Shown here: positions 1 to 64,000 of the stretch, one piece after another
Layout of the letters: every line of letters starts with the position of its first letter
Numbering within the stretch: the first letter of the stretch is position 1
Virus record (IMG/VR): IMGVR_UViG_3300032030_000057
Span: 1-64,000 of that record
Reading direction: 5' to 3' (one strand)
DNA length: 64,000 nucleotides
Origin: a virus
Lineage: Duplodnaviria; Caudoviricetes
Notes under the pieces: generated by a model
Seen by the model: the letters and a program-made list of their open reading frames with translations, nothing else
Database searches by the model: none
What the model was told of the DNA's origin: nothing
Made by a program: the position numbers and the translations under genes

Positions 1-1
1 G

Positions 2-244
2 AGCAACACTTACGAAGCCGCAGCCAACGCATACACCAGTGAGCATTCTTGGCAGCTTGACTTCGGACGTGGACATCAGGCTCTGTACATCTACAAGGGT
101 CTGACTATCGGAACCATCAAGAAGGATGCCGATGGTGCTCTGAACTACAGCGTTACCATCACCGCTCTTGTATACACCACTGGCGAAGGCACTCAGGCTT
201 CTCCGTACGTTGACCACATGTACAAGATTGTTGGACGCTCTTAA
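2..244 (+). CDS. Tail tube/major tail protein, paralog 1 (3' end; start lies outside the window)
   Basis: Open frame SNTYEAAANAYTSEHSWQLDFGRGHQALYIYKGLTIGTIKKDADGALNYSVTITALVY...DHMYKIVGRS*, collinear with the next ORF; lies upstream of the chaperone and tape measure. Confidence 0.7.
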   Translation, partial: SNTYEAAANAYTSEHSWQLDFGRGHQALYIYKGLTIGTIKKDADGALNYSVTITALVYTTGEGTQASPYVDHMYKIVGRS

Positions 245-262
245 TAGAGAAGGAGGCTGACT

Positions 263-802
263 ATGGGTAAGACAACCGTAAAAGCTATTGCCCTTGGCTA
301 TCGCGCAGTCGCTGGAACAGGTGACTATACGCCACTGATGGGTGTCCTCAAAGGACTGGCCATCGGCCAAGACGAGCCAGACTCCACAGAAATCGAGGCG
401 GAGTTCTATGACTCTCCGTTCGACATCTTCTATGACGGCAATCCCGTCACGATGACGTTCGAACTGGCCAATTATGACCTCGATGAACTTCCTGACCTGT
501 TCGGCGGTGAGATTGACACCAACGACGACTACGAGGGCGAGGTCAAGGCTCACACAAGCGAGTGGGAGTGGAAACTCGATTTCGGACGCGGACATGCATC
601 TCTCATCATCGCACGCGGCCTTACCATCGGTACGTTAAAGAAGGACGCAGACGGTGCATTGAACTTCAGTGTAACCATCACGTCACTCATCTACAGCGAT
701 GGTACTAACGACCACATGTACAAGATTGTCGGTGCTGCTCCTACTCAGCAGGCAGCTCCTGCCTCTGGAGATGAAGGCGGTACTGGAACAGGTGAAGGCT
801 AG
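263..802 (+). CDS. Tail tube/major tail protein, paralog 2
   Basis: 179 aa, beta-rich; shares DFGRGH..GLTIGT.KKDADGALN.SVTIT..DHMYKIVG with the upstream gene; canonical position before chaperone and TMP. Confidence 0.7.
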   Translation: MGKTTVKAIALGYRAVAGTGDYTPLMGVLKGLAIGQDEPDSTEIEAEFYDSPFDIFYDGNPVTMTFELANYDLDELPDLFGGEIDTNDDYEGEVKAHTSEWEWKLDFGRGHASLIIARGLTIGTLKKDADGALNFSVTITSLIYSDGTNDHMYKIVGAAPTQQAAPASGDEGGTGTGEG

Positions 803-839
803 TCCTTATGATAGGTAAAACATTGTTTTCGTGAACGTG

Positions 840-885
840 GGGGAGCGTTTAGGGCAAAACAAATCCCTACTCGCTCCCTTTTAGT
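840..885 (+). terminator. Hairpin followed by T-run after the tail tube genes
   Basis: GGGAGCG...TAGGG..CCCTA...CGCTCCC followed by TTTT. Confidence 0.6.
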
Positions 886-932
886 TTTCACGAAACATCT
901 TACAAAAAAAAACCACGTAACACGAAACAAAA

Positions 933-1544
933 ATGAATAAGCAAAAAGTAGCCAAACAAGAGAATCAAGAAATGTCAGACTTTCCTATAGACATCAAGAG
1001 GGATATTGTCGATATCATTAACGACACTCCTTCGCTTGTAAGACTCGGCGAAAAGGAATACATGGTCAAGAATATGCGCTATTATTCCCTGTACCGCATC
1101 TGCAGGCTCGTCATTGATATGAGGGAAGGAGACAAGGATTTGAACGAAGACAGCAAGCTTTTGATGGCCCTGTGCACGGATTTGGACGCCATGTGTGAGA
1201 TTATGGCAGTCGTACTGTGCAACCACCTGTTCACTCCTGACGATATCCACGGATTCGAAGACGTCGACTCTGTCATGTCAAGGAACGACAAGCTGGTACA
1301 GGTGATGAAGGCAAAGGTTATGAACAGCACGTTCGACACAAACCAGTGGGCGGCTATCATCCTCGGAGCAATAAAGTCAATTGACTTGAGCGGTTTTTTT
1401 TTACTCAGAAAATCGGTGAGTACGCTTACGGATTCACTTCTGATGCGGAAGAAGAAATCGGAGGAGACAGCATCACTGTTTATGGAAGCACAGTCATTGC
1501 GGACGCCTCAGACTTCCTCAGAGCCTTCACCCAGTACAGACTAG
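933..1544 (+). CDS. Tail assembly chaperone (gpG-like, frame-0 product)
   Basis: Position between tail tube and TMP; contains the slippery site GGT TTT TTT TTA. Confidence 0.75.
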   Translation: MNKQKVAKQENQEMSDFPIDIKRDIVDIINDTPSLVRLGEKEYMVKNMRYYSLYRICRLVIDMREGDKDLNEDSKLLMALCTDLDAMCEIMAVVLCNHLFTPDDIHGFEDVDSVMSRNDKLVQVMKAKVMNSTFDTNQWAAIILGAIKSIDLSGFFLLRKSVSTLTDSLLMRKKKSEETASLFMEAQSLRTPQTSSEPSPSTD

Positions 1545-1789
1545 ATGACTACCTGTACCGACTGAGTATCGCACAGATTCAGTTCATGGCTGTCGATAAC
1601 ACGCACACCAAGTACCTCAAGGGAGCCGACAAGAAGGCTTGGGAGACATACAAGGATGCATACAAGGCCGCAAAAACACTTGATAATTTCTTGGGAGGCT
1701 TCAAAGCACCAGTGGACCTCAAGGAAGGTGAGGAATATGAAATTCCCGTCCGAAAGAATCCACAAAATAACAAGAAGAATAACAAATAA
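933..1789 (+). CDS. Tail assembly chaperone frameshift product (gpGT-like, ~285 aa) via -1 shift at 1394-1402
   Basis: The -1 frame is open from the T9 run (FFFTQKIGEYAYGFTSDAEEEIGGDSITVYGSTVIADASDFLRAFTQYRLDDYLYRLSIAQIQF) into the tracked ORF 1586..1789. Confidence 0.75.
1392..1403 (+). other. Programmed -1 ribosomal frameshift slippery site
   Basis: GGTTTTTTTTTA (T TTT TTT type heptamer) in the chaperone gene. Confidence 0.75.
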
Positions 1790-1803
1790 AACAATATACA
1801 GCT

Positions 1804-4800
1804 ATGCCAGACCCCACAGTAGTAGTAGCCCGTCTTGACAATAAAGAGTTGAAGGAATCAATCAACCAAATGGTTATTGACTTCGAAAACGGGCTGAATC
1901 GGATGAAGCAATCGGCAGATACAGCCGTTGCAGACCTTCAGAAGACGTTGAAGAAACTTAGCGATACAAAGGTAGACTCCAGCGGTTCAGCCGACGGAGG
2001 AAGCTCTAGACGCAAGAAATCCAACGACGAGGAAACGCAGTCAATCAAGAGCAAGACTGCTGCTGCCAAGGAGTTTACAGCTACACTTGACCAGCAGGCT
2101 CAGGCCGTGCAGAAGGCTATGGGTGGCTCAAGAAATGCTGACATTATTCAAACAATGCAGACACAACTTGAGTTAATGTTATCTCGCTTACGAGAGGCTC
2201 GTAGCCAATATTCTTCTTTTATAGAACTTGCTGCTCATGCAACCACTACTGGTGACAAGGGTCTCTTTCAGTTTGCCACAGAAAACGTTCATCGATACGA
2301 ACAAGAAGTCCGTAATCTTATTCCACAAATAAGGGGGTTGAGAAACGGTATTACCCAAATGGGTGATGTTCTTGCTCCTCAGGGACATGCTTTTGAAAAC
2401 TATGTAAAAAGCCTTATGCAAGCAAACCCAGAACTTGCCCTTATGAACAAGTTGTTTAAGACTGGGAATTGGGTATGGAGTGAGAGAAATGCTGTTTTAA
2501 CCCAAGCTACAGCTAATACGCAAAAGAATACGGCAGAAATAGAGAAACAAACTGCTGCTGAACAAAAGTATTCTGAGGCTGTACAAAATGCAGCACAAGC
2601 ACTTAGGTCTCAGTTTAATACTGGAAAAGCATCTTATATTGATGTAGGCGGAAAGGCAATATATGCTGACGAAAGCAAAGCTTCTATAGAGTACCAAATT
2701 AACCAACTTGTAAAAGAACGAGGGAAAGATTTTAACCTTCAACATGCAGTAGCACAAGCTATAGAACAGGATGAAAATCGCATAAGCGAAAATCTTCGTA
2801 AGCAAGTTGATGCTGAAAAACAAATAAATGAAGAAAAAACCAAAAGAGTAAAAACTTTTACTGTTGAGCTAGAATCTCTGAATACACTTAACGAAAAAGC
2901 AAAAAAGTTAAGGAGTATGCTTGCTGATATGACAAACACACAGTTGAGAGACCCAAAAAACGGTGGAGCACTTTCAAGAAGATTGAGAGAGATTGAAGCA
3001 CAAATAAAAAAAGTAAAACAAGAAATAGACCGCCCAACAAAAGAAGAAGTTTTTGGAATTAAACCAAAGACGCTTGACGACATGGCAAACAAGCTTCGAA
3101 TGCTTCAGTCATATAAGATGGGCATAAACCTAAACGCACCGCAAGCAGCAAACGAAATAAAACAGGTAGACGATGCTATCAACCGTCTAAAGAAGGACAT
3201 GGATAAATACATGTCAACAGGACGTGAGGTAAATTCTATGAACAATGCTCTTGCTCGTTCATTCAACTACATGAAGAATCGTCTGGCATTCTACTTTACT
3301 GTCGGTGCTTCTACACAGTTTGTAAAGAACCTGATTGATATCAGGTCTCAGTACGAGATGAACGAGCGTGCGCTTGGTATTCTTATCAATAGCGCAGAAA
3401 GAGGCTCTCAGATTTTCAAAGAGTTATCTAACATGGCTCTTGTGTCTCCATATACGCTTATCGAGCTGTCTACAGCAGCTAAACAACTTGTTGCTTACGA
3501 TATTGCTGCAAGGGATGTGGTTGACACAACACGTCGTTTGGCTGACATGACTGCTGCTGTTGGTATTCCTATTGAGCGTCTTACATACGCTCTGGGACAA
3601 ATAAAAGCATACGGGTATCTTAACGCACGCGATGCACGTATGTTCTCAAACGCAGGTATTCCTTTGGTCAAGGAGCTTGCAGACTATTATTCTCAGCTTG
3701 AAGGAAGAATGGTAAGTGTGGCAGATGTTTACGACAGGATTAAGAAAAAAGCTATTGACTATAATTCTGTCATGAATGTCATATCAAAAATGACCGACGA
3801 GGGCGGTAGGTTTTTTGACTTCCAAGCAAAGATGGCAGACACGTTAAAAGTAAAACTTGCCAATCTTACTCTTGCATGGAACAACATGCTTAACGATATA
3901 GGAAAAAGCGAACAGGGATTGTTAACTTGGACTATAGGAGCATTAAAAGAGGTTTTTCTTCAGTGGAAAAACATTAATAGAGTTGTTGAAGATTTGATAA
4001 TAATTTTTGGAGTTTTAAAATCTGTTCAGCTTGTTTACTACGGTGTTATGCTAGGAACCAGCAAAGCTATAACCGCACAAGCTGTACTTGGTAAAAAATT
4101 AACGTCAATTCTTAAAACACTTGGTGGTACAATGAACCAAGTTCTTACATCTGGAGCAACTTGGTGGGGTCTTCTTGGTGCTGCTGCAATTGGTGCTGCA
4201 ATATCAATTGTGCGCGGAAATGAAGCAATGAAAGAATTTAATAAATCTATAAGAGAAGACGCAAAAAACACATACAATGATGTTACAAAATTCTTAGAAC
4301 AATATAAAGAGCTAAAAAACAGCTTATATGATGTAGAAAAAAAGACAAGGTTTGTTCCTTATTCAGATGGATATGAAAAAGAAGAATCTTACGATGTTCT
4401 TGTTGGAAAAGACATAAAAAAAGAAGATGCTTTAAAAGCTTGGGCTGCTATACGTGAACAAATCGAACTTTCATCTCAAGCTAGCTCAGATTTTATAGGG
4501 AAACTCTTGTCAATAGAAAATACAAGCGAGCGTGTTCGTCAAGGATTTAAGGTTCTAGAAGATATACAAACTGTAACAGCAGCATTAAATGAGCTTGGTG
4601 ATGACGGAATTAAGGTGTCTCGCGAATGGTCAGAATGGTGGAATTTATGGACGTTACCTGACGGTGTTATAGGCAACCTGAAGGATGCTCATTTGTGGAT
4701 TTCAAAGATAACGGACGAGTTTGGTTCTTTGGAAAATGCAAGGAAAGTTGCCGCAACATCAACAACAGAAGAAGGCCTTCCCAATTTGTTCCAAAAAAGA

Positions 4801-7800
4801 GCAGATGATTATATAAAGAATTATGAAAACGAACTTGAGAAATTCAGGAAAGACCTTTCTGAAACCACACAATCTGTCATTAATTTTATAGAATTAAAAG
4901 GTTGGAATGGCGACACTAACAAGATAGAGGAAGCTTTCAGTAGAGTTTTTAAAAATCTTGCTGCATCCAATAATTTGTCTCCAAAGGAGTTAATGACAAT
5001 GAGACTGGAGTCTGCACAAGCTGAGTATGATGCTCTTGAAAAAGCATTGGAAAGCCATATTGTTGACGAAAACGCAGCACTTGAAAAAGCCAGAGACGAT
5101 AACGAAAAGGCTGATATTGAGAGTAGGCTTAAGGTTTATCAGGACGACTTGTCGTTTCTGAAGGACAATACGGCCCAAAGTAGGATATACTGGGAAGATT
5201 TTACAAAATGGATGGGTCAACAGCATAAGTCTGAGGTTCAGACAATGTTTAGAAACCAAACTTCTGAACAGATAAAAATGCTTGACTTCTCAAAAGGAGA
5301 GTATAACAAATGGGTTGTTGAGTTAGCACAAAAATACGCTAAAGAACACGGTATGGCGTACGCAGATGTTTATGAACAACTCAAAAACTATATTACAAAC
5401 GCAAACCAATGGTCTATTCGTATTCCTCTTATTATAAGCACTGAGGATAGTAAAACAGCATTACAGACCTTAAAAGATGCAGACACAGCCTATGACACCG
5501 CAGAGGCAGCTATCAATCGTTTGAAGAAACGTCAAAAAGAACTTGTCGATTCTGGTGCAAACAAACTGAAGGAAACAAAAGACCAGACTGACGCTGATAG
5601 AGAGCTTATAATGGTTGAAGATGAACTTGCCGAACATGAAAAGGCACTAGCTGACGCAAAGGCAAAGGGTGGTCACGGCAAGAAGGAGGATGCAAATGCA
5701 CGTAAGGCTCAGAAGCAGACAGAGAGTGACCTTCAGCGAGTCCTGAAAGAAGAAATCCAACTCATCGACAAGGCCCGCTCTTCATACAAGACTCTTACCA
5801 AGGAAGGAGTTGACTCTCAGACCGCGATTGCACAGGCTACAAGTGGATTTGACAAGACTCTGAAAGACATCAACAGTGTCCTGATAAAGAACGGCCTGAA
5901 AGTATTCGACATCACAAAGTATGCTGGTGTCGAGAATCCGCGTGAGATACTTAACCTGCTTGAGGCACAGCTGAACCAACTGATGACTGCTGGTAATGCA
6001 AAACCTGCAGAGATAGAAGCTCTGGAGATTAAGATTCGCGACCTCAAGATTGATGCAGCAACATTCGACCAGAAGAAGTTTGTATCTAGCCTCAACAATG
6101 AGCTTAGCAAGATTAAGGAAGAGTACGAGCTTGCTATAGACTTGGATGCTAACCCAGAGTTAGGAAACGTATTCGCAGACCTTATGGGTATTAGTGAGGA
6201 GCAACTTCAGGACTTGCCACGTAACTTCGACAGCGTCCTCAAGAAGATGCAGGCTAAGATTGATACCATTCTCGGCAGCGAGAAGAAGTTCGACCTTGCA
6301 GCCAACCTCAACAAGAAGGTGTTCGAACAATGGATTGACGCTAACGGTATGTTGCTTGACAGCGACAAAGCAAAGGCCCTTAAGGCCTACGTCGATGCTG
6401 CCAATAAGATTCGTCAGGACGAGACCAAGAAGCAGATTGATGAGTGGAATAAGCTCCTAGAGAAGTACGCGGAGTACGAGTACAAGCGTAAGACTATTAT
6501 GGAGACCGCTGAGCGTGAGCGCAAGATTGCTATTCAGAAGGGAGCCAGTCAGGAGATTATCACTGCTATCAACAACAGGGAGAGGCAGGATTTGGCAAAG
6601 CTGGATTTCGAGGAATTCCAGAAGACTCCAGAGTGGATTGTTGCCACTGGCGACCTTGCTAATATGTCCAAGAGTGCAATTGGTCTCTTGATAAGACAAA
6701 TCGAGGAATACAAGCGTACTGCAAGAGACCTGTCTCCCAAGCAGATTAAGCAGCTCAATAATGCGCTGTCGAAGTTGTATAAAGAACAGAGAAAGAACAA
6801 TCCGTTCAAGGCCATCTCGAACATGCTTCAGGAGGCTAGAGATAGAATGGCAACCTTTGATGAGGATATTAAGAAGGTTCAGAAAGAGATTGACGACCTT
6901 ACAAAGAAAAAGAAAGCAAACATAGTGTATGGCGTTGCTGACGAAGATGTTGACAACGCTTTAAAGAAAGCCATCAAACGTTTCAATGAGTTAAAGAAGG
7001 CTCAAAAAGAAGCTGGAAAGGTTGATGCTTCTGGATGGGTGGCTGCTATTAACGAAACAACCGCAGCAGTTAAAAGTGCGGTTATGGTTTTTGACGACCT
7101 AATAAATGCCATATCTGGAGTAAGCGAGTCTGATATTGGAAAGGCTTTTAGTGTAATAGAAAAAGCTGGTTCTACTGCCGCAATTGGAGCACAGATAGGA
7201 GGTGTTTGGGGTGCTGTTGCAGGAGGTCTTATTGGGGCTGTTTCTGGTTTTATATCTACATTTGGAGACGAATTAAGTGGAAATGCTTCAATAACAAAAT
7301 CTGTCAAGGAATCGGAGAATGCGGTTAAACGTCTAGAGATTGCTTATGTAGACCTACAACGTGCAATAGATAAGGCGTACGGCTCTGAGGTTGTTGGTGC
7401 AAAACAAGCCATGGCAGCAGCAAAGGAAAAAGAATTGGAAGAACTAGAAAAGCAGCTCGAATTAGAACGTTCTAGAGAGTCCAAGAATCGTGATGAGGAT
7501 AAGATTTTAGAGTTAAAGAAAAGTATAAAGGAACTGCGCTATGAGATAAAAGACACTATTGAGGATATTACAAATGACCTCATGGGTACTGACGCTTATA
7601 GTTTTGCAGAAAGACTTGTGTCATCCATGATTGACGCTTTCAAGAAGGGTGAGGACTATATGAAAGTCTTTGAGGAAAGTTTTGATAGTATGGTTGACAA
7701 TATGATTATGAAAGCTATTGTCTCTAGGGTCGTTGGTCTTTATTTGGATAAAATATGGGAATCTGTTGAGGACAATATACAGGCACGAAGTAAAAAAGAA

Positions 7801-8421
7801 TCAGACGAATACGGAAGGCTTAAAAGTCGTCTGGAAGAATTGGAATCAATGGATTATTACGAATACGCGCAATCGTACGGAACATATAACACACCCAAAT
7901 CCAGTAGTTCTATTGCTGCGTGGGAGAAAAAAAGACAAGAGGAAATTGAAAGGACAAAAAAAGAACTTGATGCCGCTAAAGCAAATTACGATGCGGTAAG
8001 CCAACTTAATAATGAAGATATATCGAGTCTTATACAGCAGTTGGCGGAACTGAAGCCAGAGTTGGCAGAGCGACTCAAAGAGCTGTTAGGACAATGGTAT
8101 ACATTTGGTTCTGACAACGACAGTGCGCTCTCTGCTCTCCAGCAGGGCATACAAGGTATCACTGAGGATACTGCTGGTGCTCTTGAGGCCTACATGAACG
8201 GTGTCAGTCAGCAGGTATACCTCCACTCTGAATACCTCAGGCAGATTGTCGAGTTCCTGTCAACGTCTAACGGTGAGCTCGAAGATGTCAAGGTGGCCAC
8301 TCTTTCACAGATGCTGCTGCAGCTGCAGAACTGCTACCAGATTATGCAGTCAATGCACAACATGATGGACAACTGGCAGGTTGCTTCAGGAAATGGTATA
8401 CGTGTCGAATTAATTTCTTAA
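1804..8421 (+). CDS. Tape measure protein
   Basis: 2205 aa, helical; tape-measure core motif (SQIFKELSNMALVSPYTL..LADMTAAVG...LGQIKAYG...GIPLVKEL). Confidence 0.95.
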   Translation: MPDPTVVVARLDNKELKESINQMVIDFENGLNRMKQSADTAVADLQKTLKKLSDTKVDSSGSADGGSSRRKKSNDEETQSIKSKTAAAKEFTATLDQQAQAVQKAMGGSRNADIIQTMQTQLELMLSRLREARSQYSSFIELAAHATTTGDKGLFQFATENVHRYEQEVRNLIPQIRGLRNGITQMGDVLAPQGHAFENYVKSLMQANPELALMNKLFKTGNWVWSERNAVLTQATANTQKNTAEIEKQTAAEQKYSEAVQNAAQALRSQFNTGKASYIDVGGKAIYADESKASIEYQINQLVKERGKDFNLQHAVAQAIEQDENRISENLRKQVDAEKQINEEKTKRVKTFTVELESLNTLNEKAKKLRSMLADMTNTQLRDPKNGGALSRRLREIEAQIKKVKQEIDRPTKEEVFGIKPKTLDDMANKLRMLQSYKMGINLNAPQAANEIKQVDDAINRLKKDMDKYMSTGREVNSMNNALARSFNYMKNRLAFYFTVGASTQFVKNLIDIRSQYEMNERALGILINSAERGSQIFKELSNMALVSPYTLIELSTAAKQLVAYDIAARDVVDTTRRLADMTAAVGIPIERLTYALGQIKAYGYLNARDARMFSNAGIPLVKELADYYSQLEGRMVSVADVYDRIKKKAIDYNSVMNVISKMTDEGGRFFDFQAKMADTLKVKLANLTLAWNNMLNDIGKSEQGLLTWTIGALKEVFLQWKNINRVVEDLIIIFGVLKSVQLVYYGVMLGTSKAITAQAVLGKKLTSILKTLGGTMNQVLTSGATWWGLLGAAAIGAAISIVRGNEAMKEFNKSIREDAKNTYNDVTKFLEQYKELKNSLYDVEKKTRFVPYSDGYEKEESYDVLVGKDIKKEDALKAWAAIREQIELSSQASSDFIGKLLSIENTSERVRQGFKVLEDIQTVTAALNELGDDGIKVSREWSEWWNLWTLPDGVIGNLKDAHLWISKITDEFGSLENARKVAATSTTEEGLPNLFQKRADDYIKNYENELEKFRKDLSETTQSVINFIELKGWNGDTNKIEEAFSRVFKNLAASNNLSPKELMTMRLESAQAEYDALEKALESHIVDENAALEKARDDNEKADIESRLKVYQDDLSFLKDNTAQSRIYWEDFTKWMGQQHKSEVQTMFRNQTSEQIKMLDFSKGEYNKWVVELAQKYAKEHGMAYADVYEQLKNYITNANQWSIRIPLIISTEDSKTALQTLKDADTAYDTAEAAINRLKKRQKELVDSGANKLKETKDQTDADRELIMVEDELAEHEKALADAKAKGGHGKKEDANARKAQKQTESDLQRVLKEEIQLIDKARSSYKTLTKEGVDSQTAIAQATSGFDKTLKDINSVLIKNGLKVFDITKYAGVENPREILNLLEAQLNQLMTAGNAKPAEIEALEIKIRDLKIDAATFDQKKFVSSLNNELSKIKEEYELAIDLDANPELGNVFADLMGISEEQLQDLPRNFDSVLKKMQAKIDTILGSEKKFDLAANLNKKVFEQWIDANGMLLDSDKAKALKAYVDAANKIRQDETKKQIDEWNKLLEKYAEYEYKRKTIMETAERERKIAIQKGASQEIITAINNRERQDLAKLDFEEFQKTPEWIVATGDLANMSKSAIGLLIRQIEEYKRTARDLSPKQIKQLNNALSKLYKEQRKNNPFKAISNMLQEARDRMATFDEDIKKVQKEIDDLTKKKKANIVYGVADEDVDNALKKAIKRFNELKKAQKEAGKVDASGWVAAINETTAAVKSAVMVFDDLINAISGVSESDIGKAFSVIEKAGSTAAIGAQIGGVWGAVAGGLIGAVSGFISTFGDELSGNASITKSVKESENAVKRLEIAYVDLQRAIDKAYGSEVVGAKQAMAAAKEKELEELEKQLELERSRESKNRDEDKILELKKSIKELRYEIKDTIEDITNDLMGTDAYSFAERLVSSMIDAFKKGEDYMKVFEESFDSMVDNMIMKAIVSRVVGLYLDKIWESVEDNIQARSKKESDEYGRLKSRLEELESMDYYEYAQSYGTYNTPKSSSSIAAWEKKRQEEIERTKKELDAAKANYDAVSQLNNEDISSLIQQLAELKPELAERLKELLGQWYTFGSDNDSALSALQQGIQGITEDTAGALEAYMNGVSQQVYLHSEYLRQIVEFLSTSNGELEDVKVATLSQMLLQLQNCYQIMQSMHNMMDNWQVASGNGIRVELIS

Positions 8422-8437
8422 TTAAACTAAAATAATT

Positions 8438-8467
8438 TTTGCATGTTTAAATTTATATGTATATTTG
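8438..8467 (+). promoter_or_regulatory. Bacteroidetes sigmaA promoter of the HNH gene
   Basis: TTTG (8438-41) and TATATTTG (8460-67). Confidence 0.7.
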
Positions 8468-8535
8468 CACTATGGATAGGCTGGTTTGGCCACCAGTCGA
8501 CAAGGGGCAAGTCTGTCGCCCCTTCCATATTTTCA

Positions 8536-9198
8536 ATGACAGACATGATTAAAGTACAGACAAAAATGGAGAAAAAAAACAAAGGACGTGGTAAAGATGT
8601 ACCACATTTTAAGAAAAGAAGAATTGTGTGTGGAGTTGGTATAAATGATTCAACATCTTCAACTCGCACAAGTGGCGACAGAGAACCTGCTTATGCGTTA
8701 TGGAAATCAATTTTAGTAAGATGCTATAGATATAACTCAATAAGGCGGCAAACATATTCAGGTTGCTCTGTTTGTGAAGAATGGCTGTCGTATAGTGGTT
8801 TTAAAAGATGGTTTGATGAAAATTTTGTCAATGGATACCATATCGACAAGGATATTCTTATTAGGGGAAACAAAGTTTATTCCCCAGAAACATGCTGTTT
8901 TGTACCACCAGAAATTAACACGCTGCTTGTAAAGTGTAATTCTAAAAGAGGAAACCTTCCTATAGGAGTATCTGCGGCCTCTAAAAACACTCATCATCCG
9001 TATAGAGCCGTTGTCAGAAAAAACGGAAAATATATAATGTTGGGGTATTTTTCAACTCCAGAAGAAGCATTCATGGCATATAAAGATGCGAAGGAACTCC
9101 ACATAAAAGAAATGGCTAAAAAATACTTTAACAGAGGGTTGATAACAGAAAAAGTTTACAATGCGTTAATGAGATGGGAAGTTAAAATAACTGATTAG
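8536..9198 (+). CDS. HNH-type homing endonuclease with C-terminal AP2-like domain (start uncertain: 8536/8545/8566)
   Basis: GVGIND..W..IL.RCY..CEEW..F..WF...HIDKDIL.GNKVYSPETCCFVP.EIN..LPIGV..LGYF.TPEEAF.AY family pattern; the tracked 8443 start lies inside the promoter. Confidence 0.85.
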   Translation: MTDMIKVQTKMEKKNKGRGKDVPHFKKRRIVCGVGINDSTSSTRTSGDREPAYALWKSILVRCYRYNSIRRQTYSGCSVCEEWLSYSGFKRWFDENFVNGYHIDKDILIRGNKVYSPETCCFVPPEINTLLVKCNSKRGNLPIGVSAASKNTHHPYRAVVRKNGKYIMLGYFSTPEEAFMAYKDAKELHIKEMAKKYFNRGLITEKVYNALMRWEVKITD

Positions 9199-9200
9199 TT

Positions 9201-9794
9201 ATGGATGAATTATTAAAATATCAGAAAAATGCCTTACTCGGCAATATAGGTGGGCAGCCTATATGTCAAGACTATCTTATGGCATGGAGAAAATGTGGTA
9301 ATGATAAAGAATTACTTGTTAGGCTTGCTATGAAACAACAAAGCGTTCCACATTTTTCCACAGCGTGTTATCAAAAACTTGGTCTTACAAGAGAGTATAT
9401 TCTTGAAGAGTTCGGAGATTATATCAACGGCCACGTATTGAACGACTGCGATAACGTAGACGGTTACACATACGAGCTGTGGGTCAAGGATAACGATGTC
9501 GTAGACCTTAAGAGCGACGTCATGTCTTTTATGTACTGCAAGGATTTGGATGTCTTCGCCAAAGATACGAAATGCAACACCATATACATCAGTAATAGGT
9601 CAAACGTAAGCGTTAGTCTGGATGGATTCAATCATTTGGTGGTCTATCTATTCGATGAGAGCTCAGTACACATATATGACGCCGACGAGACCTGTTCTGT
9701 CACGGTTTTCAAATACAGCGACGAGGCCAGCGTGACAACAGGAGACTACTGTTTTGCAAAAGTAAAAACATTTAACAAAGAATTAAAGCTATGA
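9201..9794 (+). CDS. Hypothetical protein (post-TMP)
   Basis: 197-aa ORF coupled to its neighbours. Confidence 0.6.
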   Translation: MDELLKYQKNALLGNIGGQPICQDYLMAWRKCGNDKELLVRLAMKQQSVPHFSTACYQKLGLTREYILEEFGDYINGHVLNDCDNVDGYTYELWVKDNDVVDLKSDVMSFMYCKDLDVFAKDTKCNTIYISNRSNVSVSLDGFNHLVVYLFDESSVHIYDADETCSVTVFKYSDEASVTTGDYCFAKVKTFNKELKL

Positions 9795-10276
9795 ACAACG
9801 ATTTAACTGGGAAATATTATCTCAAGAACACGGAAGCTGGAACATTTTCCGACGTTACAAGTCTTTTTAACGGACTGCGTATTCTAAAAGTGGACGGATT
9901 CCTCTCAAAGGGGAAGCCAGTGAACATCTATACGGCACAGTGGGTTAACTCCCAGAGCGAAGACTTTATGATTACCACACTTGACTCTCAAAACAACCCC
10001 GTTGTCATCAGGGAGAACTCCGACTTGGAGATAACATTCATTGTGCACTCAAGCTACGCATCTGGCTCAATTGATGTCATGACCGTGCATGATTCGTTCA
10101 TAAACTACATGACTAATAGCGACGTCTGGATTAAGTCTGCGTATGTAGGCAACAAGTACGCGCACTGTGTTTGCCTGAAAGAATACAAGCCAACGACGGC
10201 AAAGCTTCAGAGAGGCGGTTCTTCATGGGTCATGGGAACTATTACGATGCATTGCCTGAACGCACCACAGAGCTAA
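9791..10276 (+). CDS. Putative tail-tip/distal-tail-like protein
   Basis: Beta-rich 161 aa; last gene of the TMP operon; function inferred from position only. Confidence 0.4.
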   Translation: MNNDLTGKYYLKNTEAGTFSDVTSLFNGLRILKVDGFLSKGKPVNIYTAQWVNSQSEDFMITTLDSQNNPVVIRENSDLEITFIVHSSYASGSIDVMTVHDSFINYMTNSDVWIKSAYVGNKYAHCVCLKEYKPTTAKLQRGGSSWVMGTITMHCLNAPQS

Positions 10277-10413
10277 CGTAATACACTGTATTTCTATATT
10301 TTCTTTTTTTGTACTACTTTCATCTGTTTTGTTTTTCAAAGGTTGAATGAAAGAAGAAAGCCTCTGTCCGAGATGGATAGGGGCTTTCAACAAAATAGAC
10401 GAATATGGAAAAA

Positions 10414-10773
10414 TTAGAAGATTTTCTTCCACCATGGCCTCTTGGCCATCTCAAGGTCAAGCTGCAGGTCTTTGATTTTGCTGCACGCAATAGCGTAGCT
10501 ACCCTCCAGTTCTTTGTAGTTTACATTGTGTTCTCCGATTTCAGCGTTCAACGCGTCGATTGTACTGTTTAGTGTGTCGATATTCCTGTTAAGTTCGTCA
10601 ATCACAGAGACCTTCTTGTCAATGAGCTCGTCAGCCTCCTTCCCATAGGCTTTCCATTTCTCAACATCTTGCGTGAGTTGTTTGTTACGCCCTTTGCTTC
10701 CTGCAAGTTGTCTCTTCAATGAAGTAATTTCATCTTCAAGAGAAGTTTTTACATTCGGTTCGTTCTTTTTCAT
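10414..10773 (-). CDS. Coiled-coil protein with C-terminal RPWWKKIF amphipathic tail
   Basis: Heptad-rich sequence; terminal WWKKIF. Confidence 0.6.
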   Translation of the reverse strand: MKKNEPNVKTSLEDEITSLKRQLAGSKGRNKQLTQDVEKWKAYGKEADELIDKKVSVIDELNRNIDTLNSTIDALNAEIGEHNVNYKELEGSYAIACSKIKDLQLDLEMAKRPWWKKIF

Positions 10774-10823
10774 AATTTACGTAAATTAAGTTAGACAATA
10801 AATATTATATAATAACGTTATAT

Positions 10824-11225
10824 TTAAAAGTCTGGTTTGTTGTATTCTTCCATATCTGGAATGTCATTGACGTGCAACTGACTGTCTTTTATCATCGCAG
10901 CCTCCTGTCTGGCAGAAGCCCGAGGAAAGCTGGCCATATTGATTGTCTGACCAATAACACTGTATCCGTCAACAGTTGTATCATGCTCGACTGCGTACGG
11001 AAACACTTCTCCTTTTACCTCAACAAGCATACCGTTCGAGAAGTGGTCATTAATGTATTTGACAAGGCCCTTCTTGAATATACATTTCCATTGCATATAC
11101 CTGTCAACTACGATAGTCCCGTCCTTCTTCCTGAAGCCTTTCTTGAACTCGTCGACAAATACAAGACAAAAGTCCTGCTGGTACTTTATGCTCGATATGA
11201 ATCCTATTGCCTGAAAACTTGCCAT
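10824..11225 (-). CDS. SSB-like OB-fold protein
   Basis: N-terminal AIGFISSIK, GMLVEVKGE strand, acidic tail ending PDF. Confidence 0.55.
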   Translation of the reverse strand: MASFQAIGFISSIKYQQDFCLVFVDEFKKGFRKKDGTIVVDRYMQWKCIFKKGLVKYINDHFSNGMLVEVKGEVFPYAVEHDTTVDGYSVIGQTINMASFPRASARQEAAMIKDSQLHVNDIPDMEEYNKPDF

Positions 11226-11237
11226 AACCAGTCTGTA

Positions 11238-11387
11238 TTACTTTGCTTTTTCGTAGTCACACTTGTCTATCTCGTAATACCCAGAAACAATCTTACCGCC
11301 GTTAACATCAAGCGCACGGGCGAATTTCGCACATGAGAAACGCTCGTTACACTTGACGTTACAGCATATAGATATTTTAGTTTCCAT
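11238..11387 (-). CDS. Small Cys-rich hypothetical protein
   Basis: METKISICCNVKCNERFSCAKF...; likely start 11387. Confidence 0.45.
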   Translation of the reverse strand: METKISICCNVKCNERFSCAKFARALDVNGGKIVSGYYEIDKCDYEKAK

Positions 11388-11847
11388 GTTGCTCCTGACG
11401 TGGTTTCGGCTGCGGCCTCTTCTTAATCTCAATCTCTACACCCATCTTGGCAAGATGGTTCTTAAGACACTCTGCATATTGCGAACACTGCAGGCAATCC
11501 TCTTCTGTCGGATTGAATTCATCTTCACCAGCATCATCGTTGTTTATTGAGTCCAGCATCTTTCCGAGCGAATAAATCAAATTGAATGAGCTGCCGTTTT
11601 TCTTTTTGATAACATTGTTGATTCCAAAAAGAACAGAGGCCGCAAGTTCAAACTCATCATCGGATGCCTTGGGAGAAAAACCTCTCTCTAGAAGCTTCTC
11701 GAATCCTATGCCTGCATCAGAGGCCTTTCCAGTGAAAAAAGTACATCCGTCTTCTCCGAACGAACAAATCGCAAGAAGCATATCACCCTTCTCTTCGAAC
11801 GAGTTGACCAGCTTCTTCAAATCCTTAAAATTCTTCTTTGTTTCCAT
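11377..11847 (-). CDS. Hypothetical protein (C-terminal CxxCxxxxxC)
   Basis: 156-aa ORF downstream of the promoter at ~11882-11914. Confidence 0.6.
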   Translation of the reverse strand: METKKNFKDLKKLVNSFEEKGDMLLAICSFGEDGCTFFTGKASDAGIGFEKLLERGFSPKASDDEFELAASVLFGINNVIKKKNGSSFNLIYSLGKMLDSINNDDAGEDEFNPTEEDCLQCSQYAECLKNHLAKMGVEIEIKKRPQPKPRQEQHGN

Positions 11848-11881
11848 AAACGTAAAATTTAAACTTGATTATATAAAACTT

Positions 11882-11914
11882 TGCAAAAATAGGTATTTAT
11901 TTTGAATATTCCAA
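11882..11914 (-). promoter_or_regulatory. Bacteroidetes sigmaA promoter (leftward)
   Basis: Reverse strand TTTGGAATATTCAAAATAAATACCTATTTTTGC. Confidence 0.6.
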
Positions 11915-11934
11915 ATGATTTACAATATTTAACG

Positions 11935-14034
11935 TCAGAACGGAGGAGCATCCTCACCACTGTACACACCGAACGGAATTTCCTGCTGTCCTTTTTCATA
12001 CACAGTGGTCTCGTTCTGCTCGTTCCAGAAGTCAGTCTGCTCACCACCACCTTCCCATCCATAGTGTATAACCTCGTCAGGCGCATTTTTGAACCGCCTG
12101 CTCTCAATCTCATAGTGAAGACCGACAAGGACGTCACAGACGCCGTACATGCGGTTTTTTGCTATTTCTATGACGTTTCCGTATCCACTATAGCGTTGTA
12201 TCTCTGCCTGACCATAGAATTCAGCTCCTGCCTTAAGGAAATCTTGGTTAACCCTGTGAATTATAAGTGTATTATCTACAACATTCGTAAGGTCTGACGT
12301 TCCGCTGATATCGTTCTTCCTAAGGAATGCCATTGACTTCCTCGGATGGGCCACTAAGATAACGTGAACACCGTTTTTCTTTGCAAATTCCTTAACCTGC
12401 AAAATAAGCTCCTTCTGCTTATTATTCTTATCTCCATCGAGAAGGTCTATATCAAGAGACATAAGGTTGTCAAGAATGAATACCTTTACGCCTGCTGCAA
12501 GCAAATCCTTCATGTCGTGAAGAATCTCTTCCCATGTACTCCCGTATTCGTTATTGAACAGGAAGAACCGACCCCGCAGCCACTCATCAATCCTCTTTCC
12601 TATATTCGACGGAACAAAATACTTCCCGTCTCCAAATTGAGAAGGCTTGAGGAAATTCTTTCCTGCAGCCGCCATCTGAATCCATGCCTTTAGAATCTGT
12701 GGTGGCAACTCACCAGACCACAGGGCCGTCGGCACACCCTGCTCAACAAAGTTCAGAATAAGACTGTTGATGAGCGATGTCTTACCTGCGGCATTACCGC
12801 CAGAAATCAGCGTGACCTCACTTTCAGCAAAGCCGAGGATGAATCTGTCGAGCTCTATTATACCCGTCTTAACCCTAGGAATAGACGACAGGTCAACCTT
12901 CTCGATTTCGTCCATCTGGAGCCACTTTTTACCTAGTTCTGGCAGCTCTTCCTTGATGACATAGCGAGGCTTCTGCTGTCCGTACACGCGAGATTGTGGC
13001 TTATACATGGGTCTGCTATATGCGTCGGGCTCATAGAATAGTCGAAAATCATGCCATGTGCGGTCTTTACAGTGGGAATGCGTGCAGTTGAAAGTCACTT
13101 TCCCGTCTGGGTCTAGAAACAGTGCAGAATCCCATTTTTTCTTGTCGGAATGAGTATCCACCCAAGGGCAGTATTCAAGTGTAAACCGTACACTCTTTCC
13201 TTGCTGCTCCTCCTTGTAAACGATTCCGTGTTCACTAAGCCATGTGCGCAGGTCAAACTGACTCTGACCCTGATAGGGCCTCCTGTTCGGAACAACCTTC
13301 GGCTCTTCCTTTGGTAGAAGGTCTGCAAGTTCCTTGAATTTTGATAGAGGTGTAGGTACTATATTCTCTGGTACATAAACAATTTCCGACATGCGCCAAG
13401 GTCTGTCAGTAATGTTTGCACCCTTTTTTGCGACTGTGCCGTACAGCTTGCACACCCTTGCTGCATTGAAGTTCTTTTCGTCGAAGTCAACCTTGTCATC
13501 AGTAAACAGAGAGCTCATGTATTTGAAGAAACCCTTTATAATCTCCGTTGTCTCATCGCTTACATCCTCGTCGATATAATATAGGTTATGCCAACCGTTT
13601 CCACTCTTACATATAACTGGGTCGCTAAACCCTTTGCTTCTAAGGAATCTATATACGTCCTGAGCTTTCTTATGAGCAAGCTCGAACTCCTCGTCGCTTG
13701 AGTTCGTGCCGCTTTTTCTTACAGGGTCAAAATCACACAAAACCCAATGCCTGCGAACTATGTCATTGTCGTTTGTGGTTATCTTTGCCTTGATTATCTT
13801 CTCGCATTGTTGTCTTCCGTAACAGGATTCGTCTATCTCGTTCAATACAAAATACAGCTGCTCGTCCTCCATGTCGGCATACGGCTCTATGGAAGAAATG
13901 AGAGAATCAACAGACTTAAAGTAACCGCTATACTGAAAACGTCCGAGTATCCTTACCTCAGTAAAGTTCCCGTCTCCAACAAAGACGTTCCACCATTTGC
14001 GTATAATATCCTTGTCAATCATATCTTCTCCCAA
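11935..14034 (-). CDS. Primase-helicase fusion: AEP-like primase, Zn-binding linker, SF4 (DnaB-like) helicase
   Basis: LCDFDP and SGNGWH AEP motifs; CPW..H..C.H.HC; Walker A GGNAAGKT; ILDNL; VAHPRK; DISGT; KNR. Confidence 0.85.
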   Translation of the reverse strand: MGEDMIDKDIIRKWWNVFVGDGNFTEVRILGRFQYSGYFKSVDSLISSIEPYADMEDEQLYFVLNEIDESCYGRQQCEKIIKAKITTNDNDIVRRHWVLCDFDPVRKSGTNSSDEEFELAHKKAQDVYRFLRSKGFSDPVICKSGNGWHNLYYIDEDVSDETTEIIKGFFKYMSSLFTDDKVDFDEKNFNAARVCKLYGTVAKKGANITDRPWRMSEIVYVPENIVPTPLSKFKELADLLPKEEPKVVPNRRPYQGQSQFDLRTWLSEHGIVYKEEQQGKSVRFTLEYCPWVDTHSDKKKWDSALFLDPDGKVTFNCTHSHCKDRTWHDFRLFYEPDAYSRPMYKPQSRVYGQQKPRYVIKEELPELGKKWLQMDEIEKVDLSSIPRVKTGIIELDRFILGFAESEVTLISGGNAAGKTSLINSLILNFVEQGVPTALWSGELPPQILKAWIQMAAAGKNFLKPSQFGDGKYFVPSNIGKRIDEWLRGRFFLFNNEYGSTWEEILHDMKDLLAAGVKVFILDNLMSLDIDLLDGDKNNKQKELILQVKEFAKKNGVHVILVAHPRKSMAFLRKNDISGTSDLTNVVDNTLIIHRVNQDFLKAGAEFYGQAEIQRYSGYGNVIEIAKNRMYGVCDVLVGLHYEIESRRFKNAPDEVIHYGWEGGGEQTDFWNEQNETTVYEKGQQEIPFGVYSGEDAPPF

Positions 14035-14657
14035 GTTTTAGAAGCCTTGTTCCACTGGATTGTGCCTCGTCCGTTGTTGAGTGTCACACGCGCACCGTCA
14101 GGGCGATTATCATCATTATACCCGTCTGGGATATGCTTGCCGTCGAAGAATCCTATGTACATATAGCACTTATGGTATTCCGTCCATGATAGAAGGCCAC
14201 TGGTAGTCGGCGTATATGTCTCAGTGGAAGATTCCCCTGAGGATATTATCATCGGGTCATAGATGATGCTGTTGTCCATAAAGACGACGTTCATAAATGC
14301 CTTGTCGCGAAGATAACGCTCAAAGTCAAGCTGAAAGCGCAGCTCACGGGAAGACACGTATGCCTTGATATGCGGAAGCACCATGCGATACTCCGAATCT
14401 TTGAGCTTATTCCAGTAGCCCTTGGCATTCTTCTTGCTTCCTTTGCGCCTGTATGCCTTCCAGCATTCCTCAAATAACTCATTATTCTTGTCGTTTGGTG
14501 TGCGAAGGTAATCCACAATCTTGGCCATGTCATCGAAGCTGATGAAATCATTAATGTAGATTCCGTCATCGTCATTCTGGATAACACTTATACTACTATC
14601 TTCAAGTATAGACAGAATGTGGTCTCTTTGTTCTTCCGTTTTCGCTAATAGTTTCAT
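14019..14657 (-). CDS. Putative replication initiator/helicase-loader-like protein
   Basis: FEECWKAYRRKGSKKNAKGYWNKL...FERYL motif typical of phage replisome-organiser C-domains; overlaps the primase start; likely start 14657. Confidence 0.45.
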   Translation of the reverse strand: MKLLAKTEEQRDHILSILEDSSISVIQNDDDGIYINDFISFDDMAKIVDYLRTPNDKNNELFEECWKAYRRKGSKKNAKGYWNKLKDSEYRMVLPHIKAYVSSRELRFQLDFERYLRDKAFMNVVFMDNSIIYDPMIISSGESSTETYTPTTSGLLSWTEYHKCYMYIGFFDGKHIPDGYNDDNRPDGARVTLNNGRGTIQWNKASKTWEKI

Positions 14658-14818
14658 AATCGTGGTTGTTTTAGAAGCCGAATGGACGGTTCTACTCAAG
14701 GCAACCACTCCTCTTTCAAACCGCCCATTTTGGCAAAATTGTAATTACATTTATCTTTATCGTCCGTGCGCCTGATGTGGTTGACAACGCACTACGGAAC
14801 CTTCACTCTGCAAAGGTA
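14657..14818 (-). promoter_or_regulatory. SigmaA promoter plus two-hairpin kissing-loop leader
   Basis: TACCTTTG -7 box; loops CAACCAC and GTGGTTG; second CAACCAC just before the ATG. Confidence 0.6.
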
Positions 14819-14846
14819 GAAAATTTGTTTTTAACTTCCAAAGAAA

Positions 14847-15350
14847 TTAACCATTATTAATAAATTCTTTATGTTGGTTATATAAATAATCGAACATGAT
14901 TTCTGTCTGACTAGCAGCCCATTCCAATGATTTATTAGAAGTAAACTCGCCTCCTCTTTCAAGAATCTTCATGAAAATTTCTCCACGAAGTTTCATCCAG
15001 TACATTTTTTCATCAATCACAGCCTGATGGTCTGCGATAGACTTCGTATCCATAGCCGCAAGCATGTCGCGCAGTTGGTTCTGTGTACGCTCATGCTCCT
15101 CTTCAGACTTTCTCATATGCTCATTCCAGTCATTCATAAATGAAGGTTCTTCTTGAACCTGAGTGAAGTCAAGGTCTGATATACCGTACTTGTTTCCTTT
15201 TTCGTCCAAGAATACTTCACTAAACGGCTCAGATTGTCTCAGTACAACATCAAACTCTCCGTTTTGACTAACATACTTGCATTTAATCCATCTATAAGTC
15301 TCTTCCATAATAATTGTATTATTTACACCAATAATCCTTAAACTATCCAT
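14847..15350 (-). CDS. Hypothetical protein
   Basis: 167-aa ORF in the leftward operon. Confidence 0.6.
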   Translation of the reverse strand: MDSLRIIGVNNTIIMEETYRWIKCKYVSQNGEFDVVLRQSEPFSEVFLDEKGNKYGISDLDFTQVQEEPSFMNDWNEHMRKSEEEHERTQNQLRDMLAAMDTKSIADHQAVIDEKMYWMKLRGEIFMKILERGGEFTSNKSLEWAASQTEIMFDYLYNQHKEFINNG

Positions 15351-15663
15351 TTTTGTTCAATAATGTACTTAGCTTCGAATAGATGCCAACGCGCTTGAGT
15401 GTTCTGATGCGGTTAAAGTCACCGTCCTCTACGCACTGGCGATAGGACTTGCCAAGAACCTTGGGTACTTCCTGTCTGGAGAGTCTCTCGTCGTCAAGTG
15501 CGCGTCCAAGAAGCTCTACCTCCTCCTCAGTACCAGAACACTCGTTGCGTTTGTTGGCAGAGATGATACCATCCACCCAACTACCCAAGCCGAACATGTT
15601 GGCAATAGGCCTTAGTCGGCTCAGGTAGTCGCGGCAGACTGACTGTAGCTTCTCGTTCCTCAT
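15343..15663 (-). CDS. Hypothetical protein, possible small DNA-binding protein
   Basis: 106 aa; LSRQEVPKVLGKSYRQC resembles an HTH. Confidence 0.55.
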   Translation of the reverse strand: MRNEKLQSVCRDYLSRLRPIANMFGLGSWVDGIISANKRNECSGTEEEVELLGRALDDERLSRQEVPKVLGKSYRQCVEDGDFNRIRTLKRVGIYSKLSTLLNKNG

Positions 15664-15863
15664 CTTGTGTGGATGATTTTCTCGAACTCATGTCTCAGTG
15701 CGCCGTCGTCCATGTAGTTGTCAACAAACAGCGCGTCGCAGAGAACGCGCTTAAGGTCCCACTTGGGGAGGGTCTTCAGATAGGAGGAGACGATAACGTT
15801 CTTCTCCTCAATGGACATCTCATTCCAGATGATGTCAAAATTCTCATAATTTTCCATAATCAA
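15660..15863 (-). CDS. Hypothetical protein
   Basis: 67-aa ORF with overlapping start/stop. Confidence 0.55.
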   Translation of the reverse strand: MIMENYENFDIIWNEMSIEEKNVIVSSYLKTLPKWDLKRVLCDALFVDNYMDDGALRHEFEKIIHTR

Positions 15864-15935
15864 AAATTGTTTTCGTGAATAATATCGTTACAAGTCTCGA
15901 ATCCGTACTCGGTAATCAGACGCCCCTTCCACACA

Positions 15936-16325
15936 TCAAAAGGGGAGATTGTCTGGGTTATCATCATCAGACTGTTCTCCTTCGGGAGCAGGAACTGGAT
16001 TCTGTGCCCGTGAGGCATCATTATTCGGTTGTGCATGCTGCTGAGCGCCCTGCTCAAGGCATACGGCCTTCCATGCGGAGAGTTCGGTAAAGTACTTTCC
16101 CTGCCACTCGCGGGACTCGACATCGAAGGATACGTTATACTTCATACCGACCTTGATAGCCATCTTCTCCCATCTGTCCTTGCCCATAACGGAGAAACAG
16201 ACTGCCTTGGAAAACTCTCCTTCTGTCTCGCCTACGAACGAGTGTTTCTCCCATGCGTTACCTGTTTTCTGAGACACTCCTGATAAGGAGTCCAGAATCT
16301 TGATTACTTTGATTGTAATTTCCAT
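15936..16325 (-). CDS. DUF3127-like SSB (OB fold)
   Basis: GVSQKTGNAWEKHSFV..V.F...G..YNVSFD.ESREWQGKYFTEL.AWK; Q-rich linker; acidic tail DNLPF. Confidence 0.8.
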   Translation of the reverse strand: MEITIKVIKILDSLSGVSQKTGNAWEKHSFVGETEGEFSKAVCFSVMGKDRWEKMAIKVGMKYNVSFDVESREWQGKYFTELSAWKAVCLEQGAQQHAQPNNDASRAQNPVPAPEGEQSDDDNPDNLPF

Positions 16326-16356
16326 AATCGTGTTGTTGTTTTTTAATTGTTATTTA

Positions 16357-16938
16357 CTAATATTTCTTTCCGTGGAGCTTCACGCGGCTGGCATTGTAGT
16401 CCATCTTCTTCTCTATATGCCAGAGGAGGTCGATATTATGGAACTCCGCAAAGGCAAAGCAGAAGGAAAGTACCACACTGATGTTGTCTGGGATGACGAC
16501 GCCACGATTCAGGATTCGCGTGACCGCAACGGACATATAGAAGCACTGCTCGCATAAGGTCTTCTTCCCATGGGCATCCATGAACAGGTCGTATGACCCA
16601 ACAACTGCGGGATAGTAGCCTATCGTTCCGCAGAAATCGAACAGGCGGATGACAACGTCGGCAAGCTCATCAGAAGTACTGTCTTTGATATATTCCTCGA
16701 AATACATATTGAACCGTACATCCTCGTCTAATGTACTAGAACACTTCTCATACTCCATCATAAACTTCTTCTTGTCGGCATACCTTCTCTTTCGGTCTGC
16801 CTCTACCATCTCGCCAATCTCGGACAGAACAAGCATCAGGAAATGCTCCGCACTCTTGTCCTCGTCATGGAAACCGTGCTCGCAGGCAATACGGTATGCA
16901 CGGTCTGTTAACTCCTTTGTCTTTTCCTTTGTAATCAT
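16357..16938 (-). CDS. MazG-like nucleotide pyrophosphohydrolase
   Basis: HGFHD..LMLVLSEIGEMVEADRK..DELADVVIRL.D..KMDYNASR.KLHGKKY. Confidence 0.75.
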   Translation of the reverse strand: MITKEKTKELTDRAYRIACEHGFHDEDKSAEHFLMLVLSEIGEMVEADRKRRYADKKKFMMEYEKCSSTLDEDVRFNMYFEEYIKDSTSDELADVVIRLFDFCGTIGYYPAVVGSYDLFMDAHGKKTLCEQCFYMSVAVTRILNRGVVIPDNISVVLSFCFAFAEFHNIDLLWHIEKKMDYNASRVKLHGKKY

Positions 16939-16940
16939 AA

Positions 16941-17183
16941 CTATTTGCTTGTTTGTAATTCCTGTTTCTTGTACTTTTCCAATGTTTCCTTCGCCTGATA
17001 TATCGCTATCGCCTGCATGCCCTTGTCACCCTTCCACACCGCCTTCGCCATGTCTACCATAGCGTCATACAGATGGTCAGCGCAGTACGGATAGCTCGGT
17101 ATGTCTGGGTCGACAACTGGGAAATAAGCCACCGCCTGCTTTCCGCATACACAGCACTTGTCGTCCTTTGCTTCCATGCTCAT
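16941..17183 (-). CDS. Small Zn-finger-like protein
   Basis: CCVCGK...YCADH. Confidence 0.55.
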   Translation of the reverse strand: MSMEAKDDKCCVCGKQAVAYFPVVDPDIPSYPYCADHLYDAMVDMAKAVWKGDKGMQAIAIYQAKETLEKYKKQELQTSK

Positions 17184-17491
17184 CAGTCGCTTGAGTCAAT
17201 ACCGTACCAGAAACCGAGCTCAGGGCAGTTGTACTCATGGATACAGCGACCACGCTGGTAGTCCTTCTCAGTCCACCCGCTGCCCTTAAACTGCTCACAG
17301 TAAGATTTATAAACCCACTCAAGCAGGTCTGTGCACAGGAACTTCCTGAAACCAGTACAAGAACCCCACCGACGGTAGAAGTCGATACCGTTCAAATCAC
17401 CGATGTCGCCTATCGGGGCCAACCTGCGCAAGTCACTAAGCCCAAAAATGCTCACCTTGCGGTACAAATCCATTAACTGATTGTCTGACAT
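17183..17491 (-). CDS. Hypothetical protein
   Basis: First gene after the leftward promoter (TAGATTTG at ~17520-17527). Confidence 0.55.
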   Translation of the reverse strand: MSDNQLMDLYRKVSIFGLSDLRRLAPIGDIGDLNGIDFYRRWGSCTGFRKFLCTDLLEWVYKSYCEQFKGSGWTEKDYQRGRCIHEYNCPELGFWYGIDSSD

Positions 17492-17771
17492 AATGTAATT
17501 GTTTTCGTGAATTCGGCTGCAAATCTAAGCAAAATCTATTATAATCCGTATAAAACGAAAGCAATTTTAACTTCTCACGCGCAAAATTAACATCCTTTTA
17601 TAAATAGTATACTTATTACGTAATATGTATTCTTTACCATAAGAGTATACCAGTAATAATAGTATTCTTATTAATAAGTATACTCATTACACGCGCGTGC
17701 GTACGCGTATAGAACCAAAAATTCAAATACTATGACTGGGAATTATACCGCAAAATCACCAAATTGGCCGT

Positions 17772-17855
17772 TTTTAAGGCCGTAGGACGCGTTTTATGCC
17801 TCAGGTGGATAACTATAAGGCCCAAACAAAAATAAATGCTCTACGGGCTCTAAAA
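17772..17855. repeat. Imperfect cruciform with central GTGGATAAC (DnaA-box-like), copy 1
   Basis: Arms TTTTAAGGCCGTAGGACGCGTTTTA / TAAATGCTCTACGGGCTCTAAAA. Confidence 0.5.
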
Positions 17856-18129
17856 TGCGTTTTTTTTAAAATCGAAAATTTAAAAATTTAAAAATCAAAA
17901 ATTTGAGTGTAGGCACCATGCTCTTTGGCGTCGCGCACACCTCCCCCTCCCCTTATATGTTTTTGTGTTTTTGATAGGCTCAAAATATGTCTTTTTTCGC
18001 TCGTTTATATGAACGTTTGAGAAAGTAAAAATACGTTTTTTCGCTTTCCTTCGCTGATAGTGAAAAACGCGAAGACATAAACCAAACCACCAAACGACAA
18101 AAACGGGCTCAAAAGATTGCATTTGCATT

Positions 18130-18480
18130 TTGCCAAATTTGCCAATATTATATTATTTCATTCTTTATCTTATTTATATCTTATTTTTTAGTATTTATTT
18201 TATCCTGAATATTATATTAATTTTCTTTTATTCTTTTATTATCTCTATACTGATAATATTATATTTATTCTATCCTATAATATTAACAACCTATATATTA
18301 TAACAATCATAAAAAAAATAACAAAACAATATATACATATAGTATATAAAAAGAAAAGTATATAAAAGAAAAAGAATTGTATAAAAACCTTCAATAATTA
18401 ATTATATATAATAATGTACACGTATAATTTTTGCCTATTTTGTAGAATATTCTTTAAAAATCGATAAAATACGGCATTTA
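18130..18480. other. Extremely AT-rich non-coding tract between the divergent arms (origin or genome-end candidate)
   Basis: Almost only A/T, no ORF, located at the switch of transcription direction. Confidence 0.5.
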
Positions 18481-18512
18481 GTCTATATTTTGAGCCCAAA
18501 CGTATATTTTGT

Positions 18513-18543
18513 TTTGTAGTATTTAAATTTCGTCGTAACTTTG
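18513..18543 (+). promoter_or_regulatory. Bacteroidetes sigmaA promoter (rightward, early)
   Basis: TTTG-N19-TAACTTTG. Confidence 0.75.
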
Positions 18544-18576
18544 CACCAGAAAAATTAAAAAATAGTATTAACGAAA

Positions 18577-18596
18577 CAGACAGACAGACAGACAGA
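18577..18596 (+). repeat. (CAGA)5 simple sequence repeat
   Basis: CAGACAGACAGACAGACAGA. Confidence 0.9.
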
Positions 18597-18599
18597 CTT

Positions 18600-18945
18600 T
18601 TTCCGACCTGCTGCGAAATGCAGCGAAAAGGCAGGGGTTTAAATAGGAATGAAAACCCAGCAACAGAAGCAAAAAGCAACTACCTACAGTGTGGACCACA
18701 CCACCAGCAATGTCAAAGGCGTATTAACTTATCAAAATAGATAAGCGAGGCGAAAAGGCAGAAGGCAAGTAACACTAAATTCCACGGAATGCGGTGCGGA
18801 ATACTGAAAAGCAAAAGCGGTTACACCCAGTAACTATGGGGATGCAAAGTAAGTTAACTAAAACCTTCGGGGAAAGACAAACGAAATACTTTGCAAGGTA
18901 TTGCAAGGCAGCGAGATTATCTCAGCGAAGAAGGCAAAGAAATTT
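18600..18945 (+). ncRNA. Candidate structured non-coding RNA
   Basis: No convincing ORF; directly downstream of a promoter; many hairpins with GNRA-like/UUCG loops. Confidence 0.35.
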
Positions 18946-18962
18946 AATGTTTCACATGAAAC
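18946..18962 (+). repeat. parS-like site 1 (17-bp inverted repeat, left copy)
   Basis: AATGTTTCACATGAAAC; one central mismatch to TGTTTCACGTGAAACA. Confidence 0.7.
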
Positions 18963-19097
18963 CAACCAAATAACAAAACTTTTGCGAAATGCAAATTATA
19001 AGTTTTGTTTTATTTGCGTTTTTAATACTTTTCCAAAGTTACGAAACGAAAATAATGATTTGAAACAAATCTTTGGCGGATTTCTGGAGGAGGCTGA

Positions 19098-19115
19098 TGT
19101 TTCATGTGAAACATT
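19098..19115 (-). repeat. parS-like site 2 (17-bp inverted repeat, right copy)
   Basis: TGTTTCATGTGAAACATT; 19099-19115 is the exact reverse complement of site 1. Confidence 0.7.
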
Positions 19116-19218
19116 CTTTTGGTAAGGTAGGCAAATAATCGGTGTACCTGTAGCGAAAACAGGCTACCTACAATTTTTATTAATAAAATTTAGTATTAAT
19201 CTTTAAAAACTTACAATT

Positions 19219-19617
19219 ATGAAGAATTTTGATTTTATTGAGAGTGCAAATGTAGTGTTGAAGAATGTAGGCGCAGACTTGCGCGGTGGTAACAAGGAAT
19301 ACACAAGCATCAGCCGCGTATTGAAGGATATCCAGAGAAGGGATATGTTACGCGCTGGTTACGGCAAGGTATTCGAGGCATTAGGTTTGGAGGCTGGAGG
19401 CATTACGCCCGCAGATTTCTTTGCAGCTATACCAGAAGGAATGCACGGCACAGACAAGAAGGGCAACGACTTTGTCGGACTGTGGGGCTGGAAGGTGTTG
19501 GAGCGCGACGCAAACGGCAAGGTGACAAAGCGCGAAGCCGTATTGCGCAAGGTTACGTCGTGGAGCCCGAACAAGTTGTTCAAGGTCTGGGCTCAAGCAA
19601 ACGAGTTGAATAAGTAG
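19219..19617 (+). CDS. First early gene, hypothetical protein
   Basis: 132 aa, A-rich translation start, strong codon bias. Confidence 0.7.
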   Translation: MKNFDFIESANVVLKNVGADLRGGNKEYTSISRVLKDIQRRDMLRAGYGKVFEALGLEAGGITPADFFAAIPEGMHGTDKKGNDFVGLWGWKVLERDANGKVTKREAVLRKVTSWSPNKLFKVWAQANELNK

Positions 19618-19737
19618 TGTTGCAGCTCGACTATGCGAGGGTAAATAGGCGTTAGGCATAGTGCGTTATTAGGGCATGGTGTATCCTTTTGGGTGCATTA
19701 TGCCCTTTTAGGTCGTATTAATCTAAAAGCAGGAATT

Positions 19738-19932
19738 ATGACTAAAAAAGTAGATTTTAAATTGCGTTGTGCTTACATAGCACAAATGTACATCCTTTTA
19801 GCAGAGCGTGCGCTAATAGATGTAAAGTATTGTTACGCATTACAAGGACTTTTGTACGATGACGAAAAAGATTTGCAGCGGTACGACGTATTCGCAAGCA
19901 AAGCAAAAAAGTTCAACGAGTTAGCAAAATAG
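19738..19932 (+). CDS. Hypothetical early protein
   Basis: MTKKVDFKLRCAY...; likely start 19738. Confidence 0.5.
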   Translation: MTKKVDFKLRCAYIAQMYILLAERALIDVKYCYALQGLLYDDEKDLQRYDVFASKAKKFNELAK

Positions 19933-20024
19933 CATTATTGTAAGCAGGCGCAAAGCAGGTGCGTTCACTCTCACCATGCCCGCCCGCCAGCGTCATATAG
20001 TATTAACTTTAAACAATTGTAGAG

Positions 20025-20177
20025 ATGAGAGCAAAAATCAGTTGGAAAATCGGCAACTGGGCCGTTTATGGTGTTGGTTGCGTATTGTTGGCTCAAGGAT
20101 TGAGCGAGCGTTTTGCGAGAGAGTGTGTTAACGACCTCCGTTCGCGTGGTCAAGTAGTAACTATGACGGAAGAATAA
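20025..20177 (+). CDS. Small hypothetical early protein (not in ORF track)
   Basis: MRAKISWKIGNWAVYGVG...TEE*; good translation start. Confidence 0.5.
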   Translation: MRAKISWKIGNWAVYGVGCVLLAQGLSERFARECVNDLRSRGQVVTMTEE

Positions 20178-20179
20178 TT

Positions 20180-20362
20180 ATGTTGTTCGAGATTATATTG
20201 TCGGTGTTAGTCGTCGCTAATGTTGGCTTTGTATTGTTGTACGATGCTTTGTCGTACGACTGCAAGGTGGATGCGTATTGCAAGGATGCGGATGCGTTTT
20301 GCAAGGATGCGGATGACTTTTGCGACAAGTCTGGCAATATCAAATGGAGAGTTAGGATATGA
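20180..20362 (+). CDS. Small membrane protein with 7-aa Cys/Asp repeats
   Basis: N-terminal TM segment; DAYCKDA-DAFCKDA-DDFCDK from a 21-bp tandem repeat. Confidence 0.55.
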   Translation: MLFEIILSVLVVANVGFVLLYDALSYDCKVDAYCKDADAFCKDADDFCDKSGNIKWRVRI

Positions 20363-20526
20363 GAAACAATTTCGAGATTTTGGTATGCGTGCTCGTTGTC
20401 GTCGGCTCTTTGGCTACGATGGGCGGTTTGTGGTTCTGTGACCTTCGCGTGTTTGTCGCTGGTCTCATCGTTGGCGGCTTGTTGCCTATATTGTTGGCTG
20501 GTATTGTATGCAATATGAAGTATTAA
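20359..20526 (+). CDS. Small two-TM membrane protein (not in ORF track)
   Basis: MRNNFEILVCVLVVVGSLATMGGLWFCDLRVFVAGLIVGGLLPILLAGIVCNMKY*. Confidence 0.55.
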   Translation: MRNNFEILVCVLVVVGSLATMGGLWFCDLRVFVAGLIVGGLLPILLAGIVCNMKY

Positions 20527-20870
20527 TGTTATGAAGAATTTTCGTTCTTTTGATGCGTTGATGGCTCAGCTTGACCGCATCTACAAGTTGTATCTGAAGG
20601 GATATGGGAGCTCTAAACTGATAGAGCGTGCGGATAACTTTATGTTCCGTCGCTTTGGTAACGTCGGATTAATGGTGTGATATTATGTTTGCAATGAAAG
20701 TTACTAAGCTTGTATTGTCTATGATTGACAACAAGCAGGTTGTTGTGCCTATTGTGTTTGCTTGTGCATTCATTCAGTTCTGCGAGCACGCACACATCCC
20801 TTGTTATGGTGGTGCGTTGAGCAGTGATTTTACTGAGCAGATTTTCTACACGGATTAAGATGGCTGAAAT

Positions 20871-21275
20871 ATGAGACAAAAGATAAAAGTATATCAGGTG
20901 CAAGTTGTTCGCTTTGATAAAAAAGGAAACTTTATCCCTAAAGATTTGCGCAATCACAATGTTGTCTGTATAGGTACTGTAATAACACCAAAGGGCAAGC
21001 GTGCTTTTACTGAGGAAACTATCTGGGATTTGTTCAACTGGACTTGCTGGGGTTGGGGTAAGCTAACAGGGAAAAGTTGGATATACGGCATACGCAACGG
21101 CATAAGACGTGACGGATTTCGAATGTTTCCAACTACACGCGCACAAGGTTACTGCAATTCCGACATATTCTTCTTTATGGATGGAAAGTGGTATGCAGCA
21201 GCGCATTGTGGTTTTAAGTGCTTCGATAGCAAAGAGGATGCTATTGAGTTTTGTAAAGAAAATACACGCAACTAA
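20871..21275 (+). CDS. Hypothetical early protein
   Basis: 134-aa ORF. Confidence 0.65.
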   Translation: MRQKIKVYQVQVVRFDKKGNFIPKDLRNHNVVCIGTVITPKGKRAFTEETIWDLFNWTCWGWGKLTGKSWIYGIRNGIRRDGFRMFPTTRAQGYCNSDIFFFMDGKWYAAAHCGFKCFDSKEDAIEFCKENTRN

Positions 21276-21292
21276 AAGCAGGAAGACTGAAT

Positions 21293-21595
21293 ATGGAAAG
21301 AGTAAGATGCGAAGAAATAGTGCTTGACTCGTATGCAGTTGGCACTACGGATATAATGGACTATGCGGATGCACATCCTAACGAATATTTCGACTATACG
21401 GATGTACGCAGCAACAAGACAAACTTTGGCAGGCTCATGGTCAGCGAGCACGAACCATCAAATGTGGAATTAGAGTGCGACAGACGTGGATTGACTGAGT
21501 GGCATGAATTGTACAATGGTTGGCAGCGCACAAGCAACTGTCTTGGTGTGTGGGTGTGCAGGAAGAACGGAAGATACATTATTATAACAGATTAA
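21293..21595 (+). CDS. Hypothetical early protein
   Basis: 100-aa ORF. Confidence 0.6.
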   Translation: MERVRCEEIVLDSYAVGTTDIMDYADAHPNEYFDYTDVRSNKTNFGRLMVSEHEPSNVELECDRRGLTEWHELYNGWQRTSNCLGVWVCRKNGRYIIITD

Positions 21596-21607
21596 ATAGT
21601 TGAAGTT

Positions 21608-21865
21608 ATGAAAAAGAAGTTAGCAGAAACAATCGTTAAGCATTGGAACGAGTATTTCGCAGGTAGTACGGATGCGACGAAGACCAAAGCGGTGTTATAT
21701 TGTGCACGCAAGGGTTATTATGATGTAGAGATTATCCCAGACGGAGATAAGAATGACGGTCTCGTATTCCACCATATTGAAGAACTGAACTCGGTATGTA
21801 AGTTTTTCAGAGTTAATTGCTATGTATCCGTTTGGAAAGGCAAGGCTATTGGTAATATGTTTTAA
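21608..21865 (+). CDS. Hypothetical early protein
   Basis: 85-aa ORF. Confidence 0.6.
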   Translation: MKKKLAETIVKHWNEYFAGSTDATKTKAVLYCARKGYYDVEIIPDGDKNDGLVFHHIEELNSVCKFFRVNCYVSVWKGKAIGNMF

Positions 21866-21898
21866 TAACAATATGTTGGACGAATTAAAGAAGATGTT

Positions 21899-22450
21899 AT
21901 GAACAAGCGAGAGTTGACAAAGATGTTCCCGTGGCTTACATCGGGAAAGTTGGACTACGAGTTGAAACAAGTCCGCAAGACCTACAAGACTGAGCGCGGA
22001 TTCTTGAACCACCTCAAGTTGGAGAATGACAAGAATGCTGACAAGTTCGGTATGCCAGACGTCAAGCGTATCTATATCGACATCACTTGGAAGAAGTCGC
22101 GTACATGGGGCAACTGTCCGCACGCAGAGTGGGAATGTTGGTTCAAGGACGGTTCGTACAGACACGGCAAGACAAGTGCAAGCGGCTGGGGCTATGACAA
22201 ACACAGTACAGTAGTCGCAAACGTGATGAATGCGGTTGCGAAGGGTATGGCGTGGCGAAAGCGTAACTCCCGCAAGGTCGCTCCGTATGGTCTGGAGCAC
22301 GTCGGCAAGGGTAAGTCGAAGGAATGGCCACCATATTTCGAGGGCGGTATCGGCATCAGTTGCTATCCGCGTATCGTAGAATATCTCGGTGGTAAGATGG
22401 AGAGCCATGCAGGGAAGGTTTGGGATGAGCACATCATCACGTTCAAGTAA
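21899..22450 (+). CDS. Hypothetical early protein
   Basis: 183 aa; ASGWGYDK.ST motif. Confidence 0.7.
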   Translation: MNKRELTKMFPWLTSGKLDYELKQVRKTYKTERGFLNHLKLENDKNADKFGMPDVKRIYIDITWKKSRTWGNCPHAEWECWFKDGSYRHGKTSASGWGYDKHSTVVANVMNAVAKGMAWRKRNSRKVAPYGLEHVGKGKSKEWPPYFEGGIGISCYPRIVEYLGGKMESHAGKVWDEHIITFK

Positions 22451-22459
22451 ACTCTATCG

Positions 22460-22527
22460 GGCAGGGTGGCGAATCACTATCGTCGCGCCCGCCTGCCGTC
22501 ATCAGACAAACATCATTTAGTATTAAC
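22460..22527 (+). promoter_or_regulatory. Early-region hairpin (ATCACTA loop) plus AGTATTAAC box
   Basis: GGCAGGGTGGCGA-ATCACTA-TCGTCGCGCCCGCCTGCC, then AGTATTAAC; related copies at ~19955, 25786 and 29113. Confidence 0.55.
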
Positions 22528-22554
22528 TTTTAAACAAACAAGGAGAAAAGAATT

Positions 22555-24357
22555 ATGGCAAGTAATGGAACTATCGCACACAGATTTGCGAACAAGGATT
22601 ACAATTTCGAGAAGGGTTTGAAGGGTTCATCGACACACATCGACGGACGTAACTACTACTCATATTCGACCGTATTCGGCCAGTGGGTAGACGAAAAGGT
22701 CTGCTTAGTATTCCACGGAGATACATCTATCACGTCGCACAAACATTTCCTTTGGGGTAGCGACTTCCCTAAAGACGTGATACTCCTCCCATACGACGAC
22801 GGAGGACGTGGTGGTTATTATGGCTCATGGCATGGTTGTGACCTCCTCGGTTGGTCTGGAGAGTGGAATTTCACCAAGCGCGTTGAACTCATAGACTACT
22901 ACGTCAACAAAATATACAATTCTCTCGAAGCCATCAACGGTGGCACAAAGAAGAATCTGGAAAACAATGCCAGTCGCACGATTGAGTCGTATTGGGGCTA
23001 CGTCATGAAACTATGTGCCATGTATCGTGATACGACAATCAACAAGTGGCTGAGGGTTAAGCGTACCGACCTTGACGGTGAGTGGAAACGCAAGAAGAAA
23101 CTTGTAAAGGAACTGGATGCTCAGAATATGGATGTGCAGTCTTTGGTTGACATCGTGTTCGGTGAGGGTACGTGGAAGGCTTACTACGACTACTGCGCAC
23201 GTTACCGCAAGGCTGCTGACAGTCGTGCAAAGATTGAAACGTTGTGCAAGCGTATTGGCATTGCAAGTCCTTATGAGAAGTGGGGTGGTTACGATGTACT
23301 TGACCACGAAATGAGTGCCGACGACATCCGCAAGCTGACTGCAAAGGAGCGTGTTGACCTGCACTTCCGAGCACTTGCATTCAAGGAATACAAGGAGCAC
23401 GAGAAAGAGCGCGAGGAGAAGTACAACAAGAATTTCCGCAACGCATACAAGTGGATTGTAGACTCTGAGCCGAAACAGAAATCTTGGGGTGGTGGCTACG
23501 AGAAAGATGTCCACAACAACTGCATCAACAAGGACAGCGGTGTTGTATATGAGTGCAGCGGCAGATACATCTTCGGATTCTACTGGTGCAAAACCAGTGT
23601 GTCGTTCGACTACGATTCGTTCCGTAAGAGCGAGGACAAGGAGCAGTGGATTGCAGACTTCTATGCAATGTGCAAGGAAGTTGCCGACAACCGCAAGGCA
23701 ATCGGAATCCTTAGACGTATCAAGGCACATGTCAAGGATAAGGTACACTATTTGGACGATGACGTGTACCTCAACGATGATTACCTGCGAGAGAACACGA
23801 GTCCGAGTGAGTACATCCTCTGTTCGCACTTTATCTACTTGCAGGACAAGCACTATGCTGACGAGGAGGCTCGCAGACGTGCGGCTGAAATTGCACGCAA
23901 GCAGAGAGAGGAAGAGGAGCGTAAGGAGAAAGAGTTACAGGAGCGCATCAAGCAGGAGCAGATTGATGCCTGCATCGAGCGTGGCGTTGACGGCTATCGT
24001 GACCTGTGGAGACTGCACTATATGGATGTGTACGGAGCAGAAAGCCAGTCGTGTTCGGATGATTTCTTCTATGGCGGTAACGTCCTGCTTCGCTTCTCCA
24101 TGAACAAGGACAAGATTGAATCCTCAAAGCACATCCGTCTGACGATTCCAACATGCAAGGCTATGTGGAAGATTGTCAGCAAGTGGCACAACGACCCGAA
24201 GTCATTCAAGGAGATGAATATCAAGACGCTCGACGGCAGCTACACCATTAGCAGCTATCGCAACGACATCCTGACCGCTGGTTGTCACGACATCGCGTAC
24301 GCTGAAATGGAGCACATGTACAACGAGATTGTTAAACTTGAGAACGAGGCAGCATGA
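22555..24357 (+). CDS. Large hypothetical early protein (600 aa)
   Basis: Long ORF with a charged coiled-coil and a C-terminal TAGCH.I domain. Confidence 0.8.
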   Translation: MASNGTIAHRFANKDYNFEKGLKGSSTHIDGRNYYSYSTVFGQWVDEKVCLVFHGDTSITSHKHFLWGSDFPKDVILLPYDDGGRGGYYGSWHGCDLLGWSGEWNFTKRVELIDYYVNKIYNSLEAINGGTKKNLENNASRTIESYWGYVMKLCAMYRDTTINKWLRVKRTDLDGEWKRKKKLVKELDAQNMDVQSLVDIVFGEGTWKAYYDYCARYRKAADSRAKIETLCKRIGIASPYEKWGGYDVLDHEMSADDIRKLTAKERVDLHFRALAFKEYKEHEKEREEKYNKNFRNAYKWIVDSEPKQKSWGGGYEKDVHNNCINKDSGVVYECSGRYIFGFYWCKTSVSFDYDSFRKSEDKEQWIADFYAMCKEVADNRKAIGILRRIKAHVKDKVHYLDDDVYLNDDYLRENTSPSEYILCSHFIYLQDKHYADEEARRRAAEIARKQREEEERKEKELQERIKQEQIDACIERGVDGYRDLWRLHYMDVYGAESQSCSDDFFYGGNVLLRFSMNKDKIESSKHIRLTIPTCKAMWKIVSKWHNDPKSFKEMNIKTLDGSYTISSYRNDILTAGCHDIAYAEMEHMYNEIVKLENEAA

Positions 24358-24542
24358 AGTACAAAGGTTATAACATCGGTAAACTCTCACGTTCGGTCTA
24401 TGAACTCGGACGTGAGGGTTATTGGTGGAACGTGAACAAGGACGGACGCAACGTACACTTTGACACACTGAGAGAAGCAAAGGAGTGGATAAATAAGCAA
24501 AATGCAAGCAAATTACAAGCAAATGAAGTACAAGGAAGTTAA
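24354..24542 (+). CDS. Hypothetical protein
   Basis: 62 aa; FDTLREAKEWI motif. Confidence 0.55.
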   Translation: MKYKGYNIGKLSRSVYELGREGYWWNVNKDGRNVHFDTLREAKEWINKQNASKLQANEVQGS

Positions 24543-24657
24543 GACGCAGAGCAGCACTAACGATTGCGACGAGTGCTGCTTTGCACTTTCCTGCATCAAC
24601 CCATGCAGGTTAAATAGAGGTTATCATTACGAAAAAGTAAAATAAAAAAGTAAGATT

Positions 24658-24870
24658 ATGACAAAAGAAGAGTTAAAAGATTATTTGGTCTGTGAAGCAG
24701 GTTACTCAGACGAGGAAGTTAAAAGTATGACAGACTTCGACTTGGTTGACGCATACCTTACATGGGAAGGCATCATTGGATATACAGAAATCATTGTAGA
24801 TGTAGTGCGTCACGCTTTTGGCGACATGTCAGACGACGAAGATATTATAGATATTTTATATAACAGCTAA
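24658..24870 (+). CDS. Small acidic hypothetical protein
   Basis: 70 aa, D/E-rich. Confidence 0.6.
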   Translation: MTKEELKDYLVCEAGYSDEEVKSMTDFDLVDAYLTWEGIIGYTEIIVDVVRHAFGDMSDDEDIIDILYNS

Positions 24871-24882
24871 AACACTACAACT

Positions 24883-25800
24883 ATGGAAAATAATTATGAA
24901 AAGAGATTCCTGACAAAGGACGGAAACACAAGAATCAGTATCTATCGTGAAGAATATGCAGAGAATCCTCGCGACACGACCGACGAGCCTCTGCGCTGCG
25001 AGGACTGGTCAAGAGACTACTCTATTATGAACAAGCATGAGAGAGAAACAAAATCTGAGAACGCCTGCAAGTGGATTCGTTACATGCTTGAGCGATATGG
25101 CAACACAAAGGAAATCGTCAAGGTTCTACGTGAAAACGCGAAAGCCGAAAAGCATGAAGAGGATGACGATGCTCTTGTGTACGACGCATCACGTCGTGAG
25201 TGGATTCTCAAGTGCTGGATAGCTCGTTGGACTGATTATAGCGGTGAGATTCACGGCAACTGCTGGAGTGAAGAGGTGTATTGGGGAATCAAGCTGAAAG
25301 ACCTTGAAGCATCAGACATAGTTCCGTACCTGTCAGACGATATGATTGAAGAGTTTTCTGATGAGAAGTATTTCACTGACGGCATAAAGATGATGTCATA
25401 CGGCTTCGGCTACCATGGAGATATATCTTTCTACCGCGAGTTCTCTACCGATAGCGAGGGCATTGCATGGATTGAGAAGGACGAGTTCTTGAGATACTCT
25501 GGCAATGGCGAGGACTATTGGAAAGACTTCGATTGCTATGACATCGAAAGATGGTTGATTAAAGCGTTGGAGGCTTGGGGCAACAACGAGGTCTATGGCT
25601 TTGTTGTTGAGGACTGTATCAAAAGCAAGGTTCACAAGGAGTACACCAATGTAGACAAAGAGGACGAGGACTACGAAGAAGAAGAGTGGGAAGAGAAAGA
25701 CTCATGTTGGGGATTCTACGGAGAACTTGACGACAAACAAATCGGATACATTCTTGAGTGTGCAGGTTATAAGATTGAAGAACTTGACGAGGTGGCGTGA
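24883..25800 (+). CDS. Acidic hypothetical protein (ENPR...DSCWGFYG pattern)
   Basis: 305 aa, D/E-rich. Confidence 0.75.
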   Translation: MENNYEKRFLTKDGNTRISIYREEYAENPRDTTDEPLRCEDWSRDYSIMNKHERETKSENACKWIRYMLERYGNTKEIVKVLRENAKAEKHEEDDDALVYDASRREWILKCWIARWTDYSGEIHGNCWSEEVYWGIKLKDLEASDIVPYLSDDMIEEFSDEKYFTDGIKMMSYGFGYHGDISFYREFSTDSEGIAWIEKDEFLRYSGNGEDYWKDFDCYDIERWLIKALEAWGNNEVYGFVVEDCIKSKVHKEYTNVDKEDEDYEEEEWEEKDSCWGFYGELDDKQIGYILECAGYKIEELDEVA

Positions 25801-25839
25801 ATCACTATCACGCGCCGCCCGTCGCTAAACGATACAATT

Positions 25840-26127
25840 ATGACACATGACGAAATCAAGGCAGCGGTAAAGCTGCTCAAGGCAAATCCTATAGAGGATT
25901 ATTGGAAACCGAAAAACATCGGAGAGTTTACCGCACAAAGAATCGAGGCCAACCATCTCGGATGCAGGATGTATCTTCTTGGTCAGGAGAACGGACTCGA
26001 CGACCTATACTGCTACGGCACTGGATGCGTCTACCTGCAGATTAGCCGTGTGCCGAACACTCACTGGCTCAATGAGAGCGGGTACACATATATGGTTTGG
26101 AAAGAGGTTCGCGTCTCACTCCAGTGA
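25840..26127 (+). CDS. Hypothetical protein
   Basis: 95-aa ORF. Confidence 0.6.
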   Translation: MTHDEIKAAVKLLKANPIEDYWKPKNIGEFTAQRIEANHLGCRMYLLGQENGLDDLYCYGTGCVYLQISRVPNTHWLNESGYTYMVWKEVRVSLQ

Positions 26128-26279
26128 TATACACACTGAGGATTCAAGACGTATCCTTCGAGGATGAATAATGAAAGGAAAAGATATATCTCATTTGTTT
26201 AAGTTAATACTAATTTTCGGGTGCGTGGCGTGCTGCTGCGTACCCTCCTTTTTGAAACAACTTTTAAAACGATATAATT

Positions 26280-27359
26280 ATGAATTATCCCGAAGAATTA
26301 AGAGAAAGATGGAATGAGTGCCAATTTGATGACCGCGACATCATTCAGAAGTTTTTGGAAAAGCAGTACGACATTCGCTATGGTCGTCAGCGTGACACAT
26401 GGCACTTTGAGCCTGCCGTTGAAGTCGTTGCACATAACGGCTCACTTGTCCTTGTCCACGATATTAAATTGGATAAAGACAGGTTTGTCGTATTCTGCGT
26501 AGAGGCTTTCTGTGAAAAGAATGCTGAGTGGGAGTGTTTCGACTTCGCATACGGAGAGTTAAGCAAGGTTATCGAAGCTCTTCCTGATGCTGATGAGATA
26601 AATAAGAAAAACGCACTTGATGACCTCGTTAAAATGAATGATAATCTGCGCATTGACCTGTTGCTTGGAGAAAGCCCATTTATCTACAACACAGACAAAA
26701 GGATATGCTGGTCTGAATTTGTAGATGGTAGTGCTTTTAACTTCAACAAACTCGTAGATGTTTATGGAGTAGACTTTATCGTTAAGTTTAGAGACCACAT
26801 CAACATAGAGGTTCTTCACAGGAGCAAGGAGTACAAGGAGTTGATGGAGTTGCTTTCACTTCAAGAGAATTTAAGGTTCGAGTGTCAGAACTACGGAGAC
26901 GCAACATTCGTTATTGACGGAACAGATATGACGTTTAACGTGTCATCGCTGAGGAGAGACGACAAAGGTAATCTTGTTATCTATGGCGGTGATATTAACG
27001 CAGATGTGTGTGACGGAATTACATTGACCGAAAAAGAAATCAAGCCAGAGTATCTTACAAGCATCATTGAGTGTATGAAACCAAAGTACACCGACATCAT
27101 GAACACATACAACGGACACAACCCAGAGCTTGTTCGCAAGATTAACGATGCGTGGAAGAATGAAAAGTATCACGATTCGTTTGGCGACATCTTGTATGCG
27201 ATTGCTTGCAGGGACATGGATGAGTGGAAAGAAAAGTATGACGATATTATTCACGACTCAGAAGACGCAATGTATCACGCTGATGAAATCATGGAGGGTG
27301 TCTGTGACGATTTGGATTTGAAAACAATTCTTAACTTTATCAGATATGAAGAAGAATAG
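26280..27359 (+). CDS. Hypothetical acidic protein
   Basis: 359-aa ORF. Confidence 0.75.
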   Translation: MNYPEELRERWNECQFDDRDIIQKFLEKQYDIRYGRQRDTWHFEPAVEVVAHNGSLVLVHDIKLDKDRFVVFCVEAFCEKNAEWECFDFAYGELSKVIEALPDADEINKKNALDDLVKMNDNLRIDLLLGESPFIYNTDKRICWSEFVDGSAFNFNKLVDVYGVDFIVKFRDHINIEVLHRSKEYKELMELLSLQENLRFECQNYGDATFVIDGTDMTFNVSSLRRDDKGNLVIYGGDINADVCDGITLTEKEIKPEYLTSIIECMKPKYTDIMNTYNGHNPELVRKINDAWKNEKYHDSFGDILYAIACRDMDEWKEKYDDIIHDSEDAMYHADEIMEGVCDDLDLKTILNFIRYEEE

Positions 27360-27565
27360 TGTTTTGAGTATACTGCTTATACTCCTGTTTGTATTACTTG
27401 CCTGCGCATCGGTTGCCTTCTTGGTCATCGGTGCATGGTGGAACTCTTGGGCCATAGCTTGTATTGCGGTACTGATTTACGTCGCCATCCGCGAGTGGTA
27501 GGGTGTATCGCGCACACGCATAGCTATAATAATTATTAATATTTAATTAATTAGTATATACTATT

Positions 27566-27934
27566 ATGAAATTTTACAGTCAAATTAATTTTGGAAAAAT
27601 TGCGTGCATCCTTACACAGGCAGCACAAGGGTTATCGTCAATTACAGGTTGCAACCTTATCGTATCGGACATGGTCTACTCTCTAACAGACCTCAGCACG
27701 AATCTTCATGGCGGAGGTTTCAATGAGCCGTATTTCATAGCTATAAGGGAGATGGGTACTGAGTCTGGTAACAAAGAACACTGCATCGAACGTTGCAAAG
27801 GTCTTGGCTATCCTCTTGTCATTGCGAAGATTGAGAAGGACAAGGTCTGCGACTGCAATATGACAATCATGCTCACCCATAACTGGATGAACGGAGACAA
27901 TAACTATATGGAACAGGAATTTAATTCGCTTTAA
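27566..27934 (+). CDS. Hypothetical protein
   Basis: 122-aa ORF. Confidence 0.6.
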   Translation: MKFYSQINFGKIACILTQAAQGLSSITGCNLIVSDMVYSLTDLSTNLHGGGFNEPYFIAIREMGTESGNKEHCIERCKGLGYPLVIAKIEKDKVCDCNMTIMLTHNWMNGDNNYMEQEFNSL

Positions 27935-27935
27935 T

Positions 27936-28127
27936 ATGAACAATGAAGAAATAAAGAAGGCTCTTGAAGCACTTGAAATCGCTGACAAAAAGCTATATAA
28001 AAGCGAGGAGTGCTCTTTATGTCTTTACAATGAAGTGTCAGATTACATTAAAGTTGCAAAAGATATATTAACGAGAGAACAGGATAACAGACGTTCACAC
28101 TCTGCGCCCACCGACGACAAACATTAA
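27936..28127 (+). CDS. Hypothetical protein
   Basis: 63-aa ORF. Confidence 0.5.
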   Translation: MNNEEIKKALEALEIADKKLYKSEECSLCLYNEVSDYIKVAKDILTREQDNRRSHSAPTDDKH

Positions 28128-28152
28128 TATTAACATTAAAACAACAACAATT

Positions 28153-28560
28153 ATGAACATCAAAATTGCAGCGAACGATTACGTTCAACCAAAAGAAGTG
28201 AGAGAAAACGTCGTACAGACATTGTGTAACATCATTATGGCCGACTACCTTGACAGGAACATGTCAATCACGGTTCACGTCAAGCACGCAGAGATGTATA
28301 TAGGAGTACACAAGGGTGGTGTGGATGCGACAAACATTCCCTACCTGATTACTCGCTCAACTCTGAACAGCAACTACGTATACACAAGGGTTAACTCCTG
28401 TGAGGTCGACGAGGCGTTCAAGGCCATCCAAGACGCAGGGTACTTCATTTATCTCGAACGAGACAAGAAGACAAAGGACTCTGTGTACACGTTCTCAAAG
28501 AAACCAGTACGCTATGGTGTGACCGCAAAGAATATTGAGTTTGATGTATTTATTGATTAA
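28153..28560 (+). CDS. Hypothetical protein
   Basis: 135-aa ORF. Confidence 0.65.
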   Translation: MNIKIAANDYVQPKEVRENVVQTLCNIIMADYLDRNMSITVHVKHAEMYIGVHKGGVDATNIPYLITRSTLNSNYVYTRVNSCEVDEAFKAIQDAGYFIYLERDKKTKDSVYTFSKKPVRYGVTAKNIEFDVFID

Positions 28561-28577
28561 TTATAGGAGACAAGTTT

Positions 28578-28928
28578 ATGCTAAGAGTTAATTATCAGAT
28601 TGTGTTCGGAGAAGTGTTCGGAAAGAGCAACGGAATAAAGTGGAAGGTTCGGTATCACCCAGCCAATTGCAACCTTGGTGCGTTCATCTACCACTACAAG
28701 AACGAGAAAGGTGAGAAGATGGCTCAGATGTGGAACTTCCTCAACGACAAGCAGCATGTCAATAACATCATGAAAGACAAGTATTGCAACGGCAAGCTGT
28801 TGGGTGACGAGGTTTACAAGGTGCGCCTAAATGTGTACTACAAGCAGGCTCGCGACATCATCGAGGCTTGCGCCAAGTCTGGTTATAAAGTAGAGTGCTA
28901 TTACAAGGAACCAGAGACAAAGAAGTAA
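28578..28928 (+). CDS. Hypothetical protein
   Basis: 116-aa ORF. Confidence 0.65.
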   Translation: MLRVNYQIVFGEVFGKSNGIKWKVRYHPANCNLGAFIYHYKNEKGEKMAQMWNFLNDKQHVNNIMKDKYCNGKLLGDEVYKVRLNVYYKQARDIIEACAKSGYKVECYYKEPETKK

Positions 28929-29198
28929 TATGGCAAAGAAAGAGCGAAAGACGGTCTGTCTTGACTGTCATAAAGAGATAAGCGATGTTGAGTTCATTAG
29001 GTATGGTGGCATGTGCATCTCATGCTGGCACAAAGATAACGAGAAAAGGAAAGGAGGTGTTGGCAAGTGACAATATTCATACTATTCGGTCTCGTAGGCT
29101 GGGTTTTGACTGGTTCGTGGACGAAGTGCAAATAAATCACTATCGCCACGGACACAGCGAACGTTAACAAGAGTATTAACATTAAACATTAAATAATT

Positions 29199-29381
29199 AT
29201 GAAGAAATTTTCAGTGGACGTGGACTTCACCATGGCAAAGACAATCGAGGTTCTTGCAGAGAACGAAGAACAAGCAATGGAAATTGCAAGTAGCAAGATT
29301 GACGAGAACCCTTACGGATATGCAAAAGGGTTCTCTCACTATGTAGGTTATGAGATTATTGACGCTAACGAGGAGGATTGA
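29199..29381 (+). CDS. Small acidic hypothetical protein
   Basis: V.V.AENEEQA.E.A motif common in phage ORFans. Confidence 0.6.
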   Translation: MKKFSVDVDFTMAKTIEVLAENEEQAMEIASSKIDENPYGYAKGFSHYVGYEIIDANEED

Positions 29382-29923
29382 GTATGTATCAGCAGATGGT
29401 TTGTAATGAATATGGCGAGCCGATGTACGTTGAGAACGTAATGGACGCTCAAGAAGAACAAGAGTTCTATTGGGAAGAAATGCAGATGCGAGCCGACGAC
29501 CCGTATTATGCACAGATGCGCGAGAAAGAAGAATGGATTGCACGGGCAACAAGAGTATTTGAAGATAATGGATTGAAAGTCCCATATTATGTCAAAGAGG
29601 CATGGGTAAAAGAAATGAGGAATCTGCAAAGAATGAACGAAGAAGAGAAAGTTATGTCAAAGGTTCGACCTCTTGTAGACTTTCTTAATCGCATGATGCC
29701 AAATACAGAGTGGTACGCAAACTACTACGGTGAGACTCCTGATGAGGAGGCTCATGTTGAAGTGGATTATACTCATGCCCCTTACAAAGAGGATTATCTG
29801 CACGCATTGGATGTGTGGCATGAAAAGTATAAAGACGATGATGACATGTTGTATGTTCCAGACGATTCTTTGGTGTGCTCTACGAGATATATGAAAGAAA
29901 AAGAAAACATCACAAATAAATAA
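29378..29923 (+). CDS. Hypothetical protein
   Basis: 181-aa ORF. Confidence 0.65.
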   Translation: MSMYQQMVCNEYGEPMYVENVMDAQEEQEFYWEEMQMRADDPYYAQMREKEEWIARATRVFEDNGLKVPYYVKEAWVKEMRNLQRMNEEEKVMSKVRPLVDFLNRMMPNTEWYANYYGETPDEEAHVEVDYTHAPYKEDYLHALDVWHEKYKDDDDMLYVPDDSLVCSTRYMKEKENITNK

Positions 29924-29925
29924 GA

Positions 29926-30156
29926 TTGATTATGGACAAGGAAATGATAAAGCGTCTTGAGAAATTCGGACGCGTAGAATCAGATTCAAAAACGTGGGTT
30001 CACCCTTGGAAAACCTACTGGCATCTGTACTGCAAGAAGCATCATGACCTTCTTATAAAGGTTCTTAGCAAGATGTATCCCGAGTATCTATTCTATCGTG
30101 GAGAGTGTCATATATGTGGCACAATCTATCAAGTAATCGAAATATCAAAGAAATAA
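29926..30156 (+). CDS. Hypothetical protein
   Basis: 76-aa ORF. Confidence 0.55.
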   Translation: MIMDKEMIKRLEKFGRVESDSKTWVHPWKTYWHLYCKKHHDLLIKVLSKMYPEYLFYRGECHICGTIYQVIEISKK

Positions 30157-30189
30157 TCAAACAACAACAATTTTTAAAAATTAAACATT

Positions 30190-30483
30190 ATGGAAGAGAA
30201 GAGAATTTGCAAGGTTTGCGGACGCGAGTTAGAAATTTACAAGTTCCTCAAAAGTGGAGGAAAACCAACAAGTGTTTGTAAGGAGTGTGCTGCCAGAAAG
30301 AAGGCTGAGACTTGGGCAAAGAAGAAGAACGACAAAAATCTTGAACATGAACTCGAAAATGCAAAGAATCTGCGCCTGCAGGACTTCACCGCACGGGAGC
30401 TGTTCGCTGAAATCAAGCGTCGCGGATACGAGTTCAAGGCGACGTACACCGAGGTTCACACAATTAATTCAAAAGACTTCTAA
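30190..30483 (+). CDS. Zn-finger hypothetical protein
   Basis: CKVCGRE...CKEC. Confidence 0.65.
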   Translation: MEEKRICKVCGRELEIYKFLKSGGKPTSVCKECAARKKAETWAKKKNDKNLEHELENAKNLRLQDFTARELFAEIKRRGYEFKATYTEVHTINSKDF

Positions 30484-30494
30484 ATATTACAACT

Positions 30495-30725
30495 ATGGCA
30501 AAATTTATCAAAGTAAACAATATGCTCGACATGAGCAAAAAGGCTAACCCAAAGCCTTCGTATATCAATGCAGACAACATTATCTTCTTCCGTGAAGCAA
30601 GTGATACTGAAATCCGCATCTACAATTCCAGAGTATCCGAGATTGTCGTCAAGACAGGAAACGGAACAAGGACGTACACAGTTCAGCAGACTGTCGATGA
30701 TATACTTGCACAAATAATTTATTGA
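30495..30725 (+). CDS. Hypothetical protein
   Basis: 76-aa ORF. Confidence 0.55.
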   Translation: MAKFIKVNNMLDMSKKANPKPSYINADNIIFFREASDTEIRIYNSRVSEIVVKTGNGTRTYTVQQTVDDILAQIIY

Positions 30726-30728
30726 TAT

Positions 30729-31538
30729 ATGAGTGTTAAAAAATTCGTCGGATGGAGGCGCGTCAGTACAGCGAAACAACGCGGCTCACACTTAGGATTG
30801 GAGGCTCAGAAGTCTATTATTGATTTCTTTGTCGAAAAAGAGAAAGGCGAACTGATTGCAGACTATGAGGAATGTCATAGCGGAACTGACCTTGCAGGTT
30901 GTACAGAACTAAAGAAAGCAAAGGAACACTGCAAGAAAACAGGCGCAACCCTAATCATCGCAAAGACTGACAGATGCCGTGATACAATCGAGGCTCTTCA
31001 GTTGTACGAGGAAATGAATGGGCGTATTTATTTCTGCGATTTGCCTCACACAGACAAGTTTACTTTAACCTTGTTCTTCAGCCTTGCAGAGCGAGAGGCC
31101 ATGATTGTAAGTCTAAGAACAAAGCAGGCACTCGCAGCATTAAAGGCTCGTGGAGATGTAAAGCTTGGAGCATCTAACCAAAAGTATCGCGAGACGTACG
31201 ACAACAAGTCCGACGAAGAAAAGGTCTGTATTGCCCAGAAAAGAGGCAGGACTAAGACAGGAAACTATATCGCATCAAGAGATGTGCAGGCGTTCATCAA
31301 GGCTCTGCGTGCAACGTTTACAGAGGCAACGCAAGGAGAACCTACCGAATGGACTTGGAACTGCATCAACACCAAGAACGGGCCACGTCAGCGTGTCCTC
31401 GGAATGATGAAGAACTTCCAAGACCTAGACGGAACTTTGTTCAGAGGGTGGAATTTCACCGACCTGAACTCCACTAAGCTGCAGGTGAAACTTGCAAATC
31501 AGATTTCATGCCTGAGGCGTAGTGTAAAAGCATTATAA
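30729..31538 (+). CDS. Serine recombinase (resolvase/invertase family)
   Basis: RVSTAKQ (catalytic Ser)..LEAQ..SGT..LIIAKTDR..AERE...S.RTK.AL.ALKARG.KLG. Confidence 0.9.
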   Translation: MSVKKFVGWRRVSTAKQRGSHLGLEAQKSIIDFFVEKEKGELIADYEECHSGTDLAGCTELKKAKEHCKKTGATLIIAKTDRCRDTIEALQLYEEMNGRIYFCDLPHTDKFTLTLFFSLAEREAMIVSLRTKQALAALKARGDVKLGASNQKYRETYDNKSDEEKVCIAQKRGRTKTGNYIASRDVQAFIKALRATFTEATQGEPTEWTWNCINTKNGPRQRVLGMMKNFQDLDGTLFRGWNFTDLNSTKLQVKLANQISCLRRSVKAL

Positions 31539-31575
31539 ATTATCAAGTATTATTAACTAATTAACAAGTAAGATT

Positions 31576-31809
31576 ATGAACAAGCAGAGAAGAAAGTGGT
31601 TAACCGACACCATCGAACAGTTGGAAAAAGCAAAGGACGAGTTGGAGTCAATCCGTGACGAGGAACAAAGTGCGTTTGACGCACTGCCCGAGAATATCCA
31701 GTATTCGGAGCGTGGTGACACCATGCAGGAGAATATTGATGAGATGGAAGACGAGATTTCCAACCTCGAAGATGTGATTAGTAACTTAAACGATATTGTT
31801 GATAAATAA
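31576..31809 (+). CDS. Acidic helical phage protein (MNKQRRK family)
   Basis: MNKQRRK...EEQ.AFD.LPE.IQ.SERG. Confidence 0.7.
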   Translation: MNKQRRKWLTDTIEQLEKAKDELESIRDEEQSAFDALPENIQYSERGDTMQENIDEMEDEISNLEDVISNLNDIVDK

Positions 31810-31813
31810 AGCT

Positions 31814-32257
31814 ATGAAGATTAATTTTGAGATTAGAGAGGTCAGCCATGAGAATCTGGTTAACCTTTTCAGTACGGCATTGTACGGTAACAACAAATGG
31901 TGTGCTGACTACGACGTGGATACATACTTAAAGTGTGACGGCGCAGAGAAGAATGAGTGCTTGGAAGACAAGCTTGCACGTATGCTTCTGAATGGATATC
32001 CAGTTCAGATAAGCGACATGTATGCAGAGGATGAGACAGATTTCCACGGTGAACTAAAGCACAGGTATGACAAGGAAAATTGCTGCATGGACTACGACGT
32101 GTACATGTCCGACATTATTGCAGGCCTCAAGAAGGCTTGTGATAAAGGTGAGTCTGTTAAGGTTCTTGACCTAGCAAACGAGCCAGAGAACCTTGACATG
32201 TGGGATGCAGACATACTCCTGCAATACATTGTATTCGGAGACTACATCTACGATTAA
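31814..32257 (+). CDS. Hypothetical protein
   Basis: C-terminal D..DAD.LLQY..FGD.IY motif. Confidence 0.65.
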   Translation: MKINFEIREVSHENLVNLFSTALYGNNKWCADYDVDTYLKCDGAEKNECLEDKLARMLLNGYPVQISDMYAEDETDFHGELKHRYDKENCCMDYDVYMSDIIAGLKKACDKGESVKVLDLANEPENLDMWDADILLQYIVFGDYIYD

Positions 32258-32287
32258 CACTCTTTAATAGAATTTGTTGCAACAAAG

Positions 32288-32319
32288 TTTGCATATTCAA
32301 AGTTTTATCCGTATCTTTG
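32288..32319 (+). promoter_or_regulatory. SigmaA promoter
   Basis: TTTG-N20-TATCTTTG. Confidence 0.7.
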
Positions 32320-32539
32320 CGGAAAATTATCACAACTAAACAATGTTTTTACTATGGAAGAAGGTAAGAAAGAACCACTATCAACAATCATGCGCTGCCA
32401 CTACTTCCGCAACGATGACGGCATCTGCTGGTGCGAGCTTGACGATTGTATCGCTAAGACAAATAAAGAAAAGACCGACTGTATCTGCAAATGTAAGTAC
32501 AGACACGAAGTAAAATGTTTAATAACAAAATAAAAAGTT

Positions 32540-32725
32540 ATGAAGAAAAAGATTTATTTTTCAATTGCCAATGTAAGACTATTTGGCAAGTTCACATCAA
32601 AGGTTCTCACATTCTTGTGCGTCCTTGTTGCGTTTGTTGACCTCTATGCAGTTGGCGATTCCCAACGTGCTACTTTCTGGATGACCTGTGCAATTCTAAA
32701 CCGTATAGTAGCAAGCGAGATATGA
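32540..32725 (+). CDS. Small membrane protein
   Basis: Two hydrophobic segments. Confidence 0.5.
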   Translation: MKKKIYFSIANVRLFGKFTSKVLTFLCVLVAFVDLYAVGDSQRATFWMTCAILNRIVASEI

Positions 32726-33171
32726 CACAAGAAGAAAAATTCCTATTACTACAAGACCTCAGTGCGAGGTTGCCTTACGGTGTAATAGTAGATTATAAAG
32801 AGCATGAGCATGATATACGTCATTGGAAGATAGACTCCTTACACACTCCAACATATAGCGAAAGTGGTATTCTGATAGATACAGACTATGAAGGTTGGAT
32901 TCACTTTACAGAATATAAAGGGTGCGGTATGTCAACTGGTTCAAGGCCATTACATATTGAAAAAAACCTTCCGTTCCTACGTTCAATGTCAAGTATGACA
33001 GAGGAAGAAAGAAAGGAATATTTGCATATAACTTTATGTGATTTTATTGATTGCGAAGCATGGAATGAAGTTGATTGGCTTAACAAAAATATGTTTGACT
33101 ATCGTGGATTAATCCCTATGGGGTTGGCTTTGGAAGCAAAAGAAGGTATGTATAAATTTAAGGAGAAATAA
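32722..33171 (+). CDS. Hypothetical phage protein (LLQDLSARLPYGV...DYRGLIPMGLA)
   Basis: 149 aa; recurrent Bacteroidales phage pattern. Confidence 0.7.
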   Translation: MTQEEKFLLLQDLSARLPYGVIVDYKEHEHDIRHWKIDSLHTPTYSESGILIDTDYEGWIHFTEYKGCGMSTGSRPLHIEKNLPFLRSMSSMTEEERKEYLHITLCDFIDCEAWNEVDWLNKNMFDYRGLIPMGLALEAKEGMYKFKEK

Positions 33172-33173
33172 CT

Positions 33174-33578
33174 ATGGTAACAATTACAGAAGATTACGTT
33201 AGCATTGAAGTTGCAAAACTCTTGAAAGAGAAAGGGTTTAAAGGACATAGCATCATTACCATATATGATGAAGATGCAGCACATGTCTATATTAAGGAAC
33301 TGCAAGAAAAACATTTACCATATAGCTCAGATGACCCTAAACTTAAAGAGTTTCGTTATACTAGGCCAACTCTCCAAATGGCAATGAAGTGGTTGAGAGA
33401 AGTACATAATATTCATATCGACACCTGTTCTATTTGGGACGAAATTCATTGGCTTTATCAAGTTTTTGTTATTACGCCTAGAACTGCGCGTAATTCTTAT
33501 GTAGATAAAACACTGTATGTTTCTTATGAAGAAGCTTGTGAAGCAGCAATAAAGTATTGTCTTGAAAATTTGATTTGA
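33174..33578 (+). CDS. Hypothetical phage protein (EDYVS.E.AKLLKEKGF family)
   Basis: 134 aa. Confidence 0.7.
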   Translation: MVTITEDYVSIEVAKLLKEKGFKGHSIITIYDEDAAHVYIKELQEKHLPYSSDDPKLKEFRYTRPTLQMAMKWLREVHNIHIDTCSIWDEIHWLYQVFVITPRTARNSYVDKTLYVSYEEACEAAIKYCLENLI

Positions 33579-33584
33579 ATAACT

Positions 33585-33782
33585 ATGGCAACAATTAAAT
33601 GGTATAAGGTAAAATGTTCTTTTTATAAACAAACAATAGGTTTCAAAACATGGCAGGATATAATTGACTTTATGTCTAAAAACATTGGTTTCGATTACAT
33701 TATAGAAGGTCAATATAGTGAACCTTTTGTTGGTGTAGATGCTTATTATGATACAAAAACAAAAACGTTTGAAAAGTTATGA
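33585..33782 (+). CDS. Hypothetical protein
   Basis: 65-aa ORF. Confidence 0.45.
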   Translation: MATIKWYKVKCSFYKQTIGFKTWQDIIDFMSKNIGFDYIIEGQYSEPFVGVDAYYDTKTKTFEKL

Positions 33783-34135
33783 AATCATACACAGACCTTT
33801 TCCAGAGCAAGAAGTTGGCAGAGATACTGCCGCTTGAAAGTGCAGATATGTATTATGCCTTGTCAGAAGATAAAAGTACGAATATGATAAGCTTTGGAAA
33901 ATCACAAGGCTTTTTTGATAAGACACAAGTTGCTTGGAGTCTTGCAGCATTGCTTGGTGTTTTGCCAGAAGGAACAAGATTACTAAAGTCAACAAATATA
34001 TCGTCTATAGGTGATGTCAAATATTATATTGAATGTCCTAAAGGAACTATTAATAAGTGGTTTGATAATCCTGTTGATGCTTGTGTAGAATTAATATTAA
34101 AGTTAAATGAATTATGGAAAGAAAAGAGGCAATAG
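33779..34135 (+). CDS. Hypothetical phage protein
   Basis: 118 aa; AWSLAALLGVLP motif. Confidence 0.65.
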   Translation: MKSYTDLFQSKKLAEILPLESADMYYALSEDKSTNMISFGKSQGFFDKTQVAWSLAALLGVLPEGTRLLKSTNISSIGDVKYYIECPKGTINKWFDNPVDACVELILKLNELWKEKRQ

Positions 34136-35118
34136 AGGTCATTAAAAAGAATTGGCCTGATAGTAGTTTTACGATGTTACGTGAGGCACTTGAAACACTT
34201 ATACCCGAACTCAAAGAGAGCGAGGATGAGAGTGTTAGGAAATTTATAATTAAGATTTTTAAAGATTCTCAACGTGATGGAATTTCGGAAGTTATAATGC
34301 CCGAACAATATGATAAGATATTTGCCTGGCTTGAAAAGCAAGGTGAGCAGAAGCTTCCGATAGAAAAATTATCCTCCGAGATGAAAACCGTCGGAGAAAG
34401 CCTTGGTTTTACAAATCAAGAAGAATGTAATAGATATAATCAAATGGTTACAGACCTCATTATGGTCGATGATGATAATGGTGAACGGAAGCCTGCTGAA
34501 TTGCCAAAAGGTGAAGATTATGGTATTGACGGGTTATACCATGCCATAAGAATACTTGAAGAGACTCTTGGTAAGGTTGATGGCTACCAAACCGACGATG
34601 GTATCTTGGAGCATAAGTGTGCCATTAGTGCTGTAAAAAATCTGTACGAACAGAAGTCTTCTTGGAGTGAAGAGGATGAGAAATTCTTTAAAACAGCATT
34701 ATGGCACATAAGTAATTCTATCAGCAATGACACAAACACAGATATACATTGTGATACAACGGAATGGCTCAAATCCATCAAAGAAAGAGTACAACAACAA
34801 CCAAAACAGGAGTGGAGTGAAGAGGATGAAGAGTCCTTATTAGACCTTATAAAATTCATTGAGAACTGGAAGGCTAAAGCGAAAGACTTTGGAGCAAAAC
34901 TTGCTTTATGGACTGGTGATGAGCAAAAGTGTGACAGATTACTTACATTTTTAAAATCCATCAGACCTCAGTCCACTTGGAGGCCGAGTGAAGAGCAGAT
35001 GAAGATACTTAACGAAGTTCTTAATTTTGCTGCGAACCATGAAAGTCCTTATTGGAATGATTACATATTCGGAACATTGAATAATCTTATAAGACAATTA
35101 AAGAAACTAAGGGAATAG
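34114..35118 (+). CDS. Hypothetical protein with WSEEDE repeats
   Basis: Repeated WSEEDE / WRPSEEQ modules. Confidence 0.7.
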   Translation: MERKEAIEVIKKNWPDSSFTMLREALETLIPELKESEDESVRKFIIKIFKDSQRDGISEVIMPEQYDKIFAWLEKQGEQKLPIEKLSSEMKTVGESLGFTNQEECNRYNQMVTDLIMVDDDNGERKPAELPKGEDYGIDGLYHAIRILEETLGKVDGYQTDDGILEHKCAISAVKNLYEQKSSWSEEDEKFFKTALWHISNSISNDTNTDIHCDTTEWLKSIKERVQQQPKQEWSEEDEESLLDLIKFIENWKAKAKDFGAKLALWTGDEQKCDRLLTFLKSIRPQSTWRPSEEQMKILNEVLNFAANHESPYWNDYIFGTLNNLIRQLKKLRE

Positions 35119-35248
35119 TTATGAAACAACCTTTAATGTTACAGAGCAGTTGTGTTGACTGCAAACACTATGATGGTTTTGGCCAGTGCTTAGAACACGG
35201 CAATAACTTAGTTGAGAATTGTAAAGATTACCAAAAAAGGATAAAGTT

Positions 35249-35992
35249 ATGAAAGCAAAGGAAGCACCAGAGAATAACAAAACAAGAAAAGCACCAGTGC
35301 ATGATGGTAGAATGTTCTGTGTGTATAAACATACATTACCAAACGGAATGTACTATATTGGTGCAACCTATAGAGATGAAAAAAGATGGGGCAAAAATGG
35401 CTGTCATTATAAGAGTTCTAAAATATTTTATTCTTCCATTCAAGAATTTGGTTGGGATAATATAAAGCACGAAATTCTTTTCTATGATTTGTCATCAGAA
35501 GAAGCAAGGCGTATAGAAAGAGACTTGATTATAGAAGCGCAAGAAAAGGGATTGTCTCTCAATAAAACAAGAGGTGGCTATAACGCTATATACAAAGAGA
35601 AGATGCACGAAATTGTAGGACTTAGGAGATTGGGACTATCATACCCACAAATAGGTCGTTTGTATAACATTCATCCCGATACTGCGTATGCTATATGCAA
35701 GTATAAATACTATATGAATTATTATTCCAAAGAAGAATTTGATGGATTAGTCTCTGATTTTATCACCAAAAACAAGGGAAAATATAAGAGAAACGATGGG
35801 CTGACTCCTAATCATAATGGGCATCTTTCAAGACGTGTCATCAAGAAAGATAAACAAGGCAATGTATTATGTAGATACGAATCAATTACTGTTGCAGCAT
35901 TGAAAAATAATGTTGCAATAAGCCAAATTGGTCACAATGTGCATGGAGAAACAAAAACATGTGGAGGATATGTATATGAATATGAACAATAA
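35249..35992 (+). CDS. GIY-YIG homing endonuclease with C-terminal NUMOD1
   Basis: CVYKH..YYIGAT..RW..GWDNIKHEIL..E..N; YESITVAA...TCGGYVYEY. Confidence 0.85.
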   Translation: MKAKEAPENNKTRKAPVHDGRMFCVYKHTLPNGMYYIGATYRDEKRWGKNGCHYKSSKIFYSSIQEFGWDNIKHEILFYDLSSEEARRIERDLIIEAQEKGLSLNKTRGGYNAIYKEKMHEIVGLRRLGLSYPQIGRLYNIHPDTAYAICKYKYYMNYYSKEEFDGLVSDFITKNKGKYKRNDGLTPNHNGHLSRRVIKKDKQGNVLCRYESITVAALKNNVAISQIGHNVHGETKTCGGYVYEYEQ

Positions 35993-36205
35993 CGCGCCAG
36001 AAAAAATATGGATTGACCCCGCAAATGACTTGCCAAAGCTAAGTGGTCATATGGACAAGAATAGTGTTGAGTACATCAGGAAAGATGCCTTTATTGAGAA
36101 AGTGCTCGACTTCTTTGAGAACGACTTGTGTTGTTACATTGAAGCACAAGATTTTACTATTGAACACGAAAGATTAGAAAATGATTTTAAAAACTATATA
36201 AGACA

Positions 36206-36670
36206 ATGAAACTGATAGACAAAGACGCTTTAGTAGCGGAGATAGAGAGAAGAAAGCATAAGTTGCTCGACCATATAATATGTGAAAGTGATAAGGAGTG
36301 GGTTGTGAGGACAGCACATCAACTAAATAGAATTATTATGTTCCTCGACACCCTCGAAGTGAAAGAGGTGGACTTGGATGAGTGTGAGTACAGCAAGAAA
36401 GAAGAGCCTGTAAGCGAGGACTTGAAAGAAGCGGCACAAAAATATGCAGACCTAAGGATGTCAAATTATGGAATTGCATTTTATGCTTTTATGTCTGGTG
36501 CTAAGTGGCAAGAAACAAAACTAATGAAAGATGCCACAGAGGTTACAGTACACATTGAAGCTGGCAACTACCCTTACATTCCGCAAATGGAACTCTATGA
36601 CTATGACAAGGATGTTCCTTTGGCAAAGGAAGGAGATAAGTATAAGGTAATTCTAATTAAGGAGGACTGA
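36206..36670 (+). CDS. Hypothetical protein
   Basis: 154-aa ORF. Confidence 0.6.
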   Translation: MKLIDKDALVAEIERRKHKLLDHIICESDKEWVVRTAHQLNRIIMFLDTLEVKEVDLDECEYSKKEEPVSEDLKEAAQKYADLRMSNYGIAFYAFMSGAKWQETKLMKDATEVTVHIEAGNYPYIPQMELYDYDKDVPLAKEGDKYKVILIKED

Positions 36671-37058
36671 TGTATGTGTATTATGTTCAAAGACAAATAT
36701 TCGTGCTTTGACTATCGAATGTACATAATTGACGCATACACACATCCTTACCCTTGTGATAAATGTCGTTTAAATACAAATAAAAAGAAATAGAACTATG
36801 AGTAAGGCAGAAAAATTTATAAAAGAAAAAACAAGGATTGGTAGCAATACGACTAAAGGGTGGCGTAGAAATGGTGTATCTATCCCTTCGTATAGTTTAC
36901 CTTGGCTCACTCCAGACCAAGCAAGAAGGGCCGTGGAGATTGCAAGGGAAGAAATCTATGAGTGGCTAAGAAAAACCACGAAGAGTATCAGTATAAAGCA
37001 CCTTATAATTATTTTGATATAGAGCAGTGTATTGACGACTTAAAACAAGCAATTAAAG

Positions 37059-37313
37059 ATGAGTAAGGCAGAAGAAAAAGCGAAAGAAAGATATTGGTTA
37101 GAACCAAACGATATTGAAACTCAGGAAAAATATGCTGCTTATATTGAAGGCTACCACCAAGCAGAGAAAGACAATGAGCTGACTTGGGAAGACATAAATA
37201 GAATCAAACTAATAATAGAGCAGGTTGAATGCGATTATGTAGAACAAGATAAGAAACTTTATACAAAGTATTTTTATAAAGAAGTATTGAAACGCTTTAG
37301 GAAAATGAAATAG
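37059..37313 (+). CDS. Hypothetical protein
   Basis: 84-aa ORF. Confidence 0.5.
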   Translation: MSKAEEKAKERYWLEPNDIETQEKYAAYIEGYHQAEKDNELTWEDINRIKLIIEQVECDYVEQDKKLYTKYFYKEVLKRFRKMK

Positions 37314-37330
37314 TTAAAAATGTTAATTGC

Positions 37331-37362
37331 TTTGCATATTCAAAACAAAATCACTAAATTTG
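37331..37362 (+). promoter_or_regulatory. SigmaA promoter of the recombination operon
   Basis: TTTG-N20-TAAATTTG. Confidence 0.7.
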
Positions 37363-37387
37363 CAAAATAATTCACGAAAAAGCAATA

Positions 37388-37756
37388 ATGGGTAAGATAG
37401 TATACCAGAACGAAGTGTTCCTGCGTGGCATTGTAGCTGACAATGTCATGTACAAGAAGGCGTCTAACGGGAAAGATTACTGCACATTCTCCTTGGTCGT
37501 CAACCACGACAAGACAGAGCTCAGCGAAGGCGAGACAAACTCTAAGGAGTTTATCAGGATATTCGTTTTCAACGGAAAGAAAAAGAAGCTGGTTGACTAT
37601 CTGAAAAACATGGGGTTCAGAAGAGGGCTTTACGTCGGCATATACGGCCTGCTTCGTACGACCAGCACAGAGCACAAGGGAATACCAATTGTACAGATAT
37701 CAGTAGGGGTTAGAGATATTTTTATTATACAAACAAAACCAATAAACAACAATTAA
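37388..37756 (+). CDS. ssb: Single-stranded DNA-binding protein (no acidic tail)
   Basis: NEVFLRG..YCTFSLVVN..EFIRIFVF..G.YVGIYG.LRT pattern; directly upstream of exo-recT. Confidence 0.7.
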   Translation: MGKIVYQNEVFLRGIVADNVMYKKASNGKDYCTFSLVVNHDKTELSEGETNSKEFIRIFVFNGKKKKLVDYLKNMGFRRGLYVGIYGLLRTTSTEHKGIPIVQISVGVRDIFIIQTKPINNN

Positions 37757-37757
37757 T

Positions 37758-38753
37758 ATGGAAGATTACAAGTGTGAAATTGCGGCAACCAGAAAGGGTT
37801 GTCTTGGTGGTAGTGACGGAAACATACTTGAACGTGTTGCGTCACTTGGAAGTGTTCCAAAGGCATTGTACAAGCGACTGGCTGTTGTTAAAGGCCTCAT
37901 AGAGAACGACAATGTCACGACAAAGGTTATGGCATTCGGCGACTTTATCGAGCAGAGCATCTATTCTGCTCTCGCAGCTACTAACCCAAACTACCAGAGC
38001 AATCCCATGTGGGTGTCTGGCAAATATTCACGGAAAGACCTGAAACTCATCTGTCACCCTGATTACGTCCTGTTTGACGAGGACAAGAAGATTCTTAATG
38101 TCTACGAGATGAAGGCTACTCGTTTCTCCGTTGCACAGACACGCGAGACTTACAAGAACCAGCTATTCATTGAGTGGACTCTCGCAAAGGAAATTATAGC
38201 TGCGCGAGGTGAAGGCTGGAAGGTGAATATGTTCCTGTGTCACTACAATACAGAAGGCGTCGATTTTGACAAGGCGTTTGAGTATGACCCACAAAGACTG
38301 ACGGTGCATAAACTCAGGATGAAGGATAACCTGTTCGACATAGCAAAAGCTATGGATATAATGAGCGATTTCCTGCAGACGTTTGATTATTATTCAGAGG
38401 ATGATGAGATTCAGGCAAGATACCTTCCTGAAAAGGTAAGGGCTGAATTCGATGCCATCTCAAATGTCCTGTCGGAAATAAAGGAGCGTGAGAAGACTAT
38501 CGACGCTTTCAAGGCTAAGATGGTAGAATTCATGCAAAAAAAAGGAATGAAGGTTATTAAGTCGGAGGAATGGAGTATTACGCTCGTTGAGGCATCGGAG
38601 TCTGTTCAATTCGACCACAAGAAGTATCTAGCCGACCTCGGAGACAAGCATCCTCGCAGGGCCAAGAAGCTTCGCAAGGAATACGAGAAGCGTGTCGCCA
38701 AAGGTGCATACGTTAAAATATCGGTTAATAAGAAAGATAACAACAATAATTAA
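37758..38753 (+). CDS. YqaJ/lambda-exonuclease-like 5'-3' exonuclease
   Basis: RKGCLGGSD..FGDFIEQ..HPD..YEMKAT..Q. Confidence 0.85.
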   Translation: MEDYKCEIAATRKGCLGGSDGNILERVASLGSVPKALYKRLAVVKGLIENDNVTTKVMAFGDFIEQSIYSALAATNPNYQSNPMWVSGKYSRKDLKLICHPDYVLFDEDKKILNVYEMKATRFSVAQTRETYKNQLFIEWTLAKEIIAARGEGWKVNMFLCHYNTEGVDFDKAFEYDPQRLTVHKLRMKDNLFDIAKAMDIMSDFLQTFDYYSEDDEIQARYLPEKVRAEFDAISNVLSEIKEREKTIDAFKAKMVEFMQKKGMKVIKSEEWSITLVEASESVQFDHKKYLADLGDKHPRRAKKLRKEYEKRVAKGAYVKISVNKKDNNNN

Positions 38754-38764
38754 TTTTTACAACT

Positions 38765-39643
38765 ATGGCAGAGAATAAAGAAAAGAAGACAACTGGTCTG
38801 CAGCTTTTTAACCAGACCATCACAAGCCCAGCATGGCAGAAGTATCTGGAAGATATTCTGAAAGAACGCAAGGGCTCGTTCATTAACAACGTTACCGCAC
38901 TTGTGGCAAACGACGTAAACCTTCAGGAATGTGTTCCAGCAACCATCGTGTTCGCTGCCCTGAAGGCAACGGCTTTGAACCTTCCTCTTGACAAGTCGCT
39001 AGGAATGGCTTTCTGTATCCCATACAAGGACAACAAGAAAGGTATTACGGTAGCGCAGTTCCAGATGGGTTACAAGGGAGTTAAGCAGCTCGCTCTACGC
39101 AGCGGTCAGTTTGCTATTATTCCTAATGCTACTGAAATCAAAGAGGGCGAACTTGTAAGCCGCAACCGACTCACGGGTGAGTGCAAGTTTATATTCATAG
39201 ACGACGACAAGAAGCGAGCAGAAACGAAGACCATCGGCTACGCCAGTTATTTCAGACTGCTCAACGGGGCTGAATCTACGCTGTATATGTCCGTAGAGGA
39301 GATAGAGGCCCATGCGCTTCGTTACTCACAGACATATCGCTCAAAGCACGATAACGTCAAGCAGTCGAGTAAATGGACGACTGATTTTGATGATATGGCA
39401 AAGAAGACTGTCATTAAGCTAAACCTGTCAAGGAACGCTCCTCTTTCTGTGGAGATGCAGGATGCCATCAAGGCTGACCAGAGTATCCAGTACGAGGAAG
39501 GTAAGTACGAGTACATCGACAACGAAGAAGATGTACAGCAGCAGATTAACGACGCTCAGAAGGCTCAGGAGGTTGCGGATAAGTTTGCTGACTTCGGCGA
39601 TGAGAACGAACAACCAGAAAACGGTAACCCCAAAAAGAAGTAG
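38765..39643 (+). CDS. recT: RecT-family single-strand annealing protein
   Basis: A.KATALNLP..LG.AF.IPY..AQFQMGYKG..QLALRSGQF..W...FD.MAKKTV. Confidence 0.9.
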   Translation: MAENKEKKTTGLQLFNQTITSPAWQKYLEDILKERKGSFINNVTALVANDVNLQECVPATIVFAALKATALNLPLDKSLGMAFCIPYKDNKKGITVAQFQMGYKGVKQLALRSGQFAIIPNATEIKEGELVSRNRLTGECKFIFIDDDKKRAETKTIGYASYFRLLNGAESTLYMSVEEIEAHALRYSQTYRSKHDNVKQSSKWTTDFDDMAKKTVIKLNLSRNAPLSVEMQDAIKADQSIQYEEGKYEYIDNEEDVQQQINDAQKAQEVADKFADFGDENEQPENGNPKKK

Positions 39644-39645
39644 TC

Positions 39646-39864
39646 ATGAGTAGGAATATTGATTTCATTCATTCGCATAGCGCACTGGAACGGGAGCTTC
39701 GTATGCCGAAGCATCTCGTTCTGGTGGATGCCAAGTACGCGACGACATTCATCACGAACGGATTCCCTGTAGAGAACTTCAGTTACGGCGGAGTCGACTA
39801 TATCAAAGTCCCTATCTCTGGATTCATAAAGATGGGCGGATTGTTTAAGAACTTAATGGGCTAG
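39646..39864 (+). CDS. Hypothetical protein
   Basis: 72-aa ORF. Confidence 0.5.
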   Translation: MSRNIDFIHSHSALERELRMPKHLVLVDAKYATTFITNGFPVENFSYGGVDYIKVPISGFIKMGGLFKNLMG

Positions 39865-39867
39865 TCT

Positions 39868-40149
39868 ATGGGTATTTTCGACGGATGGAGCAAACGGCGT
39901 GCCGAGAAGAAGCACATCGAGAAGATTCAGGAGCGCATAGATGACGCAAACAGTATATTCCAGATAAAGGAATACGAAGGACGTATCTGGCTCACTTTTT
40001 GCGGAAACAGGGTGTGTCCTACTGAAATGTTCGAGCAGAAAGACCCTGTTGAGGTTTTGAACAAAATAAGGGATTTATACATAAAGGAAGACAAGAAATG
40101 GATACAGTATGCAGAGGCGAACGGTGCTCAGTTAGGTGTACGTGCCTAA
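39868..40149 (+). CDS. Hypothetical protein
   Basis: 93-aa ORF. Confidence 0.55.
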   Translation: MGIFDGWSKRRAEKKHIEKIQERIDDANSIFQIKEYEGRIWLTFCGNRVCPTEMFEQKDPVEVLNKIRDLYIKEDKKWIQYAEANGAQLGVRA

Positions 40150-40254
40150 GACATAGCAAGTACCACACGATAAACGACATCACCAATGTCCTTGTGGTCA
40201 ATAGTTGCACCAATCAGAGAAGATATGTACAGGACGAAATGAAAGTTAATAAAG

Positions 40255-41010
40255 ATGGACAACCGTAAGATAGAGCTTCACTGCAGCGTTGATGTCGAGA
40301 AAGACGTCGAGCGCAGAATCAAGAACGTCGGTGTCAGGGGCCTTCGCATTGACGTAGCAAAAGAGATGGGTGTGTTCAACCGTATCTCCATGATGCTTTG
40401 TGTCATGCACGCAAGTGTAGCTGCCGCATACAGGGCCTTCGGAAATATAGAGGCACTGATTGACAGCTTCGGTGGAAAGAAGAACGATATTGCCAAGGCA
40501 TGTAGCGATTTCCATAAATCGTACGAAAAGTGGCTTAAGTTCTGGTCGAACTACTACGCTGACGAAAAATCAGCAGGTAGTATAAACGACGAGACAGAGG
40601 CACTGTATCATGAGATTATGCGCTGGGCTCAGGTTCCAGAAGTATGGCATCTGGGTGATGACCAGAGACTGCATGATGACACTGATGTTGTCATCAAAAT
40701 TGAAGATGTATTTGATTCTGTCCTTAAGTTCTATCAATGTACAATCGACAAGAACGTAAATACTATTGATGAGTCTTGGTGTGTAATGAAATACGACACA
40801 CACCTGCAGAAGCAGTACTGTGTTGAAACGGATGTCGATAAGAGTAGTGCGCTTATGATAGCCAAACGTATGAGTGCTGACGACCCGTCAAACGTGTACG
40901 TGGCTTCTCAGGTCATTGATATCGAAAAAGAGGAGACTGTTATTACACCTTTCAAGACGTTCGTAAACAGTATGGAGGTTGGAAAGAATGTTGAATATCT
41001 AAAGAAATAA
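40255..41010 (+). CDS. Hypothetical protein
   Basis: 251-aa ORF. Confidence 0.7.
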   Translation: MDNRKIELHCSVDVEKDVERRIKNVGVRGLRIDVAKEMGVFNRISMMLCVMHASVAAAYRAFGNIEALIDSFGGKKNDIAKACSDFHKSYEKWLKFWSNYYADEKSAGSINDETEALYHEIMRWAQVPEVWHLGDDQRLHDDTDVVIKIEDVFDSVLKFYQCTIDKNVNTIDESWCVMKYDTHLQKQYCVETDVDKSSALMIAKRMSADDPSNVYVASQVIDIEKEETVITPFKTFVNSMEVGKNVEYLKK

Positions 41011-41015
41011 CAAAC

Positions 41016-41249
41016 ATGGCAGCAAACATAGCAAACTGGGCTACCGAGTTAGCAAACAAGGACAAGTCTGCTGAGGAGAAAGCCCTGTCTAAGGCAAGAA
41101 AGATGGAGAAGGATTTGGCGAAGATGGGCTGGAGATGGTGCGAGGTCAACAAAAGACTGAAAATCTTCGTTCCATGTGATAAAGACGGCAATCCGACTCC
41201 GCTTGGTCAGGAAAAGATAAGGAAACAGAAACTTTTGATGGGTATTTAA
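41016..41249 (+). CDS. Hypothetical basic protein
   Basis: 77-aa ORF. Confidence 0.6.
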   Translation: MAANIANWATELANKDKSAEEKALSKARKMEKDLAKMGWRWCEVNKRLKIFVPCDKDGNPTPLGQEKIRKQKLLMGI

Positions 41250-41269
41250 ATAAAAAATCCTAAAATATT

Positions 41270-41300
41270 TTTGAATATTCAAAATAGTTTCTTACCTTTG
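41270..41300 (+). promoter_or_regulatory. SigmaA promoter
   Basis: TTTG-N19-TACCTTTG. Confidence 0.7.
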
Positions 41301-41340
41301 CGACGATAAATTCTTTTTATGGCATTTTTTTTGTGTTTAT

Positions 41341-41373
41341 GGCAACGAACCGCCGAGAGGTCAAGTAGTTGCT
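41341..41373 (+). ncRNA. Loop-E/GNRA hairpin, variant of the 47.2-47.4 kb motif
   Basis: GCAAC-GAA-CC-GCC-GAGA-GGT-CA-AGTA-GTTGC. Confidence 0.4.
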
Positions 41374-41406
41374 TTTCAATAAATCATTTACTAAACATTA
41401 TACATT

Positions 41407-41937
41407 ATGAAAATTGAATTCGAAAAAGAAGTGTTACAGTTCTTGAACCTGCCGAGCATTCCAGTAAAGGAGTTCGACGGCAAGTCTGTGTTCAAGGACG
41501 GAGTCGCCATAGTTGAACTTACAGGCGACAGGTTGGGATATGCAGTCGCTACGTTCACAGAAGAGGACAAAGAGCCGCGTATCAAGAAGACGTTCTCAGT
41601 TGAGCCGTTCGGCAAAATTACGAAGATATTCGTCGTACCTCCTTACATGAATGTCGATATCGAGCACGCAGACGTGGACAACGATTCAAAGAAGGCCATG
41701 GAGCAGCTTGCAGAAGAGGCCGCTGAACTTGAGAATGAAGGTGTTGACGAAAATAAGACAGACATTCCTGAGAACGAGTGGTGCTTTGACGAAATCCACA
41801 ACATAGACGAGGCAAAGGCTTGGCTGAAGTCCTATAACAGCAGAAACAAGATTCGCGGCAAGCTGCCAAAGGACGAGGAGACCATCAAACTCCGTCTTCT
41901 CACCATCTGGAAGGAATCACACAACAACAAACAATAA
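41407..41937 (+). CDS. Hypothetical protein
   Basis: 176-aa ORF. Confidence 0.7.
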   Translation: MKIEFEKEVLQFLNLPSIPVKEFDGKSVFKDGVAIVELTGDRLGYAVATFTEEDKEPRIKKTFSVEPFGKITKIFVVPPYMNVDIEHADVDNDSKKAMEQLAEEAAELENEGVDENKTDIPENEWCFDEIHNIDEAKAWLKSYNSRNKIRGKLPKDEETIKLRLLTIWKESHNNKQ

Positions 41938-41949
41938 ACGAAAACAATT

Positions 41950-42612
41950 ATGGAGAAAAAGAAACCAACAAACGCCCAGTTACAGAAGAGACTTGACAGG
42001 GCCGTCGTACACGTAGACATGACAAAGAACGTGCGTTCAATATTCTTTGGAGACAAGGGACTCAGACTGACAGACGCAGATGAAGTCGTGCTTGTCCAGA
42101 CTGCATTCCACACACATATATTCCAGAAGGCTACGAGCTCTGGCTACAGCCGTCCTGCACTGTATGTGGCAAGGGTTATCGACATCGCACTGTCAAACAA
42201 GGAATATGAGAGTGTGTCGAAGGCAGAGTACGGATATTCGTATTCCAAGCTGTTTGAAATCCTGAAGAAGCAGGAGGACAATACCGAGTACAATATCTGC
42301 AGATACGTCGACTGGTGGCTGTTCAATATATTCCAGCCGCTGTACCAGATTGACGAGAATGATGCGAGCCAGTTCATGACGTACTACAACTACATGAGCA
42401 ACGTCGCAGCCAACACGGTCATTCTTGAGGAGCATAAGGAAGGTCTCACCAACAAGCAGTTCGTTGAACAGAGAAACAAGCTTGTTGACGAGTTCCTGAA
42501 GAACGTCACGGAGACGACTATTCTTGAACCCATGTCTGACGAACAGCTGGCCAAGGAGAATATGAAGGCCATACAAGAAGAGGAGATTGAACAGAAACTC
42601 AAAGAGAACTAG
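41950..42612 (+). CDS. Hypothetical protein
   Basis: 220-aa ORF. Confidence 0.7.
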   Translation: MEKKKPTNAQLQKRLDRAVVHVDMTKNVRSIFFGDKGLRLTDADEVVLVQTAFHTHIFQKATSSGYSRPALYVARVIDIALSNKEYESVSKAEYGYSYSKLFEILKKQEDNTEYNICRYVDWWLFNIFQPLYQIDENDASQFMTYYNYMSNVAANTVILEEHKEGLTNKQFVEQRNKLVDEFLKNVTETTILEPMSDEQLAKENMKAIQEEEIEQKLKEN

Positions 42613-42618
42613 ACTGCT

Positions 42619-42765
42619 ATGGAAGAATGGATGTCAGTATCGGAATATGCACGTAAGGTGGGCAAGTCTACCACCTACGTGTATTCTCTGATTCGGGATA
42701 AGAAAGTGGAATACAAATCCTTCAACCGAGGGAAATATATCGGATATCTAATCAAGAAAAATTAA
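42619..42765 (+). CDS. Small excisionase-like HTH protein (not in ORF track)
   Basis: MEEWMSVSEYARKVGKSTTYVYSLIRDKKVEY... Confidence 0.6.
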   Translation: MEEWMSVSEYARKVGKSTTYVYSLIRDKKVEYKSFNRGKYIGYLIKKN

Positions 42766-42767
42766 TT

Positions 42768-43055
42768 ATGGTAGCAAAGTCAACACAGTACTATCGCACG
42801 CATCCGAAGGCGCGTGAGAAGAAGAAGAAGTACGATAGTGAGTTCGAGAAGAAGCCTGAGCAGGTAAAGAAGCGCGTCGAGCTCAAGCGGGAGAACCGTG
42901 AGCATGACGAGAAGTATGGCAAGGCATCTCGCAAGGGCAAGGATTTGTCACACACCTCTCATGGTCTTGTATACAAGTCAAAGTCCGTTAACAGGGGGAG
43001 TAAGTCAGATACCGCAGGAGACCGACGTGCTCGCGGTGGCAAGAAGAAGAGATGA
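42768..43055 (+). CDS. Highly basic protein, possibly a degenerate HNH-like fold
   Basis: K/R-rich; GKDLSH...SVNRG. Confidence 0.55.
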   Translation: MVAKSTQYYRTHPKAREKKKKYDSEFEKKPEQVKKRVELKRENREHDEKYGKASRKGKDLSHTSHGLVYKSKSVNRGSKSDTAGDRRARGGKKKR

Positions 43056-43059
43056 GCGT

Positions 43060-43455
43060 ATGAACAACAATCTTACAAAAGGACATCTTCAAACCCTCAG
43101 GGAGAATTACGAGAAAGCGTGTAATGAGTATATCAACACGCTTCTCAATCTCTGGGAGCTTTCACCAGAAAACGGATGGTGGGTTGGTGAGGTAGGCAGT
43201 ATATATTGTCACGAAGCGAATGTATCCATGAACATGGAAGAAATAATATACTGCATAGAGCACAGTGTTAGTCTTAACACCTACTATCAATTTATCGACT
43301 ACACAGAAAAATGTGACGAATACAATTTCAACCGTCTGTCTCTGAAAAGTTTCTGTGAAGGTGCTCCACGAGTACCACAAGAGACGTTCGACAGATTCGA
43401 CGCTCTTAAGCAGGAATTAAATAAGTGTATTAACGACACCAAATCTAAATTCTGA
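43060..43455 (+). CDS. Hypothetical protein
   Basis: Likely start 43060 (MNNNLTK). Confidence 0.6.
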   Translation: MNNNLTKGHLQTLRENYEKACNEYINTLLNLWELSPENGWWVGEVGSIYCHEANVSMNMEEIIYCIEHSVSLNTYYQFIDYTEKCDEYNFNRLSLKSFCEGAPRVPQETFDRFDALKQELNKCINDTKSKF

Positions 43456-43627
43456 TGGCGACAAAAGCAAGGAAACGAAAAGGAAAAATCCGTATCAAGC
43501 AGAGAGTCCTTATCGAGAAGAAGGACAAGACCAATGTTGTCAGGCCTAATACGACTAGGTATCCTAAGGCAAGGACGAAGGTTCCTTCGAATGGTGTTGT
43601 GTTCAAAGTAAAGCTGAAAAAGAAACA

Positions 43628-44044
43628 ATGATTCACAATCTTGCAAACGGAGCAAGACGGTATCTTATCCGTATTGGAAAAGCACTTCCGTTCTTGCTCT
43701 GTTTTATTCTGTCTATATGTTACGCAGAAAACGCGTTTTCTTTGGCCACAGGACGTTTTCTAGAGTTCGATGGATACATTATACTATCGACGCCGATTTC
43801 GACGTTTATAGCCGAGTTTTTCGAGTACGACATTTTGATTGTGATTATTACACTTATCGTAAGCATAGCAATCGAGGCCTGTAAGTGGAACCTGTGGGCG
43901 ACGTTCTATCTGGGTGTCCATCTGGCAGAGAAATCATACTTTACCTTTGAGCTCGAAATATGGCAGATATGGGTCATAATTTGCGGAAATTTCCTCGTAT
44001 CTGTATTATTTTGTTATAAAGGAATGAAAATTTTAGTTAAATAG
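43628..44044 (+). CDS. Multi-pass membrane protein
   Basis: About four hydrophobic segments. Confidence 0.65.
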   Translation: MIHNLANGARRYLIRIGKALPFLLCFILSICYAENAFSLATGRFLEFDGYIILSTPISTFIAEFFEYDILIVIITLIVSIAIEACKWNLWATFYLGVHLAEKSYFTFELEIWQIWVIICGNFLVSVLFCYKGMKILVK

Positions 44045-44054
44045 TGTTTCAAAA

Positions 44055-44242
44055 TTTGCATATATAAAATATTATTCCGAATTTTGCAGCGTGAAACAAG
44101 GTGGCGTACTTGTGTAACGGACATACGAATTATCATTTGAAGGCTCAAGCCAGACAATATAAAAACGATTTCCAACAGAAGTGACGCCACACCGAAGTTG
44201 GATTTCTTGTTTTATAAGGTCTGGCTTTTCTTGTTTTCACTC
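44055..44242 (+). promoter_or_regulatory. Near-consensus promoter plus kissing-loop leader/sRNA
   Basis: TTTG-N20-GAATTTTG; loops GTGGCGT and ACGCCAC; long hairpin 44148-44226 followed by a T-run. Confidence 0.55.
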
Positions 44243-44642
44243 GCTAAGACAATAGCAAGAAACATGGTGCAAGTCATACGATATTGTGAGTCAAAGCCGT
44301 CAACGCAGGGATTATCGGGGTCATCTTACGTTTACCCTGTAGGACGAAAAGAACCGCCAAAAGGAACATGGGATATATGCACGAATGGCGGACGCTGATG
44401 GAATAAGGATGCGTGTGCGCAAGTGGAAATTTGTAAAGCCTGACACCCGACGTTTGAACCACCAACCGAGGGGCGATTGAAAAAGCCGATTCCCTAATGC
44501 GGAGTTTCAAGAGCAAAATCATCCAATTCTCACCGCTGAATTAATTTTCTCGGTGGGTAAGGGGATGATTTGCGAAATCCCCTACACTTAAACCCTTTGC
44601 GGTTAATGTTTTAGTATGATAATAATTTAAACAATATAATAT

Positions 44643-45095
44643 ATGACAAAAGAAGAAAAACTTAAAGAACTTATAAATCATGTTGAAAAACTTGGTTTAA
44701 AGTATTCAAAGACAAAGTTTCCAGAAATGCACTCTTGTCATCTTTTTGTTTTGCCGTACAAAATTGCAGTACACCTTTGCGGTATAAATGATGACGAGTT
44801 TCGGAAGAAATACAAAAAACGTATATTTATACATGACGACATTTCTATTGAAGATATTATCCACAACTTTGATGAATTAGCAAGCAAACTTGATTGGGCT
44901 TACGAACATCGTGACGAAATTCGAGCAAAGAAAGAAAAGAATATGCAGTATCATCAAGAATGTTGGCAGCGTCACCTTGACAGACTTGCACGACGTGAGA
45001 CACACGAAAAGAAAATGGCTGAGATAAAAGCAAAGAAAGAAGCAGAAAAACCAAAGCGTAAACGTCAAAGAATTGTTAGATACGAAAAAGTGTAA
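44643..45095 (+). CDS. Hypothetical basic protein
   Basis: 150-aa ORF. Confidence 0.6.
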   Translation: MTKEEKLKELINHVEKLGLKYSKTKFPEMHSCHLFVLPYKIAVHLCGINDDEFRKKYKKRIFIHDDISIEDIIHNFDELASKLDWAYEHRDEIRAKKEKNMQYHQECWQRHLDRLARRETHEKKMAEIKAKKEAEKPKRKRQRIVRYEKV

Positions 45096-45113
45096 TATTA
45101 AATAATACAAAAT

Positions 45114-45848
45114 ATGGAGATAAAAGGAAAAGTACATTGTTTCTTCGAGCAGTCGGGGACGTTCAAGCGAGAGTTCATCAAATTGGGCATACCTGCCGAG
45201 GACTACGACATTCAGAACAACTTCGGAGAGACTGACCATGTTACGGATTTATTCGGAGCAATAGATGATGCTTACGACGGGAACCCGTCAATAATAGACA
45301 CGGTTACTGAGGATGACTTAATCATAGCATTTTATCCGTGCGTTTACTTTTGCCAGATGTCGCAATACATGCAATCGTTAAACTCCGTCAACTATCGGTC
45401 ACTAACCGATGCACAAGCCATTGACAAGATAATCGAAAGGCAGATGAAACGAAACGAATATCTTGTAAGACTTACGAAGTTTGTAGGGGTTTGCCTTCGT
45501 CGAAATCTTCGCATGATATTCGAGAATCCAATAACGGGGTCATTCCTTAACAATTACTTCCTGAAATCGCCAACTATCAAAGACAATAATCGAATGATGC
45601 GAGGCGATTACTACGTGAAGCCAACTGGCTACTGGTATTGGAATTGTGAGCCTACATACGGACAAAGTATTCAGCATGACAAGGAGCAAAAGTTGATAGA
45701 CAAAGCAGAAAGCAGATGGACGCAAACTGCTGGCTTATGCTCCGAAGAGCGCAGCATGATTTCGCCCGACTATGCCCGCAACTTCATCTGCGACTTCATC
45801 ATCGGCAAAGAGCAAGAGCAACTTGGAATACAACTTTCACTATTTTAA
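45114..45848 (+). CDS. Short C5 cytosine DNA methyltransferase-like protein
   Basis: Motif I-like CFFEQSG, motif IV FYPC, motif VI IFENP. Confidence 0.65.
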   Translation: MEIKGKVHCFFEQSGTFKREFIKLGIPAEDYDIQNNFGETDHVTDLFGAIDDAYDGNPSIIDTVTEDDLIIAFYPCVYFCQMSQYMQSLNSVNYRSLTDAQAIDKIIERQMKRNEYLVRLTKFVGVCLRRNLRMIFENPITGSFLNNYFLKSPTIKDNNRMMRGDYYVKPTGYWYWNCEPTYGQSIQHDKEQKLIDKAESRWTQTAGLCSEERSMISPDYARNFICDFIIGKEQEQLGIQLSLF

Positions 45849-45889
45849 TAATACACAATATATTATTAACAAAAAAAAAAGTAACGATT

Positions 45890-46087
45890 ATGAAAATTAA
45901 CAAGACGTTAGTAAAGAACATTATTAAGTCGATTTTCTTGAACGACAATTTGTTCTCGGTAATTGGAGTGGTAGCTGGTGTTGTCGATGGTCTTATCCGC
46001 TATTTCTGCGGACAGACCGACAAGGCAATCTTTTGGATTTTGGTTGCGTTGGTATGTCTTATGAACCTTAAGGAAACGCCAAAATGA
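45890..46087 (+). CDS. Small two-TM membrane protein
   Basis: MKINKTLVK... with two hydrophobic segments. Confidence 0.45.
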   Translation: MKINKTLVKNIIKSIFLNDNLFSVIGVVAGVVDGLIRYFCGQTDKAIFWILVALVCLMNLKETPK

Positions 46088-46271
46088 AGCATTTTAAGGC
46101 TACTATCAAGGAAAATGGGAGTGATGGCGTGATTCGTCACGCCTTCCCAGAACAAACAATAAGGCTATGGATTTGATATTCTATGCACTACTGATAATCT
46201 CGCTTGCCTACCTCTTTGTTAGCGCAGGCGACGAAGGAAATGGAAACGAATGATAAAAAGACAACAAGGCT

Positions 46272-46655
46272 ATGGAAGAAATAAGATTTGGAGACATCAA
46301 GAAAATGGACTACAACGACGATTTGTTGTTCAAGTACGTTCTTGTTGACTTACTATACAAAAAATTGATTGACGTAAACTTTGTACTTTCATGCTACACG
46401 GATGCGCTTGACAAGGAACGCCACCTGAATACTATGCGTTTCAACGAGGCTTGTGTTAATCTCACACAGATGCTTGGAGGTAATTTCAAGGGCAAGGAAA
46501 AGCAAAAAGCAATTAAGCGTGCTATTCACACATTCAACCTCAATACAACGCTTGTGCCGCACGTACACGACAAAAAATACGGGTACACTTGCGAGGACGA
46601 AAAAGAGTGGGATGAATTTTGTAAGAACATATACGGAACAGATTTAAGAAAATAA
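46272..46655 (+). CDS. Hypothetical protein
   Basis: 127-aa ORF. Confidence 0.65.
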   Translation: MEEIRFGDIKKMDYNDDLLFKYVLVDLLYKKLIDVNFVLSCYTDALDKERHLNTMRFNEACVNLTQMLGGNFKGKEKQKAIKRAIHTFNLNTTLVPHVHDKKYGYTCEDEKEWDEFCKNIYGTDLRK

Positions 46656-46656
46656 C

Positions 46657-47046
46657 ATGCAGGAAATCAACGACAGGGCATACACATTGAGACTGGAACC
46701 TATACCAGATAACGGTAATGGTAAGTTCAGGAAAGGACACACTCCTTGGAATAAGGGGATGACTTGGAAGGAGATGGGTATGACTGATGAGCAGATGCAG
46801 AGTAAGATTGCCATCCTGAGGGAGAACAAAAAGAAGAATACCTACGCCCACATCCCTGACTTGGTTGCCATGCATGAGAAGCCAGTCATACAGATGGATG
46901 AGTACGGCAACAAGCTTCACTGGTACAGGTCGAGCGCACAGGCAGCTCGGAAACTCGGACTCATAGGCAGGAATATTAGGAAGGTGTGCAGCGGAGAGAG
47001 ATACAGCTGCGGAGGCTTTAGATGGAAGTTTGATGAGAGATTTTAG
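46657..47046 (+). CDS. NUMOD3/NUMOD1 DNA-binding protein with no nuclease domain
   Basis: FRKGHTPWNKG; KPVIQMD..Y.SSAQAARKLG..I.KVC.GER.SCGGFRWKF. Confidence 0.75.
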   Translation: MQEINDRAYTLRLEPIPDNGNGKFRKGHTPWNKGMTWKEMGMTDEQMQSKIAILRENKKKNTYAHIPDLVAMHEKPVIQMDEYGNKLHWYRSSAQAARKLGLIGRNIRKVCSGERYSCGGFRWKFDERF

Positions 47047-47074
47047 GTGCTGAACGAAAAAAGTTCCAGAAATA

Positions 47075-47106
47075 TTTGGAATATTCAAACAAAGTTCGTA
47101 TCTTTG
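47075..47106 (+). promoter_or_regulatory. SigmaA promoter of the RNA array / dnaN operon
   Basis: TTTG-N20-TATCTTTG. Confidence 0.75.
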
Positions 47107-47159
47107 CAGACGAATAGGATTTTTTGCTATAAATAAAGTATTTAAAGGTTAATACTACC

Positions 47160-47446
47160 AAGCCAAGGTGCTGTGAAGCATAGTAGGCTTTTACGAAGTG
47201 AAATGTGTGCTTATAAATTATATATAAATGATTTTACTCGATTAGTTACACAGCCGAGCGAGGTTTACGTAGAATGTGGTGATTTCATATTCTTTATAGT
47301 TTTTACAGCCGATACATTGTGAAATGCAGTAGGCTTTGTATTGGATTCATTATCCTTCAAAACAACATATCTATATTTTTCTGCTAATTGATTAATAAAG
47401 ATGAGTTGTCTCAAGCTGAGGCGTTGCGAAATGTAGTAAGCTTTGA
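47160..47446 (+). ncRNA. Array of three conserved loop-E/GNRA hairpins separated by U-rich spacers
   Basis: AGCC-AAG-GTGCT-GTGA-AGCAT-AGTA-GGCT (47161); AGCC-GAT-ACATT-GTGA-AATGC-AGTA-GGCT (47307); AGCT-GAG-GCGTT-GCGA-AATGT-AGTA-AGCT (47414). Confidence 0.65.
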
Positions 47447-47454
47447 ACAGATAT

Positions 47455-47527
47455 CGCGGTAGCAGTGTGACAGTCGCATGCTGGGCTCATAATCCAGAGG
47501 TGGGAGGCAGGTTCCACTACCGCAACA
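47455..47527 (+). tRNA. tRNA-Met(CAT)-like element with non-canonical D and T arms
   Basis: Acceptor GCGGTAG/CTACCGC with C1:A mismatch; anticodon arm CTGGG-CTCATAA-TCCAG; no TTC T-loop, no D-loop GG, no encoded CCA. Confidence 0.55.
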
Positions 47528-47556
47528 AATAATTTCACGGAAACAATTGTTAAGCT

Positions 47557-48711
47557 ATGAAGATTTCATTTAAAGTAGACGACGTACTTCCTATGATGTC
47601 GCAGGCGGCATCCGTCGTCAATCCAAAGTCACCGATTCCTGTCCTTACCAGCCTTGTCATCAAGACACGTAAGAAGACTGGGAACGCAACAGTCACCGCG
47701 TCCGACAGCAACACATGGATAGACATGCTCATGCCTCTTGTCGGAGAGGAGAAAGGTGATGATTTTGCATTCACCGTAAACTCGAAAGACTTTGTCGCGG
47801 CCCTGAAGAATCTGTCTGGCAAGACGGTCACACTTGAGCTCAACGAAGAGTCTCACATTGCAAAGGTTACGTACGACAACGGTTATTTCAATATACCGTA
47901 CGACTCTGCGAACGACTTCCCGAGGCCAGTGCCAAGCACGGGAAACAGCGTAGAGTGCTTGGTGGATGCAGGCGTTTTGTACGATGCGATATCTTCGGTT
48001 GTATTTGCGGCGGCATCCAATCTCGTAACCATGCCTTATCTTAACGGAATACATATAGACGTAAGAAATGACATGCTTGTCGCTATTGCTTCAGACTTCA
48101 ACCACGTGGTGCTGTTCAAGGACCATTCGGTACGTTCTGACACAGACACTGGAGACGGAATCAATATACCTAACAAGCCAGCGCGTATCGTCGAGTCGAT
48201 TACGAAGAATACTGAAGGTGTCGTAAAGCTTTCGTTCTGCGACAACACGTTCTCTGTTTCATGTATGTACTACAGGGTGATATCACTGCTCAACGAAGGC
48301 AACTATCCAGACTTCAACAGGATTCTTCCGAAGGAGAGCCCAATCAATGTCACTCTGACAAGAGAAGACCTCCTGTCTGCATTAAAGAGAATACAGCCGA
48401 TGAGCAACACGGCCAGCGAGCTCGTCGTATTCAACTTTACGGAAGGCAACCTCAATATCAGCGTTGAGGATGTTGACTTCTCAAAGTCGGCAGGAGAGGA
48501 CATCAAGTGCGACTATACTGGAGACGGTTTCCGTATAGGACTCAAGTACAGCTACATGGTATCCCTTCTTTCAAACCTGTCTGGCGATAACGTTACCATG
48601 AAGATGTCGCTTCCACAGAAGCCAGTCGTAATTGTTCCAGATTCTCAGGGAGAGACCAGAGAGGTTATATCAATTGTCATGCCCATGAAACTTAACGGAG
48701 ATGTACAATGA
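47557..48711 (+). CDS. dnaN: DNA polymerase III beta sliding clamp
   Basis: 384 aa; P.L..L...ASD..; FP; LNGI..AIASD; GNYPDFNRILP; IGL...Y...L; IVMPM. Confidence 0.95.
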   Translation: MKISFKVDDVLPMMSQAASVVNPKSPIPVLTSLVIKTRKKTGNATVTASDSNTWIDMLMPLVGEEKGDDFAFTVNSKDFVAALKNLSGKTVTLELNEESHIAKVTYDNGYFNIPYDSANDFPRPVPSTGNSVECLVDAGVLYDAISSVVFAAASNLVTMPYLNGIHIDVRNDMLVAIASDFNHVVLFKDHSVRSDTDTGDGINIPNKPARIVESITKNTEGVVKLSFCDNTFSVSCMYYRVISLLNEGNYPDFNRILPKESPINVTLTREDLLSALKRIQPMSNTASELVVFNFTEGNLNISVEDVDFSKSAGEDIKCDYTGDGFRIGLKYSYMVSLLSNLSGDNVTMKMSLPQKPVVIVPDSQGETREVISIVMPMKLNGDVQ

Positions 48712-48811
48712 ACAACAATACGCCTACACTCATGCAGAGCGAAGAGGAGCGTGCTCCTTGGAACCAGCCTTTGAATGAACTTTACGACTGGTGCGATAAA
48801 GAGGAAGACGA

Positions 48812-49255
48812 ATGAAAGACGACATCGTAAGCGGATACGTGGAGCGCAAAGGAGAGGGCCGATACGAGGGCGAGATTCTCGTCGAGCGTGTCGACCTGTC
48901 TCCTATTGAGGCTGTGTTTTTCAAGCAGAAAGAGGATATGTATCTCTGGCTGAAAAGAAAGCCTGTTCTCGAATATGACAGGAAGGCGATGAAATACAAT
49001 GAACGCCATCGTAACCCACAGTGGGAATGCTTCCTGAAGAAACAGATGGACGGAGACGCAGTGGCGTACAAAGGCGAGTTCGTATTCATGCATTTCAAAT
49101 TCTCTATCGTAGGCGTATGGGATACCGTTCTCGGAACAGACAAGAAGGCAAGACTTAACCTGTTCGTTGAACGTATGCCGATGTCACAGCAGACTATCAT
49201 AAACAGTATAAACGAAAGGAAAAAGAATGAAACAGGACGAGGAAATAAGGGATGA
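48812..49255 (+). CDS. Hypothetical protein
   Basis: 147-aa ORF. Confidence 0.65.
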   Translation: MKDDIVSGYVERKGEGRYEGEILVERVDLSPIEAVFFKQKEDMYLWLKRKPVLEYDRKAMKYNERHRNPQWECFLKKQMDGDAVAYKGEFVFMHFKFSIVGVWDTVLGTDKKARLNLFVERMPMSQQTIINSINERKKNETGRGNKG

Positions 49256-49733
49256 GTTAATTGCAAAGGAACACAGCAGTACGGAGGATATATGCAGGCT
49301 CCTGAGAGAGCATGAAAGCGATATCCATTCGTACCTTGCACAGTTCGTTGCCTCCATCTGCGATGTCGACATAGACCGTATGATGAACGACTGTGGAGAT
49401 AACGCGAGATATACTGCACAATGCAGGTGGCTTTTCTGGCTTGCATACAGGTATCTGACAAGCGAGCCATACGGAAAGATGGCAGAGAGGTTGGGAAAAT
49501 ACGGCAAGAAATTCACAACTTCTGGAATCAACTTCGGCGTCAATAAGATGTCGCAGATGGTCGACGAGGATACCGTCTGGAAAAAACGCTGGATAATGGT
49601 CAAGAGAATCGTCAGGATATACAACGAGTCAACCAATATTCCGATGCAGACCGAACGCCAGCGTGACAGCATAAAGATTGTCATATATAAGCCAGCAGAC
49701 GCGGATGTAAAAGTCGAATTCAAAAATGAGTAG
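49227..49733 (+). CDS. Putative DnaA domain IV-like HTH protein
   Basis: FVASICDVDIDRM..CRWLFWLAYRYLTSEPYGKMAERLG..SGINFGVNKM aligns by eye with the DnaA C-terminal pattern. Confidence 0.45.
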   Translation: MKQDEEIRDELIAKEHSSTEDICRLLREHESDIHSYLAQFVASICDVDIDRMMNDCGDNARYTAQCRWLFWLAYRYLTSEPYGKMAERLGKYGKKFTTSGINFGVNKMSQMVDEDTVWKKRWIMVKRIVRIYNESTNIPMQTERQRDSIKIVIYKPADADVKVEFKNE

Positions 49734-50118
49734 CATGAAACATGAACAAGTAATATACGGACAAGCTCCATCAAAAGCTAACACATACCGAATCATTACC
49801 ATAAACGGTCATGGCAGTCTTGGAAAAACAACTGCAATGAAGAAGTATGAGCATGATTTTTTTCTTCAGTGTGGAGCATACCGTAACAAGAAAATAAGCG
49901 GATTTTTTGAGCTGTACTTGGATGTATACTTTAAGAGTAACCAACCAGACCTTGATAATTCGCTTAAAGTGATTTTGGATTGTCTACAGGAATGTAAGGC
50001 CATTAAGAATGACCGCAACTGCGTAAAGATTGTGGCTAATAAATTTGTCGACAAAAATAATCCGAGAATCGAATTTACAATCGTAGAAGTAGGAAAACAA
50101 GCAACAGAGGACAAATAA
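49726..50118 (+). CDS. rusA: RusA-like Holliday junction resolvase
   Basis: APSKAN..PDLDNSLKVILDCLQ..IKNDR..PRIEF.I. Confidence 0.85.
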   Translation: MSSMKHEQVIYGQAPSKANTYRIITINGHGSLGKTTAMKKYEHDFFLQCGAYRNKKISGFFELYLDVYFKSNQPDLDNSLKVILDCLQECKAIKNDRNCVKIVANKFVDKNNPRIEFTIVEVGKQATEDK

Positions 50119-50119
50119 T

Positions 50120-50737
50120 ATGGAATCATATATTGACATTAAATCGTCATTACACATTCGCGGAATAGATATAGACGAGAAGCAGTATTTCTTCGTCCTG
50201 TCGTGCGTGATAGGAGAAAGGCCTGAGGTCGCCTATGCGATGATATACGACACAAAGCTATTCAATCATGCCATAGAGACAGAGGACGAGGAAGAATACC
50301 TTTCTTCTGTGAAGGGTGATGCAGAAATAAGACTACAGCAGCAGGATGAAAAGCAACTGTTTGATATACTTGAGTCTGATTACAAGGCAGATATTCAAGC
50401 AAAGGCAATGAATCTGGAAAATTATTCGTTCACAGCAGGTCAGGCAATCCAGATTCTTCAGAACCTTCTTCATGACAGGGCAAATGACATTTCGTCATCT
50501 TCTGCAAAGGATATCATATCAATCATCAACTCTCTGGCTGCGCAGGGTGCTCTACAAAGTGGAGATAATTTCGACAGCCACTTTGTCCACATACATGACA
50601 AGTTTAACTCCCTTTGTGTATGCGGAAGAGAGATAGATGTGTTTGCTGGACTTGACTGTATATGTCCACATTGCGGTCAGGTGTATAAGTGGAGCGAGGC
50701 TGAGAAAAGATTCTATCCTGAAGCAACAAAACTATGA
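50120..50737 (+). CDS. Hypothetical protein, possibly terminase-small-subunit-like, with C-terminal Zn ribbon
   Basis: EKQYFFV..AYAMIY..AEIRLQ..FTAGQAIQIL; CVCG...CPHCG. Confidence 0.3.
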   Translation: MESYIDIKSSLHIRGIDIDEKQYFFVLSCVIGERPEVAYAMIYDTKLFNHAIETEDEEEYLSSVKGDAEIRLQQQDEKQLFDILESDYKADIQAKAMNLENYSFTAGQAIQILQNLLHDRANDISSSSAKDIISIINSLAAQGALQSGDNFDSHFVHIHDKFNSLCVCGREIDVFAGLDCICPHCGQVYKWSEAEKRFYPEATKL

Positions 50738-51204
50738 CGACTATGGAAACAAAAGGAATTATTATCAGTAAAGAAGACTACGAACGCCTAACTGATGTTG
50801 AAAAGAACTTTAATGATAAAGTTAAAGAAAACAAGGAGTCGTTCAAGAAAGGTTTGGAAGATGCTATAAAAGGCAATCTTGTAAAGGTGCTTTGGATAAA
50901 TGATAAGTATTATGCAGACCTTATGGGATGCGATTTGTCAGATGAAGGCATTGACAAGTTTATAAGACGTGAGGATGCGGATTTTGTAGATAATGTGTCT
51001 GCAAACTGGTCTTATGATAGGGATAAACTTGTAAATGAGCACAAAGACAAAAGAACCACACAAGAACAAATAAACAAATTTGGAGATGCCTATAAAGAAC
51101 AAATCATAGCAAACCAAAAGAAATCCATTCGTAACCTTTGGTGGGCTTTCGCTATTATGTCTATGGCTTGGCTGGTACAACTAATTGCGTATATAATGAA
51201 ATGA
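50734..51204 (+). CDS. Hypothetical protein with C-terminal TM helix
   Basis: 156 aa. Confidence 0.6.
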   Translation: MTTMETKGIIISKEDYERLTDVEKNFNDKVKENKESFKKGLEDAIKGNLVKVLWINDKYYADLMGCDLSDEGIDKFIRREDADFVDNVSANWSYDRDKLVNEHKDKRTTQEQINKFGDAYKEQIIANQKKSIRNLWWAFAIMSMAWLVQLIAYIMK

Positions 51205-51228
51205 CAAAACTTAAACAGAGAAAACGTT

Positions 51229-51555
51229 ATGCAAAGCACAGTAATTCTATTAAGACAAAATAGTCAAGAAATCCGCGACGCAATAAAGGCTGGTGGCATA
51301 GACGTTTGTATATGCGCTAACTTTGTCGATAGCGTTTGGCTTGACTACTACCCGACGATTGGTAGTGTACATGGCATTGGCTATCCTTACGAGGGCATGA
51401 CAAGCGAACAGACGATTGCGTTCATTGAATACGAATGGAAGCAATACAACACTAAGGTGATAGAATGTAAGGACGTTCAAGAGTTTATCAACGAAATAAA
51501 AAAGTCAGAATATGGAAACGAAATTGAACGAAAACGAGGTAAAAGAGGTTGCTAA
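51229..51555 (+). CDS. Hypothetical protein
   Basis: 108 aa. Confidence 0.55.
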   Translation: MQSTVILLRQNSQEIRDAIKAGGIDVCICANFVDSVWLDYYPTIGSVHGIGYPYEGMTSEQTIAFIEYEWKQYNTKVIECKDVQEFINEIKKSEYGNEIERKRGKRGC

Positions 51556-51745
51556 GATGCAAATGAAGATTGACGCATACGAGTCCTTTATCAGCACTAT
51601 TGGCGTAATGTTAGCGACAAAGAAAACCAACTTGAACTATCTTGTGTTCGATGGCACTCCGTTTACAAAAGAGATGAACAGAATATGGCGGTTTGTAAAA
51701 GAGAAAGTCAATGAGGGTAAGGAGAATAACAGGAGCGTGATTTGA
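51512..51745 (+). CDS. Hypothetical protein
   Basis: 77 aa. Confidence 0.55.
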   Translation: METKLNENEVKEVAKMQMKIDAYESFISTIGVMLATKKTNLNYLVFDGTPFTKEMNRIWRFVKEKVNEGKENNRSVI

Positions 51746-51751
51746 TTAGAG

Positions 51752-51837
51752 CGCATTTTTAGGCTCTCTGACGGCATTTTACCGCATCGCCCTATAAGTT
51801 ATCCGCCGAAAGAATTTTAAACGCTCAGAATGAAAAA
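51752..51837. repeat. Imperfect cruciform with GTTATCCGCC core, copy 2 (opposite orientation to 17772)
   Basis: CGCATTTT.AG..C..GCATTT..CTATAAGTTATCC.CC..AAACGC aligns with the reverse complement of copy 1. Confidence 0.45.
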
Positions 51838-51926
51838 TATTAAAAACTGTGTAAAATGCATAGAAAACAAATAGGCTCGCTTCCGACGTGGTTGCAAGCC
51901 TATTATGAAAGTTTAACCCTTCATCC

Positions 51927-52060
51927 TTTGCTTCTACAAAAATTATTCGTAACTTTGCAAAAGAAATAAACGCTTATCCACCACTAAGCGAATATATAAG
52001 ACTAAATGGATTTGTCTCGTTAGATGCGTGGTGGCTCTTTCGGGGCATTTCCGTTTTTAT
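51927..52060 (+). promoter_or_regulatory. SigmaA promoter plus kissing-loop leader of the HNH gene
   Basis: TTTG-N19-TAACTTTG; loops CCACCAC and GTGGTGG. Confidence 0.6.
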
Positions 52061-52064
52061 ATTT

Positions 52065-52715
52065 ATGGAAGAAATTTGGAAAGACATTGAAGGGTTTGAG
52101 AATGATTACATGGTTTCGTCTTATGGGAGAATTATGATGAAAGAACATAGTTGTTTAATGCCAAATGGAGGGACTAAGGTAATTCCGAATCACATTCTCA
52201 ATACCATAACCACAAAAAATAAATACGTTTGCGTTTCTTTAAAAAAAAGAACGTATTATGTTCACAGACTTGTCGCAAAAGCGTTTCCAGAAATATGCGG
52301 GTTATGGTTCGATGATTGCCAAGTTGACCATATAAACACAATAAGAAACGATAATATGGCAACAAACCTTCGTGTTGTGTCAGCACACGAGAATAGTACA
52401 AATCCCATAACCATCAAACATCAAATGGAAGCAAAGTTAGGCAAGAAGATGCCGATTGGTTTTAGAGAATTGCAAAGACAAATACATTTAGGTAATAATC
52501 TTTCTTGTCAAACAAAAGAGAAAATAAGAAATTCTTTACTGAATAATCCCCTTATAAGTAAAAGAGTGTTGCAATTGGATTTAGATGGTAAAGTGATAAA
52601 AGAGTGGGCAAGCAGCAAGGAAGCCGAAAGACACGGTTTTCATCACAGCAGTATAAATTTGTGTTGCAAAGGAATTTATAAACAACACAAAGGTTTTATT
52701 TGGAAATATTTATAA
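52065..52715 (+). CDS. NUMOD4-HNH-NUMOD3-NUMOD1 homing endonuclease
   Basis: EIWKDIEGF..Y.VSSYGR; VHRLVA.AF; VDHINTIRNDN.A.NL; KRVLQLDLDG..W.S..EA..GFIWKY. Confidence 0.9.
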   Translation: MEEIWKDIEGFENDYMVSSYGRIMMKEHSCLMPNGGTKVIPNHILNTITTKNKYVCVSLKKRTYYVHRLVAKAFPEICGLWFDDCQVDHINTIRNDNMATNLRVVSAHENSTNPITIKHQMEAKLGKKMPIGFRELQRQIHLGNNLSCQTKEKIRNSLLNNPLISKRVLQLDLDGKVIKEWASSKEAERHGFHHSSINLCCKGIYKQHKGFIWKYL

Positions 52716-52729
52716 ACAACAACAAAAAA

Positions 52730-52755
52730 GAAAGAGCCTACACAATGAGGCTCTA
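52730..52755. terminator. Terminator between convergent operons
   Basis: A-run, then AGAGCCT-ACACAATG-AGGCTCT. Confidence 0.55.
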
Positions 52756-53136
52756 TCTTATATCTGCAATTTCTTCCATAATTCTTTGGAAGATAAACCC
52801 AGACAAATATGCAAAGTCCTCTCCAGAGCAAGGCTTATTGTAGAATGCTGTTATAGCAGATGCTGTGTGTGCCGTCTCATGTACAATAGTATTTAAGAAT
52901 TGTCCTTTTGATGTGGCTCTTCCTATGAACATTGCAGACATTCTCAAATCATCACTACTTACAGTCATTCCGCTGTTAAAAGTAGAAAGAACGTTAAGTG
53001 AACGGTTTATTGAACGTCTATTCATTCCGAAGCTTCTACACAACACTTCTATATCTCTGTAGTCAGACTCGTTAAAGTCGTAACAAAAAATTATTCCCCA
53101 AGATTCTTCTGGGATTTCGATATAAGCTTTTTTCAT
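52753..53136 (-). CDS. HExxH zincin-like metallopeptidase
   Basis: TIVHETAH...E.FAYL. Confidence 0.6.
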   Translation of the reverse strand: MKKAYIEIPEESWGIIFCYDFNESDYRDIEVLCRSFGMNRRSINRSLNVLSTFNSGMTVSSDDLRMSAMFIGRATSKGQFLNTIVHETAHTASAITAFYNKPCSGEDFAYLSGFIFQRIMEEIADIR

Positions 53137-53140
53137 AGAC

Positions 53141-53602
53141 TTAAAAGAATCTTTCCCAATAAATAGGAATCCCCATTACGTCCATCTTAGCCTTAAAGCA
53201 AGCGAGAACTGCTGTTGGCTCACAGTCTGGGTCACATATTGTTTCTTCGATAAACAACGCACGATGCTTGTCATCTTCAAGAGATTTTTTATAATCTGCT
53301 TCACACATGTGCATTAAGTAATATCCGTCATAGTAAGACTCGTCTGGCAGCTTTAGCTTGTTTGTCTGCAAGAACTCATCGTATTCTTCCAATGTCTTTT
53401 TCTTTACTGGCTCTAACATTCCTGTTGTCGGGTTTTCTTTTCTCATGTTAGAGATTGCCCACTCAGCTAATTTTTTGTTGAAGTGACAATGATATTTACT
53501 GTTGTAAATCTCTTCCTCTTCGCTTTTATATACATAATATTCCATTTTTTTGTTCCCTTTCTTTTTTATAATGGGGAAAGGGCAAAAACACCCAATCCCC
53601 AA
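53141..53602 (-). CDS. Conserved phage cassette protein
   Basis: YHCHFNKKLAEWAISNM...CDPD. Confidence 0.65.
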   Translation of the reverse strand: MGIGCFCPFPIIKKKGNKKMEYYVYKSEEEEIYNSKYHCHFNKKLAEWAISNMRKENPTTGMLEPVKKKTLEEYDEFLQTNKLKLPDESYYDGYYLMHMCEADYKKSLEDDKHRALFIEETICDPDCEPTAVLACFKAKMDVMGIPIYWERFF

Positions 53603-53612
53603 AAGTTAATTA

Positions 53613-53828
53613 CTAAAGATACCTTCCACGGCTATCGCGCTGACGACGGTAGTGTTCATCTTCTGAATCTTCCCATCCCGCACGATACCCGTGCTCATAC
53701 ATCTTATCACGCTCTTCTTCGTGGCGCATCATTGGATAATAGCCATCACCACGCATCATTCTGCGCATGTTGTGACGAACGCTCTGCATTTCATCGTCAC
53801 GGTCTGTGTTGAAAATCAAATATCCCAC
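53613..53828 (-). CDS. Small R/G/Y-rich cassette protein ending RDSRGRYL
   Basis: 71 aa. Confidence 0.65.
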   Translation of the reverse strand: MGYLIFNTDRDDEMQSVRHNMRRMMRGDGYYPMMRHEEERDKMYEHGYRAGWEDSEDEHYRRQRDSRGRYL

Positions 53829-53856
53829 TTTGATTACCCTTTCTTACTTTTGTGGA

Positions 53857-54378
53857 TTAAACATTGCTTGGCGAAGGGGAGTCCAACTTCTGCAAGATTC
53901 CAAGGATTGTGTCGAGTTTCTTGTCGGTCTCTGACTGACGGCGTTCAAGGTCTGTAATAGTGCGAGCCTGTTTCTTGTTTTCCGCATACTGAGGGTTCAA
54001 TACCTCAAGCATCTTTTCCGATTCGGCAATGACTGATTTGTGATAAGCGACCTGCTCCAAAGCCTTTTTGGATGTTTGCAGCATGTTGTCAACGGCTTGC
54101 AGCATTGCCTCACGGCTACCGCTGAATGTAACATTGCCCTTTGCGGCAATTTCTACACCAACAGGTATGTCGTTGTAAGTTTCGTCTTTCCCGTTCAACG
54201 ACACAGTGATGTCTATGACTTGTTGTGGCTGCAAGCCCGTCATAAGATTCGGGGTAGATGTTGGAAACTTAACGTGAGGCTGTGTTTTGGCCTTAACTGT
54301 GCCAACATCGAGAGTTGGCTTTTCTCCTTGACGAAGAATGTAAAGAGGACTACCCTGTCCAAGTGATGAAAAATCCAT
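53857..54378 (-). CDS. Cassette protein with C-terminal coiled-coil
   Basis: MDFSSLGQGSPLYILRQG...LNPQYAE. Confidence 0.7.
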   Translation of the reverse strand: MDFSSLGQGSPLYILRQGEKPTLDVGTVKAKTQPHVKFPTSTPNLMTGLQPQQVIDITVSLNGKDETYNDIPVGVEIAAKGNVTFSGSREAMLQAVDNMLQTSKKALEQVAYHKSVIAESEKMLEVLNPQYAENKKQARTITDLERRQSETDKKLDTILGILQKLDSPSPSNV

Positions 54379-54409
54379 ATTGATTACTTTTTTTATTGTT
54401 AAATACTAA

Positions 54410-54745
54410 TTACACTACGGTACGTGACATTAACATCAACGAGCCGTTGAATCTGTCATTCAACACCAAAATTGCACTTACGTTGAGTAATTCTGCGGCA
54501 GTGACGTTTTCGCCGTTTGGGAGTGTCAACTGACGTGTAGTGCCATTTAGTGTTAAAGTAACAGGTAGTGTCGTTGTAGCATCGGCAGGTATCACATCCG
54601 AAATACGGAGAGTGAAATAGCCAAGAGGCTGAATCCTGCGAAAGCCCATTGCAATGTCGATAGTCTCAGTACCAACAGTGGTCTTTGTTGAAACAAGTAG
54701 TGGAATACCACCCATATTTGTTGCAATATTATTAAAACAACTCAT
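54410..54745 (-). CDS. Small all-beta cassette protein
   Basis: 111 aa, T/V-rich. Confidence 0.65.
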   Translation of the reverse strand: MSCFNNIATNMGGIPLLVSTKTTVGTETIDIAMGFRRIQPLGYFTLRISDVIPADATTTLPVTLTLNGTTRQLTLPNGENVTAAELLNVSAILVLNDRFNGSLMLMSRTVV

Positions 54746-54771
54746 ACTATATACCTCCTATCCACTAAATG

Positions 54772-55722
54772 TTAGAAACCAAAACCGTTTCCGAACCAAC
54801 CGTTTCCGTAGAAGCCACCCATATATGGAGTGTTGTTTACGGCGGTAACATTTGGATATGTTACGGCGATGGTGTTTGGCATCTTGTTCTTGATGTCGTC
54901 AACTTGGTTCTGGATTCCTGCGAGCTGACCAAGGATAGGTGCAACTGCCTGCTGAACAACACCAGTAGTAAAGTTCTGAGACTTCAACGAAGCAACCTCG
55001 GCTGTCAAAGCGGTAATCTCGCGGTCTTTGCGGTTCGACTCCATAGCGTCGAGCTTGTTGTCGATAGCAAGGAAGTTACGGTTCATGTTGTCCGTCAAAG
55101 CGTAAGTTTGCTGGCACATAGCCAATTGGTCGGCAGCAGCCTTTGCCTGTACCTGATTACCTACACCATTGATTGCGTTCTGCAAGGTGTTGGTCTGCTG
55201 ACAAGTAGCAAGCTGTTGGTCGCAGCAACACTTCTGGAATGCGCTGATAATGCTTGCGTCACCACTCTGGATGGAGTTGATAATCTGAGGAACGCTTACT
55301 GCCTGCTGCAAAGCAAGGTTGCTAAGAGCGGACTGTACATTGTTGACAGCACCGTTTACAAGATTGAAATCCTGTCCGAGCATAGTGCTCAGTGTCTGAA
55401 TAGCCGTGCGTGAAGCCTCGCCTTGGTTGGTGATAGCGTTCATTATAAGTTCACGGCCAGAATCGTTCGAGAGCTGATTAGCCAAGAAAGCCGCGCCTGA
55501 GTTTCCTCCGCCAAAGCCTCCATTGCCAAATCCGCCATTGTTCCAGCCGAACATTGAAGCAATGATAGCCAATCCAAATAAGTCAGCAATCCCGTTCATG
55601 CCGTAGTTACCGCCGAACAGGCCACCACCCATACCGAAACCGCCGATGGGTATCGAGAATGGAATATTGCCGAAACCTCCGTTGTTTCCTGAATTTTCAG
55701 GAAGTTGATAAATCTCTGCCAT
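54772..55722 (-). CDS. Gly/Asn-rich membrane-anchored coiled-coil protein, first gene of the cassette
   Basis: G/N/F low-complexity N-terminus, hydrophobic helix, CCCDQQ, coiled-coil; promoter TATCTTTG at ~55790-55797. Confidence 0.8.
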   Translation of the reverse strand: MAEIYQLPENSGNNGGFGNIPFSIPIGGFGMGGGLFGGNYGMNGIADLFGLAIIASMFGWNNGGFGNGGFGGGNSGAAFLANQLSNDSGRELIMNAITNQGEASRTAIQTLSTMLGQDFNLVNGAVNNVQSALSNLALQQAVSVPQIINSIQSGDASIISAFQKCCCDQQLATCQQTNTLQNAINGVGNQVQAKAAADQLAMCQQTYALTDNMNRNFLAIDNKLDAMESNRKDREITALTAEVASLKSQNFTTGVVQQAVAPILGQLAGIQNQVDDIKNKMPNTIAVTYPNVTAVNNTPYMGGFYGNGWFGNGFGF

Positions 55723-56054
55723 AGTTTTTTTTCTTTTGTTTTGTTGTTAAAAAAGATGTTAGTTATCTCAAGTGTAACGTTACGCTGGCAAAGATAATGT
55801 GTTTTTCTGTTATGTTAAACGCGTACTCAATTAAGTCCGTAGCAATAATGAAATACGGACAGCACAAAACAAAAGAACGCGTCACAATGGCGTACTTTCA
55901 CAAGTCCAAAGTGAAAGTAAAATCCCCCCATAAACAAAGGCTTTTCCCCATATAATTTTTTATAAAGGGATATTTTTCTGCGATATTAAAAATCGTATCT
56001 ACTTGATTATCAATACGTTATATTATTATTTACTAACTAAAATTTTTCAAAACT

Positions 56055-56120
56055 ATGTCACCAAAGATTCGTTACCGCCTTGTGTTTGAATACGCAAAAA
56101 AAGGAATCACTAATAAATGA
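56055..56120 (+). pseudogene. Relic 5' end of a Bacteroidales tyrosine integrase
   Basis: MSPKIRYRLVF EYAKKGITNK*; the first 11 residues resemble the M.EKIRYRLVFNR N-terminus of Arm-DNA-bind_5 integrases as recalled; truncated by a terminator hairpin. Confidence 0.5.
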
Positions 56121-56130
56121 TTCCCTTTTT
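56097..56130. terminator. Terminator at the end of the tail-fibre operon
   Basis: AAAAGGAATCA-CTAATAAA-TGATTCCCTTTT. Confidence 0.7.
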
Positions 56131-56164
56131 CTTATTATGAAAATTTGTGGATTTCCACTTTAAT

Positions 56165-56890
56165 TTATTGAATTAACACAAAATCGCTATCACTATAGCC
56201 TTTTTTATAGACAGTTGTAGTTCCATCTGATACTCCATGAAATTCCATTCTACCTCCATTATAATCTTTATAAATTGTAACAAATATATTTGAATCGGCA
56301 GGAGATATAAGAAGAAAGGCGACACTAGATTGCATTTGATTTAAAAAATAATCTTTTGCTATTTCCAGTCCTGTTTTGTTGCTATCAGCAATTTGTATCA
56401 GAGCATGATTTGTAGGGTATTCTCCCAGCGCGTTTGCAAGACTGGATAAATCAGTATAGTCCTTGTAAAATGAAGGATAACCAATAGCCACATCTTGCCA
56501 ATTGTATATTCTGTCACCACCACCACCATCTCGGTATATTTTGGTTTGTCCAGTTACAATATCAAAAGCAAAAGCCATTACAAAACGGGTTCTAGCCCAG
56601 TGTGTTTTATCTATTGAAACGACACAATATTGAAACGGAAAGTCGTATTGACTATGGCCGTTGCTATCTTGGTCAACATAATAAACACGCCTACCATCTG
56701 TTAAATTTGCCATATTTTCAAAAGAGCCTCCAGTCCATGCTCCAGCAAATTGCTCACCAAGAACACTTGCAAGGTTAGCCATAGTCATGTGACCGTCTGG
56801 CGTACCATCGTTACCACAAAGCATGACGTTAGAGCCTGTAGTCTTTGCTGTTGCGAATATTTCTTTTATTCCATTTACTAAAGTTCCCAT
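56165..56890 (-). CDS. Putative modular receptor-binding/fibre accessory protein
   Basis: Two linker repeats MANLASVLGE / LSSLANALGE, each followed by a beta-rich module; AT-rich. Confidence 0.5.
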   Translation of the reverse strand: MGTLVNGIKEIFATAKTTGSNVMLCGNDGTPDGHMTMANLASVLGEQFAGAWTGGSFENMANLTDGRRVYYVDQDSNGHSQYDFPFQYCVVSIDKTHWARTRFVMAFAFDIVTGQTKIYRDGGGGDRIYNWQDVAIGYPSFYKDYTDLSSLANALGEYPTNHALIQIADSNKTGLEIAKDYFLNQMQSSVAFLLISPADSNIFVTIYKDYNGGRMEFHGVSDGTTTVYKKGYSDSDFVLIQ

Positions 56891-56938
56891 AATAAAATAT
56901 CTTTTTAAATTGTAAAATTATTTTCTTGTAAATATCTT

Positions 56939-57259
56939 TTACATAGTTATTTTCTTCCAAGTGACCGTCGTATTCGAACCATGTGTGACAAGTTCACCAT
57001 TATGCGTAACGCTTGAATTGTTGTGCGTCACCACATGGCTAGGTACGCCCGTAATCTGCTCGGAATTGATAAACACCTCTTGGTTTACGCCTATAAGCGA
57101 ATGTTGCGCGAATGTCGTATCTGGCGGCGTGTTGATGACCTGCCCAATGATTTTAACCTCGTTCTTAGCCACAAAGCTATTGTACAAGGACTTTAGTAAT
57201 CCCCATACCGTCGTAAGACCTGCGCCATCGAGTTTCTTATCAGCCGTTTGTACTGCCAT
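56939..57259 (-). CDS. Fibre-associated protein with the shared N-terminal docking motif
   Basis: MAVQTADKKLDGAGLTTVWGLLKSL. Confidence 0.65.
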   Translation of the reverse strand: MAVQTADKKLDGAGLTTVWGLLKSLYNSFVAKNEVKIIGQVINTPPDTTFAQHSLIGVNQEVFINSEQITGVPSHVVTHNNSSVTHNGELVTHGSNTTVTWKKITM

Positions 57260-57278
57260 CGCCTTTTAAGTGTTGTTG

Positions 57279-57410
57279 TTATGTTCCGTTCGGTGCTATA
57301 TGCTGCGAACTTACGGGGAACACGTTCTGCGTTAACAGCGTCTTGCATATTCCCCATAAGTCGCCTAGCCCACGACCATTTAGTTTCTTGTCGTCCGTGC
57401 TTACTGGCAT
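57279..57410 (-). CDS. 43-aa paralog of the docking motif (not in ORF track)
   Basis: MPVSTDDKKLNGRGLGDLWGICKTLLTQNVFPVSSQHIAPNGT*. Confidence 0.6.
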   Translation of the reverse strand: MPVSTDDKKLNGRGLGDLWGICKTLLTQNVFPVSSQHIAPNGT

Positions 57411-58105
57411 ATACTCTGTATTTCAGCCGTAGAAAGCACTTCCACGTCATCTAACTTTGCATAGTTAGACATGTCAATGTAACCTTGGTAGACATCGAAC
57501 TTGTAAACGGCGGGCGTAGAACCCTCTGCTGGCGTGTTCTCGATGACATAGACGTTAGTACCCTTTGGATAGGTCTTTGTCTTTCCCGATTCGTAGTCCT
57601 TAAAGCGGTCGTCGATAGTAAAGCTATCCTCCATGTTCCACATCCAGCCTTCGTTCGTGCTAGCGGGTGTAGGCAGGTTGGCAAAGAGAATACCGCCCTT
57701 GGGTTTGATAACGGACTGCATCTTTGAGTCAATAGCAGCATTGACTTGTGCAGACGTCTGATAGCCTGCGCCATTTCCGATTTCAGAGTTGTCGGTAGGC
57801 ACTGGAATGTTTACCGCCTTAGATGATGGTGTCAACGCCACGTTGTTCACCTTAATGGTTTCGATGACGTTTGCCTGCGCACCAGCTGCGATACCGTCCA
57901 ACTTGTCTTTCAACGCGCCAGTAAAGTTCTGGTCGGTATGCACATAGTTGGCATCCGATGGAAAGTTCGAGTCGTTCGTAAGGTCGCTTGTCTTGGTGGG
58001 AAATGAAAGCGCGCTAATAGCATCGCTTACAAGTGACTTTATCAAACCCCATAAGGTTGACAAGCCAGCACCATCGAGCTTTTTGTCGTTTGTTTGTACA
58101 GCCAT
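57401..58105 (-). CDS. Head/tail fibre-like structural protein
   Basis: MAVQTNDKKLDGAGLSTLWGLIKSL; PTKTSDLTNDS; KLDGIAAGAQANVIETIKVN; LSTAEIQSI. Confidence 0.7.
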   Translation of the reverse strand: MAVQTNDKKLDGAGLSTLWGLIKSLVSDAISALSFPTKTSDLTNDSNFPSDANYVHTDQNFTGALKDKLDGIAAGAQANVIETIKVNNVALTPSSKAVNIPVPTDNSEIGNGAGYQTSAQVNAAIDSKMQSVIKPKGGILFANLPTPASTNEGWMWNMEDSFTIDDRFKDYESGKTKTYPKGTNVYVIENTPAEGSTPAVYKFDVYQGYIDMSNYAKLDDVEVLSTAEIQSICQ

Positions 58106-58137
58106 AGTTGTATAAAATTTTTAAGTGTTATGTTTAT

Positions 58138-58344
58138 TTATCTGCAAATCATTCGAATTTCAAATTCCGAAAGGGTTTCTCCCTCTTCTTCTACCTGCTG
58201 CTCGACGTTGCGTAACGTTTGCACGTGTTCTTTCGTCATCAAGCCGCGTTCACGGGTGCTGGCATCTGGATATATCGTCTTTTGCTCGACAGCATCCAAA
58301 TCGTCCTTTACCTGTTTTCCGTATTTGTCTAACTTGTATGCCAT
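58138..58344 (-). CDS. Small fibre-associated protein
   Basis: DAST..RGLMTKE motif; LSEFEIRMIC ending resembles that of 57401..58105. Confidence 0.6.
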   Translation of the reverse strand: MAYKLDKYGKQVKDDLDAVEQKTIYPDASTRERGLMTKEHVQTLRNVEQQVEEEGETLSEFEIRMICR

Positions 58345-58360
58345 AGCTTTCTTCTATTTT

Positions 58361-58702
58361 TTACCTTCTTACCAAAACACATTGACCGTCGATAAGCATG
58401 ATAACACCTTCGTTGACCAACAAGAACTCCCATTCGCCTTGCGATGTCCTACACATAAGTGATGTCTTGATGGTTAGCCCGTCGCCGTCCTTTCGTTCCG
58501 TCGCAACGTCAACGCCCGTGTTCTTTGGTTCAAGGTCTATCGCCATCCTATGCGTCATATCCATAACATCTACACTTGGTGCTTTGTCGTTCTTAAGCCA
58601 TGCGCTAGCCGACATATCACCACCACCTTTGTGCGTGACGGTGACTGTTGTACAGCCATGAATGCCGCAACTATAACCGTGTGTTATGATGTCACTTTGC
58701 AT
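58361..58702 (-). CDS. Hypothetical structural-module protein
   Basis: 113 aa. Confidence 0.55.
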   Translation of the reverse strand: MQSDIITHGYSCGIHGCTTVTVTHKGGGDMSASAWLKNDKAPSVDVMDMTHRMAIDLEPKNTGVDVATERKDGDGLTIKTSLMCRTSQGEWEFLLVNEGVIMLIDGQCVLVRR

Positions 58703-59022
58703 AAGAATGTCTTTTGTACCTCTTGTCTAAAGCCGTCATCGAAATCCGCGTCGGGAACTTGCGCCAACGTCGTAAGATAGTAGTCGCCAGTACCTAGCGT
58801 TTCCGTCGGCAACGTGAATAAGAACTCATCGTTCTGCGTAAGAATCATTTCCCCCTTGTCTATCTCCACCGACTTTTGCATGTTGTTAATGATGACCTTA
58901 AAGTCATCTTCCAACATGTCAAAGCCCTCGGCCTCGATATTCAACGAGAATTTGAGTTCCGTCCCCAAATAGATGGGTCTTTCGACAATTTCGCTTACAT
59001 TATCTGCCATATCGCCAATCAA
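58684..59022 (-). CDS. Ig-like/BppU-like baseplate-associated protein
   Basis: Beta-sandwich pattern; T..LGTG.Y...V.D.DF.DG.R.EV. Confidence 0.5.
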   Translation of the reverse strand: MIGDMADNVSEIVERPIYLGTELKFSLNIEAEGFDMLEDDFKVIINNMQKSVEIDKGEMILTQNDEFLFTLPTETLGTGDYYLTTLAQVPDADFDDGFRQEVQKTFLCKVTS

Positions 59023-59101
59023 ATACGTATTTACTAAAAATTGTTATAACGATGCAAAAATAGCATATTATTTTTAATACTACAAATTTTTTATCGTTTT
59101 T

Positions 59102-59485
59102 TTATTGTTTTTTTACGATTTTCCTCGAAATAGCGTCACGAACGTACGATTTCTTGAACAAATAACGTACAAAAGAGTAGAGTTTTCGTTCGTAAGGATA
59201 TGACAGGTCGTTTTCGTTCAAATACGCTTCCTGCTCGAACGAAATGTTCTTATATGCCAAGTGACCGTCAAAGCCATAAGCTACCCAACGTACGAACCAT
59301 TCAACACCATACCACACAAAGAATAACACCCAAAGCATTTCAATTTGTTGCTTACCATGTATCGTTTCGTGATTGATGTCATTATTTTTAAGGGCGCGTG
59401 CATCTTTCCTAACAAAGATGAAAGGAAAGACACACATTGCCAAGTAACCCTTAAACGGTATAATGTTGTTATAAACGATTTTCAT
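59102..59485 (-). CDS. Membrane-associated HExxH protein (zincin-like)
   Basis: INHETIH..Q..Y..EW..AY.NISFEQEAY. Confidence 0.6.
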   Translation of the reverse strand: MKIVYNNIIPFKGYLAMCVFPFIFVRKDARALKNNDINHETIHGKQQIEMLWVLFFVWYGVEWFVRWVAYGFDGHLAYKNISFEQEAYLNENDLSYPYERKLYSFVRYLFKKSYVRDAISRKIVKKQ

Positions 59486-59490
59486 AGTGC

Positions 59491-59658
59491 CTATCTATTG
59501 TGCAACCAATGAATACCATAAAGGATAAGCACCAACGGCCAAAAGATGCTGAATACCACATTTTCAAACTCGTTGTTGTCCCATTCCTTAATCTTGTTAT
59601 AAGCAACAAAGATACCGATAATGTACAATGATAAAATAATAATAATTGTTGTTGTCAT
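59491..59658 (-). CDS. Small two-TM membrane protein (not in ORF track)
   Basis: MTTTIIIILSLYIIGIFVAYNKIKEWDNNEFENVVFSIFWPLVLILYGIHWLHNR*. Confidence 0.55.
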   Translation of the reverse strand: MTTTIIIILSLYIIGIFVAYNKIKEWDNNEFENVVFSIFWPLVLILYGIHWLHNR

Positions 59659-59705
59659 AATGATTCTGTTTTTTAGTTATTAAAATATGTTACTTGTCGC
59701 GCGTG

Positions 59706-62700
59706 TTATGCACAGTCGTACTCCTTCCACCTGAACTCGCCGCTATAATAGAAGCCTACGAATATTCTTGGTCTCTGCTCGTTGAATTCATGGCCGCTTG
59801 AGGATGTCGAGTCTTCGTATCTCAGAGTGCTTGAGTCAGACTTGTAAACATAGTGGCTAGCCTTCACGCTCTTGCAGTTCGGAGCAAAGATAACCATGCC
59901 GCTCTCTGGGTTGGCAGGAAGATTTACGTTGCTTTTCAAGACGACATTCTGTGGCATGGCAACAGGCAAGGAACCATAACCGCTTTCATAGCCTTTTCCG
60001 ATTATCTTATTCGTCCTTACCTCATTTGTATCCACATAGGAATAGCTTACATGCGTCTGTGTAGTCTCGTCAACCCCTCCGATTATTTCATGGCGAGTGA
60101 AATAAGCACCAGCACCGCTGATGGTCGCATATTCATAGTTGGAGCTGTTTTTTGCTCTGGTTATAAGATTCACAAAGCCTTTTTCATAGACAGAGCTCTG
60201 CTGTGATTCCTTATGAACGCCTATCGCTGCGATGACCTCGTTATTGGAATTGTCCTTGTCGTTACGACAGAATAGTCCCCTGTCGGTAATGTTTATCCAC
60301 CCGCTACCTATCGTCTGGTTATCCTCCTTGACGACAACCATGCCGTTCAACGTAGACATCTGGCCTCTCACAAATGCGTCGTTCTGATATGTCCTACCTG
60401 TCATGCCATCCAAAGCAAGCATTGGCATAAATAACACTCTAGTCAACGACCATGCGTTTGTTTCACCGCCTGCGGTAATTTCAATACTCGACGGTAGCGT
60501 CGGTTGGTACATTTCAAGATAGAAATAACCGCTCGTCTGAGGTCTAAACGTAAACGTTGACGATTCATAGTCCGACGTGCTTGGATAATGCACCGCATTC
60601 CAAGTGCCATTACTACCATTTGTGCTACGCAAACGGACGTAGACGTCATAAGAATTGCTATATCGCCTACCTTTACATTTAAACTTGTAAACACAATCTG
60701 AACGCAGATATACCGTCGCGATAGTCTTTGTGTTCTCTTGATTACCAATAACGACCTTATCGGTAGAGTCGCCAGACGTGACAACAATTGTTTCTCCTAA
60801 CGGGTGTTCTTGGTCAAACAACGTATAACCTTTGATAGAGAAACTACTTGTGCCACTACTTGTAATGACCGTACCACCAATGTTTGCACTATTGTTGTAC
60901 GTTGTACCGTCGATTTCTCCGTTCGTAGACAATTGCCAGTCGCCATTAAAGATAAACGAACCAAGGTGTGCATAACGTGCAAACATAACTTCCGACATAA
61001 AGAACTGTTGCTTGTTATACACCATCAAGTGCCAATTGGAATCATGCGATGAAGGATAGCCCATATCAGCCATAGAGTAGTATGTCGTGCTTGACGCGTT
61101 CGGTTCAAATACCCAATAATCGTTATTGTACAAGAAATATGGTGCTTCTTTGTCGTTCACATAGAACGATACGTCAGACGTATATGAGTATTCACCTGCG
61201 TTGTAATAGAAACGACCACCAACACGACCAACGGTAGGCTCTTTTGAAACCGCAATTGCACCATCCTTGACATATACTGTGATTTCTGCTGGCGCATCTG
61301 TAGTTCCCATACCGCTTTGCACTTGCACGGCTTGACCTTTAGGCAACCCTTTGTAGCCAATAAAGGCAAATGGAACACGATAAGCCGTTGTGTCGTTCAA
61401 GCCGATAGAACCAAAGTTGCCAAGAGCATCTATCAATTCTTGCGTCCATCGGACTGCATCCCAGCTTACAAGGCAAACGAAATAGTCCGATGTTATGATG
61501 TTAATAGCTGCTGCAAGGTTGGCACAAGCAGATTCGCCATAACCTACGGTTTCGCCATATACATCGTATGTCATTATAGATGAAATGGAAAGGTCTGAAC
61601 GCAAAATTTTTATAAGCGTAAGACCACGTGACGTTATAGAACGCGAATCAAGAGTAGTGCCATTGAATGCTTCACAAAGTGCTGTTTGGTTATTGTTTTG
61701 ACCAGTACCTTTTAAGTGGATATACATTGCGCTAGTACCTGCATTACCTGTATCTCCCTTGTCGCCTTTATCGCCCTTTCCTCCAGTATCACCTTTATCA
61801 CCTTTTGCACCAGTATTACCATTTTTTAAAATGATAATTTCTTTCTTTGCAAGAAATGTCGTTGTAGAAAAAGAAGATGTGGAATAACAAAAGATAACAA
61901 GGGCATCGTTACCTGCTGAATATGTAGTTGGTAGGTTTATGGAACTTGTAGCACCACCACTATTGTAGCGTGTTAGCTGTGTTCCACTTTTCCAATACAA
62001 CGACCAATAAAGCGATTCAGAAGAACGCGTAGAACCAACAATTTTATTGAATGAAGCGGTAGGCGTAGAGGAAAGTGTTGTGTCGGTAGAATCTGCTGGT
62101 ATTCTCACACTTTCTATTGTCGGAACGACTTCGTAAAACGTGCCTCCAGTACCAGTATCTCCTTTTTCACCCTTGCCACCTTCATCAGAACCAATAAGTG
62201 CAACGGTCACTTGTGCCGTATAACTCTTTCCATTGTAAGAACCAGTTACGTTTAAGACAACGCCATTTGAAATACCACTAGACGTAGCACTTGTACTAAT
62301 CGTAATCGTAACAGCATTAGTTGCAACACCAGTAACCGTAACGCCACTAGGTGCAGATTGGCGTGATACGGCAGTAACGCTTGCAGCGTGCGTTCCAACC
62401 TTCATCGAGAACGTAACGCTCTTGACCATTTCAGCTTTGACATTTCCGTTGTTGTCGCAAGGAACGGAAATCTTATCGGGTGTGGCAAAAGCCACTGGCG
62501 CATCGTCACCATCCTCACCAGTAAGTCGAATATAACGAGTGCTATCAATAACATAGTCTTGCAAAGCGTCATTCCACACTTTCTTTTGCACCCTAGACCA
62601 AAGGTAAGGTTTTGATGATGTAACCGCCAAAGGTGCATCTTGCCAATCGCTACTTGAAATATCTCTAGGTGCGGTAGTAGCACTTGATGTAGTCTTGTGT

Positions 62701-62939
62701 TGAGAAATGGCAAATGTATAATCCGTTTCGTCGCCACCTTCGCCAACTATTCTATGCCAGTCAGACCACACGTTTGAGTCGGTAGAGCGTGTACGCATGT
62801 ACAAGTCACCGTCCTGCCATGTGTCGTGTATCTGACCAGCAGAAGGGTTGGCGTTGGGCGCGTATTGTGCAACAACGCTAACTGGGTCATCTACCGTGAT
62901 GACCGTAAAAGAATTTGATATTGACCTTCTACCAGACAT
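59706..62939 (-). CDS. Tail fibre protein with collagen-like repeats and an ILEI/GG-type domain
   Basis: WSDWHRIVG; PYLWSR; GEKGDTG/GDKGDKGDTG repeats; RGLTLI..TYDVYG..LA.AI..V.LVSWDA..LG.FGS..R.PFAFIG.KG. Confidence 0.8.
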   Translation of the reverse strand: MSGRRSISNSFTVITVDDPVSVVAQYAPNANPSAGQIHDTWQDGDLYMRTRSTDSNVWSDWHRIVGEGGDETDYTFAISQHKTTSSATTAPRDISSSDWQDAPLAVTSSKPYLWSRVQKKVWNDALQDYVIDSTRYIRLTGEDGDDAPVAFATPDKISVPCDNNGNVKAEMVKSVTFSMKVGTHAASVTAVSRQSAPSGVTVTGVATNAVTITISTSATSSGISNGVVLNVTGSYNGKSYTAQVTVALIGSDEGGKGEKGDTGTGGTFYEVVPTIESVRIPADSTDTTLSSTPTASFNKIVGSTRSSESLYWSLYWKSGTQLTRYNSGGATSSINLPTTYSAGNDALVIFCYSTSSFSTTTFLAKKEIIILKNGNTGAKGDKGDTGGKGDKGDKGDTGNAGTSAMYIHLKGTGQNNNQTALCEAFNGTTLDSRSITSRGLTLIKILRSDLSISSIMTYDVYGETVGYGESACANLAAAINIITSDYFVCLVSWDAVRWTQELIDALGNFGSIGLNDTTAYRVPFAFIGYKGLPKGQAVQVQSGMGTTDAPAEITVYVKDGAIAVSKEPTVGRVGGRFYYNAGEYSYTSDVSFYVNDKEAPYFLYNNDYWVFEPNASSTTYYSMADMGYPSSHDSNWHLMVYNKQQFFMSEVMFARYAHLGSFIFNGDWQLSTNGEIDGTTYNNSANIGGTVITSSGTSSFSIKGYTLFDQEHPLGETIVVTSGDSTDKVVIGNQENTKTIATVYLRSDCVYKFKCKGRRYSNSYDVYVRLRSTNGSNGTWNAVHYPSTSDYESSTFTFRPQTSGYFYLEMYQPTLPSSIEITAGGETNAWSLTRVLFMPMLALDGMTGRTYQNDAFVRGQMSTLNGMVVVKEDNQTIGSGWINITDRGLFCRNDKDNSNNEVIAAIGVHKESQQSSVYEKGFVNLITRAKNSSNYEYATISGAGAYFTRHEIIGGVDETTQTHVSYSYVDTNEVRTNKIIGKGYESGYGSLPVAMPQNVVLKSNVNLPANPESGMVIFAPNCKSVKASHYVYKSDSSTLRYEDSTSSSGHEFNEQRPRIFVGFYYSGEFRWKEYDCA

Positions 62940-62954
62940 AACTTACTCTTATTT

Positions 62955-63998
62955 TTAGTTTGACTCTACGTGTGCCGCGATGACAATACCCGTCATGTTC
63001 TTTTTTCCGTAGACGGAACTTGCAGCAACACTGTAAGGAATAGTTATAGTAGCCACACCTGCCGACATTGGCAACGTGCGATAGCCACTTGAATCAGCAT
63101 CGGGAATACCGCTACCGATAACCGAACGTCCGCTATCACCACTACCACCAATAATAAGTCCATCGCCATCAAGCAATTGCACCTTATAGCTATTGTACGT
63201 AGGATTGACCGTGCCACCGATTACCGTTGGGTCTTCGCGCCTACCTACCCAAATATCGAAACTTACGCTTTCGTTCTTTCTTAGGCTTGCTGCGTTACCA
63301 TTCGCGCCATTGTACTGAATATACATAAACTCTGGGTCTTGCATATCGTCAACACTTGCGTATGCCGTGTCAAGCAAGTTGTTTGAACCATCATAGAACT
63401 CACAACGAATCGTAGCATGGTCAACAACCGTTTGCTCGGAAACTTGGAAAGCGTTTGCATACGTCGTGCCATCTACCGTGATATTCGTACCAGTAGTAGG
63501 CGTAACGCTATCATTAATATACCACTTTGTAGTAACGCCAGTGATAGCACCACCACTAGAATTGTAGATAGTACCATACATTGTGATAACTTGACCAGCC
63601 TCAACGATATTGCTTTCTCCATTGACAAAGCTAATAAGTCCGATGTTACCATTAGCGGTGATTGCAGAAATACGAATATGTGCTTCACAAGCAAAGTCGA
63701 TACCGCTACCATTGATAACATAGCTACCTGCAAAGCGAATCATATCCACGTCAACGTTAGCGGAATTTGCAAGGTTTGCCTTGATTTTCAAAGCAGGCAT
63801 ATTCTTTGTCACATTGTTGTATGTGACAACGTGCGTAGTCTTTTCAAAGCGCGTATCGTCGTTAGCGATTTCAACGCCATTGTAGTACCACTTATAGCCA
63901 CTTGCAGGCTCCACCAAGTCACCACCAGAAAGCAAGGTAAGATATATGACGGGTTGCTCGGCGGCTATCGTCCAGTCTGGGACAGCACTTGTGCCGTT
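62955..63998 (-). CDS. Tail-tip/fibre Ig-like protein (start lies outside the window)
   Basis: Frame open to the edge (NGTSAVPDWTIAAEQPVIY..); YKWYYNG; TKWY; VDD..DP. Confidence 0.7.
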   Translation of the reverse strand, partial: NGTSAVPDWTIAAEQPVIYLTLLSGGDLVEPASGYKWYYNGVEIANDDTRFEKTTHVVTYNNVTKNMPALKIKANLANSANVDVDMIRFAGSYVINGSGIDFACEAHIRISAITANGNIGLISFVNGESNIVEAGQVITMYGTIYNSSGGAITGVTTKWYINDSVTPTTGTNITVDGTTYANAFQVSEQTVVDHATIRCEFYDGSNNLLDTAYASVDDMQDPEFMYIQYNGANGNAASLRKNESVSFDIWVGRREDPTVIGGTVNPTYNSYKVQLLDGDGLIIGGSGDSGRSVIGSGIPDADSSGYRTLPMSAGVATITIPYSVAASSVYGKKNMTGIVIAAHVESN

Positions 63999-64000
63999 CC

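Follow-up and report, generated by a model that had tools for sequence, protein, structure and literature searches.

The window, that is, the whole 64,000-nucleotide stretch of DNA analysed here, is contained in a 79.5-kb phage record of IMG/VR that is rated complete, and neither a tyrosine integrase nor a lysogeny module was found when the phage record was searched for them. On the − strand, the window carries a replication-initiator-like gene of 212 aa (14019..14657, with the ATG at 14657‒14655), which showed weak matches to phrog_270 and phrog_9327, and a primase/helicase gene of 699 aa with a DnaB-like C-terminal domain (11935..14034; phrog_239, 5.5e-38; Pfam DnaB_C), the start of which overlaps the initiator stop. 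The N-terminal alignment of the initiator homologues begins at the ATG at 14657. Coding from an in-frame GTG at 14708 is not conserved, and the L053 homologue runs into a stop codon in that frame. On the 5′ side, an upstream ORF on the same strand ends at 14847, followed by a promoter and then by a folded RNA leader of approximately 135 nt located 5′ of the initiator gene. The best explanation of the region is that it forms the 5′ leader of the mRNA made from the replication operon. An earlier note on this DNA had placed such a leader ahead of an initiator/primase operon, and the initiator-like and primase/helicase genes directly 3′ agree with this placement, as far as position is concerned.

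The promoter, read directly from the sequence (14811..14842, − strand), is of the Bacteroidetes type, with a −33 TTTG at 14842‒14839 and a −7 element, TACCTTTG, at 14818‒14811, separated by a 20-nt gap. The TAnnTTTG of this promoter is the sole one on both strands between 13.8 and 17.5 kb by motif scan. Hairpin 1 (14766..14792) consists of a 6-bp stem, GTGCGT/GCGCAC, including one U·G (14792‒14787/14771‒14766), and a 15-nt loop (14786‒14772), in which the pattern search located box1, CAACCAC (14777..14783). The A/U-rich linker that follows contains a 10-nt perfect palindrome, TGTAATTACA (14740..14749); it is kept despite changes in 17 close leaders (AGTTATAACT, AGTAATTACT and TTAACGTTAA) and is gone in the most divergent leaders. 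Hairpin 2 (14677..14734) is built from a basal GCC/GGC helix (14734‒14732/14679‒14677), an 11-bp stem with one G·U, AATGGGCGGTT/AACCGTCCATT (14729‒14719/14691‒14681), an internal loop of UGAAA opposite GAGUAG (14718‒14714/14697‒14692), a 4-bp upper helix (14713‒14710/14701‒14698) and an 8-nt apical loop (14709‒14702). The apical loop is filled by box2, the anti-box GTGGTTG (14702..14708), and box3, a second CAACCAC (14662..14668), lies 4 nt 5′ of the ATG, both located by pattern search; all these elements are on the − strand. The hairpins and the three boxes were found exactly where the earlier note had put them (14818‒14655, − strand), and the promoter it had announced ahead of the leader was recognized there as TTTG and TACCTTTG. 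Its view of hairpin 2 was correct in that box2 is displayed, but the displaying loop is not one of 27 nt; since the covariation reveals the 4-bp upper helix, box2 is placed in the 8-nt apical loop.

In the window alone, the hairpins and boxes prove little and do not exceed chance. CAACCAC occurs 10 times compared with 7.25 expected. Triples of a 7-mer, its reverse complement and the 7-mer again within 130 nt are found at 14 places, compared with approximately 2‒3 expected by chance, and first-order Markov sequences gave a mean of approximately 5 such triples with both strands counted. The single-sequence minimum-energy fold of the leader was unremarkable (z = −1.0). Such triples being not rare in the window, and the fold being ordinary, the arrangement could on this evidence be short repeats brought together by chance between genes, where the DNA is rich in A/T, an explanation that is taken up below with the comparative data. 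When positions were compared with the ORF list, no further CAACCAC or GTGGTTG was found beside a start codon in the window, and thus no extra trans targets were found in it.

Relatives of the initiator protein were collected from IMG/VR and metagenome contigs; these were mostly from rumen or gut samples, with 48‒61% identity, and one of them, L037, reached 95% identity. Many of the relatives carry a recognisably homologous leader. A covariance model, R1, was built from 17 leaders, with 137 positions and 24 base pairs. R1 detected one copy in the window (137.3 bits, E 2e-24), covering all 137 model positions, while the next-best match in the window scored 16.8 bits (E 0.42). In the fetched loci, R1 gave 27 leaders, namely, that of the window and 26 more. 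Scans with two short conserved RNA patterns, which take no account of the gene that follows, contributed further leaders, and L229 and L230, which came from a pattern scan, bring the total to 29 leaders in rumen and gut phage contigs. Four near-complete genomes each carried one R1 copy per phage. Much of this set of 29 consists of leaders closely related to one another; the independent events number approximately 8 word switches, not 29, and each word switch changes all boxes present. The sister phage, G001, is without the window's own leader at the DNA level and has a different R1 variant. No match was obtained by blastn of 13.5‒15.4 kb against INPHARED phage records. In IMG/VR, a strict hairpin-2 pattern matched nothing but true leaders; among 185,579 species-representative bacterial and archaeal genomes it gave only chance matches (Natrinema, Acidobacteriota and others), and no prophage copy of the leader was seen in these genomes with this pattern. 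The leader family therefore looks confined to phage contigs.

Loop‒loop covariation, on which the earlier note had staked its proposal, was found among these homologues: box1 and box2 are perfect 7/7 complements in all 29 leaders, with nine different box words (CAACCAC, CAGTCAC, CAGCTAC, CGGTCAT, CGGTCAC, CTGCTAT, CTGCTAC, CTTCCAC and TGTGCAG). In the 27-row alignment, 100% of the cells of the box1:box2 helix are paired, and six of its seven pairs change on both sides. Box3 follows the word in 25 of the 29 leaders, as expected if, as had been claimed, the hairpin-2 loop can pair with either copy; the match is perfect in 23 and 6/7 in 2. Of these 25, 24 are among the 27 aligned leaders (22 with a perfect match and 2 with 6/7), and the remaining one, L230, is also perfect. 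The spacer between box3 and the ATG is 0‒6 nt, mostly 3‒4 nt, and the box2:box3 helix is paired in 91.5% of cells. The order box1‒box2‒box3 holds in 24 of the 27 aligned leaders, with the words changing in concert. For the full structure over 27 leaders, 96% of cells are paired compared with 75% in column shuffles, both partners vary in 29 of 31 pairs, and none of 500 shuffles reached the observed value in any measure; controls in which the partner was slid gave 30‒44% of paired cells. The alignment was not fitted to the boxes, because the box pairs were left out of the R1 model. Since the homologues covary, the leader pattern is more than chance, and the covariation over 29 homologues, together with the shuffles, refutes the chance arrangement of short repeats considered above, to which we give practically no weight.

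Box2 is predicted to be unpaired (P ≥ 0.83) in 22 of the 27 leaders, and the predicted energy of its 7-bp duplex with box1 or box3 ranges from −7.5 to −10.5 kcal/mol. L118 and L116 have scaffolds that are 91% identical and boxes that are 43% identical, and the mean column entropy is equal in boxes and scaffold; with respect to diversifying selection on the boxes, these comparisons of sequence are only suggestive.

The box helices are of Watson‒Crick pairs only, without G·U, and for this reason the boxes alone cannot tell RNA from DNA. In hairpin 2, both partners vary in each of the 11 lower and 4 upper pairs across the 27 leaders, with 97‒100% of cells paired, and many of the pairs are G·U on the − strand only, being A·C on the other strand. 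Variants of the upper helix across members include GTTG/CAAC, AGG/CCT, ACG/CGT, CTG/CAG and TTGG/CCAA. The core stem of hairpin 1, UGCG/CGCA, is conserved, and divergent hairpins 1 show compensatory variants (GTGT/ACAC, TGTGC/GCACA, AGCAT/ATGCT and ACAT/ATGT). The asymmetric internal loop of hairpin 2 has UGAAA opposite RAGUA, in which GAA and AGUA are invariant or nearly so; we take it to resemble the AGUA/GAA consensus of loop-E/sarcin-ricin modules, as a likeness of sequence only. The promoter motif TAnnTTTG is found upstream in 23 of the 27 leaders, located 17‒30 nt before hairpin 1 with a single exception, and no TAnnTTTG was detected on the + strand at 13.8‒18.5 kb by motif scan only. 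In L037, a tRNA-Lys gene replaces the promoter and ends 12 nt before hairpin 1, indicating that the leader can belong to a processed transcript. Taken together, the covariation and the strand-specific pairs support the view that the element acts as an RNA of the − strand, not as duplex DNA.

The leaders retrieved by the RNA pattern alone all precede replication-initiator genes, homing endonuclease insertions excepted. Two leaders, L071 and L229, are separated from the initiator by an inserted endonuclease gene of the GIY-YIG or HNH type; here, box3 has no match in L229 and matches at 6/7 in L071. The initiators behind the leaders belong to several N-terminal families (phrog_4707, 6969/270, 11233 and 15768/6451). 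The word CAACCAC goes with the short initiator form of the window and also with the L028, L075 and L007 types, and the same initiator family is found with different words. L134 has two tandem initiator genes, each with its own leader, and the two leaders have different words.

These associations bear on a DNA-level alternative, in which a DNA-binding protein uses the boxes as operators or iterons, or the hairpins serve as structures of a single-stranded-DNA origin. The element does lie beside an initiator gene, a common place for origins and autoregulatory iterons, the boxes are exact repeats without G·U, and the linker palindrome at 14749‒14740 resembles a dimer-binding site. However, one word occurs with unrelated initiator N-terminal families and one family occurs with different words; this free mixing of word and initiator family argues against the boxes as iterons read by the initiator. 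Moreover, the forward/reverse/forward order of the boxes is fixed, box1 and box2 are always in the loops of hairpins, the stems of which covary with strand-specific G·U, box3 stays close to the ATG, and the element as a whole goes with a promoter. We therefore regard a DNA-level function as very unlikely.

A sister class of 10 leaders (L001 type) was also identified. It shares with the family of the window the closing helix (A)UGGGCG/CGCCCA(U) and the GAAAG motif, as well as the promoter context and the initiator genes. In contrast to the single rod seen here, the sister class forms a three-way junction, with P2 and P3 inside P1, and has no hairpin 1. Its P2 shows full compensatory swaps, for example GTGG/CCAC compared with CAAG/CTTG. 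In all 10 leaders, with five words, the P3 loop is complementary to 6‒9 nt ending 2‒7 nt before the ATG, the length of the match having a mean of 6.9 nt for cognate and 3.8 for non-cognate combinations. Imperfect second copies of the target are placed further upstream, after AAAACG, and downstream, after a U-rich tract. Since the sister class shares this logic, the arrangement of one antisense loop and two sense copies, one of them at the start codon, is present on two scaffolds. A first search pattern, which had been built on the L001-type word, was rejected; its matches were mostly chance ones in GC-rich phages.

The fold, the complementarity of the three boxes and the tie to initiator genes are documented by the comparison of these sequences, and the leader most likely controls the timing of replication-protein synthesis. 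Our main reading, to which we assign a probability of approximately 60%, is that the leader is an antisense switch, sense-encoded and following the logic of P4 CI and P1 c4, in which the pairing of box2 with box3 represses translation of the initiator. Transcription would begin a few bases after the TAnnTTTG. Hairpin 1 would fold first, showing box1 in its loop, and hairpin 2 would fold next, as a long rod with the loop-E-like internal loop and with box2 in the 8-nt apical loop. Box2 could then make the same 7-bp Watson‒Crick helix either with box1, as a loop‒loop kiss, or with box3, never with both together. Because initiation in Bacteroidetes relies on an open, A-rich region around the start rather than on a Shine‒Dalgarno sequence, box2:box3 pairing would shut off the initiator, hiding the ribosome landing site and blocking 30S loading on the open A-rich start region. 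The shut-off may spread to the overlapping primase/helicase gene via coupling or polarity. Box1 would serve as a built-in competitor that, by occupying box2, keeps the gene on. The balance could be decided either in cis or, as in P4 CI and P1 c4, by leader fragments that accumulate and act in trans, in which case the 7-mer word would mark a specificity group (incompatibility or immunity). Within this reading, repression as the direction of control is a guess from the position of box3, and we infer the competitor role of box1 as well as any trans action or the release of an RNA of approximately 70 nt by processing.

Certain features of the geometry may limit how the switch operates. The spacer between hairpin 2 and box3 is only approximately 8‒15 nt, and the rod of hairpin 2 is estimated to be approximately 20 layers tall, so that box2:box3 pairing in cis may be strained. 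No canonical terminator was found after hairpin 2 in the window, and a discrete small RNA is for this reason not evident. In relatives, U-rich tracts of 2‒7 nt follow hairpin 2.

The three-box data fit an activating pseudoknot as well as they fit repression. In such a system, as in IncI1/IncB, box2:box3 pairing would be needed for initiator translation, and box1 would be a built-in inhibitor. In these plasmids, a pseudoknot between loop and start site switches rep translation on, and repression comes from a competitor for the loop (PMC8053102). The geometry of the leader agrees with that of the repZ pseudoknot, in which the loop of an upstream hairpin pairs beside the initiator start; the controlled system is of the same kind, and a competitor for the same loop exists (PMC8053102). 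On the other hand, no inhibitory hairpin is evident around the AUG of the window, where box3 and the start are A-rich and mostly predicted to be open, and no upstream leader peptide, no translational coupling and no promoter motif for a countertranscript was found. Bacteroidetes start sites probably need an unpaired region, which also speaks against activation by pairing. We consider the activating pseudoknot unlikely.

Another possibility is that only the kiss between hairpin 1 and hairpin 2 is essential, giving a compact fold for a protein or RNase that acts in processing, stability or antitermination, with box3 as an add-on. The kiss is present in all 29 leaders, whereas box3 is missing in three and mismatched in one. 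The three leaders without box3 (L006, L096 and L069) keep the box1:box2 kiss, which shows that the kiss does something in its own right. The loop-E-like internal loop, which is invariant, resembles a protein or tertiary docking site, and the tRNA-Lys that lies 12 nt before hairpin 1 in L037 indicates that the leader can lie within a processed transcript. However, box3 tracks every change of word in 23 leaders, which between them use at least seven words, and always keeps its distance from the ATG; selection is hard to avoid as an explanation, as a chance 7-mer match in a stretch of approximately 20 nt is estimated at approximately 1e-3 per leader. In addition, the sister class keeps the loop-to-start complementarity without hairpin 1. 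An essential role of the kiss with box3 as an accessory thus appears distinctly unlikely.

As an extension of the repressing antisense switch, the 7-mer word may be a programmable address, with leader fragments acting in trans such that phages, or tandem initiator genes of one phage as in L134, would cross-regulate replication when they share a word and be orthogonal when their words differ. We put this forward tentatively, as the less probable outcome. If true, Bacteroidales phages that apparently do not integrate would have an RNA code of incompatibility or superinfection immunity, in which a single scaffold supports at least nine natural specificities.

The comparison of the leader with P1 C4 and P4 CI, with their logic of direct repeats and an antisense, had been drawn in the earlier note, and it is apt as a way of working, given the three-box order in 24 of 27 leaders. 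The P4 CI RNA pairs with seqA and seqC of its own transcript, silencing the replication genes (PMC4825925). The antisense, seqB, lies between upstream and downstream sense targets in one transcript from one strand and the specificity resides in short complementary words (PMC4825925), both as in the leader described here. The phage's own replication genes are controlled in P4, where alpha is a primase-helicase; here, this is a matter of position only. Unlike P4 CI, the leader has no sequence or structure homology to it and belongs to phages of the host phylum Bacteroidota, not Enterobacteria, its upstream target is displayed in a hairpin loop as a kiss, its downstream target abuts the initiator's own start codon, and its phage has no detected integrase or lysogeny module. 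A further difference from the leader as described here is that P4 acts by terminating transcription prematurely and by RNase P processing.

In P1/P7, the loops of c4 pair at the ribosome-binding site, and differences in the words account for heteroimmunity (PMC12197685). Like the leader, c4 is encoded in sense within the leader of its own target operon, with its loop words at the ribosome-binding site (PMC12197685); unlike the leader, it uses two loops (a′ and b′) and controls an antirepressor, not replication. IsrK of Gifsy-1, a member of the Rfam C4 family, activates rather than represses, and its short and read-through forms, produced as one transcript from one promoter, can interact and act on each other (PMC4825925). 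In IncI1 (ColIb-P9), IncB and IncL/M, a leader hairpin loop pairs with a word beside the rep start, and a competitor sets the level (PMC8053102), as proposed for the leader. In these plasmids, the pairing switches translation on, and the competitor, the Inc antisense RNA, is transcribed from the opposite strand as a countertranscript. In contrast, the competitor of the leader, box1, would be on the same RNA, with no opposite-strand promoter motif and no leader peptide found.

Rfam gave no counterpart of the leader. An Rfam cmscan of the whole window at gathering thresholds detected no leader match and only a Pistol ribozyme elsewhere, a permissive scan of 14600‒14900 gave only a chance-level match to L2-leader (E 1.8), and the Rfam C4 model, which covers P1/P7 c4, P4 CI and IsrK, had no match in the window. 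No family of Rfam 15 matches the leader, and full-text searches of the literature turned up no account of a leader of this kind in phages of Bacteroides or of the rumen. By these comparisons, the leader is an undescribed RNA family of rumen and gut Bacteroidales phages, which would work like P4 CI and P1 c4 and is not of their family. To our knowledge, post-transcriptional control is poorly charted in Bacteroidota and their phages, which are without Shine‒Dalgarno-led initiation and without the classical chaperones Hfq and ProQ. The leader would be a comparatively proven RNA‒RNA switch at a Bacteroidetes start site that is tied to phage replication, and same-transcript antisense control with the P4/P1 logic would have arisen or spread far outside enterobacterial phages. 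As the scaffold has at least nine natural distinct 7-nt specificities, simple tests by compensatory mutation are possible and, if the leader works as proposed, it could provide an orthogonal set of riboregulators for the engineering of gut Bacteroides. The leader also marks the replication module in phage contigs from rumen and gut.

The earlier note had also stated that this architecture is repeated, with different sequences, at 44.1 and 52.0 kb, and had suggested a covariance model as a check. The model approach yielded 29 homologous leaders and no Rfam match for the leader described above, but R1 matched neither of the other two elements, which are not homologous to it. Since chance often produces 7-nt complementarity over a distance of up to 100 nt, the recurrence at 44.1 and 52.0 kb is unsupported. 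At 52.0 kb, a TAACTTTG promoter is followed by a hairpin with CCACCAC, a second hairpin with GUGGUGG at its apex, and then U5 and an ATG; the downstream gene encodes a NUMOD4/HNH homing endonuclease, and the fold is better than that of shuffles (z −3.05). A third box was not found at 52.0 kb, a leader of this type was not found upstream of any of nine homologues of the downstream gene, and the region is absent, with no counterpart, from the sister phage G001. At 44.1 kb, a GUGGCGU at the 5′ end is complementary to the ACGCCAC that a terminator-like hairpin carries in its apical loop. In G001, the only relative, the element is 100% identical from the start of transcription onwards, with a different promoter; because of this identity, the element is conserved but the pairing is uninformative by covariation. 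The element at 44.1 kb resembles a small-RNA gene of approximately 150 nt, with its terminator-like hairpin and a z value of −3.15.

The genetic context of the replication leader, the structured RNA 5' of the replication-initiator gene, was altered in several related phages. In L037, the closest relative (initiator 95% identical), the place of the promoter is taken by a tRNA-Lys(UUU) gene (1279–1351, + strand), which ends 12 nt 5' of hairpin 1 and is followed by the leader at 1364–1500; here, the leader would be set free through tRNA processing. Two further relatives carry inserted genes for homing-type endonucleases, GIY-YIG-like and HNH, namely, L071 (138–572, + strand) and L229 (downstream of the leader at 8586–8618, − strand). 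In both, the inserted gene sits precisely in the gap that separates hairpin 2 from the initiator gene, and it carries an AGGTCAC 'box3', which in L229 is mismatched to the local box2.

On one phage contig, L134, two initiator genes that belong to different families lie in tandem, and each has a separate leader (5060–5199 and 6752–6887, both − strand) recognized by R1, the covariance model of the replication leader. The words used by the boxes of the two leaders differ (CTGCTAT versus CAGCTAC). The Bacteroidetes −7 promoter box, TAnnTTTG, was absent upstream of both leaders (0 of 2), and a motif, ...GCTACGCYAC..., common to both was found 5' of each.

The linker of the leader contains a perfect palindrome of 8–10 nt (window 14740–14749, − strand, and the matching columns of the leader alignment A2), and its palindromy survives sequence changes in the alignment (GTAATTAC, GTTATAAC and TTAACGTTAA). 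The loop is too short for an RNA hairpin, and the palindrome may be a site of RNA dimerisation or the DNA site of a dimeric protein.

Within the window, the second-best R1 match (4002–4165, − strand; 16.8 bits, E 0.42) coincides with an ACCAAGT/ACTTGGT/ACCAAGT triple, lies antisense within a 2205-aa ORF and is probably due to chance. A hairpin at 51874–51911 (+ strand; stem AAUAGGCU/AGCCUAUU), followed by a small AUGAAAG..CUUCAU hairpin, displays in its 19-nt loop GUGGUUGCA, the anti-box word of box2 of the replication leader plus C. This hairpin could be a second source of the antisense word, or the word could have arisen by chance, because the word count detected no over-representation in the window and the R1 search of the window gave no match to the hairpin.

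A leader with complementary hairpin loops, CCACCAC and GUGGUGG, plus U5 is located at 51950–52064 (+ strand), directly before a NUMOD4 + HNH_3 homing endonuclease gene (52065–52715, + strand); a search for relatives with the same leader found none. At 44088–44250 (+ strand), a small-RNA-like unit of approximately 150 nt lies 3' of a promoter, ends with a long hairpin and a U-rich tract (z −3.15), and is separated from the next gene by approximately 400 nt more of non-coding sequence. The sister phage G001 carries the unit at 100% identity, whereas the promoter immediately 5' of it has diverged.

The Rfam scan of the window identified a Pistol self-cleaving ribozyme (RF02679) at 19625–19717 (+ strand); the match spans the full model and scores 44.5 bits, where the gathering score is 34.5. 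The ribozyme sits where the early region of the + strand begins.

Follow-up and report, generated by a model that had tools for sequence, protein, structure and literature searches.

Two CA/TG-centred parS-type sites in the early leader of a ParB-less tailed phage suggest borrowing of a Bacteroidales ParB

Among the described systems that come closest to the locus analysed here is phage phi29 which, as summarised in PMC2731898, carries five parS sites that are bound by host Spo0J and direct the phage genome into the forespore (Meijer et al. 2005, via PMC2731898). Going by that summary, phi29 is the only experimentally supported precedent that we verified for the borrowing of a host ParB by a phage. 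Our locus resembles phi29 (and Nf), as portrayed there, in that a phage without ParB has several host-type parS sites, through which in phi29 the host partition protein moves the genome. The host of phi29 is a sporulating Firmicute, with entrapment in the spore as the known pay-off, and phi29 itself is a podophage with a protein-primed genome of 19 kb, whereas here we have a tailed phage of ~80 kb with a probable Bacteroidales host. It also differs from phi29 in having two sites, placed in an early leader and both CA/TG-centred, for which ParB binding and its benefit are predicted from sequence. Bacteroidales do not sporulate, so that the pay-off must be a different one. In B. subtilis, Lin and Grossman reportedly found in 1998 that host Spo0J/Soj, acting in trans, stabilise a plasmid with a chromosomal parS; the likeness is that a bare chromosomal parS is enough for a foreign replicon to be coupled to host partitioning, but theirs was an engineered laboratory plasmid and ours is a natural phage.

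The phage-plasmids P1 (ParAB-parS) and N15 (SopAB) are comparable for the stable inheritance of an unintegrated genome that we propose, but have their own ParA and ParB and private centromeres (PMC7969092), whereas this phage encodes neither protein and uses the host sequence. Chromosomal ParABS systems, in which ParB-CTP clamps load at TGTTNCACGTGAAACA near oriC, share with the phage sites the 16-bp palindrome family, the tolerated variants and the origin-like neighbourhood; in Bacteroidales they comprise 1-3 sites, gidA-linked in the two loci examined. In contrast to these, the phage sites have no cognate parAB on their replicon, belong to a virus and lie inside a transcribed leader.

The DNA analysed here (the window, 64 kb) is the first part of an IMG/VR record of 79,508 bp with a CheckV completeness of 100%. 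A 2205-aa tape-measure protein, tail-fibre-like proteins, a primase-helicase, an SSB, a pyrophosphatase and a sliding-clamp-like processivity factor identify it as a tailed phage. A megablast search of 20 kb of the phage against phages gave zero matches; among cultured relatives, Bacteroides phage C3_41T2LP (host B. uniformis) is the nearest, with 42% identity over 97% of the primase-helicase. Both parS-type sites are within a 1.7-kb non-coding gap (17492-19218) flanked by a leftward replication module and by rightward early genes. The features of this region are as follows.

18130-18420, no strand: very AT-rich block that contains short repeats, separates divergent transcription units and adjoins the replication genes; candidate origin or DNA-unwinding region
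18513-18543, plus strand: Bacteroidetes-type early promoter, TTTG-N19-TAACTTTG; motif enriched genome-wide, same layout in relatives L333 and L334
18946-19115, no strand: whole two-site unit; two 17-nt arms, exact reverse complements, with 136 nt between them
18948-18963, no strand: parS-type site 1, TGTTTCACATGAAACC; centre CA, last base C, rest of the core GTTTCA-CA-TGAAAC intact
19098-19113, no strand: parS-type site 2, TGTTTCATGTGAAACA; with flanks ATGTTTCA-TG-TGAAACAT, the same 18-mer as in arrays adjoining parAB operons
19147-19163, plus strand: conserved leader hairpin, CCTGT-AGCGAAA-ACAGG; counterpart in relative L332 CCTGC-AGAGAAA-GCAGG, a compensatory change
19219-19617, plus strand: first early gene, with a 132-aa product that belongs to no Pfam or PHROG family; marker of the clade with parS-type sites in the leader

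The two sites are located exactly where the original prediction had put them, and their starts are 150 bp apart as it had said. It had described them as canonical except for one central base, and in site 1 also the last base, and the counts agree: compared with TGTTTCACGTGAAACA, site 1 has 2 mismatches (centre and last base, 14/16) and site 2 has 1 (centre, 15/16). The same 15/16 and 14/16 result from comparison with the 16-bp palindrome of chromosomal parS, the 14-bp core being intact save for its centre. The arms of the unit, AATGTTTCACATGAAAC (18946-18962) and GTTTCATGTGAAACATT (19099-19115), form the longest perfect inverted repeat of the genome among those with arms within 6 kb of each other. 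Beyond these two, the 79.5-kb record has no parS-like sites with up to 2 mismatches. In 400 first-order Markov simulations of a 79.5-kb genome, such sites averaged 0.078 per genome, with at least one in 29/400 and at least two in 2/400 simulations.

The sites had also been placed beside a putative origin. What holds is that they are in a non-coding early region adjoining an AT-rich, origin-like block; the origin itself is a candidate suggested by the sequence features there, namely a repeat block at 0.5-0.8 kb from the sites, a strand switch, a GC-skew minimum and adjacent replication genes. An equivalent of the AT-rich block is found upstream of the leader in three relatives (L332-L334). Beside the start of the leftward replication operon, at 17601-17690, we observed repeated and inverted copies of AGTATACTTATTA and TAATAAGTATACT with an operator-like appearance.

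The Bacteroidetes promoter motif occurs 14 times in the genome, compared with 2.3+-1.4 times in shuffles, and its copy at 18513-18543 places both sites inside a leader of ~670 nt of the first rightward transcript. The local order is thus AT-rich block, promoter, purine-rich leader with hairpins and both sites, 132-aa gene and Pistol ribozyme, and the sites are origin-proximal and at the same time within the first early transcript. The series AT-rich block, promoter, long leader and gene is also present in L333 and L334; L332 has the block and no strict promoter match. The compensatory change in the hairpin at 19147-19163 indicates that the leader is also a structured RNA. Along the plus strand (18550-19218) it shows serial hairpins with GNRA- or UUCG-type loops, and at some aligned leader positions one phage has a parS palindrome and another an ordinary tetraloop hairpin. 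An (ACAG)n microsatellite of ~5.5 units (18576-18597) was seen just downstream of the early promoter.

For the 132-aa gene, 127 homologues were found in public assemblies. The AlphaFold model of its protein is confident (pLDDT 86.9, pTM 0.80), and neither Foldseek (best E about 1) nor VIA-align (best Z 3.1) matched it to the PDB; no DNA-binding fold was recognised in these comparisons, and judging by the model it may be a new small fold.

The original prediction had seen no parA or parB in the 64 kb, and this is true for the complete 79,508-bp record too: a six-frame search with PF02195 gave no match even at E <= 1, and our own ParA and ParB HMMs, built from the proteins of fetched parAB loci and run without filters (--max), reached a best E of 0.09. 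As cognate parAB is absent from the replicon, the sites are 'orphan', i.e. host-type parS on a ParB-less genome whose phage nature follows from the tape-measure, tail-fibre matches, primase-helicase and CheckV estimate. A check of the remaining genome for parAB or an integrase, which had been proposed, found neither ParA/ParB nor a tyrosine integrase (PF00589, six frames, no match at E <= 1). The dead integrase that had been read at 56055 was not recovered either: PF00589 does not match, 55750-56164 lacks a long frame, and neither Pfam nor PHROG gave a match for the 241-aa ORF next to it. There is thus no evidence for the predicted prophage that 'abandoned integration', of which we found no integrase trace, and its persistence as a plasmid is putative. 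The serine resolvase reported at 30729 is real (30729-31538; Resolvase domain, PHROG 'DNA invertase'), but its proposed connection with the sites did not hold, since G001 and G002, two complete relatives without any parS-like site, also encode homologues of it. The gene content is therefore not that of a P1- or N15-like phage-plasmid, comprising neither ParA/ParB nor a tyrosine integrase and only a small, family-wide serine recombinase.

Both sites deviate from the canonical sequence at the centre, which raises the question of whether the CA/TG centre is compatible with parS function. In the 243 loci among the matches listed, the centre of GTTTCA-NN-TGAAAC was CG 108 times, CA/TG 329 times (an ascertained class) and TA twice, and none had any of the other 12 dinucleotides. 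CA copies occur within otherwise regular CG arrays, with seven CG and one CA at 46-bp spacing in L243 and eight CG and one CA in L282. Furthermore, arrays of CA-only sites directly adjoin parA and a full-length ParB (ParB_N+HTH_ParB+ParB_C) in four loci, in one of which (L083) the array lies between parA and parB. These CA/TG-only centromere arrays, with 5-9 copies by parA-parB, are as follows.

L083, 1785-2395: CA/TG-only array
L088, 5610-6097: CA/TG-only array
L234, 312-1013: CA/TG-only array
L278, 2305-2782: CA/TG-only array

In the recognition-helix region, the ParBs by CA-only arrays look the same as the ParB by a CG array and are canonical-looking. A scan of metagenome contigs for the repeat pair returned six unrelated contigs, all of them parABS loci, with the 18-mer ATGTTTCA-CA-TGAAACAT clustered in three to nine copies, and the bacterial matches listed for the single 18-mer cover many phyla. 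The copies inside CG arrays and the CA-only arrays beside parAB argue that sequences with a CA/TG centre work as parS and are not broken sites, and the variant is also found at a gidA-linked chromosomal position (in G021, see below), so that it has a place in bona fide centromeres. Judged by these genomic contexts, the CA/TG-centred 16-mer is a real, widespread natural parS variant. A literature search for the CA-centred sequence, for host ParB in phages and for phage C3_41T2LP found no reports, and base-by-base mutagenesis of the parS centre is absent from Tran et al. 2018. On a practical matter, parS searches that allow a CA/TG centre would find centromeres, including phage-borne ones, that are missed by the strict consensus. 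When the flanks of the phage sites were compared with those of all fetched parS loci, we saw no similarity beyond the motif and thus no sign of recent capture.

The over-represented promoter motif and the infection of Bacteroides by the nearest cultured relative point to a Bacteroidota host, and we infer a host at the level of the order Bacteroidales. A DNA search for the host in 301 genomes of the family of G004 gave short uninformative matches only. All five Bacteroidales genomes tested encode ParB (ParB_N), and 52 of the 81 sampled contain TGTTTCAYRTGAAACA with at most 1 mismatch, usually in one to three copies. Two perfect parS sites flank gidA/mnmG in G077 (L340, G077:C14, 1669-3586), and in G021 (L339, G021:C3, 1708-3611) the order is gidA, parS (CG), uvrC and parS (CA-centred); the two sites are ~1.9 kb apart in both genomes, with parB on another contig. 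Exact CA-centred sites are also present in G012 and G048, and in the Prevotellaceae genome G004 they are the sole parS-like sites. The parS variants of Bacteroidales chromosomes include CA-centred sites, sites with C at position 5 and sites altered at position 1 or 16, and these are the variants that the phages show. At order level, the host lineage thus has ParB together with the same parS. Independently, ParABS has been described in Bacteroides caecimuris and Muribaculum intestinale, with parS clustering at the origin and no recognisable condensin in these two Bacteroidetes (PMC10197239). This weakens one half of the original prediction that host ParB and SMC are recruited: ParB borrowing is the best reading (see below), but the SMC part is doubtful.

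Leaders were compared among L332-L334, with the closer relatives behind P0002-P0120 outside this comparison. These three loci with the 132-aa gene came from a profile search of viral contigs, in which a single-protein search had zero matches. L332 (73% identity in the 132-aa gene) has three sites, two copies of TGTTCCACGTGGAACA and one of TGTTTCACGTGAAACG, that lie 190-390 nt upstream of this gene; in L334 (46% identity) a single leader site, CGTTTCACGTGAAACA, precedes the gene by 115 nt, and the complete record of L333 (52% identity) has no site. ParB is absent from the records of all three. Within ~900 kb of related phage DNA, the degenerate core GTTYCAYRTGRAAC occurs only in the homologous leaders of L332 and L334. 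The L334 record (G100) holds a further core site, GTTCCACATGGAAC, 46 kb from the leader. All six leader sites in the three site-bearing phages match TGTTNCAYRTGNAACA, with variation confined to positions that are variable in bacterial parS, and Bacteroidales chromosomes too contain the variants of L332 and L334. In the leader alignment, the second parS site of L332 is the counterpart of site 1, and the remaining sites have no positional match; the third site of L332 aligns with AAGTTACGAAAC at 19034-19050, which may be what is left of a decayed parS and which overlaps a TAACTTTG -7 box on the minus strand.

From these alignments, the sites appear to turn over, while the leader of site-bearing phages keeps one to three of them. 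Retention of the position with different variants in homologous leaders (three sites in L332, one in L334) argues for selection, and such turnover is what selection for ParB binding would predict; it seems hard to square with chance, with an invertible segment or with a long-range RNA helix. Sites are missing from the complete relative G099 (the L333 record), which has the 132-aa gene, from G001 and G002 (complete; found through a 600-aa early gene, 60-65% identity) and from C3_41T2LP, indicating that the trait is patchy and dispensable. No sites were seen within 5 kb of the pyrophosphatase gene in 80 more distant relatives.

Given a phage without ParA/ParB that has parS-family sites by an origin-like block, the best reading is the borrowing of host ParB. 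We assign a probability of roughly 0.55 to the sites being genuine chromosomal-type parS of the CA/TG variant that load host ParB, with segregation or positioning of an episome as their most likely use. Host ParB-CTP clamps would load at the two phage sites and a partition complex would form on the phage DNA, the phage contributing the cis element only and the Bacteroidales host ParB and probably ParA. Located between early promoter and first early gene, and adjoining the AT-rich origin-like block and the replication module, the complex could segregate or position the unintegrated phage genome, for example in a non-lytic carrier state, comparable to phi29 with host Spo0J; spreading of ParB across the early leader may also damp early transcription. 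Counting against this reading, there are only two sites, whereas plasmid centromeres often have more, and they lie in a transcribed, structured leader.

Host ParB might also bind for a pay-off other than partition, either as a brake on the rightward early operon or through titration by phage copies that disturbs host segregation. We regard this as credible, if unlikely. In all three site-bearing phages the leader sites follow the early promoter region and precede the first gene, and silencing near parS is established for the ParB-family proteins P1 ParB and KorB; titration would be helped by the 1-3 sites of Bacteroidales chromosomes, which a replicating phage would outnumber. However, a purely promoter-proximal role does not explain the distant second site of G100, and chromosomal parS is often in transcribed DNA without silencing. 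It is improbable that the sites act as RNA, through pairing of the arms into a 17-bp helix or through local hairpins in the leader, with an incidental likeness to parS. When 18930-19130 is folded as RNA both arms do pair (MFE -49.2 kcal/mol, z = -4.0), a z-score that is, however, given by construction from the inverted repeat, and the single leader site of L334 makes a long-range helix impossible. The leader hairpins are conserved with covariation, and unrelated tetraloop hairpins stand in the window or L333 where L332 has parS palindromes, both of which would suit an RNA role; yet a hairpin need not match parS, as all six leader sites do. An operator function for an unrecognised phage DNA-binding protein, for instance an autoregulating 132-aa product, we likewise consider improbable. 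Palindromes ahead of the first early gene are arranged as in classic operators and the sites are found only in phages with this gene, but G099 has the gene and no site, the protein matches no Pfam, PHROG or solved structure (with the low VIA Z given above), and the variants are exactly those of bacterial chromosomal parS, a sequence that host ParB is known to read.

A non-functional relic or a chance match, such as a scrap of host DNA, is very improbable in our view: several relatives do without sites and about 7% of simulated genomes contain one with at most 2 mismatches, but here two copies share 17 identical bases, two diverged relatives also have sites in the homologous leader, with none elsewhere in the ~900 kb of related DNA, and the flanks of the phage sites resemble neither bacterial nor other loci beyond the motif. 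The Bacteroides invertible promoters with an Mpi-type serine invertase offer another comparison, as they too have a short perfect inverted repeat around a segment of ~140 bp with a promoter-like box, and there is a serine recombinase in this genome. The sites would then be crossover sites at which the recombinase (30729-31538) flips the 136-bp segment with its leftward TAACTTTG -7 box, present on the minus strand at 19041. Each site has dyad symmetry around a non-palindromic CA/TG core, the pair is inverted and outranks every other perfect inverted repeat of the genome, and the recombinase has its match to PHROG 'DNA invertase'. In contrast to Mpi-type promoters, the repeat here is the parS sequence, and a pair of parS sites will always form an inverted repeat; the same 18-mer also occurs in mixed orientation in arrays of up to 9 copies beside parAB operons. 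Moreover, neither the single site of L334 nor the three of L332 with palindromic CG cores defines an invertible segment, no relative keeps a pair, and G001 and G002 have recombinase homologues without any such repeat. We rejected the inverton on the grounds of the parAB-linked arrays, the site pattern in relatives and the recombinase without repeat, and consider it very improbable. An exact scan of viral contigs for the inverted-repeat pair had no match, and no near-identical contig was among the matches of the viral or metagenome scans.

Returning to the loading of host ParB, we tentatively suggest an extension, which on balance we consider doubtful, to a clade-wide switch coupled to the host. 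ParB at the leader sites would act on partition of the unintegrated genome and at the same time throttle transcription of the early genes, which would give a heritable carrier state to integrase-less, virulent-looking phages; the variant, CA-centred here and CG-centred or with a C at position 5 in relatives, would track the parS of the host and thereby mark it. The sites bear on the question of how abundant integrase-less gut phages of Bacteroidales can coexist with their hosts for years, for which a cis-acting host centromere on a phage would be a concrete and deletable element. Segregation or silencing of the phage genome by host ParB would, if true, explain a carrier state in a non-sporulating host by simple means and extend the phi29/Spo0J paradigm beyond Firmicutes.

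Among the matches listed for the 18-mer, ParB was encoded within the fetched stretch in 2/117 viral loci and ParA in 0/117, compared with 38/120 bacterial loci by the same measure. Three complete or near-complete phage records (G095, G096, G097) have such sites and no ParB.

Some further observations concern the neighbouring sequence. In Rfam, no family matched the leader, and the only match was the Pistol self-cleaving ribozyme (RF02679) directly after the 132-aa gene, in the window at 19625-19717 (plus strand) and in L333 at 3424-3508 (plus strand), with 44.5 and 48.8 bits; a 40-nt match to it is present in the Bacteroidaceae genome G396. Upstream of ORF 28153-28560, a stretch of 30-50 nt (28121-28164) has 84-97% identity to several sampled genomes of the family of G004 and could represent protospacers or else a promoter or leader element in common. 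Lastly, five viral contigs of 12-16 kb that are 42-80% complete (L109, L143, L176, L205, L182) contain parS pairs or triplets at ~26-bp spacing with CG and CA centres and no ParB_N, and look like phi29-like gut phages that may use the same trick; the contigs of L176 and L205 have inverted terminal repeats.

Follow-up and report, generated by a model that had tools for sequence, protein, structure and literature searches.

A conserved hairpin with an S-turn-like internal loop and a GYGA tetraloop in leaders of Bacteroidales siphophages, and its counterpart in a chromosomal sRNA-like gene

Results

Three hairpins in the non-coding region upstream of dnaN

The viral record IMGVR_UViG_3300032030_000057 is a complete genome of 79.5 kb, of which positions 1 to 64,000 form a 64-kb part hereafter referred to as the window. 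Because the genome encodes a tape-measure protein, a primase-helicase, RecT, RusA and a sliding clamp, the virus was taken to be a siphovirus-type phage. The stretch 47047-47556 is non-coding and flanked by a NUMOD-type ORF and dnaN; within it a promoter is followed by a leader, three hairpins with their spacers, and a tRNA-like gene before dnaN is reached. The features of this locus are the following:

47075..47106, +: Bacteroidetes-type promoter, with a -33 TTTG carrying an extended ATATTCAAA-type box and a -7 TAnnTTTG (read from the sequence)
47107..47160, +: AU-rich leader of ~50 nt, with a UUUAAAGGUUAAU-like word directly before hairpin 1
47161..47189, +: hairpin 1, with loop GUGA and then a U3 tail; 47.7 bits (model R1)
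47252..47280, +: probable decayed hairpin copy (read from the sequence), resembling half-copies in the spacers of the close relative L210
47307..47335, +: hairpin 2, with loop GUGA and then a U2 tail; 47.8 bits (model R1)
47414..47442, +: hairpin 3, with a compensatory U-A pair in the outer stem and loop GCGA; 46.5 bits (model R1)
47456..47524, +: tRNA-like gene (anticodon CAU) whose D and T arms are non-canonical
47557..48711, +: dnaN (sliding clamp), the first protein gene downstream of the array, with three Pfam DNA_pol3_beta domains and PHROG 947

A preliminary description of this locus, made from the letters alone, had proposed a promoter-driven array, and the consensus -33 TTTG and -7 TAnnTTTG boxes at 47075-47106 agree with that proposal. 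The two-box consensus has 16 matches in the genome, this promoter among them, and the hairpin module lies behind only one of the roughly ten canonical promoters of the phage. An extended -33 box (TTTG-N-ATATTCAAA) is common to five promoters of the window (11884-11915 on the minus strand, 32288-32319, 37331-37362, 41270-41300 and 47075-47106) and also stands ahead of the hairpin leaders in many relatives. It may be the mark of a temporal promoter class.

Each hairpin consists of an outer stem, an internal loop of the form R-A-R-N / N-A-G-U-A, an inner stem of 4-5 bp, a GYGA loop and a short U tail, and all three copies fold as described at -7 to -12 kcal/mol. A strict pattern fitting hairpins 1 and 2 is expected to match the window by chance only 0.01 times, while the 3' half with its U tail occurs three times against 0.39 expected, each time inside the array. 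When run with filters off, R1 (a covariance model made from 11 hairpins) returned the three copies at 46.5-47.8 bits (E about 1e-10), with the next best place in the 64 kb scoring 13 bits; a covariance model search of the whole 79.5-kb genome yielded no further copies. Pattern, model scores and folding therefore agree on the three hairpins that had been noticed by eye, and the variable inner stem of 4-5 bp, in which all three copies fold and which covaries, was likewise upheld. Two details had to be amended: the tetraloop, first described as a general GNRA, is of the G-N-G-A kind but more precisely GYGA, and the internal loop is indeed asymmetric but sets 4 nt opposite 5 nt, because the neighbouring pair is not maintained.

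The suggested relation to a small Rfam motif such as Flavo-1 found no backing, as no family of Rfam 15 matched the hairpin. The covariance scan of the whole window at the gathering score had a single match, a Pistol self-cleaving ribozyme in the phage early region (19625-19717; 44.5 bits against a gathering score of 34.5), and between 46900 and 47700, at E up to 10, Rfam gave a sub-threshold tRNA and a spurious snoRNA alone. Distant-mode BLAST against the INPHARED phage collection returned no match, and full-text literature searches turned up no description of the hairpin.

Conservation and covariation of the hairpin across related phages

The first homologues came from an exact-pattern scan of viral contigs. 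Most of its matches (43 of 59) were set aside as a near-palindromic hairpin of other contigs of ~85 kb (43 contigs, L004-L062), and several others as perfect palindromes or as lying within coding sequence. The L004-L062 hairpin sits between two genes and has the outer stem of the motif, a U-A-closed G-N-G-A loop and a 3' AGUA; its 5' loop strand can pair with AGUA by Watson-Crick pairing, and it scores only 24-29 bits after having been selected by the pattern. We regard it as an ordinary terminator, or at best as a distant variant of the motif.

Further homologues were reached via dnaN. Used as a single query against viral contigs, dnaN had no matches, whereas an alignment of DnaN from five related complete phages (30-35% identical to that of the window) succeeded and fetched 75 dnaN loci. 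In these, R1 found 25 matches, all on the sense strand of dnaN, all upstream of it, and confined to the ~15 closest relatives. Further scans brought the total to 53 matches, or 51 distinct sequences, and the 46 of phage origin are spread over ~25 related phage contigs. The phages that carry the hairpin are a family of ~80-kb Bacteroidales siphophages.

Both stems covary, with 90-92% of cells paired and 16-25 cells changed on both sides, a level that none of 500 shuffles reached; when the partner columns were slid, the pairing collapsed. Because G-U pairs are frequent in the stems and because all 53 matches lie on the strand of transcription, the element is best regarded as RNA rather than DNA. 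Among the 51 distinct sequences, the 5' loop strand reads R (50), A (51), R (48) and then any base, and the 3' strand N-A-G-U-A has A in 48, G in 47, U in 51 and A in 51. The tetraloop is GUGA in 33, GCGA in 14, GAGA in three and GGGA in one, with an extra fifth pyrimidine (G-N-G-A-Y) in seven of the 51 copies. No sequence departs from the A of the 5' strand, from the last two residues (U-A) of AGUA or from the two G residues of the loop, while the two U-A pairs that close the loop still covary; a mimic of an anticodon loop (7-nt loop) could be ruled out on the covariation of both closing pairs.

An A-G-U-A strand opposite G-A-A/G, with this polarity to the flanking helix, is what we take to be the consensus of the bulged-G motif (S-turn, as in loop E and the sarcin-ricin loop), and at the level of sequence the internal loop fits such a module. 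The conserved, structured RNA handle with a bulged-G-like loop that had been proposed earlier is supported by stem covariation and invariant unpaired bases across the 51 sequences. Pure structure would not need these invariant unpaired residues, so that a factor reading them seems called for.

Placement of the hairpin relative to promoters, tRNAs and ORFs

In the relatives a recurring order was seen: a promoter, a leader of 37-64 nt, a hairpin, often an odd tRNA-like gene with a CAU anticodon, a spacer, a second hairpin and a tRNA. The first hairpin lies 37-64 nt past the -7 box of a consensus promoter, which in most relatives is of the same type as in the window, and the second is followed by an ordinary tRNA (Gln, Ser, Met, Ala, Glu or Phe) starting 5-13 nt past the stem. 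Downstream of this first tRNA come further tRNAs and then dnaN, with a tmRNA in one phage; a tmRNA with its tag peptide was called by ARAGORN at L087:2154-2464 (record of L033, 84.7 kb), where it closes a tRNA cluster immediately ahead of dnaN. Many relatives have a single hairpin, or a tRNA-like gene between two hairpins, and hairpins precede the first tRNA or tRNA-like genes of clusters, not the later tRNAs. Copies are spaced 59-186 nt apart, with tRNA-like genes or decayed copies inside.

Of the 46 distinct phage copies, 19 (~40%) end at most 15 nt before a tRNA or tRNA-like gene. Other copies are found 20-65 nt ahead of ORF starts, in the 5' UTRs of protein genes, and some, which have no promoter of their own, between two genes of the same direction. 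At least three U residues are present among the 5 nt after the stem in 34 of the 46 phage copies and none or one in four; the U tails measure only 2-5 nt, and three copies have none. A generic terminator scan called no terminator at the array, and in the phages no copy was found at the 3' end of a transcription unit, where a terminator would be placed; only in the bacterial sRNA-like gene described below does the hairpin take that position. In the phages, moreover, no promoter intervenes between the hairpin and the tRNA, dnaN or ORF starts, and the gap to the tRNA is too short to hold one, so that any termination at the hairpin must be inefficient or regulated.

In the window, hairpin 3 ends 13 nt ahead of the tRNA-like gene. 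This gene scores 22.2 bits against the Rfam tRNA model (threshold 29 bits) and was not called by ARAGORN; it has a 7-bp acceptor stem, a 'D' hairpin of 6 bp and 3 nt, and a T arm without a T-psi-C loop. It is nevertheless kept, with stem covariation, in at least seven distinct phage sequences, each time directly after a hairpin. In the relative L089 an ordinary tRNA-Met stands in its place, and in a 123-kb phage contig (L222:2700-2800, minus strand) the hairpin is followed by an apparent truncated tRNA made up of an acceptor stem and a T arm only.

Upstream of the hairpins, the word UUAAGU occurred in 8 of 32 stretches against 1.4 expected, an enrichment that concerns only about a quarter of the copies. 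A leader peptide was not apparent, in that short leader ORFs showed no conserved frame in the relatives' loci that were read.

Turnover of array units and pairing potential of the spacers

The metagenome contig L210, whose flanking genes are 89-91% identical to those of the window, contains four intact hairpins. Relative to this contig the window is without one unit, and the break falls within the repeats; hairpin 2 is identical in L210, where the one extra unit comes after it, while hairpin 1 of L210 carries a compensatory G-C to A-U change in the inner stem and a change at the free position of the loop. Array units are thus gained and lost by recombination, as judged from this comparison. 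The conservation of the alignable L210 spacers is similar to that of the coding flanks, and these spacers hold repeated, decayed halves of hairpins. As to the degenerate copy suspected around 47250, R1 did not detect it, but because 47252-47280 matches the half-copies repeated in the L210 spacers it is probably a decayed unit.

These observations bear on the earlier proposal of a repeat-spacer cassette in which constant handles would be combined with variable antisense guides. Comparison of homologous arrays confirmed that the handles are conserved, but the spacers are not hypervariable; since whole units turn over by recombination and the spacers are conserved like their flanks and hold decayed halves, they are unlike diversifying guides, and the cassette model was not supported. 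Its further claim that the spacers are complementary to translation starts found no support among the starts of the phage: when the best duplex energies that leader and spacers reach with the 171 start windows of the phage itself were compared with those of shuffles, 3, 24 and 20 of 30 shuffles did as well, so that pairing with these 171 starts showed no excess over shuffled controls. The many single-hairpin loci and 5'-UTR hairpins also count against an array of guides.

A bacterial counterpart between rex and SUI1

A scan for the exact hairpin core in one genome per prokaryote species gave 37 matches, 32 of which were dismissed as chance on the grounds of an unpaired outer stem. Only four core matches had both a paired outer stem and a U tract, and all of them lie on Bacteroidales or Bacteroidota chromosomes; a fifth bacterial copy was obtained in a model search of 101 Bacteroidales genomes. 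All five share the same place, between a gene for a Rex-type repressor and SUI1, beside genes for an FAA-hydrolase and a UvrD-helicase, and a model made exclusively from phage sequences scores them at 48-52 bits. There was one match per bacterial genome, in model searches that scored only part of the candidates. The hairpin is flanked here by A5 and U7-9 and folds at -15.8 kcal/mol.

Loci of the sRNA-like gene in the five genomes: L177:4100-4290, L188:7100-7290, L194:820-1010, L165:1640-1820, L199:1360-1545

The bacterial unit comprises a promoter and ~190 nt of non-coding sequence, in which an invariant 40-nt block has a pair of variable hairpins ahead of it and a third behind it, with the S-turn/GYGA hairpin coming last. 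The block is apparently single-stranded; a short ORF starting MFKLEE overlaps it, with frames that end differently. Rfam gave nothing relevant at the bacterial loci, and from its layout the rex-SUI1 intergenic unit resembles an sRNA gene that has escaped annotation, with the hairpin as its terminator. The unit is rare, in that the exact block was present in 3 of 201 Bacteroidales genomes sampled, while matches with three mismatches elsewhere in Bacteroidales were rejected as lying in unrelated sequence. A visual likeness between the block and the phage leaders was dropped after nhmmer had returned nothing below E = 8 for this comparison.

A small basic ORF as a candidate partner of the hairpin

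Two further genes of the window were considered in connection with the hairpin:

42768-43055: 95-aa basic protein (PHROG 6437, unknown function), preceding the 58-aa ORF
43455-43631: K/R-rich ORF of 58 aa, candidate RNA-binding partner of the hairpin

A K/R-rich ORF of 58-61 aa lies directly behind the hairpins in six phages; in the window it lies 3.5 kb upstream of them. Of six genomes with the hairpin, five had the ORF, while it was found in none of five relatives that lack the hairpin; this co-occurrence is confounded by phylogeny. Neither Pfam nor PHROG gave a match for the ORF, and the protein database yielded just two close homologues. In relatives, hairpins are found between the 95-aa and the small K/R-rich genes, or directly before the small one. 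The K/R-rich protein might be named as a candidate reader of the hairpin, although as only a lead.

Discussion

To our knowledge, Bacteroidales have neither Hfq nor ProQ, and we know of no general sRNA chaperone or phage antitermination system described for Bacteroidota and their phages, in which RNA-based control is poorly known. The motif reported here is common to many uncultivated phages of rumen or gut type and to a chromosomal sRNA-like gene, and its ~30 nt with invariant non-Watson-Crick residues offer a concrete bait for the factor that would read the hairpin. It can also serve as a marker for stable-RNA operons of phages. New in this work are the bacterial counterpart, the evidence for the turnover of units, the negative outcome of the guide tests and the candidate basic protein.

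We tentatively favour, at a probability of roughly 0.4, the reading that the hairpin acts in leaders as a leaky, terminator-like module, recognised by a factor, that determines RNA 3' ends and the extent of read-through. According to this reading, the hairpin would be a cis-acting RNA module of promoter-proximal leaders, in which a protein of host or phage would recognise the S-turn-like R-A-R / A-G-U-A loop together with the U-closed GYGA tetraloop. Together with its short U tail, the hairpin would then be a weak intrinsic terminator whose strength depends on that factor, in other words a site of attenuation or antitermination. A fraction of the transcripts would stop at the hairpin and yield short leader RNAs whose 3' end is protected, while the others would extend across the tRNA-like gene, the tRNAs and dnaN; a cut by RNase P a few nt downstream might likewise leave the hairpin as the 3' end of a freed leader. 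Protein binding, termination, read-through and processing are thus what we infer, of which read-through would be required because the phage genes behind the hairpin have no other promoter. The link to terminators is favoured by the U-rich tails of 34 of the 46 phage copies and by the bacterial copy that closes a promoter-driven unit, but the weak folding (-7 to -12 kcal/mol) and the short or missing U tails count against it. If the hairpin does gate read-through, this would explain how the phage times the expression of its tRNAs and replication genes.

Alternatively, the units might be trans-acting sRNAs or sponges, whose 3' hairpin handle, shared with a host sRNA, would use or titrate a handle-binding host protein. 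This is a softened form of the earlier guide model, in which base-pairing of the 5' part becomes optional, and we consider it possible but doubtful. An identical hairpin does end a chromosomal sRNA-like gene with an invariant 40-nt single-stranded block, and a promoter followed by ~50 unstructured, AU-rich nt, the hairpin and a U tail corresponds to the layout of FopS (PMC11697453). In one subclade, moreover, the leader is more conserved than coding DNA (52-79% identity for leaders against 55-57% for dnaN DNA), arrays of one to four copies would suit a sponge, and RNase P acting at the adjoining tRNA would free hairpin-ended units. Yet the spacers are not hypervariable and hold decayed hairpins, they show no excess complementarity to the phage's own starts over shuffles, the 40-nt block of the host has no counterpart in the phage leaders, and some hairpins are found within protein-gene 5' UTRs or, lacking a promoter of their own, between genes that run in the same direction. 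As a second alternative, the hairpin might be a pure processing or stability element that punctuates a stable-RNA operon with neither a dedicated factor nor termination, by blocking 3' exonucleases after cuts of RNase P or RNase E type or by preventing the leader and tRNA from misfolding together. The tight gap of 5-13 nt to the tRNA 5' end in ~40% of the copies, the location of hairpins ahead of the first tRNAs of a cluster and not between later ones, and the three copies without a U tail would all be in line with such an element. An exonuclease block, however, needs neither invariant unpaired residues nor a fixed GYGA loop, and the module also precedes protein genes and closes a bacterial sRNA-like gene that has no link to tRNAs, which makes this explanation unlikely.

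The array adjoins replication genes, and its number of units shifts by recombination between repeats, as might be expected of repeats acting at the DNA level (iterons of a replication origin by dnaN, recombination sites or REP-like elements). That explanation is nonetheless highly improbable: the matches are strand-specific and run along transcription in 53 of 53 cases, many G-U pairs of the stems would be A-C mismatches on the opposite strand, the loops are of GNRA type, and the stems covary with differing sequence, so that a sequence-specific DNA binder would not see one site.

A further and rather speculative idea, which we consider unlikely, is that the hairpin is the handle of a still unknown Bacteroidales RNA-binding protein, marking a core chromosomal sRNA and copied by phages in arrays released by tRNA processing so as to hijack or titrate that protein, or else that it is bound by the phages' own K/R-rich protein as a lambda-N-like transcriptional switch of Bacteroidota phages.

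Comparison with known systems

A CRISPR-like array or a solitary-repeat RNA anti-CRISPR was rejected because the spacing is irregular (59-186 nt) and no host arrays were found; at the limited sensitivity of the search, 101 plus four Bacteroidales genomes had at most one place each that matched the model. The sarcin-ricin loop has its AGUA strand 5' of a GAGA tetraloop, with one C-G pair between them, and its GAA strand 3'. In the phage hairpin, AGUA lies 3' of a GYGA loop (GUGA or GCGA in 47 of 51) with 4-5 pairs in between; because the polarity of AGUA is reversed, the hairpin is not a sarcin-ricin mimic, and with this reversal and the intervening helix of 4-5 bp the suggestion of a sarcin-ricin decoy falls away. 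The species 1 and 2 RNAs of T4 are stable RNAs co-transcribed in the phage tRNA cluster, and the hairpin is likewise co-transcribed with phage tRNAs and would likely be released by tRNA-processing enzymes.

Bacteroides sRNAs such as FopS have a single-stranded 5' part and then a terminator hairpin (PMC11697453). As in sRNAs of the FopS/GibS type, the promoter of the phage locus is followed by an unstructured 5' part and then by a 3' hairpin, but this hairpin bears a conserved motif of its own and has no match in Rfam, including the Bacteroides sRNA families. With Rho-independent terminators and attenuators it has in common a stem-loop with G-C base pairs, immediately followed by U residues on the sense strand, and the bacterial copies (five genomes) even carry the classic flanks of an A-tract and U7-9 at the end of the unit. 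In the phages, by contrast, the hairpin is located between a promoter and the genes whose expression depends on that promoter, with a U tract that is short or missing and with modest stability, and its invariant non-Watson-Crick residues go beyond what termination needs.

The nut sites of lambda are, like the phage hairpin, small promoter-proximal hairpins in leaders of early or middle operons, with a GNRA-type or GNRA-like loop of 4 or 5 nt. A loosely conserved linear word stands just upstream of the phage hairpin, and a tiny K/R-rich ORF sometimes comes directly downstream, as N follows nutL. The phage hairpin has no sequence likeness to boxB, however, nor the K/R-rich ORF to N; the hairpin adds an S-turn-like internal loop, a U tail, tandem copies and direct adjacency to tRNAs, and its motif also ends a bacterial sRNA-like gene. 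By analogy, therefore, the hairpin would seem to act most like a lambda nut site or a leader attenuator, while being a member of neither.
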